Below, piece after piece: positions 1 through 35,495 of a DNA stretch of 35,495 nt. Position 1 is the stretch's first letter. Every line of letters begins with the position of its first letter. Below the pieces are notes generated by a model that was given only the letters and a program-made list of their open reading frames with translations, had not been told where the DNA came from and made no database searches. A program made the position numbers and the translations under genes. The DNA comes from a virus (Duplodnaviria; Caudoviricetes): positions 1-35,495 of IMG/VR virus record IMGVR_UViG_3300035670_000736. One strand, given 5' to 3'.

Positions 1-127
1 AAAGTAACATCTCTTGCATCCCGATAGGTCGATACAAGATTGTTCGCCACAAATCGCCTAAGTTTGGAACGGTGTTTAAGGTGCTTGATGTGCCAGAGCG
101 GGAGCACATCTTAATTCATGCGGGTAA
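1..127. repeat. Terminal direct repeat, left copy (circular assembly overlap)
   Basis: 1-127 is identical to 35369-35495; 127 nt is a common assembler k-mer length; an ORF continues in frame across the join. Confidence 0.95.
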
Positions 128-305
128 CACTCACCGTGATACACATGGTTGTATACTACTAGGAATGCAATTTGGTAAACTTGGCCCTGACTCTGCCATC
201 CTAGCGTCACGTTCTGCGTTTTTACAGTTTATGGACGTCATGCGGGATACTCCAGAAGCGCAACTGATTGTTATTGATGCGTATGGCGGGGGCCGTGTCC
301 ATTGA
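1..305 (+). CDS. DUF5675-like putative endolysin, 3' part
   Basis: ILIHAGNTHRDTHGCILLG His/Cys motif; lies between the tail chaperone and holin-like genes. Confidence 0.75.
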   Translation, partial: SNISCIPIGRYKIVRHKSPKFGTVFKVLDVPEREHILIHAGNTHRDTHGCILLGMQFGKLGPDSAILASRSAFLQFMDVMRDTPEAQLIVIDAYGGGRVH

Positions 306-544
306 CCGAGCAAGATTTTACACAATTTAAAACGTGGCTGGATTTGGCTGTTAAGGCAGTCATTGGCATTGTCATCTCCATTGTTGGAATGGATTACCGC
401 AGCGTAAAGAACAGTCTACGTGAGCTTGAAGAGTCAAAGTATCGGGTTGCGATGGAAGTGCAGATCATCCAGGCAGAGCTTACGCATATAAAGTCGCAGC
501 TGGACAAGGTTGATAAGAAGCTCGATAAGGTCTTAGACAAATGA
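302..544 (+). CDS. Membrane-anchored coiled-coil protein (lysis cassette, holin/spanin-like)
   Basis: One hydrophobic segment (LAVKAVIGIVISIVGM) followed by heptad repeats; start/stop overlaps on both sides. Confidence 0.5.
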   Translation: MTEQDFTQFKTWLDLAVKAVIGIVISIVGMDYRSVKNSLRELEESKYRVAMEVQIIQAELTHIKSQLDKVDKKLDKVLDK

Positions 545-1356
545 AACTGTTGATTGTGCTGTTAGCATTTATGGCTACAGCGCAAGCGCAAGGGGCCAGT
601 TACATTGGCTTGTGTCACCCTGATACGAATTGTAAAGCAGTTAAAGAGACCTGGCGCAATCAAGATACGATCATTACAGGGTGGCTTGAGACTACATTCG
701 GTGAAGAGTGTAAGTGCGCTGACGAGTTATTAAAGAGCCGTAAACAAAAGATAGTGCGAGTCCATCTCCTTAATGGTCCTTGCCTCAGAAACAACCGCTG
801 CGGCCCGTATGAAGCGTTTTACGGGTATTCTATACCGCAAGCTAATCAAGCAGTGCATCAGTCTAATAGTCGTTTGATGAGAAGGTTTAGGCGTGGGTTA
901 CAACGGTTAAAGAAACGATTAGCGGGAGCTGAAGGTGTTCAGTGTTACGTCTCCCCTTGCTTGGAGTGTGACCTGAATGAACGTGCCAGAAGAAATCTCT
1001 TATCTGCTGTATCTGCTGCTTTGCCTGATTGTATTCCTGTCGACAATCCTCTCAAAGCCAAGTGCATTGCCGGATATACCTGTGAAAAGCATGGAGTTAC
1101 GCCACGCCTTACTAGCCCGTGTATAGTTGATTTAGACGGCATAGACGGCTCGCACATAGACGTTGACAAGTTTGCTGATAGGTATCGACACTGTGACATA
1201 AGCTTTTATTGGGAACCCTTTATGAACTGCATCAGGGGTAGCTTTATCGACCCACGAAAGCGTAACTGTAGGTACGAGAGTAGTATGTACCAATATATAA
1301 AGGGTGTTTTATGTCTCTCATTTTTGCGTCAATCATTCGACATTTGCTCACGTTAG
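541..1356 (+). CDS. Secreted cysteine-rich protein, unknown function
   Basis: Signal peptide MKLLIVLLAFMATAQA; 18 Cys in 271 aa. Confidence 0.6.
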   Translation: MKLLIVLLAFMATAQAQGASYIGLCHPDTNCKAVKETWRNQDTIITGWLETTFGEECKCADELLKSRKQKIVRVHLLNGPCLRNNRCGPYEAFYGYSIPQANQAVHQSNSRLMRRFRRGLQRLKKRLAGAEGVQCYVSPCLECDLNERARRNLLSAVSAALPDCIPVDNPLKAKCIAGYTCEKHGVTPRLTSPCIVDLDGIDGSHIDVDKFADRYRHCDISFYWEPFMNCIRGSFIDPRKRNCRYESSMYQYIKGVLCLSFLRQSFDICSR

Positions 1357-1496
1357 CTGCTGGTGGTTTGCTTACGATTGGAGTAGAAGAGGCGGATGCG
1401 TCTAACCTTGCAGCAGCGGCAGAGCCGGTGGTTACAGGCGCTGTGCTGTATGGAGTATCGCAGGTGTGGTCGCTAAAAGATAAGAAGAAGCGTTAA
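1311..1496 (+). CDS. Putative small holin
   Basis: 61 aa, two hydrophobic segments (SIIRHLLTLAAGGLL; VVTGAVLYGVSQVWS), basic C-terminus. Confidence 0.6.
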   Translation: MSLIFASIIRHLLTLAAGGLLTIGVEEADASNLAAAAEPVVTGAVLYGVSQVWSLKDKKKR

Positions 1497-1990
1497 ACGT
1501 CAGTAGTAAGTCTGTACCGTTTATTGCGGAGTTTACTCTCTTCTGTCGCAGGGGTCGCTTTGTCGGCCCCTGTATTTTCTTCTATGTAGCGGGTAATGAC
1601 TCTGTATTTACCTAGCGTCCTTACTTTATCAAATTGCAGTTTAAATTGTTCTTTAGCTTGCTTACGCATAGCTTCTGCAATCGACTCATCATCGTATAGC
1701 TCACGGATGAGATAAGTCAGATTAAACGGTGTAGGATATGGATCAAACAAGAACCACCGGAGTCGTGAGAAATCCCCAACGGTGCGGTGGTACATAACAT
1801 TCTTTCTTTCTAGCTCCTGCTCTTTTGCCATTGCTTTTACAGTTACTTGTGGCAGACCTTCGAGCCGGTCAAAGAAGAAACAGTAGTCTTTTAAGGCTCG
1901 CTCGATGACCGCAAGCCACAGGGTACGTTCGGGAAAATCCGATTGATGTTCTGGGTGTAGCATTTCTAAATCAGTTGCTTTCTTTTGCAT
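1493..1990 (-). CDS. Hypothetical phage protein
   Basis: 165-aa ORF coupled to the resolvase gene; PERTLWLAVIERALKDY helix. Confidence 0.6.
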   Translation of the reverse strand: MQKKATDLEMLHPEHQSDFPERTLWLAVIERALKDYCFFFDRLEGLPQVTVKAMAKEQELERKNVMYHRTVGDFSRLRWFLFDPYPTPFNLTYLIRELYDDESIAEAMRKQAKEQFKLQFDKVRTLGKYRVITRYIEENTGADKATPATEESKLRNKRYRLTTDV

Positions 1991-2297
1991 GTTTTACCAA
2001 AGCAACCCAATCCTCTAAGTACATTGTCACTAGCCACGGTTTGTGATTGCGCCTGTGCATCACGAGCGGTGTTCTGTCGTGACAGTCTCGCAAGGCTTGG
2101 TCCATTGCATTGTCTACGTTTAGTTTTTCTACACGCTTACACTCTATGTGAAACTGATCTAGCTCAGTGCAAGTTACATCAGAGTCGCCAGCAGCACCGC
2201 AAAACTGTTGAGTTCGTCGTGCGGTGTAGCCATGCTCTCTAAGCTTTGATGCCAACTCACGCTCTCCGGCGCTGCCTTTTGCTTTAGAATTTGTCAT
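1971..2297 (-). CDS. Holliday junction resolvase-like PD-(D/E)XK nuclease
   Basis: SKAKGSAGEREL...GDSDV...IECKR motifs. Confidence 0.8.
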   Translation of the reverse strand: MTNSKAKGSAGERELASKLREHGYTARRTQQFCGAAGDSDVTCTELDQFHIECKRVEKLNVDNAMDQALRDCHDRTPLVMHRRNHKPWLVTMYLEDWVALVKHAKESN

Positions 2298-2806
2298 GCT
2301 TTTTGTATGTAGTTGTGAAACTGCGTTAAAAGAATAGGTAACTTAGGTGGATTGTCACCAAAACGTCTTATTACCTTTTTGCAAAACTCTTCTGGATCGT
2401 AACAACAAATGAGTTCAGCATCCTTGCCTGCTGCTAGTGTAACTAAAAACTTGCGACGGCGGTAATATTTTTCAGCAAGTTCCATTTTGATACCTTCAAT
2501 GATCTCTCGTTTAGCGTGATTGTCGATTTTACGAGTGCCGTCCAAAATACGACGCAGAGCGATTGGATTATCAAACTCAAACTTTAAGTTGATGGGGTGA
2601 TACTCAACGAAAACACCATTAACGTAAAAATCAATAACCTTGTTATGCCCGACTCCAACTTGGAAGGTTTGCCCATCTGCCAGCTCAAAACCTCTCACGT
2701 AGCGTTCGAGCAGCATCCCGCAAGCGTACTCTGACTTTGAGGCAAAGGTGATTGGTGTATCGGGAATGTGTGGAAGACGAGGCGTGAAGTCTCTGGATGG
2801 CTCCAT
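2294..2806 (-). CDS. Putative PD-(D/E)XK endonuclease
   Basis: FASKSEY...IDFYVNGVFVEYH pattern. Confidence 0.55.
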   Translation of the reverse strand: MEPSRDFTPRLPHIPDTPITFASKSEYACGMLLERYVRGFELADGQTFQVGVGHNKVIDFYVNGVFVEYHPINLKFEFDNPIALRRILDGTRKIDNHAKREIIEGIKMELAEKYYRRRKFLVTLAAGKDAELICCYDPEEFCKKVIRRFGDNPPKLPILLTQFHNYIQKA

Positions 2807-2841
2807 ACTGTCAGTATGTGGTCCAAGCCATTGTTAGCCTA

Positions 2842-3456
2842 TCAGTAATAGGTTTCGTCTGTGTTAGCTACTGACCAGCGATCACAATTCTCGGATTTCC
2901 AAACGGTATCGATGGTTTTGTATTTGCGTTTTGGTGCGTCTGGTTCGTTTCCGATGAAGAAAGCGTCTTTAAAGAGGACCCGATTGGTAGGCAGACAACA
3001 GACCCGTCCGTCACTGAGCATGATGATATGTCCACATTTGTTTTGGTCGGGCTGGAGCAGGAAACCAGATTCGCTATCAGAGTCAGGTAGCCAATCAATC
3101 GTGCAGTGGTAGTGCCCATGACATACGCTTTTGTCTTTAAGTAAAACGTCGCACTGATAGTCCCGTAGGAAGTCTAGGACCGTCACCACGGGCTTATAAC
3201 TGTAGCAGTCCCATAGCTGTAGGTCTGATGGTGATTGCGCCTCTGCGTACGGTTTATCGTGATACAGCCAGTGTAGAGGGATATGGCGAAAGTGAGCGCC
3301 TGATTGCAGGAGAACGTGAAACTGTAACGCTCTGCCTTTATAGCTTTGTATTGCAAAGGCGTACCCCTGTTCAAAGTCTGTGTCAGAAGGGTCTTGCGTG
3401 AGGTGTTTGGTGGGTATCAAGACCTTAAACGGGGGTACGTTTGCATTCATTACCAT
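2842..3456 (-). CDS. Conserved-looking hypothetical phage protein
   Basis: 204-aa ORF in the leftward operon (NANVPPF, GRALQFHVLL, PTNRV); start may be the ATG at 3450. Confidence 0.65.
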   Translation of the reverse strand: MVMNANVPPFKVLIPTKHLTQDPSDTDFEQGYAFAIQSYKGRALQFHVLLQSGAHFRHIPLHWLYHDKPYAEAQSPSDLQLWDCYSYKPVVTVLDFLRDYQCDVLLKDKSVCHGHYHCTIDWLPDSDSESGFLLQPDQNKCGHIIMLSDGRVCCLPTNRVLFKDAFFIGNEPDAPKRKYKTIDTVWKSENCDRWSVANTDETYY

Positions 3457-3713
3457 GCCTTACATGACCAGTAACGTGCTTTTGTTTTGGGGCCTGGATT
3501 GTCACAGTTGTGTCTAGCCCTAAAACTCTTACGCCGTCCTGGTTCGTTCTTTCTTATCTTCATGTCAGGATCACCAAACCTGACCTTGATCACGTTACCC
3601 TTTTCGTTTTTGACGTAGACCGCAGACTTCTTGCGTTCGCCTGGCGTACGGAAAGGTTTGTTAAGGCGTATGTTTTTTTCCAGGCTTTGTCGTATTGCGC
3701 TTTCTTTTGGCAT
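3450..3713 (-). CDS. DUF6321-like basic protein
   Basis: LNKPFRTPG...VRFGDPDM...RRKSFRARHNCD...ARYWSCKAW signature. Confidence 0.7.
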   Translation of the reverse strand: MPKESAIRQSLEKNIRLNKPFRTPGERKKSAVYVKNEKGNVIKVRFGDPDMKIRKNEPGRRKSFRARHNCDNPGPKTKARYWSCKAW

Positions 3714-3714
3714 A

Positions 3715-3855
3715 CTACTTTTTAGCCTTTTTCTTCACTACGCCCTTGATGTTGCCCTTGTTCTCGGAAGCGTAAAAGACCTCTTCGCCTTTGTCTTTCC
3801 CGTAGAACTTTTGCATTGCTTCACGAATCTTTAGACCTTTTTTTGTAAGCGGCAT
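3715..3855 (-). CDS. Small basic phage protein (46 aa; absent from the ORF track)
   Basis: MPLTKKGLKIREAMQKFYGKDKGEEVFYASENKGNIKGVVKKKAKK; AAGGAG SD upstream; fills the operon gap. Confidence 0.75.
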   Translation of the reverse strand: MPLTKKGLKIREAMQKFYGKDKGEEVFYASENKGNIKGVVKKKAKK

Positions 3856-4028
3856 GATTTTTTCTCCTTGAGTGGTAACGACTCAAAAAGGATACCATCA
3901 GCCTGTCGCTTATCGTAGGTGGTTTTGTTCGCTGCAATGTGGGCTGCTGCAAGCTCACGCTGCCACTGTTCATTAAACAGACGGCGTATCGGTTTTACCT
4001 GCATTGGTTTTTTCCATGTAAAAGCCAT
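3831..4028 (-). CDS. Hypothetical protein
   Basis: 65-aa ORF overlapping both neighbours in the leftward operon. Confidence 0.45.
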   Translation of the reverse strand: MAFTWKKPMQVKPIRRLFNEQWQRELAAAHIAANKTTYDKRQADGILFESLPLKEKKSCRLQKKV

Positions 4029-4263
4029 GGCCAGACAGGGTGTGCACCTCTACAGCATCACAGTGCATCACCTGGTCAATTAACAGCTTTGCCATTTCGT
4101 GTGGTTCACAGTTGTAATTTTTGTCTACCAGTACCCGTATGTCTGGTCGTGGCTCATACCGATACTGGTAGTCGTCGTTCTCACGGATGTGGAGAGTGAT
4201 CTCCCATTTACCGTCTAACACTTTGTAAAGGCTGTATAATTTCATACTAGAAGGGTATATCAT
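3973..4263 (-). CDS. Hypothetical protein
   Basis: 96-aa ORF directly after the SSB-like gene. Confidence 0.55.
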   Translation of the reverse strand: MIYPSSMKLYSLYKVLDGKWEITLHIRENDDYQYRYEPRPDIRVLVDKNYNCEPHEMAKLLIDQVMHCDAVEVHTLSGHGFYMEKTNAGKTDTPSV

Positions 4264-4585
4264 CGTCGTTAAAAGTTACTGCCTTTGCGGTGTTGTTAAT
4301 GAGCTGCTGCATGGTCTCAGCGCCTGAAGCTCTGTACTCTAATTCCACAGCTTCACGGCTTTCTCTGCGGTCGTTGCGCCACACCCTCACTTGACCGAGC
4401 AGGTTTTCCAATGCGTCCAAGTCTTCTGCAAATAGGTACTTAGTCTCCTTGAATTCACCTGATTTCTTATCCTTGTACATCTTGCGCCATGTAAACGAGT
4501 AACCACCTCGCTCGTTCTTCCACGCCGCAATATCAATGCCTTTCTCTCGCCACGCCATTTCAGGTTTTGCCATATCAATCTCCAA
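4247..4585 (-). CDS. Single-stranded DNA-binding protein (PC4-like fold suspected)
   Basis: C-terminal DDDIPF tail; aromatic/basic beta-rich core; likely start at ATG 4573 after GGAG. Confidence 0.65.
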   Translation of the reverse strand: MEIDMAKPEMAWREKGIDIAAWKNERGGYSFTWRKMYKDKKSGEFKETKYLFAEDLDALENLLGQVRVWRNDRRESREAVELEYRASGAETMQQLINNTAKAVTFNDDDIPF

Positions 4586-4590
4586 ATTGT

Positions 4591-4635
4591 TTGCCTGATG
4601 TGCTTGGATGTTATAGCATGGTAATAGGATTCACA
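4591..4635. promoter_or_regulatory. Overlapping divergent sigma70-like promoters
   Basis: Plus strand TTGCCT-17-TAGCAT; minus strand TTGTGA-17-TAACAT with TGnTATAAC; lies between divergent genes. Confidence 0.4.
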
Positions 4636-4648
4636 AGAGGAAAAGAGT

Positions 4649-4825
4649 ATGGAAGTTGTAAAATATTTAAACAGCGGCGAATTATGCGAGGTGTTGAATA
4701 TCCACCGAAATCAATTACAGCGCATGATCAAGCAAGGCATACCACATATTCGAATCGGTCGTGAGTACCGATTTAATCTTAATGACGTATTGGCATGGCT
4801 GAAGGAGCAAAATGAAAGATCGTAA
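4649..4825 (+). CDS. Xis/HTH_17-like DNA-binding protein (58 aa; absent from the ORF track)
   Basis: MEVVKYLNSGELCEVLNIHRNQLQRMIKQGIPHIRIGREYRFNLNDVLAWL; AGAGG SD. Confidence 0.8.
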   Translation: MEVVKYLNSGELCEVLNIHRNQLQRMIKQGIPHIRIGREYRFNLNDVLAWLKEQNERS

Positions 4826-5090
4826 TTTTGGAAAGCTGAACCTACCTGACCTGCATCACAAGCTGAAACAGGTACTGCCGGAGTATCCGCTTATCAGCAC
4901 CTTTCAGTACGGCATAAACGGCACGTACAAGGCGATCGATGGTGACGGTAACGTCTGGATTGTGTCGTGGGATTTTGACCCTGACGTGCCAATACGGAGC
5001 GAGCAATTTGTGATGGATCATCACGCTCTTTCACGGGTAGCAGTTGAGCAAAATCGGCTGGCACCTACGGAAGGGTGGGTGATAGAGTAA
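4812..5090 (+). CDS. Hypothetical protein
   Basis: 92 aa, AAGGAG SD, overlaps the HTH gene. Confidence 0.6.
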   Translation: MKDRNFGKLNLPDLHHKLKQVLPEYPLISTFQYGINGTYKAIDGDGNVWIVSWDFDPDVPIRSEQFVMDHHALSRVAVEQNRLAPTEGWVIE

Positions 5091-5165
5091 AAAAAAACCA
5101 CTCGGTACCTTGCGGGGCAGAGTGGCTTAAAACCGATAACAGCTACTTTGTGAGCAACTATTTCT

Positions 5166-5855
5166 ATGAGTGAAAAATTACCACAGTCGTCTCCCTTTTT
5201 CAAAGTCCTTAAAGAGCACAAACACCTTGGTTTTGACGGCATGGTGTTTTTAGCCTACGTCGCAGAATTTGAGGCGCAAGGTAGGCCGTGTTTTGTCAGT
5301 CGAAAGTTCCTTAGCAAAGACCTACCAATCAGCGAGTCGGGTGCTCGTTACCTCATCAAACGTCTGGTCAAATTAGGGTATCTCAAGGTCGGTTATGAGG
5401 GGCGAAAACGATACCTAAAAACAGCTCCGGGAGGGGGCAAAATTAAACCAGATGAGGGGGCAAATTCTGCTCCCCAAGTGTGCAAAATTAAACCAGATGA
5501 GGGGGCACGAAAAAGCCAATACAAAGAATTAGATTACAAAGATATAATTACAAATAATAATTTTACAAAGAATACATATACACATGTACATGTAGATCAT
5601 GATCTTAATTTAGATCCTGTAGGAGGGAACATGGCACAACGAGTGAAGGATGATGGGTTTACGCTTAAAGGCTGGTGGGATGGTTTGTCTGAGGCCAGTC
5701 GCAGGGAGTTAATAATTTACACAACCAGCGTTGCAAATCCCTATGAGAAAAACATGCTTGGTTCTGACCCTAGCGAACCGAGCCGTGGTGCTTTAGCGGT
5801 TTTGTTCAACCACAGTGCTGAACTGGACCAGATGAAAGCAAGCCTACCCGATTAA
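5166..5855 (+). CDS. Replication initiator (N-terminal winged HTH, lambda O-like layout)
   Basis: CFVSRKFLSKDLPISESGARYLIKRLVKLGYL wHTH followed by in-gene direct repeats and an AT-rich tract. Confidence 0.65.
   Translation: MSEKLPQSSPFFKVLKEHKHLGFDGMVFLAYVAEFEAQGRPCFVSRKFLSKDLPISESGARYLIKRLVKLGYLKVGYEGRKRYLKTAPGGGKIKPDEGANSAPQVCKIKPDEGARKSQYKELDYKDIITNNNFTKNTYTHVHVDHDLNLDPVGGNMAQRVKDDGFTLKGWWDGLSEASRRELIIYTTSVANPYEKNMLGSDPSEPSRGALAVLFNHSAELDQMKASLPD
5431..5580 (+). repeat. Putative replication origin: iterons plus AT-rich region
   Basis: 26-bp GCAAAATTAAACCAGATGAGGGGGCA at 5437-5462 and 5482-5507; GAGGGGGCA three times; A-rich tract ~5510-5580. Confidence 0.7.
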
Positions 5856-5971
5856 ACACGTTTAAAGGCTCTAGGATGAACGCTATTGCAAGATAATGGG
5901 TCGGGGTATGGTATGCCCTAGGTTGGAAGGTAAAACTCAATAGCGTTGATTGTACGAGTTTTAAAAATGAA

Positions 5972-6000
5972 TTGATTGTTTAGGTAGGAAAGTGTATGAT
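5972..6000 (+). promoter_or_regulatory. Sigma70-like promoter
   Basis: TTGATT-17 bp-TATGAT, with no plus-strand ORF downstream. Confidence 0.55.
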
Positions 6001-6006
6001 TCAGGA

Positions 6007-6072
6007 ACATGATCTAGTCCGTCATGTCTCCATACGCCCCATCGGTGTCGTCATGCACCGGTGGGGTTTTTT
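6007..6072 (+). ncRNA. Candidate ~65-nt small RNA
   Basis: Bounded by a promoter and an intrinsic terminator; contains anti-SD GUCAUGUCUCC. Confidence 0.35.
6036..6072 (+). terminator. Rho-independent terminator
   Basis: GCCCCATCGGTG/CACCGGTGGGGT stem followed by a T-run. Confidence 0.8.
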
Positions 6073-6075
6073 ATT

Positions 6076-6150
6076 TGGCTCCAGGGGTAGGATTTGAACC
6101 TACATATTCCAACTTAACAGGTTGACCCATTACCGTTATGGTACCCTGGA
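6076..6150 (-). tRNA. tRNA-Asn (GTT)
   Basis: Acceptor TCCAGGG/CCCTGGA, D stem CCAT/ATGG, anticodon arm TCAAC-CTGTTAA-GTTGG, T arm GTAGG-TTCAAAT-CCTAC, discriminator G, encoded CCA. Confidence 0.93.
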
Positions 6151-6158
6151 GTGTAAAA

Positions 6159-6431
6159 CTATTCTTCGTTCAGTTCGCCAAACAGGTCGAGCAAGTGGTC
6201 GATGGCCCAGTTGACGCCATCTTTTTGACCCTGCTCAAACTCACCCTTTGGTTCACCGATCTGTGCTGAGACTTTGTACACGAAATCGTTTAGGTACAGC
6301 AGCACTTGTCTTGCACCGGCCATGTACGCAATCGCATAATCAACATCCTCATGGCGTCTTACGGCACGAGGTGTATAGGCTTTTGCAAACTCAACGCTAT
6401 CCTTTTCGAGCTGACTTCTGATGTCCATCAA
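6159..6431 (-). CDS. Hypothetical protein
   Basis: 90-aa ORF just upstream of the tRNA. Confidence 0.55.
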   Translation of the reverse strand: MMDIRSQLEKDSVEFAKAYTPRAVRRHEDVDYAIAYMAGARQVLLYLNDFVYKVSAQIGEPKGEFEQGQKDGVNWAIDHLLDLFGELNEE

Positions 6432-6606
6432 CGTATTCCTGCAATGCGTCGTTTAGTGCGTCTTTTACACTCTGCTTTTTACCAAGCAACGACATAAACT
6501 GTTCAAACAACTCTATTTTTATGTAAGCTGTGTAACGCCGGTATCCCTCCGGCGGTTCATCGTACTTCTTGCGTTTTGGATTCTTCTGCATAATTTTCAT
6601 CCACAA
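6397..6606 (-). CDS. Ribbon-helix-helix DNA-binding protein
   Basis: RRYTAYIKIELFEQF...SVKDALNDALQEYV strand-helix-helix pattern. Confidence 0.55.
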   Translation of the reverse strand: MWMKIMQKNPKRKKYDEPPEGYRRYTAYIKIELFEQFMSLLGKKQSVKDALNDALQEYVDGHQKSARKG

Positions 6607-7375
6607 ATTGTGTAAGTCTTTCTAAACGAGTTTTGGTTTTGAAAATGGTTTCCGAAATTTTTTCAGCCTTGCCAAAATGTTCCAGATACCCAATGACAGC
6701 TGGTCGTTTGTCGACCTCTAGGCTTTCCAGGTTGTAATACGTTGGCACATTCTGATTCTTTTTAGCCTTGCCTTGTGCTTTCGGCTCATGAACAAACTCA
6801 GCATCAAGTTCCAGACGTGACTCACTACGTGATACACGTTGCTCACTAACCTCAATGACCTCACCTGTATTCTTGTTGACATATCCTGCTCCATACTCGC
6901 TCGGCATTTCTTCTTGTGTGTAAAGTCCACCTAGTTCACTAATAAACGCTTCTCTAATTGCTAGTGATTTTGCACACTTAGAAAGCATAATACTTGGCAT
7001 CGTTTTCCAGATTGGCGTAGGTTTTCCATACTCAGCCATATATGCCGTAGCTACTGATGGGAACCTACGATCCTTTCGGTAGACCTTCGCTGTCGCAGAA
7101 ATAAGAGCTTTACCGTCCCATTCAAAGCTCACTTCCATGCCGTCAAATTGTGGGTGCGAGTTAGCGATACGCAAGAAACCGTTTATGCCCGTCATAATCT
7201 GTAGGCGGCCACCGGCCTTGATAGCCCACACTTCCTTCGTAACAGGATTTAATCCGGTAGCCTTTACGGTCTCAGCGAACAGCATAAACTCACTATCTGA
7301 GAGCACAGGGGCTACTGTGTTGCGGAGCGTGTTAAGCATCTCCAGGTTGTTTGTCGTAGTTAGTTCTTTTGTCAT
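6557..7375 (-). CDS. bet: Single-strand annealing recombinase Bet (RecT/Bet family)
   Basis: GLNPVTKEVWAIK, QIMTGINGFLRIAN, PQFDG, WKTMPSIMLSKCAKSLAIREAF; start re-called at ATG 7375 after AGGAG. Confidence 0.88.
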   Translation of the reverse strand: MTKELTTTNNLEMLNTLRNTVAPVLSDSEFMLFAETVKATGLNPVTKEVWAIKAGGRLQIMTGINGFLRIANSHPQFDGMEVSFEWDGKALISATAKVYRKDRRFPSVATAYMAEYGKPTPIWKTMPSIMLSKCAKSLAIREAFISELGGLYTQEEMPSEYGAGYVNKNTGEVIEVSEQRVSRSESRLELDAEFVHEPKAQGKAKKNQNVPTYYNLESLEVDKRPAVIGYLEHFGKAEKISETIFKTKTRLERLTQFVDENYAEESKTQEVR

Positions 7376-7498
7376 GTTTCTCCTATACGTATGCGGCCAC
7401 CTGCACAAGCGTGGCCACATTTCCAAAATGGTTGGATCCTAACTTCATTTTCCAAAAAATTTTTGGAATTCAGAAAAGTTCCATACTATGTAGTTTAC

Positions 7499-7514
7499 AC
7501 TATGTTTACATAAT
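7499..7514 (+). promoter_or_regulatory. 16-bp motif ACTATGTTTACATAAT, copy 1
   Basis: Exact copies at 9837 and 10341; palindromic core TATGT-TT-ACATA; intergenic. Confidence 0.65.
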
Positions 7515-7519
7515 GAGCA

Positions 7520-7750
7520 CTAGCGTTTTCTTGTTTTTTCAGGGGTCAAAATCACATCGTGGTTAGCGTCAACCTGTTCGGTAATGTACGTGACACCATG
7601 AAGCAAAGACCGTGAGCAATTAAACCTTGCAGTCTCACAGGTAAGCGTATGAAAAGACCTCTCACACGCCACAAGTATTAGCCCTACGGTTACCGGCACA
7701 CCCACGATCAACGATGTAACTTTGAACCAATCCCAGAGCTTATTGACCAT
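7520..7750 (-). CDS. Small membrane protein
   Basis: Hydrophobic segment LIVGVPVTVGLILVA. Confidence 0.55.
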   Translation of the reverse strand: MVNKLWDWFKVTSLIVGVPVTVGLILVACERSFHTLTCETARFNCSRSLLHGVTYITEQVDANHDVILTPEKTRKR

Positions 7751-8024
7751 TTCCCTTTTCCTCCTGTTTTGTAGCTATTAATCCCTTCGATAGCATCTCC
7801 CATACTGACAACTTGCGTGTTTGTTCCTCACGATGCTCCCAATAGGCCGTATTGCCCGTAGGCCGATTCGTTTTAGCCTGAGCCACCATGCCTACCACCC
7901 CATCGTGGTACGCTCTTATGCCCTCTGGTGTGCCGTATATGACAACACCGTCAGACATGAGACCGCACCCAGATAACAAACAACACACAACCGTTGCGCC
8001 TAGAACACGCATAAAACCCTCCAT
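7740..8024 (-). CDS. Putative lipoprotein
   Basis: Hydrophobic leader ending in lipobox LSGC. Confidence 0.6.
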   Translation of the reverse strand: MEGFMRVLGATVVCCLLSGCGLMSDGVVIYGTPEGIRAYHDGVVGMVAQAKTNRPTGNTAYWEHREEQTRKLSVWEMLSKGLIATKQEEKGNGQ

Positions 8025-8096
8025 TTTTAACCATGTACTGCAAAGGTTGGCAGAATTACCAACTATGGAACGCCCACGAGTGACGTTCTCTAGTCG

Positions 8097-8417
8097 TTAC
8101 GGTGCCATTCTGAATGGTGCGATGGGTGCTCCCTGGTCATTGTTAGGAACCACCCTAAACTGTTTCTCAGAATACCAAGGATCTATGATGCCAGTAGCAC
8201 CTTTGTAAGCGTCATATTTTCTGGTTTCTGTTTCTATTACGGTGTAGCCGTTACGGTAGGCCCCATTCGCTATCCCGTAATAGTTAGGAGGTGCAGGAAC
8301 TCCAGGCACCACGGGTATGACCTCTTCTGGCACATATCCAGGTATATCCTCAGCGTACCAATCTTGTGCCGTTGCAACGGTAGGAACCACTAAAGCTAAT
8401 AAGAGATACTTTTTCAT
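8097..8417 (-). CDS. Secreted protein
   Basis: Signal peptide MKKYLLLALVVPTVATA; Pro/Tyr-rich mature part. Confidence 0.65.
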   Translation of the reverse strand: MKKYLLLALVVPTVATAQDWYAEDIPGYVPEEVIPVVPGVPAPPNYYGIANGAYRNGYTVIETETRKYDAYKGATGIIDPWYSEKQFRVVPNNDQGAPIAPFRMAP

Positions 8418-8551
8418 TGTGTCACCTGCCTCACTTTACTAGGCCGTTGATAATACTCAGCTACACCCACGCCGGTAATCACGATAGCCGTCACCATCAG
8501 CATGAGAATTACTCGCAATAAGTCTATGAATGCTTGCTCTAGTTGATCCAT
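8414..8551 (-). CDS. Small membrane protein (45 aa; absent from the ORF track)
   Basis: MDQLEQAFIDLLRVILMLMVTAIVITGVGVAEYYQRPSKVRQVTQ; AAGGAG SD; ATGA overlap with the next gene. Confidence 0.65.
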   Translation of the reverse strand: MDQLEQAFIDLLRVILMLMVTAIVITGVGVAEYYQRPSKVRQVTQ

Positions 8552-8562
8552 GTCCTATCTCC

Positions 8563-9036
8563 TTACTCTGTTACTCTTTTACCTAATGCGCTTACCAGCA
8601 GCTCAAATACCTCTCGCCATTCCATCAAGTAGCCGTCACGAATCTGGCCCATTATGTCATTTTCTGTCCTTCCCATTTCTTCGTTGTACGCATCCACGAA
8701 TGATGGTCTATGAACATGAGAGGCTAACCACTGTAAAAGATCGTAAGTGTAAGTAGGTGGTTCCACATTATAGGGTGCCTCCTCAAGTTCACTGTCCGAC
8801 TCGCACTCTGCTATCTTTTCAAGACACTCGTTTATCAGCTCATAACGATAGTCATCAGGCATCAAGAGCCCCACTGTTGGGCTATCGTGTGCCTCTCTGC
8901 AAACGTCTTGTGCCCAGTCCGGAGCATTTTCTTGTAAGCAGATAAACTTGTCGCCGTTGTCTCGTGTTCGTGTCTCAAAGTAGCCACATAACTTACTGGC
9001 CAATGATTGGATTGTTTGTTCTGTTGTCATAGTCAT
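8563..9036 (-). CDS. Ocr-like acidic protein (putative DNA mimic, anti-restriction)
   Basis: 32 D/E vs 13 K/R; PPTYTYDLLQWLAS resembles the T7 Ocr P-x-Y-x-x-D-(5)-AS segment as I recall it; first gene after a promoter; start may be 9030. Confidence 0.55.
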   Translation of the reverse strand: MTMTTEQTIQSLASKLCGYFETRTRDNGDKFICLQENAPDWAQDVCREAHDSPTVGLLMPDDYRYELINECLEKIAECESDSELEEAPYNVEPPTYTYDLLQWLASHVHRPSFVDAYNEEMGRTENDIMGQIRDGYLMEWREVFELLVSALGKRVTE

Positions 9037-9062
9037 ATCTCCTGTGGGGTTTAATTACCCTC

Positions 9063-9207
9063 TATGAATCATAATAGAGTATAAGATAGCACCATGCAAT
9101 ATAATGATTCATAATTATTTATCGTGTGTAATGTCAGACAGTTATCAACGTATTCAAACTATTTTGAAGAAAAATGAAGAATCTTTTGAATAAACTCTAT
9201 GAGTCAT
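9063..9207. promoter_or_regulatory. Three ATGAnTCAT palindromic operator-like sites
   Basis: TATGAATCATA 9063-9073, AATGATTCATA 9103-9113, TATGAGTCAT 9198-9207. Confidence 0.55.
9071..9099 (-). promoter_or_regulatory. Leftward early sigma70-like promoter
   Basis: TTGCAT-17 bp-TATTAT upstream of AGGAG and the Ocr-like gene. Confidence 0.65.
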
Positions 9208-9378
9208 CGTCCTTGTTGCAACACCGAGCCAGACGGCGAGGACAGCCCGCAGCGATCAGCGAGGATATATTGCAAAAACTTACAGGTAGAGACTAACCTA
9301 GGGTTGAACTAGTGATCACTCGCACACTCTTATTGCACATGTAGTAAGGCTACTTCGCAAGTGTGAGATATAAAGTAG

Positions 9379-9651
9379 ATGGTAGAAACTAAGAAGTTAC
9401 GGGATAAGTATTGGGTAGGTACATACCGTCATGCCATGCCTTATCCACGTATGAACGTGTACTACGCTGTGAGGCAACACCTACGCACCTCACAAGCCCA
9501 CGCAGCAAAGCTTATGGGCGTATCTCCCGCAGCATGGCGCTACCGTGAGCGCACCAAGAGGCTGTACCACGTGGCAGAGCTGCTATGCTTGCAAGAACTA
9601 GCAGGCATGAGTAACGGAGCTTTCATCCAATTACTTAAGGATTGCGCATAG
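9379..9651 (+). CDS. Cro/C1-type HTH regulator
   Basis: VRQHLRTSQAHAAKLMGVSPAAWRYRE HTH. Confidence 0.7.
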   Translation: MVETKKLRDKYWVGTYRHAMPYPRMNVYYAVRQHLRTSQAHAAKLMGVSPAAWRYRERTKRLYHVAELLCLQELAGMSNGAFIQLLKDCA

Positions 9652-9836
9652 TTACATGCCTTCTCTACTTAACGAGAATCAGAAAACTAATAAACTAACA
9701 GGCATGTTCTGTTTTGATTCCAATGAGTTAACGTCATTTCTGTGGCCATACCTGGAAAAGTGTTTTCAGATTCGAATCGGAAATTGTGAGGAGGATGGTA
9801 CCTATATATCTCATCACAAATATTGCATCCCCTTTT

Positions 9837-9852
9837 ACTATGTTTACATAAT
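9837..9852 (+). promoter_or_regulatory. 16-bp motif, copy 2 (upstream of terS)
   Basis: Exact repeat; its CATAAT lies 18 bp after TTGCAT (9823-9828). Confidence 0.65.
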
Positions 9853-9894
9853 ACTCCTACTCCCCTCCCAAATTTTATCTACCCTCATACTACT

Positions 9895-10323
9895 ATGACT
9901 CATAATGATGATAGTGACCCAGTTGTAGAGGTTCTTCCACCTGTGATGCAGGAGAAGCCGCATAGTCCTAGCCATGTGCGAAATGAGGATGTAGCCGCCC
10001 AGGTGAGGGATTTAGGTAGGCTAGGGTTGTCGAAGGGTAATGCAGCGATTGCGGTGCGTTTAACGCCTTACCTACTGGATAAGTATTATTTAGAGGATTA
10101 CTTGGAAGGTGTAACCCAGATGCAGAGGGGTTTAGCGTCTGTTGCGATAGCGGAGGCGATGAACGGGAATACGCCTATTTTGCTACACCTACTAAAGACT
10201 AAATTGGGATGGAGTGAGCAACAGATTGTAGAGCATGTGGGAGAGATACGTGCTGTGGTGAGTTCTAAACCGATGAGTAAGGAAGAGTTCGTGCAGAAGT
10301 ATTTGAATAAGTCTGACGAATAA
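9895..10323 (+). CDS. terS: Terminase small subunit
   Basis: HTH-like N-part and AMNGNTPILLHLLKTKLGWSE motif; first gene of the rightward block leading to TerL; start uncertain (ATG 9895 preferred to TTG 9823). Confidence 0.65.
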   Translation: MTHNDDSDPVVEVLPPVMQEKPHSPSHVRNEDVAAQVRDLGRLGLSKGNAAIAVRLTPYLLDKYYLEDYLEGVTQMQRGLASVAIAEAMNGNTPILLHLLKTKLGWSEQQIVEHVGEIRAVVSSKPMSKEEFVQKYLNKSDE

Positions 10324-10340
10324 AATTTTACCCCTCCTCA

Positions 10341-10356
10341 ACTATGTTTACATAAT
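10341..10356 (+). promoter_or_regulatory. 16-bp motif, copy 3
   Basis: Exact repeat directly after the terS stop. Confidence 0.65.
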
Positions 10357-10363
10357 GTATAAG

Positions 10364-10531
10364 ATGTATGCCTATCGCTGCCCGAAGTGTGGGTATGTGA
10401 GCCTTGGTGTGAGTCGTAACAAGTGGCTCAAATGTGGGCATAGGCATTGTGGGAGAGTGTTTATCATCTTCCGCAACATTATGAGCTTAAAAGCGTATAA
10501 GCGTGTCTTAGGTGGGGGTGAGGGTGAGTGA
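10364..10531 (+). CDS. Small zinc-ribbon protein (55 aa; absent from the ORF track)
   Basis: YRCPKCG...KCGHRHCG. Confidence 0.55.
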   Translation: MYAYRCPKCGYVSLGVSRNKWLKCGHRHCGRVFIIFRNIMSLKAYKRVLGGGEGE

Positions 10532-10826
10532 GTTTGAACTAAAAGCATGGGTAGAGTGGATATGGGGAGAGTGGATAAGTCAAAAACCAGAATCTGTGCG
10601 TAAAGCAGCAGAGGCGTATCCACCAGGAAGATACAAGCTACTCATTGATGGAAAAGAGTCGGTCGTAGAATACGTGTTGATTGGTTACACAGAACAAGAC
10701 GACAAAACGGTAACAGCCATACTCGAAACTGAAGGGCTTATGGGAATGCTCCCAAGGCAGGTGTATGGCGTAAAGCTTGATGAGCTTATTGCAGTAGAGC
10801 CGATGAAAACTAGGGAAATTTTATGA
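10512..10826 (+). CDS. Hypothetical protein
   Basis: ~100-aa ORF; GTG at 10524 is a plausible start. Confidence 0.55.
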   Translation: MGVRVSEFELKAWVEWIWGEWISQKPESVRKAAEAYPPGRYKLLIDGKESVVEYVLIGYTEQDDKTVTAILETEGLMGMLPRQVYGVKLDELIAVEPMKTREIL

Positions 10827-10966
10827 TCAAAATACCAGAGGATTTGGCGTATAAAACAGGCGAAATACTTTGGTACCTGTTTATGGCTAGCGTTGCCGTT
10901 TCAGTTTCCGCAATCGTTATTGCGCTAGGCTGGAGGACTGTCGTAGAGGTGCTTCAATGGAAATAA
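10823..10966 (+). CDS. Small membrane protein (47 aa; absent from the ORF track)
   Basis: ATGA overlap; ILWYLFMASVAVSVSAIVIALGW transmembrane segment. Confidence 0.5.
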   Translation: MIKIPEDLAYKTGEILWYLFMASVAVSVSAIVIALGWRTVVEVLQWK

Positions 10967-11268
10967 AAAGCCCAGAAGAGTTGGCAGAGGAATACGCAGA
11001 TTTATGCGTGACAGATGCCTGTTATCCCGCAAGCAAAGCTGGCTTCCTCGCTGGCTACCAAGCTGCATCCCCGCAATGGATCAGCGTGAAGGATCGGTTG
11101 CCAGGTGAGTGTGCTGGTTTGTTGATTGTTTATCATGCTTCTTTGAAAGAGATAGGTACCAGCTATTATGATGAGGATATGTGGTGCTCTAATCCGTGGC
11201 CAATAACCTCTGACGGTATTACCCACTGGATGCCGCTACCAAATCCACCAACGGAGGACAGCAAATGA
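10957..11268 (+). CDS. DUF551-domain protein
   Basis: WISVKDRLP...ITHWMPLPNPP. Confidence 0.85.
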   Translation: MEIKSPEELAEEYADLCVTDACYPASKAGFLAGYQAASPQWISVKDRLPGECAGLLIVYHASLKEIGTSYYDEDMWCSNPWPITSDGITHWMPLPNPPTEDSK

Positions 11269-11597
11269 ACGACCAATCAATACAAAACAGGTTATATTCC
11301 TACATTGTTTTAAACACTCGTGGTGATGAGCAACCCGAAGAAATTTGGATTAACAGCGATGATTTTAAAGAGTTGTATGCAGAACTAGAGGAAATACAAC
11401 GCTATGATTCGTTTGCAATACAAGCTCCATACGACAAATTGTTGGCTGGTTTCAAAGCGGTTTTATTTAGTGGTGCTGCAATCATTGTAAATCCAGAAGC
11501 ACCTTCATTGCCGAAAACTTGCGAAGAAATGAAAGATTGGATGAATGTTCCTTTTGAGACAAACGGCAAATCTCTGTCAAATTCACCGGAGGAATGA
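11265..11597 (+). CDS. Stand-alone paralogue of a major-capsid-protein segment
   Basis: TRGDEQP...K.L...L..IQR...P..K..AGF aligns with MCP residues ~182-250; GGAGG SD. Confidence 0.7.
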   Translation: MNDQSIQNRLYSYIVLNTRGDEQPEEIWINSDDFKELYAELEEIQRYDSFAIQAPYDKLLAGFKAVLFSGAAIIVNPEAPSLPKTCEEMKDWMNVPFETNGKSLSNSPEE

Positions 11598-11857
11598 TGG
11601 TTTTTATAGATGATATTGATAGTGAAAAATTGCTTTTCAAAGCATGTGCTTATGCAGAAGCAAATGGCTACAACTTGGATCAAACTGAAAAGCACTGGAA
11701 AGAGAAAAACTCTTTAACAGCAGGATTTATGGCTGGTTATCGTGCAGCTATAGAAGATGAAAATGAAGCGTATCAAGAGGCAGTAAAAAAGGTACAAGAA
11801 GCAACTAAGCGTGAACGTGCTAGGATTCTTGCAATAGTTAAATCGGAAGAAAAATGA
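11594..11857 (+). CDS. Hypothetical protein
   Basis: GGAGG SD; AGFMAGYRAA motif shared with the DUF551 ORF. Confidence 0.55.
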   Translation: MMVFIDDIDSEKLLFKACAYAEANGYNLDQTEKHWKEKNSLTAGFMAGYRAAIEDENEAYQEAVKKVQEATKRERARILAIVKSEEK

Positions 11858-11975
11858 TACGGTTAGTTTGCGACTGGTTGTGTAATGGGGGCGTTTTTGC
11901 TGTTTCCTGTCACGGTACACATTTACGGACTACTCGAAGATTAACAGCGTCAGAGGTCTGACAGTCGCAATTTTT

Positions 11976-12173
11976 ATGGGCGTAGAGCACAGCGTCAAAG
12001 ACGAGCCAGAAGATACCCGCAGATGCCCTTGGTGCAACCACGTAAGCACCGTACACGTTGAAAACGGTAAAGATCGGTACTTTTACTGTCAGAATCCTGC
12101 CTGTAAGGTAGAGCGTATATACGGCGACAATGCCGTAATGGTGGGAGGAAGCAATGAGCGGGCCGGATCTTAG
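11976..12173 (+). CDS. Small zinc-finger protein
   Basis: CPWC...CQNPAC. Confidence 0.6.
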   Translation: MGVEHSVKDEPEDTRRCPWCNHVSTVHVENGKDRYFYCQNPACKVERIYGDNAVMVGGSNERAGS

Positions 12174-12339
12174 CGGATACTGTAAGTGTCCACACTGTGA
12201 AGAAGTTCAAGAAATCACACCAACCGATATTGTTGTTGAGTATCAAGAGTGTGAGTTTTGCAAAGATAACTTTGACCCACGTTTGCAAGCCCTTACTTGG
12301 GTAGACTTCTATCAAGAATGTAGCACCTTAAAGGATTAG
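12154..12339 (+). CDS. Small zinc-finger protein
   Basis: CPHC...CEFC; GGAGG SD. Confidence 0.6.
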   Translation: MSGPDLSGYCKCPHCEEVQEITPTDIVVEYQECEFCKDNFDPRLQALTWVDFYQECSTLKD

Positions 12340-12341
12340 CT

Positions 12342-15300
12342 TTGTCTGACTACCTGCAAGACAAGCGGATGGATGAACAAGTTGTTTGGGCTCCACAAGC
12401 AGGTCCGCAAGAAGCTCTCGTTCACTGTCCCATTACCCTTATAGGCTATGGTGGCGCTCGTGGTGGCGGTAAGGGGTTAGCTTTGTCCGAAGCAGTCTTT
12501 ACCACTAATGGATGGTCAACCATTGCAGAACTTAAAGTGGGAGACGTCCTTTTTGATGCAAATGGCGAACCAACTACAGTCGTATACAAAAGCCAACCAA
12601 CGTTACGACAATGCTTTGAAATTACTTTTGATAATGGACAAAAAGTTATAGCCGATGACGTGCATCGCTGGATTACACATTCAAAAGCAGAGCGTGTTTC
12701 TAATTATAAATGCTCTGACGAATATCGAGCAAAACGGCGAGCGCAAAGACAATCAAGAGCAAAAACAAATCCACAAAAGATTATTAGCCAACAAAATATT
12801 ACAAAGTTAAATCAATCAAGGCAGTACATATATAAGCCACAAAATAACGGCTCAATGCGCTCTACATTACACTTGTACGAAACGCTAAAAGTACAAAATG
12901 GGCGAGAGGTAAATCATGCTATTAAGTTAGCAGGTAGTATAAAACAGCAAGAAAAAAATCTGCTCATCCCACCTTACGTTTTAGGAGTTTGGCTAGGAGA
13001 TGGATCTAGCTCTAGCGGATATATAACGATTGGAAATCAAGATTCACGAGATATAACAAGGGAATTGCATCGCTGCGGGTATCGTTCGCAAAGATATGCA
13101 AACGATATTTGCTACAAGATTTGGAGAAACAAGCCTTTTATATCAGAGTTAAAAGAACTTGGATTGGTTCGCAATAAGCATATTCCAAACATATATTTAC
13201 AAGGGTCAGAGCAGCAGCGATTGGAATTATTGCAAGGTCTTTTTGATACCGATGGAAACTGTAATAAAGACGGTCAAATTGAGTTTTGTAATACAAGAAA
13301 AGAAATAGCTTATGGCGTTTATGAGCTGCTTTGCAGTTTAGGTGTGAAAGCCTTTATTAGCAAAAAACAACCTAAATGCACCAATGCTAAAAATGGCACA
13401 AAAGTTTGCAAAACTGCTTGGATAGTAAAAGCAACTACTACCTTGCCAGTGTTTAAACTATTTAGAAAAAACCAAAGAATACCAACTAAGGTCAGAGAAA
13501 CTCAGAAGTGGCATTACATAACTAAAATTCAACCAGTGCCGCCCGTCTGGACTCAATGCCTAGAAGTAGATTCTGAAACTCATACGTTTTTAGTATCTAA
13601 ATCATTTATTCCAACACACAACACCGACGGGGTATTAGGTAAGTTTGCCATCGTTCAAGAACAGCTTGGCGCTGATTTTAACGCCATCTTTTTTCGTAAA
13701 GAGCTACCCCAGGCAGATGACCTTATCGAGCGAGCAAAACAGATTTACCTACCGCTAAAGGCTCACTGGCAAGACCAGAAGAAGCAATTCACCTTTCTTA
13801 ACGGTGGCCGACTACGTTTTAGACCGCTTGCAGATGATGGAGACGCTGAGAAGTACCAAGGGCAAAATTTATGCGTAGCTGTTGGCACTCGAATCAGAAT
13901 GGCAGACGGCTCATTTAAGCCGATAGAAGCGATTCAGATAGGCGATATGGTGGCAACCTTATTAGGACCACGCAAAGTAAAAAATCTTACTACGCCTTAT
14001 TTAGCTCCTTGCGTCGAGAGCCAGGTTTTGGACCAGGACGGCAACGTGGTGGGGGCTCAGAGAAATCCCATTTGGCACCCTGTTTTGACGGCACACGGAG
14101 TTTCTTCCATCTCTGCAAACTCCTTGCAACACACGTCTCAGAAACGCCATATCGACCAGCAATCTCTGCAATGGGCACTATCTGCTTGTAACGTAGATCG
14201 TATATTTCCCGCATATAAGGGTCTAAAGCACCAGGCTTGGTTCTCTTGGAAAGAAGATAAGAAAACTTATTGTACAGAGTCATCGGATGACACCCTAAAT
14301 ACGCAGCAGCTTGATTCGTTGTCCGTCCCTGTAACGCTTCACGCACCGACTGTTCGGTTAGTTCGTAAGCTCGCACGTTCTTCCCACGCCGCTTCCACTG
14401 TATGTCATGCTCCTGGCAAATCTTGCGAACAGTTGTCGGACTCATCCCTAATGAAGCAAAAGATACGGCAGGGTTTTGAGCAGCTTGACGCACTTTTTCA
14501 ACCAGTTCTGAGTTCGCTCTCCATGCTTTGTGATGCTCCTTCAAATGTTCCGACCAAGACGCAAACAACTGCAAATTTTCAATGCGATTGTCAGTTTTGT
14601 CGTGGTTTATGTGATGAACATTCTCTCCAGGCTGTAGAAAACGGCCAAGGTAAACTTCCATTACAAGACGGTGTTGCTGAATTGTCCCGTACATTGAACG
14701 AGGATGAGTCGGACACCATTCAAAAACATAACCCTGAGCGTTCAGAGTGGTGGGTGCATCCTTATAGCGGCAAGGCGTTTTATCTCGCTGAGGATGTTGT
14801 TTTTGGAAAGATGGTAATGACATACGTTGGCACTCAATTAGTTACGGACCTGACTGTTGAAGAAGCTAATCATTATATATCAGATTGCGGCCTCATCAAC
14901 AAGAACTCTCATTGCGCCATAGAGGAAGCCGGTAACTACTCTGACCCCTCACCAATCTGGAAAATGTTTGGTGCGCTGCGAGGTAAAGGTGGTGGGCAAG
15001 TCATTTTAACCTTCAACCCAGGTGGTATAGGTCACGGCTGGTTAAAAGAGTTATTTATCAAGCCAGCACCTAAAGGCATGAAGTTGCTCACAAAGATGCT
15101 GCCTAACGGTGCAAGCTTTGACTACATTTACATCCCGTCACGAGTACACGACAACCAGATCCTACTTGCAAAAGACCCTGAGTATATAAACCGACTGCAC
15201 ATGGTTGGCTCGCCAGAGCTGGTCAGAGCATGGCTAGAAGGAGACTTTGAGATACATGAAGGTTCGTATTTTCCTGAATTTAGCAGCAAGCATATCGTTT

Positions 15301-15950
15301 CACCTTTTAACGTACCTAGTCATTGGCCTCGGTATCTTGGTTACGATTGGGGCTTCCGTTCCCCTTTTGCCGCTGTTTGGGGCGCTGTATCTTCTGGAAG
15401 GGATGACAAAGGAAACGAAGTTCCCTACTCAAAGGGAAGTATTGTCATCTACCGAGAGTTATGGGGAAAAGGAGTTGATAACGTCGAGCAAGCAAATCGT
15501 ATTGCTTCGCTTTCCGTCGGAGAGAATCCACTAGGCTACGCAGACCCGTCTATCTTTAAACACGATGGTGGACCAAGTATCAATGACCAACTGACCCAGG
15601 TTTTTGCCAAGTACAACCATCCACCGTTTCGAGCCGCTGACAATGACCGACTGTCAGGCTGGTCCCAGATACGACAACGGTTGGTTAATAAGCCACCTTT
15701 GCTATATATTTTTGCTACCTGCCCGTATTTAATACAAACGCTTCCCGCCTTGGCCATAGACAAACGGAAGCCAGAGGATGCAGATAGTGCTGGTGATGAC
15801 CATTGCTGTGACGCTTTACGTTATATGTGTAAAGCAAGACTTATAGATAGCAAGTGGGAACAACCAGCAGAAGTGTTCAACAAAGGCATTGTAAAACTGC
15901 AAGCGTATATTGCCCAGATGAGGGCGCAAGCAAATAGGCCAAAGATATGA
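12342..15950 (+). CDS. terL: Terminase large subunit precursor with two inteins (spliced product ~474 aa)
   Basis: Splicing restores Walker A GGARGGGK|T and YQGQNL|SHCAIEE Walker B; LTFNPGG; nuclease motifs GYDWG, YADPS, DDHCCDALRY. Confidence 0.95.
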   Translation: MSDYLQDKRMDEQVVWAPQAGPQEALVHCPITLIGYGGARGGGKGLALSEAVFTTNGWSTIAELKVGDVLFDANGEPTTVVYKSQPTLRQCFEITFDNGQKVIADDVHRWITHSKAERVSNYKCSDEYRAKRRAQRQSRAKTNPQKIISQQNITKLNQSRQYIYKPQNNGSMRSTLHLYETLKVQNGREVNHAIKLAGSIKQQEKNLLIPPYVLGVWLGDGSSSSGYITIGNQDSRDITRELHRCGYRSQRYANDICYKIWRNKPFISELKELGLVRNKHIPNIYLQGSEQQRLELLQGLFDTDGNCNKDGQIEFCNTRKEIAYGVYELLCSLGVKAFISKKQPKCTNAKNGTKVCKTAWIVKATTTLPVFKLFRKNQRIPTKVRETQKWHYITKIQPVPPVWTQCLEVDSETHTFLVSKSFIPTHNTDGVLGKFAIVQEQLGADFNAIFFRKELPQADDLIERAKQIYLPLKAHWQDQKKQFTFLNGGRLRFRPLADDGDAEKYQGQNLCVAVGTRIRMADGSFKPIEAIQIGDMVATLLGPRKVKNLTTPYLAPCVESQVLDQDGNVVGAQRNPIWHPVLTAHGVSSISANSLQHTSQKRHIDQQSLQWALSACNVDRIFPAYKGLKHQAWFSWKEDKKTYCTESSDDTLNTQQLDSLSVPVTLHAPTVRLVRKLARSSHAASTVCHAPGKSCEQLSDSSLMKQKIRQGFEQLDALFQPVLSSLSMLCDAPSNVPTKTQTTANFQCDCQFCRGLCDEHSLQAVENGQGKLPLQDGVAELSRTLNEDESDTIQKHNPERSEWWVHPYSGKAFYLAEDVVFGKMVMTYVGTQLVTDLTVEEANHYISDCGLINKNSHCAIEEAGNYSDPSPIWKMFGALRGKGGGQVILTFNPGGIGHGWLKELFIKPAPKGMKLLTKMLPNGASFDYIYIPSRVHDNQILLAKDPEYINRLHMVGSPELVRAWLEGDFEIHEGSYFPEFSSKHIVSPFNVPSHWPRYLGYDWGFRSPFAAVWGAVSSGRDDKGNEVPYSKGSIVIYRELWGKGVDNVEQANRIASLSVGENPLGYADPSIFKHDGGPSINDQLTQVFAKYNHPPFRAADNDRLSGWSQIRQRLVNKPPLLYIFATCPYLIQTLPALAIDKRKPEDADSAGDDHCCDALRYMCKARLIDSKWEQPAEVFNKGIVKLQAYIAQMRAQANRPKI
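12474..13622 (+). mobile_element. Intein 1 (383 aa), class-3-type, with LAGLIDADG homing endonuclease
   Basis: Starts GLALSEAV, block B DDVHRW, block F TQCLEVDS, ends PTHN|T; LGVWLGDG and LQGLFDTDG motifs. Confidence 0.92.
13872..14906 (+). mobile_element. Intein 2 (345 aa), Cys1, no sense-strand endonuclease
   Basis: CVAVGTRIRMADGSFKPIEAIQIGD; block B WHPVLT; VTDLTVEEANHYISDCGLINKN|S. Confidence 0.92.
13990..14823 (-). CDS. HNH endonuclease with three HTH repeats, encoded antisense inside intein 2
   Basis: [36 protein letters not shown]; HTH-like [47 protein letters not shown]. Confidence 0.88.
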   Translation of the reverse strand: [277 protein letters not shown]

Positions 15951-18457
15951 GCGACGAGTCTACAATTAAACGGTTTTCAGGCGCTTACTGGAAAAGTCAG
16001 ATCAACCTAGCAACAGAGCGCAGAAAGAAGTTTATTGAGGCCGCTGAAGAGTCTATTCGAGTTTATAACGCTCAAAAAGACATTGGTATCATGCGTGATA
16101 CCGAGCGCAGACTAAACGTATGGTGGTACTGCGTTAATACCCTTCTCCCTGCTTACTACAGCTCTACACCTAAAGCAGAAATTTCTCTCCGTAAGCGTTC
16201 AGGTGGAGTTTTGCACGAAGCAAGTGCTGTAATCCTAGAGCGCAATATCCAGTACCAGATGGATATGGAGTTTAACTTTGACCAGGTAGGCTACACGGCA
16301 GCTCTGCAATTTTTGCTTACCGGCCAAGCTGTTCTGTGGTCTAGGTACACTTTTGAGGAAGAGACAGAGCAGCAAGAAATGGTGTTGTTCGCACAGCCTG
16401 ACGGCAAATTAGTTGATCCTGACGGAGAGACTTATGAGGGACCGACAGACGTTCTACAACCTGGTCCTGGCGGTACTTATATCGTGCCTGTTGACGTACC
16501 ACGCAAAGATGATGAGCGAGCTATCCTCGAAGTCGTACAATACAATGACTACCTTTGCTCAGACGCACGAAACGAGTCAGAAGTAGAGTGGAGAGGACGC
16601 AGAGCCTACCTTACTCGTGCTCAAGCAAATAACATCTTTGGCGAAGAGATTGCTAACAAGCTCAAATACGATTCCTTCCCAGAAGCTATAAAGAAAGATT
16701 TCAACCGTGATCGAGCTAAGTACGAAGGCAAGGCAGAGGTTTATGAAATCTGGTGTTATGAGTCAGGCAAGGTGTACTGGATTCAAACTACTGGCGATAA
16801 GTCACTCCTTATGGAGTCAGAGCCACCAATAGAGTTTGAAAAGTTCTACCCTTGCGTAGTTATCGCTCAAAGCCAGGATCCAGACTCTGTAATTCCAGTG
16901 TCTGACTACTCACACGTAAAAGACCAAATCCTAGAAATTGAGCGTCTTACTACCCGTATTCACGCTGTAACTCAGGCAATCCGCACTAACGCTGCATACG
17001 ATTCTGCAATCGGCTCACAGATTGAACAGCTTATGATTGGCGACCTGAAGATGGTGCCAACCATTAACTGGCCATCGTACAAAGCTCGTGGTGGGCTCGC
17101 TAACAGCATAGAGTTTATGCCAATCGAGCCGTTTGTTAACGCTCTTGCTACCTTGCAAACTGCACGACAAACCGCACTTTCTCAGCTTTACGAAACACTG
17201 AAAGTGTCTGATCTTTTGCGTGGAACGAGCGCAGAGTACAAGACAGCTACTGCAAACAGACTCGAAAACGCATGGTCATCCCTTGGGCTTATCGTGCGTC
17301 AAAACATGTTCACTAAGTTTGTGTCTGACGGCATTGCAAACCTTGGGACAATCATTACAAGCCAGTTTGAGAAAGCTAAGATCATGAACATTGGTGATGC
17401 AACACAGGTGCTTTTGCCACTTGTGCCACCTACACCACCAATGGATCCAAACTTTCCTGCTCCACCACCAGTTGATCCAACTCTGATGGTTATGGGGATG
17501 GAAGATGAAATCATGCGTCTCTACCGAGATGATGACCAGTTTAACTATCGCATTCAGATAGCCTCAGACTCCATGATGGCTATCGACCAAGCACAAGACC
17601 AGGCAGAAGGCGCACAGCTTATGTCTACTTGTGGTGAGTTTTTTAACCAAATGCGAGCACTTATTGAGCAGTACCCGCCGCTTCTTGGTTTCAGTATTGA
17701 GCTGTTTCAAAACGTCATTAAACGCTTTAAAGGTGGTAAGGAACTTGATGGCATCTTTACACGAGCATTACAGCAAGTTGGGTCAATCTCTGCGGCACGT
17801 GAAGAAGCTGCGAAGCAACCTCCACCGCCGGATCCGAAGGTTCTTGAGATTCAAGGTCGTATGCAGATTGCGGAGATTGAAGCACAAGCTCGCATTCAAG
17901 CTCAGCAGATGGAGATGGTAGATCGTCACGACAAGAACATGATCACCTACCAAGAGCAGCAGCTTCGTATGCAGCGTGATCAACTTGAGGCGCAATTAAA
18001 GATTCAATCACAGCAGTTTGACGAATACGTGAAGCAGCAAGAGCTTGTGATCAAGCAACAAGAGGTACAGGTAAAAGCACAAGCGGTGCAGGTTGATAAC
18101 CTTAAAGTCCAAGCAATGGCAGCAAGTGACGCTAACAAGCAAGCCATTCAGCAAGAGACAAACCGCATGGCGCAGATCCTAGACATTCAAAAGCTTGAGC
18201 TTGAGAATATGCGTATACGTCTTTCTGAGTCTGAAAAGCTTATGGAAGAAAGGCGTTTGTCGTCAGAGACGCAGCTTGAGCGGTTACGTATGTCGATGGA
18301 AGCTTTTTCTGCAAAACCGTTAGAGTCTAGCGGCGAAAAGAATCCTATCGTTATTAACAACATCATTCCTAAGTCCAGCAGACGAGTAGGCAAAATCACA
18401 ACGGATGATTTAGGCAACCCAAGCATTGAACTTAGTAACATTGATGACGAGGCGTAA
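15947..18457 (+). CDS. Portal protein with long C-terminal coiled coil
   Basis: 836 aa directly after TerL (ATGA overlap); VYEIW, KVSDLLRG, KTATA motifs; Q-rich helical tail. Confidence 0.85.
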   Translation: MSDESTIKRFSGAYWKSQINLATERRKKFIEAAEESIRVYNAQKDIGIMRDTERRLNVWWYCVNTLLPAYYSSTPKAEISLRKRSGGVLHEASAVILERNIQYQMDMEFNFDQVGYTAALQFLLTGQAVLWSRYTFEEETEQQEMVLFAQPDGKLVDPDGETYEGPTDVLQPGPGGTYIVPVDVPRKDDERAILEVVQYNDYLCSDARNESEVEWRGRRAYLTRAQANNIFGEEIANKLKYDSFPEAIKKDFNRDRAKYEGKAEVYEIWCYESGKVYWIQTTGDKSLLMESEPPIEFEKFYPCVVIAQSQDPDSVIPVSDYSHVKDQILEIERLTTRIHAVTQAIRTNAAYDSAIGSQIEQLMIGDLKMVPTINWPSYKARGGLANSIEFMPIEPFVNALATLQTARQTALSQLYETLKVSDLLRGTSAEYKTATANRLENAWSSLGLIVRQNMFTKFVSDGIANLGTIITSQFEKAKIMNIGDATQVLLPLVPPTPPMDPNFPAPPPVDPTLMVMGMEDEIMRLYRDDDQFNYRIQIASDSMMAIDQAQDQAEGAQLMSTCGEFFNQMRALIEQYPPLLGFSIELFQNVIKRFKGGKELDGIFTRALQQVGSISAAREEAAKQPPPPDPKVLEIQGRMQIAEIEAQARIQAQQMEMVDRHDKNMITYQEQQLRMQRDQLEAQLKIQSQQFDEYVKQQELVIKQQEVQVKAQAVQVDNLKVQAMAASDANKQAIQQETNRMAQILDIQKLELENMRIRLSESEKLMEERRLSSETQLERLRMSMEAFSAKPLESSGEKNPIVINNIIPKSSRRVGKITTDDLGNPSIELSNIDDEA

Positions 18458-20397
18458 TGTCAGACAACGTAACCGTTTCCAATGCGCCTACTAGCGTCAA
18501 TCCTGACATACCTGTACGCACCATTGATAAAGGTGGTGAGCAAACTCAGGTCGTGGCCATTGATTGGGCTGGTGCTGGTAGCGAGGATCTTACGTCGCCT
18601 GATTTTGCGACAGAGACGACGCTTTTAAACGTAAACTCAAACCTCGCTGCTGGTATTAAAGTTGATATTAACTCGGACGTTTTAGGCGTTGCGGTAACAG
18701 GGCAACGTAACAACGAAATTGAGTTGAGCTTTTTTTCAGCGTTCAATAGTGACGTAATTACTAACACTACTGCTTCTGGTGGAAGTGCGACGATTACAAA
18801 CGGTCACGCACGTTACCGCACAGGTACAAACGCAACAGGTTCTGCAAAAGGAGTAAGTGTTTACTCATGTAAGTATAGGCCAGCGCATGAACAATACGCA
18901 TTCTTCACTGCTGCCTTTACTACTGGCGTTGTTGATAGTTATCAGCGCATTGGTATCTTTGACAGTAACAATGGCTTTTTTATCGGCTATACGGGAACCA
19001 GTTTTGGCGTTACTTTACGTACTAATGCATCTGATACAGCCATAGCACGAGCAAGTTGGAATGGTGATCCACTTGATGGTTCAGTAGGCAGTAAGTTCAC
19101 TCGTAACGGTACGCCAGAAGCTATTAACCTTACGTACAGCAACTTGTACCGCATTCGTTTTGCGTGGCTTGGTTCTGCCTCGATTTTTTTTGAGGTGTTT
19201 TCGCCTGATGGCGGGTGGATCGTTTTTCACGCAATAAAGATTCCAAATAGTCAGCTTGATCCATCTATTCGCAATCCTGAACTTCCGTTAACCATTGAGA
19301 TTGGCAAAACGTCTGGTGCCTCTGATTTAAGCCTTTACACTGCTTGCATGGCGGCAGGTACTACCTCTGATGCGTTTCCAATCAATGAAACGCTGAATGA
19401 ATACAGCCTTGCAAAGCTTAGTCGTGCCGTTATTACAGGAGAAACTTCGGCAGGTGGTGGTGGATTTGTTAATGTAAAAGTTACCCCATCAGGCTCTCTT
19501 ACCGTTGCTCTTGGCGATGTAAGCGGGGTTGCTGGTCAGGAAACAATGGCAAACTCTGTGCCAGTTGTTATTGCCTCAGACCAAAGCGCAATCCCTGTCA
19601 CGCAGTCAGGCACATGGAATATCAACAACATTAGCGGCACAATTACGCTCCCAACAGGCGCTGCTACTGAAAGCACATTGGCAGCAAAAGCTACAGAATC
19701 AACGCTGCAATCCATAGACGGTAAGATAACAGCTTGTAACACTGGCTCTGTAACGATTGGCACACAGTTGCCATCCGGCACAAACAACATAGGTGATGTT
19801 GATGTGCTGACATTGCCTAACGTCACTTTAGCTAGTCAGGCAAATCCGTTTACATCAGCTATTCCTATTTCGGATAATGCTGGATCAATTACCGTAGACG
19901 GCACAGTTGCTGCGACTCAATCAGGTACGTGGAATATAACAAACGTATCTGGAACAATTTCACTCCCTACCGGTGCTGCAACAGAAAGTACGCTTTCTAC
20001 AATTAACGGTAAGGTTACGGCTTGCAACACAGGTGCTGTCACTATTTCAACAGCTTTACCGGCTGGTACAAATAACATCGGAGATGTAGACGTACTTACA
20101 CTTCCCGATGCAGCTCTAAAAACGTATTCCAGTAGTTCCGTCACCAGTGTTACGTCTGCCGCTGTTTCAACAAGCATACTTGCCAGTAACGCTAACCGGC
20201 GCATGGCAATCATGGTAAATGACGCAGATAAAAATGCTTATGTAAAATTAGGAGCAACTGCTTCTACAACTAGCTTTTCGTATAAGCTCGCACCAGGTCA
20301 AACACTTGAGCTGCCTGTGCCAGTATATACGGGTGCCATTGATGCAATCTGGGATACCTCGCCTACGGGCTCAATGCGAGTTACGGAGATTAGCTAA
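18457..20397 (+). CDS. Fibre/spike-like virion protein with internal repeats
   Basis: T/S/G-rich; beta-rich N-domain; repeat at ~19600-19818 and ~19915-20106; C-domain resembles ORF 24655. Confidence 0.6.
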   Translation: MSDNVTVSNAPTSVNPDIPVRTIDKGGEQTQVVAIDWAGAGSEDLTSPDFATETTLLNVNSNLAAGIKVDINSDVLGVAVTGQRNNEIELSFFSAFNSDVITNTTASGGSATITNGHARYRTGTNATGSAKGVSVYSCKYRPAHEQYAFFTAAFTTGVVDSYQRIGIFDSNNGFFIGYTGTSFGVTLRTNASDTAIARASWNGDPLDGSVGSKFTRNGTPEAINLTYSNLYRIRFAWLGSASIFFEVFSPDGGWIVFHAIKIPNSQLDPSIRNPELPLTIEIGKTSGASDLSLYTACMAAGTTSDAFPINETLNEYSLAKLSRAVITGETSAGGGGFVNVKVTPSGSLTVALGDVSGVAGQETMANSVPVVIASDQSAIPVTQSGTWNINNISGTITLPTGAATESTLAAKATESTLQSIDGKITACNTGSVTIGTQLPSGTNNIGDVDVLTLPNVTLASQANPFTSAIPISDNAGSITVDGTVAATQSGTWNITNVSGTISLPTGAATESTLSTINGKVTACNTGAVTISTALPAGTNNIGDVDVLTLPDAALKTYSSSSVTSVTSAAVSTSILASNANRRMAIMVNDADKNAYVKLGATASTTSFSYKLAPGQTLELPVPVYTGAIDAIWDTSPTGSMRVTEIS

Positions 20398-21077
20398 TGC
20401 CAGTATTCAGCCAAGTTCCGTTAGCAGAGCAGCAGTTTTATGGAGGAACATCCGGCGGCACTGCTACTGCGCAAACTATAACCTGTACTCCTGGTCCAGG
20501 CGCTTATGCAGCAGGTCAAAAATACAGATATAAAGTTGGTTCAGGGTTAGGTTCAACAGGATCGACCGCTACTGCACATACCTTAAATGTAAACGGATTA
20601 GGTGCAAAAAACCTTGTTAACAATGAGGACGCAACCAATCCGACTTTAGGTTCATGGGTTGCAGGGGCAGTTGTAGAGGTAATGTACGACGGCACCAACT
20701 TTGTTATTATAAATGACCCAGGTGGCTGGCAAGACAATACGCCTACTTTGACACCAGTTGCCGGAACGGTCTCAAGCCTTGTTATTTTGCGTTCGCAATA
20801 CAAAAAACAAGGAAAAAATATGCTTTACAGTGGAGTAGCTAATTTCAACACTACTTCAGTATCCAGCATAAAAGTCTCCCTGCCAGTGAATAGTTCACCA
20901 AGTGCATTGTGGTTAACAATCGTGCAAGTGTTTAACGGTTCTTCTCAGCAGTATGTCATAGCGAACAATCAAGCTGGGGCAGACAATTTTCAATGTTATG
21001 CAACCGGCACTGCAGGAAGCTTTGGCACCGCCACTAGCTGTTCGATCCGCTGGAATATCTTCTATCCTAGTGTGTAA
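20397..21077 (+). CDS. Fibre protein paralogous to the tail fibre at 34107
   Basis: 95-aa colinear module shared with 34386-34670. Confidence 0.7.
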   Translation: MPVFSQVPLAEQQFYGGTSGGTATAQTITCTPGPGAYAAGQKYRYKVGSGLGSTGSTATAHTLNVNGLGAKNLVNNEDATNPTLGSWVAGAVVEVMYDGTNFVIINDPGGWQDNTPTLTPVAGTVSSLVILRSQYKKQGKNMLYSGVANFNTTSVSSIKVSLPVNSSPSALWLTIVQVFNGSSQQYVIANNQAGADNFQCYATGTAGSFGTATSCSIRWNIFYPSV

Positions 21078-21079
21078 TT

Positions 21080-21394
21080 ATGAGCCTTTTATTGCTTCTC
21101 AATCCGAAGCAGTATGGCGGTGCCGTAACAACGCCTGACACAAGTGACATACTGGATGTTTACCGCAAGCGCCGTAAAAAGCTTGAGGATGACCGCCTCG
21201 AAGAAGAAATAGCAGCACAGCTACTCAAGGCTAGGCAGCAAGACATCGTAATACCGGCCAAGGTAGACCCTTTAAAGCTAGGTGCAATCTTACAAGAAAA
21301 GATGTATGTAAACATAAAGCCAGACGAAGTGCAGGGAGAGGAACGCATTAAGCGGATCCGCCTGTTACTCTTAGCCCTGGTAATGGATGACTGA
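21080..21394 (+). CDS. Hypothetical protein (head module)
   Basis: Tightly packed ORF. Confidence 0.6.
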   Translation: MSLLLLLNPKQYGGAVTTPDTSDILDVYRKRRKKLEDDRLEEEIAAQLLKARQQDIVIPAKVDPLKLGAILQEKMYVNIKPDEVQGEERIKRIRLLLLALVMDD

Positions 21395-21705
21395 TGAGCA
21401 AATATAGACTGTTCCAGTATTGCCCTGTTCAGCAAAAGGTTGTTCCAATCGAAGAAGTTCAGAAAGAAAGGTTTGCACGAGACCTTTTTATTCAAGACGA
21501 GATGGAACCAACCAGAAACCCTCTTAATCCTAAAGAAATATACACTAGCAAATCAAAGCTCAGAGCAGCTTATAGAGCCGCTGGTGCTGTGGAAGTGGGC
21601 GATGCCTATGAACGTGGGTATACACCTGAGCGAGAACAACAACGCTCAGAGAAGCAACTAATTGATAAATTTATGAAAAATCTGCGGGAGCGATACAATG
21701 GCTAA
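21394..21705 (+). CDS. Hypothetical protein preceding the scaffold
   Basis: YTSKSKLRAAYRAAGAVEVGD; TGATG overlap. Confidence 0.65.
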   Translation: MSKYRLFQYCPVQQKVVPIEEVQKERFARDLFIQDEMEPTRNPLNPKEIYTSKSKLRAAYRAAGAVEVGDAYERGYTPEREQQRSEKQLIDKFMKNLRERYNG

Positions 21706-22741
21706 TAACGAAGATACACAAGCCACTGAGGTACAGGCTGAGAAAGCAGCGCCAGAAAAGCTATCCATTAGAGATGCACTGCAACAGCGTTTTGAGGAAG
21801 CAGCCGACACCGAAAGCGAAGTAGAAGCAAACGAAGAAGCTGAACCAGAAAGTGAACCAGCCGCAGAAGTCGCTGTGCAGCAGCCTGTCCAAGAGGAGCG
21901 TCCTGCGCTTCTTCCCCCTGCTGACATGCGCAAAGAGGAAAAGGATGCCTTTCTCAATCCTACCGCTGAAAACGCTCATATCCTACAAAACTACCTTAAC
22001 CGTAGAGCTTACGAAACACGCTCTGATTATAGCCGCAAAATGGCAGAAGTTGAGGAACTACGCAAAAACACATCAGGTTTGTACGATACCCTGAAGCAAT
22101 ACGAGCCAGATTATCTAAAACGTGGCATCAGCATTGCCGATGTTGCCAAACGCTCAATAGCTTGGGACAGAGCTATGGAGGCCGATCCAGTCTCGACGGC
22201 ACGAGAATGGCTTGAAGCTTATGGTCTTACGCCAGAAGAGTTAATGCAGCAGCAGACTCAAGCCATTCAACAGCAAGTGCCATCCAACTACCTAACCCGT
22301 GAGGAAGCAGAGCGCATAGCTGAAGAACGAATGCAATCTCTTCTGCAACAGCAAGAGCAAAAAGCGGTTGAGTATTACAATCAGAAGGTCGTAGAATCTT
22401 TCATGAATAGTAGACCCGTATTCAGGGATCCAGAAACAGCCGCTCAAATAGAGGCTGATATGGCTCCCGTAGTACAGGCATTAACCTCAACAGGCCGCTA
22501 CAGCACCCCTGAACAGGTTTTAGAAACTGCCTATAACTACGTCATAAACGGGAACCCCGCTTATTCCAGCCTCGTTTCTAAGATGGCTGCTAAGCCGGTT
22601 ATTCAAGAACAGAAGGCAGCGGTCGAAAAGGCCAAGGCTGCATCGAAATCAATTTCTGGCTCCACCGGTAGTGGGACTCCCAGAGTACAAACAAAAGACA
22701 TACGGGATAATCTGCGTCGGCGTCTCTCAGGTGGAGACTAG
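21698..22741 (+). CDS. Capsid scaffolding protein
   Basis: Acidic N-terminus, helical E/Q/A-rich body, directly upstream of the MCP. Confidence 0.75.
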   Translation: MANNEDTQATEVQAEKAAPEKLSIRDALQQRFEEAADTESEVEANEEAEPESEPAAEVAVQQPVQEERPALLPPADMRKEEKDAFLNPTAENAHILQNYLNRRAYETRSDYSRKMAEVEELRKNTSGLYDTLKQYEPDYLKRGISIADVAKRSIAWDRAMEADPVSTAREWLEAYGLTPEELMQQQTQAIQQQVPSNYLTREEAERIAEERMQSLLQQQEQKAVEYYNQKVVESFMNSRPVFRDPETAAQIEADMAPVVQALTSTGRYSTPEQVLETAYNYVINGNPAYSSLVSKMAAKPVIQEQKAAVEKAKAASKSISGSTGSGTPRVQTKDIRDNLRRRLSGGD

Positions 22742-22750
22742 GCCATAGAG

Positions 22751-22777
22751 GTTATCCCGATAATTTAAAGGGATAAC
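22751..22777 (+). promoter_or_regulatory. Hairpin covering the MCP ribosome-binding site
   Basis: GTTATCCC/GGGATAAC perfect 8-bp stem ending 4 nt before the ATG. Confidence 0.45.
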
Positions 22778-22781
22778 TAAA

Positions 22782-23738
22782 ATGGCAAATCTTGAGGAAG
22801 CAGTAGTAGCGACCTTGTTTGACCAGTCCGATGCAATCGCTGATGAGGTGCTTCACCATAATCCGCTTCTTGCTTCACTGGATGAGCAGGGCTTGATCCG
22901 TAAATTCTCCGGTGGATATGAACTCCGTAAGCCAATCATGTACAATGATGCGGCTGTAGGTGGTTTCTACTCCGGTTTCTCATCTTTCAACCTTGATGCT
23001 ATCGATGATGCAACTGCATTCCGATTCGCTATCAAGCAGGTATATGAGCCTGTAGCAATTTCAGGCCGTGACCGACGTGCTAACCGTGATGAGGCTATGC
23101 TTCTTGATCTCGCTGAGATGAAGATGAAAGCTGCAATCGCTCGACTTAAGAATACCGTTTCTACCTCGCTTCGTGGCGATGGAACAGGAAGCGGAGGACT
23201 TGAGTTCGACGGTATCAAGAAGGCAGTTTCGACTTCACCTTCTTCTGGAACCTATGGAACCATTGACCGTACTGCTAACTCTTGGGCTCGAAATCTTGCG
23301 GTAAACGTAACGCTTTCAGCTTCAAACGTTCAGGAACAGATCACAGATGCTATCAGCCAAATCACACGAGGCGACGAGCAACCTGATCTTGGTCTTATGG
23401 ATCGTACAGCTTGGAAGTACCTCCACTCTTCGCTCACTGCAATTCAGCGTATTCAGCTTCCTGTAAAGAAGGCTGTAGCTGGTTTCCGTGTGCTTCAGTA
23501 CGACGGATGCGATTTCGTATTCGACGGTGGATACGGTTCTTCAGTGCTTGAGACAAACTCATGCCGACTTCTCAATACTAAGTATTGGTCGTTCGACGTG
23601 GTTCGTGGTGCAGACTTCAAACCGCTTGCTCCAGAGATGGCTCGACCGGTTGATCAGGATGCTTTCTTCACAGTTATCATTGTTGAAGGAAACCTCTGCT
23701 GCGCTGCACCTGCACTTCAGGCTGTTATTTACGCTTAA
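22782..23738 (+). CDS. Major capsid protein
   Basis: 318 aa after the scaffold; YGTIDR, EQPDL, GNLCC..P.LQAV motifs; strong codon bias. Confidence 0.88.
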   Translation: MANLEEAVVATLFDQSDAIADEVLHHNPLLASLDEQGLIRKFSGGYELRKPIMYNDAAVGGFYSGFSSFNLDAIDDATAFRFAIKQVYEPVAISGRDRRANRDEAMLLDLAEMKMKAAIARLKNTVSTSLRGDGTGSGGLEFDGIKKAVSTSPSSGTYGTIDRTANSWARNLAVNVTLSASNVQEQITDAISQITRGDEQPDLGLMDRTAWKYLHSSLTAIQRIQLPVKKAVAGFRVLQYDGCDFVFDGGYGSSVLETNSCRLLNTKYWSFDVVRGADFKPLAPEMARPVDQDAFFTVIIVEGNLCCAAPALQAVIYA

Positions 23739-23756
23739 TTAGGGAGGTAACAGAAT

Positions 23757-24245
23757 ATGTCAGGTTCAGGATCATTCGGAGTAAATTACAAGAGAACTTT
23801 CGACGTTGATACAGTTCCATCTCTTCCAGCTAAGGTTGGAGATGTTGGATCGTGTCCAGAGGGTTCGTTCATCTTCGTTCAAGCTGATGGCGCAATCGCT
23901 CAGTATGCTTTCGTCAAGATTTCTGACGATGGACAGGCTGACGAGCTTACAACTACCAACGCTGGTTCAAATAACCTCCAGGTAGGTGTTGCTCAGGTTG
24001 CTGCTCTCGACAACGAGTACCTCTGGGTATGGGTTGGCGGAATCGGTGGCGGAGGAGTTGGTACAGGCATTAAGGGTAAGGTTGCAGCTAACTATGTTGC
24101 TGATAACAACCTTCAAACTACTGCTACAGACGGAGTTGCTGACGATGCTTCGACTACGCTCATTAAGAACGTAGTAGGCGTTGCAGGAACTACTCCAGCT
24201 GCTGCTGTAGAGCTGAAGTCAACTGGCTACCTTACAGTGAACTAA
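23757..24245 (+). CDS. Capsid decoration/cement protein
   Basis: Follows the MCP with GGAGG SD; small-residue beta-rich; terminator follows. Confidence 0.6.
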   Translation: MSGSGSFGVNYKRTFDVDTVPSLPAKVGDVGSCPEGSFIFVQADGAIAQYAFVKISDDGQADELTTTNAGSNNLQVGVAQVAALDNEYLWVWVGGIGGGGVGTGIKGKVAANYVADNNLQTTATDGVADDASTTLIKNVVGVAGTTPAAAVELKSTGYLTVN

Positions 24246-24251
24246 TAAATA

Positions 24252-24281
24252 GCGGGAGGCTTGTATAGCTCCCGCCTTTTT
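24252..24281 (+). terminator. Rho-independent terminator
   Basis: GCGGGAG/CTCCCGC stem plus T5. Confidence 0.7.
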
Positions 24282-24291
24282 ACGAGGTCTT

Positions 24292-24612
24292 ATGCCAAGC
24301 ACAACCAATCTGATCGGCCTCGGTATGCCACCGGAGCAAGCCGCAGAAGTATCAAATGGTACGTTTAACACTGTCACGAGCACCAACGCTGTTGTTGCAA
24401 CTGCTGGTGGAGTTCGCACCAAAATGGCAATTAACAATGTAAATGACACCACTCCTACAAATGCTGAGCTTACGACCTCGTTCGGAGCACCAGCAACTGT
24501 AGGCACTGGATTTGTAGGTATTGTTAAGGATAACGACACTGACACTAACTGCTTTGTAGTTGTGTCTAACGGCGTTACCTTCTACTACCTTAAATTCACT
24601 AAGGCGTTGTAA
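24292..24612 (+). CDS. Virion structural protein
   Basis: 106 aa, T/N-rich, GAGG SD. Confidence 0.6.
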   Translation: MPSTTNLIGLGMPPEQAAEVSNGTFNTVTSTNAVVATAGGVRTKMAINNVNDTTPTNAELTTSFGAPATVGTGFVGIVKDNDTDTNCFVVVSNGVTFYYLKFTKAL

Positions 24613-24616
24613 TACA

Positions 24617-24646
24617 AGGGGGGAGCAATCCCCCCTATTTTTATTT
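24617..24646 (+). terminator. Rho-independent terminator
   Basis: AGGGGGGA-GCAA-TCCCCCCT followed by a T-rich tail. Confidence 0.8.
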
Positions 24647-24654
24647 GAGGCACA

Positions 24655-24972
24655 ATGACAGCTTATACCGGCAACACGGCCACAACTACTCCGTCCATTG
24701 AGACCGCGACGAGCAAAACTATCCTTGCCGCAAACGGATTTCGCAAATTTCTCCTTATTCAGAATAACTCAGCGGCAGATATAGCTATCGGGTTTGAAGG
24801 CCAAACACTCACTGGAATCGCTCCAACTAGCACTAATAAGTGTTTTGTTCTTAAAAGCACCGCAGGGTTAAACGTGGTTCGATTTGATGGCAACTTTGTA
24901 CCTGGTGGGGCAATTACGGCCTATCAGACCAGTGGCAGTACAATTAACACAGTTACGGTAATTGAAGCCTAG
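24655..24972 (+). CDS. Small beta-sandwich virion protein
   Basis: TILAANGFRKFLLIQNNS resembles SILASNANRRMAIMVND in ORF 18457. Confidence 0.6.
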   Translation: MTAYTGNTATTTPSIETATSKTILAANGFRKFLLIQNNSAADIAIGFEGQTLTGIAPTSTNKCFVLKSTAGLNVVRFDGNFVPGGAITAYQTSGSTINTVTVIEA

Positions 24973-25019
24973 TGCTATAAAGTAATTACGCAATAAAGCG
25001 TAATTATTACGGAGAGTGC

Positions 25020-25697
25020 ATGGCACATATTGATTGGCAGTCCATTATGAATGGGCAATCCCAACAAAAGAAGCGGTATTCAGGCGCTAATGTGAAGTTT
25101 TTTAACGCCTACAACGAGAACCGAGAAAAGACATTGAAAGAAGGCCGTCCAATCTTTGACGAGATTCCTTCTATTTCTATTCAGTGGCCTGGTGGCGACG
25201 AGACAGTACGACGGATCGAGCCACAAGACGTTCAGGATTACCCAGAGCTTTATAAAGCTTTTACGGCTGGTAACGAGCCTGTTGAGAGCGGTACGCCATT
25301 AAAAGAGTGGGCATTGTTATCTGGTTCTGCTGTACGTGAGCTTAACTATCTTGGCTTTAAGACAGTTGAGCAATTTGCAGAGGCAAATGATTCTCTACGT
25401 CCAAAGCTTGGGCCATTGTTTAAGTTTGTAAAGATGGCGCAAGATTGGATTACTGCTGCAAACACTCCGCAGTCTGAGGTCGTGCAGTTGAAGCAGCTTC
25501 TGGAGCGTGAACAAAAGCGCACTCAGAAGTTGAAGGAACAACTTGAGTTGCTCATGCAAAGAGTAGAGGCCAACGAAGGTACTTCTTTGCGTAGCCCACG
25601 AAAGGAGGTGATCCAAGAGTCTGAGGGTTTTGAGGACCAATCGGATGATGTGGAAGAGGAATCACCTAAACGACGAGGACGCCCAAGGAAAGTATGA
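25020..25697 (+). CDS. Conserved-looking phage protein with C-terminal coiled coil
   Basis: GRPIFDE, GTPLKEW, FKTVEQFA; KRRGRPRK tail; GGAG SD. Confidence 0.7.
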   Translation: MAHIDWQSIMNGQSQQKKRYSGANVKFFNAYNENREKTLKEGRPIFDEIPSISIQWPGGDETVRRIEPQDVQDYPELYKAFTAGNEPVESGTPLKEWALLSGSAVRELNYLGFKTVEQFAEANDSLRPKLGPLFKFVKMAQDWITAANTPQSEVVQLKQLLEREQKRTQKLKEQLELLMQRVEANEGTSLRSPRKEVIQESEGFEDQSDDVEEESPKRRGRPRKV

Positions 25698-26557
25698 CGC
25701 TTGCAACAGTTGTTCAAAATGTAGCTAACGAGGCCGCTTATACTGTTGAGAGCAATGTTATCAACAGTAGTGAGACTACAACCAAGCAACTGTTGGCAAT
25801 AACTCAGCGTATTAACCGTGATATCTTTGAATCATATCCGTGGCCTAAATGTTATGCGTCTGGGAGTATTACGTTAGTCGGAGGGCAGGCAACGTATGCT
25901 TTGCCCTCCGCTTTTTCTTGGTATCAATACGAGACATTTTGGAACAGCTCCACACGTTGGCGAATTCTAGGACCAATGTCAGAGCAGGAGTACGGTGAGA
26001 TTCGAGGCTTTGGACTCAATACGACCGTTTATCAACGCTTTCAAATTCGTGGCATTTCCAGCAATCAACTACTGATCAGCCCGACTCCTGGCGCTTACAA
26101 CAACGGTGATATCATTGTTTTTGAGTATATCGCTGACAGAAGCGTCAGACCTGTAAATTGGACCACTGGCACTATCTTTGCTGCCAACGCTTACTGCTTT
26201 TACAACGGCAACTACTATCAGACGACTGCCGGTGGCACTACAGGAGCTACAGCACCAACGCATACGAGCGGAAGTGTGTCTGATGGTGGTGTGACTTGGA
26301 CCTATTATGACGGTGCTTATACGTCATTCTTGGCCGATACAGACGTTAGTTTGTTTAACGAGAAACTGCTTGAGCAAGGTGTTCTTGAACGATTTGCTGA
26401 GATTCATGGATTAACAGGTGTACAACCTCGATTCATGACGCAGTTGCACGAAGAGTATAGCAGGGATAATCCTGGTAAAATTATTTACGCTGGTGGTCAT
26501 ACTCGTGCAGAGTTGTTTGCACGTAGCGGCACCGCTGTATTTGGGACGTGGATATAA
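25694..26557 (+). CDS. Head-tail adaptor/tail tubular protein A-like, with inserted module
   Basis: MTLATVV start, YPWP, TYALPSAF; position in module. Confidence 0.6.
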   Translation: MTLATVVQNVANEAAYTVESNVINSSETTTKQLLAITQRINRDIFESYPWPKCYASGSITLVGGQATYALPSAFSWYQYETFWNSSTRWRILGPMSEQEYGEIRGFGLNTTVYQRFQIRGISSNQLLISPTPGAYNNGDIIVFEYIADRSVRPVNWTTGTIFAANAYCFYNGNYYQTTAGGTTGATAPTHTSGSVSDGGVTWTYYDGAYTSFLADTDVSLFNEKLLEQGVLERFAEIHGLTGVQPRFMTQLHEEYSRDNPGKIIYAGGHTRAELFARSGTAVFGTWI

Positions 26558-27711
26558 TGGCTAACGCAGGACCAACTACATTTCAAAGCGATCCAGAGCT
26601 TACCTATAAGGATCCTAACGCATACATTGCTTGGTTGCGATCACAACGCATTCCGCCGCAACAAATTTATCAGATGGTAACTGATCGGTTTGGCGCACCA
26701 AAAACTCCTGAAGAGCAACAAAAAGAGCAAGCATCTGCACAACAACGGGCAGGGCTCGCACAAACGGGTGGAACGCTCGCTGGATTGCTTGGCACTGGAT
26801 ACTTAGCAAGTCAGCTTGGTGGTGGATCAAGTGTGGCTACACCTGCTGTTCTAGGAGCAACAAAGGTTGGAGCTGGCACTGTTGCCACGCCAACATTGGT
26901 AGGTGCGACGACAACTGGTGGCACTACCGCTGGTGCTTCCACTTTAGGATCTGTTGGTAGTGTTGCTTTGCCTGTGGCGGTTGGCGCAGCTGTTCTTTCT
27001 AATGCTTGGGAAACTGGCATGAAAGATATTTTGCGAGGGCGAGGCACTCGTGAAGATTACATAAATCAAGCTGCTAACATGACTGGTGTTGGTGGTGTCG
27101 CAAATCTTGGTCTTAGACTTCTCGGCAAGCGCAGTATTGGCAAGATGATGACGACCGGCAAGTCAGACGATCAGCTGATGCGTGACGATTTTAGAGGCTT
27201 GCTGAAACAAACAGGCGTGGCCAACAAGAATTACGAAGTCTCTTTAGCTGATGGCACAAAGTTTAACATTGGTCTCGATGGAAAAACTCGATACCAAAAC
27301 GTAGGCGAAAACATCGACGGTAAAACACAACGGCAAGCGTGGGATGTAGACTTCAGCAATCCACTCGCTAAGTTTGCGACAGACCAGATCGATCCAATGA
27401 TCCGCAGCATTTATGCAGAGAGTGACGGCAAAGTGAAGCCTGAGCAGTACACAGGCATTCTTGTAAATGCCGTCACTTCAAATGCTAAATCTCAACAGGA
27501 TGTGCTCAACAACATTCAGTCCGTCATCGGTAAATCAGACTTTGCGAAACAAGCAGGTGTTGCAGTACCTACGCCTTCACAGCCTATAACAAAAGCACCT
27601 AAAGGTCAGGTAGTTAGAGTTTCGCCAGGTATGTATGTCAATGATCAGGGTAAAGTCGGTCCTGCAAAGACTATGCGACAAGCATTAAAAGCAAACTTGA
27701 AAGGTAAGTAA
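26548..27711 (+). CDS. Putative internal virion/ejection protein
   Basis: G/A/T-rich hydrophobic central region; likely start at ATG 26557. Confidence 0.5.
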   Translation: MDIMANAGPTTFQSDPELTYKDPNAYIAWLRSQRIPPQQIYQMVTDRFGAPKTPEEQQKEQASAQQRAGLAQTGGTLAGLLGTGYLASQLGGGSSVATPAVLGATKVGAGTVATPTLVGATTTGGTTAGASTLGSVGSVALPVAVGAAVLSNAWETGMKDILRGRGTREDYINQAANMTGVGGVANLGLRLLGKRSIGKMMTTGKSDDQLMRDDFRGLLKQTGVANKNYEVSLADGTKFNIGLDGKTRYQNVGENIDGKTQRQAWDVDFSNPLAKFATDQIDPMIRSIYAESDGKVKPEQYTGILVNAVTSNAKSQQDVLNNIQSVIGKSDFAKQAGVAVPTPSQPITKAPKGQVVRVSPGMYVNDQGKVGPAKTMRQALKANLKGK

Positions 27712-27712
27712 G

Positions 27713-28240
27713 ATGAAACGAGGCGCACTCAATAGAGATCCAAAAGTACGTGCTTTACCTGTAAGAGATATAGGCAAAGTACAAGCCGGTGGCCCAGGTT
27801 CATTTGATGCCACAAAAGGACGTTATAGCGCACCTCCACAGGGCTCTGAGCGTCTTTCGCCTGGTGTGTATCGTGCTCCAGGTGGACAACTAATGACTGG
27901 CCAAGGACGTCCACTTCCTCGTCCACAGCCAATGGCAATGCCTATACAACCACAAGTTCAACAACCTACACAGCAAGGATTTGGACCTAAGTTTCCATAC
28001 GAACAACAACAGTTGGATATGATGAAACCATGGCTTAATGCACAACCACCGCAAATGCCACAAATGCAACAGCGTCCTTCTTTTGGACAAGTTGCCAACG
28101 CAAGCGGAGAGCAGATCAACCAGTGGCTACAGCTTGCTCAACAGGCACGACAGCCACAGCAATTCATGCAATTAACTCCTGAAATGCAGCAGCTTCCACC
28201 TGAACTACTTGCACAATTTAAGGGACGGTTTAACTACTAA
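27713..28240 (+). CDS. Q/P-rich hypothetical protein
   Basis: Low complexity; RLSPGVY echoes RVSPGMY in the preceding ORF. Confidence 0.55.
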   Translation: MKRGALNRDPKVRALPVRDIGKVQAGGPGSFDATKGRYSAPPQGSERLSPGVYRAPGGQLMTGQGRPLPRPQPMAMPIQPQVQQPTQQGFGPKFPYEQQQLDMMKPWLNAQPPQMPQMQQRPSFGQVANASGEQINQWLQLAQQARQPQQFMQLTPEMQQLPPELLAQFKGRFNY

Positions 28241-29799
28241 TGGCATTTGAAGGATTTACAATGTCCCCGCCTTACGGGGGCTTGGACCTAGTAAGTCCAA
28301 TAGACAACATGGATCCAGCCTATGCGCTGGAGTTAGTAAACGTGTTCCCTGGCGCTGGTTCGCCGACGGTACGATTGGGATATACTCAGTTCGCTGACAC
28401 TTCCACAACCAGTGCGTTGCCATTTTCTACAACGCTCAATCTTGCTGATGGCACTAGCCAGCTCATCGTTGGCACTGCAAACGCACTCTACTCAATAAAC
28501 TCTGCTGGCACTGTTACAAACATTACTGGCGCTGCAACTATTACAAGTGGAGACTGGCAAAGCGTCACCTACAATAACCGTTTATACCTCTGTAATGGCG
28601 TTAATACGCCTCTCGTTTACAGCGGCACTGGTACAGTAGCTGCTACGACATTTACCGGCCCTGCTTCAATGTCGAGCCTTATAAACGTACACGCACACAA
28701 AGAGCGTCTGTACTTTGCAGAGGCTAATACAGCTAAGGTCTGGTATGGCGGTTTGCAGATCACGGGTACAGGCGGCACACCTGCACTTACAAGCTTTGAT
28801 TTAAGCTACGTGTTTACCCGTGGCGGTTACATCGTTGGCATTGGTAGTTACAGCAATACTACCAGCATGTCCGTACAAGATTACTTTTGGGCAATAAGCT
28901 CAGAGGGTGAGATTGTATTTTACAGCGGCACGTATGCTGGAGATCCTACAACGTGGGGTCTTGTTGCTCGTTATGTCATTGGTAAGCCACTAGGCTACAG
29001 AGCCTTTGTGCGAGTCAACAATGACGTTTGGATCCTTACTGCACAGGGAATTGTCCCAATTTCTGGCCTATTTGAGACCGACCCAGAGCAAGCGGTTAAT
29101 ATCGTGTCCATGCGGGTAAATCCGCTTATTTCTTTTTACGCAGAGCAAACCACTTTTGATCATCAATGGACAGGGTTTTTCTGGCCACAAGGCAGACGGG
29201 TATACATAAGCATTCCAACTGCTGGAAGTGGTTGTCAGTTTCTTGTTTATGCCATTGATACAAAAGGTTGGACAACATTTCGACTCACTAACGATCAGCA
29301 TTCATTAAGTAGCTGTGTTTTTCAAAATTTGCCGTATTACTGTTCATCTACTGGAATTATATGGAAAGGAGAGACAGGTCTAGCAGATGCGGTAACGAGC
29401 ACTGATAGTCAATCAATTTTGTTTAGTGGACGTACTGCGTTCTCCTTTTACAATTCACGAGGGAACTACAAAGCATTCAAAGATATTCGACCTTTGATGC
29501 GTACTAAACGGGGCGTCACGCTTCAATTAGGATTAGATACAGATTTCAAACGCTCACAAACGGTTGCCAGCGTAACAAGTCCAGTAGGTGCCTTTACTCC
29601 GTGGGGTAGCACTGGTGGCTCTCCTACTTACACGCCTTGGGGTAGTGCTTGGTCAGGCGACATAGACTACGTGTTTGACCGATATGCAGTTAAGGGCCAA
29701 GGTCATTGTGCAGCGGTGCGCTTTGGTGGAACGCTTAAAAACTCAACTTTGCAAATATACGGCTTTGAAATACGATTCGATATGGGTGGGCAGGTATAG
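28240..29799 (+). CDS. Tail hub/nozzle (P22 gp10-like DNA stabilisation protein)
   Basis: PPYGGLD...ALELVNVFP start; beta-propeller-like 519 aa. Confidence 0.7.
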   Translation: MAFEGFTMSPPYGGLDLVSPIDNMDPAYALELVNVFPGAGSPTVRLGYTQFADTSTTSALPFSTTLNLADGTSQLIVGTANALYSINSAGTVTNITGAATITSGDWQSVTYNNRLYLCNGVNTPLVYSGTGTVAATTFTGPASMSSLINVHAHKERLYFAEANTAKVWYGGLQITGTGGTPALTSFDLSYVFTRGGYIVGIGSYSNTTSMSVQDYFWAISSEGEIVFYSGTYAGDPTTWGLVARYVIGKPLGYRAFVRVNNDVWILTAQGIVPISGLFETDPEQAVNIVSMRVNPLISFYAEQTTFDHQWTGFFWPQGRRVYISIPTAGSGCQFLVYAIDTKGWTTFRLTNDQHSLSSCVFQNLPYYCSSTGIIWKGETGLADAVTSTDSQSILFSGRTAFSFYNSRGNYKAFKDIRPLMRTKRGVTLQLGLDTDFKRSQTVASVTSPVGAFTPWGSTGGSPTYTPWGSAWSGDIDYVFDRYAVKGQGHCAAVRFGGTLKNSTLQIYGFEIRFDMGGQV

Positions 29800-29801
29800 T
29801 T

Positions 29802-30704
29802 ATGGCAGCTAGAAAAACAGCATTAGCAAAAGATCCAGGTAAGAAAGAAGTAAAAGAGTTTGACCCAGTTCGTGCCAGTGGACGTGTAAAATATCTTGAG
29901 CGTGTAAGACCCAACGATCCAGAAATTAAAAGATTAAAAGCACAGATTAAAAGGTCTGGCTATCAAGCTCAGTCGCAAGAAGCTCCACAACCTCCTACGC
30001 AAGAAGAAAGGGTAACTGGCGCATCTGGTGATGTATTTGAAAAGATGGCTGGCTATGCACAGCAGTTTGACCCACGCACATTCCAAGCTCAGTATGAGCC
30101 AATCTATGGCGCTGAGATGGAGCGAGCACGTCAAAACATTATGGGGCAATTTGAGCGACGTAATGCAGAAGAGTTTGCACGTCAGACTCAAGGTTTAGAG
30201 CAATCAATTCTTGAGCGTGGATTAGATCCAGCAGGAGAGGCAGCACAGTCTCTTCGTAAGCAGCTTACGCAGCGTCAAGACCTTGCACGACAAGAGGCAA
30301 TGAGCGCAGCAGAAAGTGCTTCTGATGCAAGACAGCAAGCAATGTATGGGCAAGCCACAGGCCAGGCTCTTCTTCCAGGACAACTTGCTGGTCAATACCT
30401 AGATCCTTACACGCTTGCGGCGCAGCAAAGATTTGCTGGACAGCAACAGCAGACTCAGTTTGAGCAGCAAAAAGCACTTGCAGCACAACAACAGAAGTAT
30501 GCTCTTGAGCAGATTGCTAAAACCCCTCGTGGCGGTGGCGGGGGTGGAGGACAGCAATCAGATCCATACTGGAATTATGCTTTAGGCACTTTAGGACAAG
30601 GGTATAATCAGCCAGCACAACCAAATCCGTGGGCAACAGCGGCACAAGGTTTCTTGCAAGGTTCTGGATACGCCTTTGGTCAACAGTTAGGTAAAACAAG
30701 CTAG
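29802..30704 (+). CDS. Putative ejection protein
   Basis: Q/A-rich helical protein with Gly-rich C-terminus; position. Confidence 0.55.
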   Translation: MAARKTALAKDPGKKEVKEFDPVRASGRVKYLERVRPNDPEIKRLKAQIKRSGYQAQSQEAPQPPTQEERVTGASGDVFEKMAGYAQQFDPRTFQAQYEPIYGAEMERARQNIMGQFERRNAEEFARQTQGLEQSILERGLDPAGEAAQSLRKQLTQRQDLARQEAMSAAESASDARQQAMYGQATGQALLPGQLAGQYLDPYTLAAQQRFAGQQQQTQFEQQKALAAQQQKYALEQIAKTPRGGGGGGGQQSDPYWNYALGTLGQGYNQPAQPNPWATAAQGFLQGSGYAFGQQLGKTS

Positions 30705-30711
30705 GATTTCT

Positions 30712-31983
30712 ATGGCAGGTGAGGATTTATATTCGGCGCTTTCTGGACTTGGTTACAGTCCACTGGAAAATCCGTGGGGGCAGTCTGCTGCGGTTATATC
30801 CTCTAGTGCGCCAAACCTTATCAATCCTTACGGGTCAACAGGTCAGGCGCTTGGTATTGCGCTTGGTAGTACGCTTATTTCGTCGTTACTTGGTTATCAG
30901 GCTCGTAGACAAGCTGCTGAACAAAGCTTGCAATCAGCTCGATTAGGTACGGCATTGCTTGGTGCAGCTACGCCAGAAGCACGATTAGGTATCATTGAAG
31001 GTGCCGAAGATCCATTAATGCAGCAAAAACTACTTAATCTTAACTCTCAGTTATTGGGACAAGAAACGCTTGCGAAAGCATTAGCGAGACAACAAGCAGC
31101 ACAGGCAGAAGCAGAGTTGCCAAGCAAAGCTTTGCTTGCGGGATTGGCAGGTGGATTGGTAAGTCCTGCTGAGTTTCAACGACAGTACCTACAAAAAGGT
31201 GCAGGCCAAGCAAAACCTGGTGCTGCGCCAACTGCTGCGGAAAAGTTAGCGGAAGTAACCACGCAGTTACCAACGACAGCAAAACTTCCAGAGCCATCAG
31301 TTGATACCTTGACTGCTGCAACACCTCCGCAGGTAGAGCAACTTACGGAATCTGATGCTACTTTATTGTCACCAAAAGAATACGAGCAGAAACAGAATCG
31401 TATTATTCGGCAACAACGTGACCTTGAGCTTTGGACGCAAAACAGACGATTTGAGGCTGAGCAGTTAAAAGACAAGAAACGCATTACTCGTGAAGCTGGC
31501 AAGGAGCTTGCAGATACAGCGATTGCAAAGGAGTATGAGCGAATTGATGGCATTTTAAAGACTGCTGAAAACATTGCGAAGAAAGAAAAACCTCCCATTG
31601 GAGACATTCAAAAACTTATTGCAATGGCTCAAAAGACCATTGATCCAAGCCAGGTAACGCTCGGTGAACAAGAGTTATACAGTCAGGTAGACCCGTTGTT
31701 TACCCGATGGGAAACAAAGATTAAATCAAACCTATTTGGCGATCCTCAGATCAGCAAAAAAGCCATAAACGATACTGTTGATTTTATTCGCAACATTCAC
31801 AGTGTTGCCGGTAAAAAATACAACGCAACGGCTGGAAGTATTGCAAATCAGTATGAGGTGCCAACGCCTGATACAATCATGCGAGCCCCTAAATACGCAG
31901 ATCCAGATGCTCAGAAGCTAGAGACACTACGACAATTACAAGATGAGCTTGCACAGCTGAAAGCCGCACGAGGTGTGAAGTAA
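30712..31983 (+). CDS. Putative ejection protein
   Basis: Hydrophobic G/A segment plus helical body; position. Confidence 0.55.
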   Translation: MAGEDLYSALSGLGYSPLENPWGQSAAVISSSAPNLINPYGSTGQALGIALGSTLISSLLGYQARRQAAEQSLQSARLGTALLGAATPEARLGIIEGAEDPLMQQKLLNLNSQLLGQETLAKALARQQAAQAEAELPSKALLAGLAGGLVSPAEFQRQYLQKGAGQAKPGAAPTAAEKLAEVTTQLPTTAKLPEPSVDTLTAATPPQVEQLTESDATLLSPKEYEQKQNRIIRQQRDLELWTQNRRFEAEQLKDKKRITREAGKELADTAIAKEYERIDGILKTAENIAKKEKPPIGDIQKLIAMAQKTIDPSQVTLGEQELYSQVDPLFTRWETKIKSNLFGDPQISKKAINDTVDFIRNIHSVAGKKYNATAGSIANQYEVPTPDTIMRAPKYADPDAQKLETLRQLQDELAQLKAARGVK

Positions 31984-34097
31984 TGGCTGACATTGACGCT
32001 GAAATAGCATCGGTACGAGCTGAGATTGAGCGTTTAAGGTCATTGCCAGAGCCCGTAATGACTCCTGCACCTGTTGCACCAGCTCCAGGGCAGTTAATGA
32101 GTCTTGCAGAGCAGCCGACTAGACCACCTACAGTCTTAGAGCTTGGGGTTGCTGAGTTAAGAACTAGATCGCCATTAGAGCAAGCTATAGCTGATGCGTA
32201 TGGTCGAAAGCTGCTTACGCAAGAGGCGTACAGCCTTGGCACATTTCCAAAGATTGAAGCTGCTGCGGAAGCTGGAAAGGCTTTGTTGTTTGGTCGTTCT
32301 CCTGTTGAGCAGTTTGCACAAGAAACACAGCGGCAGGACATACTGAAAGAGTATGTTAAGCAAAAGGATCTAGAAGCCAATCAACTGTTGCTTGGCATGA
32401 CAGGACCGGAGCTTGGCGGCGCATTGCTGTCGCCTGTAGGACGTTTGTATACGCCGGGTAAAGTCGCTGCTGGTGCTGGCCTTACTTCTGCCTTAGCTAC
32501 TCGTGCTGCAAATATCGCTAAGGCTGGCGGTACTGCTGCCGGTGCTGCTGGATTACAAACGCTTCTTTCGCAACCTGGAACAGTAGAAGAACGGCTAGCA
32601 AAGGCCGGTGAAGTTGTTGGCCCTGCTGCTGCCATTGGAGGTGGCTTGGGCGCAACCGGCGAGCTAGTAAGTGCGCTTGGTCCAAAGCTTAGTGATTTTG
32701 GTAAAGCTGCTCGTCGTAGTGCTATTGGGGCTACACCAGCTGATTACAAAAAAACGGTTGGCAAACGACAAATTGATATTGATCCAACGTCTGGCGCTCA
32801 AAGCTTAACGCAAAAAGGTTTGGATAACGTTCTTGAGAAAGGATATTTGGGCGATACGATTGACCCAACAGAAGCGTATGTAAACGCACAAAACTCTGTC
32901 GTGAAGTTAGAGACTGAGCTTGATAATAAAATTGCTCAAGTTGAAAAAGAAGGCATCAAGGTCAAAACGCCACAGTTTGTCGATATAGTTAGAAAGATAC
33001 AAAAGGGTACTGGCTACACAGTAGACGAACAAGACACATATCTTAAAAAGATTGCTGAGATTAAATCGCTTATTCAAGAGCGTGGCAAAGGTGCATTGAG
33101 TTACCTGCAAGAGCAGAAGAAAGCTTTTGGTAAGAAGTACAATCCTAAAGGCGAATCAACCGAGGCTATGTTTAACCGTGATATTTATCATGCGTTGCAA
33201 GCTGAGATTGAGAAGTACGTTCCAGAAGCAAAGACTATTAACAAGGAAGTTCAGAGCATTCTTCTCACACGTCCAATCCTTGAAAACAATATTGCCCGTG
33301 AAAGTGATACAGCCGGAAAACTGTTTAATCGCTTAGGCAAAATTGCCTACACAACCGGTGGCGCTTTTGGTGCTGGTGCAATTCCGTTGCTTGGTCCTGT
33401 TGGTGGTGCAGTTGCTAGTGCTCTTGGAACGGCTTTGGGAAGCAAAGGCAGTCGTGATGTGATTGGTCGAGCTTTGCAACAACCGGAAGCTATTGCCTCT
33501 GCTCTTGGTCGTCTTGGTGTTCAGGCTGGCGCTGCACAACGGCCAGAAATTCAAGCTATGTTCCCAGAAACTACAGAGGTAAGCGCAGGAACAAGTGATG
33601 TAGACCAGCAGATTGAAGCTCTTAGAGCTGAGATTGAAGCATTAAAAGCTGTTCCGTCTGCACCTGCTGCACCAACAGAGAAAGCAAAAGCACAACCAAT
33701 CAGTGCCTTAATTGATCAACAACCACCGCTAGTAAAAGCAATCATCCAAGTTGAGTCAGCTGGTAAGCCACAAGCAAAAAGCGGCAAAGGTGCAACTGGT
33801 TTGATGCAGCTTATGCCAGCAACAGCAAAAGAGCTTGGCGTAGATCCGACTGACCCTGAGCAAAATGTTAAAGGTGGGTCTCAATACATTGAGCAGCTAC
33901 AGAAGCAGTTTGGCAAAAAGGATCTGGCACTTGCAGCGTACAACTGGGGGCCAGGTAATTTACAGAAAGCTATTAAGCAGACAAAGAAAGCTGGATTGCG
34001 TCCTACGTGGGCTAACATTCAGCAGGTTGCTTATGTGCCAAAAGAGACACAACAATACGTGAATAAAGTTTTACGATTAGAAAAGACATTCGCATAA
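31983..34097 (+). CDS. Ejection protein with C-terminal lytic transglycosylase (SLT) domain
   Basis: AIIQVES, GATGLMQLMPATA, ALAAYNWG, ETQQYV. Confidence 0.88.
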   Translation: MADIDAEIASVRAEIERLRSLPEPVMTPAPVAPAPGQLMSLAEQPTRPPTVLELGVAELRTRSPLEQAIADAYGRKLLTQEAYSLGTFPKIEAAAEAGKALLFGRSPVEQFAQETQRQDILKEYVKQKDLEANQLLLGMTGPELGGALLSPVGRLYTPGKVAAGAGLTSALATRAANIAKAGGTAAGAAGLQTLLSQPGTVEERLAKAGEVVGPAAAIGGGLGATGELVSALGPKLSDFGKAARRSAIGATPADYKKTVGKRQIDIDPTSGAQSLTQKGLDNVLEKGYLGDTIDPTEAYVNAQNSVVKLETELDNKIAQVEKEGIKVKTPQFVDIVRKIQKGTGYTVDEQDTYLKKIAEIKSLIQERGKGALSYLQEQKKAFGKKYNPKGESTEAMFNRDIYHALQAEIEKYVPEAKTINKEVQSILLTRPILENNIARESDTAGKLFNRLGKIAYTTGGAFGAGAIPLLGPVGGAVASALGTALGSKGSRDVIGRALQQPEAIASALGRLGVQAGAAQRPEIQAMFPETTEVSAGTSDVDQQIEALRAEIEALKAVPSAPAAPTEKAKAQPISALIDQQPPLVKAIIQVESAGKPQAKSGKGATGLMQLMPATAKELGVDPTDPEQNVKGGSQYIEQLQKQFGKKDLALAAYNWGPGNLQKAIKQTKKAGLRPTWANIQQVAYVPKETQQYVNKVLRLEKTFA

Positions 34098-34106
34098 GGA
34101 ACTACT

Positions 34107-35021
34107 ATGAGCTGGTCAGGCGGTACATATACGAAAGGAAACAACGCCACTGGTGGTTGGACAGGTGACGCATCACTAGGCATTGGCATTGAGGCAGGAC
34201 GCCACGACACGCAAGACAATGACTTTGCTACTGGCATTAACACCTGTCTTACTAAGGATGGTCAAAATGCCGCTACTGCTGACCTACCAATGGGTGGCTT
34301 TAAGCACACTAACGTAGCTGTAGCTACGGCACGTAACAACTATGGTGCAGTAAGTCAGATCCAAGATGGTGACTTTATCTGGCTTGGTACTACTGGTGGT
34401 ACTGCAACAGCGCAAACCGCTACAGCAACGCCAGCTATTACGGCGTATAAGGCCGGTCAAAAATTCCGCATGAAGATCGGCAGCGGATTGGGATCTACGG
34501 GTTCTGCTGTTACAGCGCATACACTTAATGTTAACGGTATCGGCGCAAAAAACATTGTAAATAACGGAGATAGTACAAATCCGACGCTTGGTACGTGGAT
34601 AGCTGGCGCAATTATGGAGGTTGTTTACGATGGTACTAATTTTATTATTGTCAACGATCCTGGTGGATGGATTACCGTTACCCCGACAGTGACGCCTCAA
34701 GCCGGAACAGTTACAGTAGGAACCACTTATTATTACATGCGAAAGCAAGGCCGAACAGTGTCATTGCGCTATTACTTAAATTGGACACAAGGTGTTGCGA
34801 ATGCAACTTATATTTTATTTAGTCATCCCGTGGAATGGGGAGATACGGGAGGCACCTTTGCGGCTCAAGCGTGTTCATCGGGCGGCACTCCAAGTGCCGC
34901 AAGTTGTTATCAAACAACAACAGGAGGACAAAGTATAATTGTTCGCACTTATAATTTTAACAATTTTACAATCGGCGCAGGGAATATCGCTATTGTTGTG
35001 GGAGATTATTATAGCGTATGA
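34107..35021 (+). CDS. Tail fibre protein
   Basis: N-terminal anchor (DFATGINTCLTKDGQ...LPMGGFKHT), TLNVNGIGAK module; followed by a chaperone. Confidence 0.75.
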   Translation: MSWSGGTYTKGNNATGGWTGDASLGIGIEAGRHDTQDNDFATGINTCLTKDGQNAATADLPMGGFKHTNVAVATARNNYGAVSQIQDGDFIWLGTTGGTATAQTATATPAITAYKAGQKFRMKIGSGLGSTGSAVTAHTLNVNGIGAKNIVNNGDSTNPTLGTWIAGAIMEVVYDGTNFIIVNDPGGWITVTPTVTPQAGTVTVGTTYYYMRKQGRTVSLRYYLNWTQGVANATYILFSHPVEWGDTGGTFAAQACSSGGTPSAASCYQTTTGGQSIIVRTYNFNNFTIGAGNIAIVVGDYYSV

Positions 35022-35257
35022 CAATGAACTACAAAGATTTACTTGAGCCAAGAAAAGAGGGTTATACTGATTACGAGGTAGCCGCCTCTATTCGTAACTA
35101 TAGAAATAGAGAGCTTGCGGCATCTGACTACACTCAACTTCCTGACGTAGACCTTCCTAACAAATGGGATTGGGCAGTCTATCGCCAAGCATTGCGTGAC
35201 ATGATGCAGCAGAATGACGATCCAAAACTTATCGTATTTCCTGAGCCGCCAAAGTGA
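35018..35257 (+). CDS. Tail fibre assembly chaperone
   Basis: RNRELAASDYTQLPD...WAVYRQALRD...FPEPP. Confidence 0.85.
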   Translation: MTMNYKDLLEPRKEGYTDYEVAASIRNYRNRELAASDYTQLPDVDLPNKWDWAVYRQALRDMMQQNDDPKLIVFPEPPK

Positions 35258-35495
35258 AAACGCTAAGGCTCATCAGAGTTACAGAGCACAACGGCGCTAC
35301 GTTTGGTGTGCTTTGTATTGATGATGCGCCTTCGTTTCTGACTTTAGAAGATGCCTGGAGGGATAACGAAAGTAACATCTCTTGCATCCCGATAGGTCGA
35401 TACAAGATTGTTCGCCACAAATCGCCTAAGTTTGGAACGGTGTTTAAGGTGCTTGATGTGCCAGAGCGGGAGCACATCTTAATTCATGCGGGTAA
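35254..35495 (+). CDS. DUF5675-like (L,D-peptidase-type) putative endolysin, 5' part; continues across the join to the stop at 305
   Basis: GTG at 35254 overlaps the upstream stop (GTGA); reads MKTLRLIRVTEHNGATFGVLCIDDAPSFLTLEDAWRDNESNISCIPIGRYKI... into the 72..305 frame. Confidence 0.75.
   Translation, partial: MKTLRLIRVTEHNGATFGVLCIDDAPSFLTLEDAWRDNESNISCIPIGRYKIVRHKSPKFGTVFKVLDVPEREHILIHAG
35369..35495. repeat. Terminal direct repeat, right copy
   Basis: Identical to 1-127. Confidence 0.95.

Follow-up and report, generated by a model that had tools for sequence, protein, structure and literature searches.

A mobile phage gene derived from the major capsid protein and predicted to encode a stand-alone HK97 A-domain

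A small accessory gene of the phage analysed here almost certainly encodes a real protein exapted from the major capsid protein (MCP), and the role of this protein is probably non-structural. Its 110-aa product (ORF 11265-11597, hereafter the mini) is predicted by modelling to be a stand-alone HK97 A-domain with a new C-terminal tail. The stretch of DNA analysed (the window, 35,495 bp in full) is a complete phage record with direct terminal repeats, in which Pfam and PHROG searches revealed a phage gene set with terminase, portal, adaptor, tail and SLT proteins. The gene and its immediate surroundings comprise the following features:

10957..11268, + strand: DUF551-family accessory gene upstream of the mini (PF04448, E 8.8e-11)
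11253..11257, + strand: Shine-Dalgarno-like GGAGG, 7 nt ahead of the mini ATG
11265..11597, + strand: mini-capsid ORF, 110 aa, ATG start, predicted stand-alone HK97 A-domain
11265..11492, + strand: mini residues 1-76, MCP-derived as judged by pairwise and profile-profile matches and by the model
11493..11555, + strand: mini residues 77-97, family-specific conserved tail without significant MCP match
11556..11594, + strand: mini residues 98-110, variable low-confidence tail (pLDDT <50 for residues 100-107)
11594..11857, + strand: accessory gene without assigned function, downstream of the mini (ORF list, conserved context)

The GGAGG motif that the first-pass annotation had assigned to this gene as its own Shine-Dalgarno sequence is present at 11253-11257, and purine-rich sites resembling it precede most mini homologues. 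The location described there, among accessory genes and about 11 kb from the MCP, was equally accurate: the gap to the MCP gene is 11.2 kb and the neighbours are the DUF551 gene and small accessory genes. The mini ATG overlaps the stop codon of the upstream DUF551 gene (ATGA), the mini stop overlaps the ATG of the next gene at 11594, and the 3' end of the mini (residues 98-110) closes with a gene-end/RBS motif resembling that of the DUF551 gene. GC3 was 0.34 for the mini and 0.23 for its downstream neighbour, compared to 0.41-0.45 in the core genes checked, the segment 11265-11857 of the window being more AT-rich. Promoter-like sites occurred at chance level (6 observed versus 6.7 expected), and the 20 runs listed included no RNA holder. 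As for the terminase genes of the window, the segment 9823-10323 corresponds to a putative small terminase by its position and its conservation in relatives, with no Pfam or PHROG match. The large subunit ORF (12342-15950, + strand, 1202 aa) seems to contain two intein-like inserts, with LAGLIDADG_3 (E 3.9e-8) and, at residues 511-549, Hint domains. An intact ORF of 277 aa with HNH (E 2.7e-10) and HTH domains lies antisense within the second insert (13990-14823, - strand) without closing the terminase frame, and it may represent a dual-coded homing element.

The capsid gene and the segment of it that is homologous to the mini are located as follows:

22782..23738, + strand: major capsid protein (MCP), 318 aa, Mx8-like, phrog_9953
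23313..23525, + strand: MCP residues 178-248, mini-homologous segment (BLASTP, Smith-Waterman)

The identity of the MCP was established by its match to the phrog_9953 major head protein (E 2e-63) and by 33% identity to the major head proteins of Myxococcus phages Mx8 and Mx9 (E about 3e-43). A deep MCP profile also matched the solved major capsid protein 6j3q (E 0.0046), and Pfam PF17236 (SU10_MCP) was matched by 7 out of 46 distant MCP relatives. BLASTP aligned mini residues 1-76 to MCP residues 178-248 with 23 identities in 76 positions (30%), an E of 4e-10 and the single 5-aa gap noticed in the first-pass annotation. The Smith-Waterman score of this pair was 93, and none of 5,000 shuffles scored as high (mean 28.4, maximum 63). 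When the window was searched by six-frame tblastn, the mini and the MCP were each other's sole significant non-self match (E 2.5e-8 and 6.3e-7), the next-best matches having E values of 0.49 and 0.55. A profile-profile comparison between the 46-sequence MCP profile and that of the mini gave a probability of 91% (E 9e-7, 68 columns), so the alignment was significant at the pairwise as well as at the profile level. Different codons were used at 18 of the 23 identical residues of the whole alignment, and in the heptapeptide TRGDEQP (11316-11336 versus 23364-23384) 5 of the 7 codons differ, as had been claimed. DNA likeness is confined to one 27-nt stretch, and a recent duplication of the MCP segment was ruled out by the absence of DNA similarity beyond it; the proposal of protein-level conservation rather than recent copying is thus supported by the codon differences and by a dN/dS of about 0.1. 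One correction concerns the heptapeptide itself, which varies within the mini family (TSGDQQP and TCGDDYP are among the versions seen in relatives) and of which only T18, G20, D21 and P24 are kept in at least 90% of 23 mini sequences. The mini has no counterpart of MCP residues 1-177 and about 250-318, and carries its own tail. None of the Pfam families matched the window mini, whose single PHROG match (tail fiber, E 0.04) was dismissed as weak, as was PF12108, found in 6 of 23 mini members (best E 0.001). PDB sequence searches returned only irrelevant matches (a beta-lactamase for the MCP and a designed TIM barrel for the mini).

The AlphaFold model of the mini, obtained with 23 sequences, reached a pLDDT of 85.3 and a pTM of 0.77. 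It runs in the order helix, strand, helix, loop, two strands and short helix, with residues 1-76 modelled as helix 6-16, strand 26-29, helix 31-45, a loop, and strands 65-68 and 71-75. After comparison with 48,161 chains by an exhaustive structural aligner, ranks 1 to 26 were all occupied by capsid or encapsulin entries. The best match was encapsulin 6x8m (Z 6.1, rmsd 3.4, 78 aligned residues); HK97 1ohg (Z 4.8, rmsd 3.9, 75 aligned), T4 gp24 1yue (Z 4.0, rmsd 5.1, 78 aligned) and the archaeal A-domain entry 2pk8, matched along residues 5-91 or nearly its full length (Z 3.9, rmsd 4.1, 74 of 94 residues aligned), were also recovered. All these Z values are 6.1 or less, below the caution level of 8 set for the aligner, and Foldseek found no match of the mini in PDB and BFVD at E 0.001 or better. 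Since the Z values are modest, the A-domain assignment rests on the consistency of the fold matches together with the sequence link to a real MCP. In the AlphaFold and profile comparison suggested by the first-pass annotation, the model is confident, its leading matches agree with the original reading of the mini as roughly an A-domain, including as they do the A-domain encapsulin 2PK8, and the profile alignment is significant, but the structural scores stayed low and Foldseek gave no significant match. For the MCP, AlphaFold with an alignment of only 54 sequences gave a pLDDT of 38.5, so that the A-domain borders on the MCP are placed indirectly. Prediction of a complex between mini and MCP gave no answer (score 0.00 in both of two runs) and bears neither way. 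In the BFVD search, the top rows for the mini contained many unnamed phage proteins of 70-110 aa, all with E >0.04, from Serratia phage Rovert, Pseudomonas phage PaBG and Bacillus phages CP-51 and Pascal among others; some of them may be stand-alone A-domains.

The mini family consists of two divergent subtypes and a lone third form, and in one case the gene appears to have entered a phage whose capsid is distant. A protein search with the mini yielded 8 clusters at 75-92% identity, and contig scans found copies of type A, the type to which the window mini belongs, in both IMG/VR and JGI. Four matches came out of a profile search against 1.84 billion representatives, namely one known type-A protein, P0129 (40% identical to the mini), P0130 (32-34%) and a 655-aa repeat protein (P0131, E 8e-4) that was discarded as spurious. 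P0130 is the founding member of type B, which is present in 10 viral loci and is about 31% identical to the window mini; MCP profiles did not match type B significantly (E 0.16-2). For P0129, no DNA context was recovered. Among 50,697 records of cultured phages there was no match to the mini, and an ESM Atlas feature search recovered only unnamed viral clusters (0.89-0.90). A search for longer proteins identified no fused form among 7992 candidates, a weak result since the same search also missed the MCPs.

The survey of related small MCP-fragment genes and the dN/dS estimates that had been recommended at the outset revealed no sign of neutral decay. The ORFs were intact, of 100-112 aa, at all 13 type-A loci (window included), 10 of them distinct. 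Across the 45 pairs of these 10 distinct genes the median dN/dS was 0.12, ranging from 0.055 to 0.49, with the high values confined to near-identical pairs with very few changes; the window mini compared to the other nine gave 0.055-0.10 at a dS of 0.7-0.9, and Fisher p was at most 2e-11 in the 5 pairs tested. Type B, with 9 full genes and 25 of 36 pairs computable, had a median dN/dS of 0.095. MCP controls gave similar values, 0.06-0.10 in 4 pairs, so that the overall dN/dS within mini types is as low as that of the MCP, and no arms-race acceleration was seen in these gene-wide values. The conserved tail (residues 77-97) had a pN/pS of 0.19 versus 0.17 in the core, and its motif A79, L82, P83, W92 and N94, missing from the MCP, is invariant in 23 mini sequences of all types. 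The mini family is thus made of live, intact and selected genes and not of pseudogenes. That the mini is a decaying MCP fragment or a chance similarity might be argued from its patchy presence and from the near-identical pairs that reach 0.49 on very few changes; with intact ORFs at every type-A locus, window values of 0.05-0.10, a second selected subfamily and not one shuffle in 5,000 equalling the real alignment, this explanation has practically no probability left, and pseudogene and chance match alike are refuted by the shuffles and the dN/dS of both subfamilies.

To place the mini relative to the MCPs, a tree was built on 70 columns from 14 minis together with 14 close and 7 distant MCPs; all 14 minis lay on one side of a branch with support of 98/96, in a tree for which the tool issued a long-branch warning and whose root is arbitrary. 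Type-A and P0129 minis scored 29-42 bits against MCPs of the window's clade and 28.5 or less against the 7 distant (Mx8-type) MCPs, with one exception at 34.7. They have in common the clade-specific MCP residues D198, K212 and R236, and retain MCP-clade residues over both helices and the loop (K35, Q45-R46, P55, G62-F63). Four residues that never vary among the 46 MCPs of alignment A7 (R196, D202, G249 and G250) are variable or lost in the minis. We infer from these sequence comparisons that the family probably descends from a single old duplication in this MCP lineage. The view of the mini as a paralogue of the phage's own MCP thus stands as regards the lineage, but the duplication appears to be old and was followed by movement of the gene between phages.

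Out of 84 distinct viral records, 50 were surveyed for carriage, the shortest having been dropped. The type-A mini was present in only one (G001) of 12 MCP-selected close relatives at least 90% complete, and type B in none of the 11 remaining near-complete relatives, the positive controls being found in 3 out of 3 cases. In one relative (L019) the site is empty, with the DUF551 gene joined directly to the next gene and no mini between them. The ends of the cassette are near-repeats of each other:

11240..11258, + strand: left cassette boundary, DUF551 gene end and RBS, near-repeat of the right boundary
11578..11593, + strand: right cassette boundary, near-repeat, where the L019 junction falls

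Contig joints skipping 11245-11584 were seen in two runs and set aside because their sides were of 25 bases only. DUF551-family genes occur as several divergent copies per genome (10957-11268 in the window; also in L001, L003, L012, L081 and L092). The gene-end and RBS sequence common to them also ends the mini, and it may permit single-gene swaps via short-homology recombination.

Twenty distinct mini loci were compared. In 14 of them, including 10 of 10 type-B and 4 of 10 type-A loci, the mini is co-oriented with RecT/ssb/RusA genes or lies opposite the terminase genes; 5 loci, among them the window, place it just upstream of terL, and one is unclear. The mini lies on the strand opposite the MCP in G005, G051, G053 and G057. 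Neighbouring genes differ from locus to locus and include no conserved enzyme partner. In G005 a mini 78% identical to that of the window accompanies an MCP with no more than 31% identity, and the GC content is 39% in the mini gene but about 55% around it; because of both features, this mini was probably gained by horizontal transfer. The opposite situation was found in G057, G051 and G053, whose MCPs are 91, 88 and 82% identical to that of the window and whose minis are only 30-32% identical. Each of 6 carriers checked genome-wide had exactly one mini, of either type. The patchy presence, the empty site and the decoupling from the resident MCP show the mini gene to be dispensable and point to a one-gene cassette that is swapped between phages. 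The mini profile found none in 28 records with distant Mx8-like MCPs, a search of low sensitivity since it also missed the L122 candidate. The latter is a 96-aa ORF (L122:1992-2282, + strand) upstream of the terminase genes of a phage with a distant Mx8-like MCP, and is a candidate stand-alone A-domain with a C-terminal cysteine-pair motif. Its profile probability was low (27% against MCPs and 60% against minis), with no pairwise match to its own MCP, and its Atlas model (pLDDT 0.59) resembled capsid clusters at TM 0.6-0.7 and a 95-member viral cluster of 88-aa proteins at TM 0.69; no relatives of it were found in viral contigs. Prokaryote genomes searched with the MCP gave an unclassified MAG contig as the sole match.

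The closest structural precedent is provided by the Family 4 A-domain encapsulins (Pfam PF08967/DUF1884), exemplified by Pyrococcus furiosus PF0899 (PDB 2PK8), as described in PMC8346489. Both they and, as modelled, the mini consist only of the A-domain, at about 100 aa. Family 4 members are reported to be cellular, mostly from Thermococcales archaea and some Bacteroidetes, with very low sequence similarity to capsids (PMC8346489), whereas the mini is still 30% identical to its parent MCP. Their genes typically lie downstream of an enzyme gene (hydrogenase, OsmC, GAPDH, DeoC); the mini is phage-encoded and has no enzyme partner. As none of the 23 mini family members matched PF08967 at E up to 1, and given its viral origin and the lack of an enzyme operon, the mini, as modelled, resembles Family 4 structurally without being a member. 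The direct sequence parent of its residues 1-76 is the Mx8-like MCP (phrog_9953). SaPIbov5 Ccm (PDB 7rwz) and T4 gp24 (1yue) are also homologous to MCPs without serving as the major shell subunit, but they are much larger (the 1yue chain has 390 residues) than the 110-aa single-domain mini, which is usually absent from relatives. T4 gp24 and SaPI Ccm enter capsids. The mini is not a paralogue of their type because the rest of the HK97 fold is missing from it, only MCP residues 178-248 being matched. In the literature covered, consisting mostly of titles and openings of abstracts with subscription journals thinly represented, we found no description of a phage-encoded stand-alone capsid A-domain. 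The word "capsid" does not occur in the searched passages of the main text of the EVADES catalogue of 268 anti-defence proteins (10.1101/2025.06.06.658234), and a 2026 update on phage countermeasures, in the portion available, mentions the MCP only as a trigger (PMC13728456).

With one third of the HK97 fold, according to the architecture given in PMC8346489, and no N-arm, E-loop or P-domain sequence, the mini would be unable to build a shell. Being dispensable, mobile, indifferent to the resident MCP and found mostly with recombination genes, it more readily suggests a role directed at the host than one in the assembly of its own capsid. An old copy of a capsid segment, predicted to fold as an HK97 A-domain and travelling as a one-gene cassette, may work away from the virion by mimicking the capsid; it would engage a host protein whose usual ligands are capsid monomers, without triggering it. 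The partner would most plausibly be an immune sensor, although its being of the Avs7/8/10 type, and its blocking rather than activation, are speculative. Expression of the mini before or alongside the MCP would be expected from gene position only. A decoy for A-domain-binding immune sensors, one of the functions imagined in the first-pass annotation, is therefore put forward tentatively, by analogy, as the leading mechanism, because the mini retains the A-domain and Avs7, Avs8 and Avs10 are reported to bind the A-domain interface of the capsid protein (PMC13581612). Those three, together with CapRel SJ46 and the staphylococcal Thoeris ThsB1, would be hypothetical targets of the mini, not its relatives. 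As a small, patchy and mobile accessory gene in variable regions, the mini fits such a role, though these traits are not specific to anti-defence decoys. Several observations speak against the decoy. Isolated core fragments of other targets suffice to activate Avs18 and Avs19 (PMC13581612), which means that a free A-domain could set off the sensor instead of blocking it. Avs7 is reported to contact the P-domain and E-loop too (PMC13581612), CapRel to bind mainly the P-domain (PMC9712102), and Thoeris escape mutations to map to the P-loop and E-loop (PMC12578639), all of which are missing from the mini. Moreover, mini and MCP are only 30% identical, type B is beyond detectable MCP similarity, dN/dS is not accelerated, and late expression would suit the 5 loci, the window among them, in which the mini immediately precedes terL on the structural strand.

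Some of the same evidence suits an exapted fold with an unrelated new job, in which the mini would be a scaffold binding another host or phage factor and capsid mimicry would be irrelevant. The invariant new tail, the variation or loss of residues that none of the 46 MCPs changes, and the equally strong selection on a type B without detectable MCP similarity are what such a job would leave behind, and Family 4 A-domain proteins are reported in cells, in operons with enzymes (PMC8346489). We consider this explanation somewhat unlikely, as a conserved enzyme partner is absent, the neighbours vary among loci, and type A and P0129 keep the MCP-clade residues of the helices and loop. The mini might otherwise bind MCP monomers or capsomers via its A-domain helices, delaying assembly of its own phage or poisoning that of a co-infecting relative in the manner of SaPI Ccm. 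The two A-domain helices are described as forming the inter-subunit interface of facets (PMC8346489), a quarter of the loci (5 of 20, including the window) are just upstream of terL, and one mini of either type per carrier (6 checked) is what exclusion-type alleles might show. Such interference is nevertheless improbable: mini type varies regardless of the resident MCP, a mini is missing from 11 of the 12 near-complete close relatives, several MCP-invariant residues are lost, and a poison of near-identical MCPs would hurt the carrier as well. The first-pass suggestion of a modulator of the phage's own capsid assembly is disfavoured in particular, the gene being usually absent, mostly with recombination genes opposite the structural strand, and of a type not tied to the MCP. 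That the mini is a minor part of the virion comparable to T4 gp24, for example a vertex cap or a decoration-like protein, is very improbable; the descent from the MCP and the weak fold match to gp24 1yue (Z 4.0) would agree with it, but the mini comprises about one third of the fold, is never beside head genes in 20 loci, lies mostly on the opposite strand and is missing from most relatives.

The decoy reading draws its interest from the fact that capsid proteins are hard to mutate and that, according to a recent report, one and the same A-domain surface is bound by three independent families of bacterial receptors. A counter-measure would be expected to look like a dispensable mobile gene reduced to the A-domain, and the mini is a directly testable candidate. 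It is conceivable, if rather doubtful, that tailed phages repeatedly excise their own capsid A-domain as a mobile, diversifying decoy against Avs7/8/10-type receptors, in which case anti-defence proteins that mimic the trigger would form a new general class, exemplified in small podoviruses by the mini family. With its predicted fold, the mini family adds a viral form to the stand-alone A-domains already described, and the genomic data support a non-structural role well. Should the decoy hypothesis prove wrong, the family would still illustrate how proteins like the stand-alone A-domains of archaea can arise from a virus, with the parent capsid still recognisable (30%) in the same genome.
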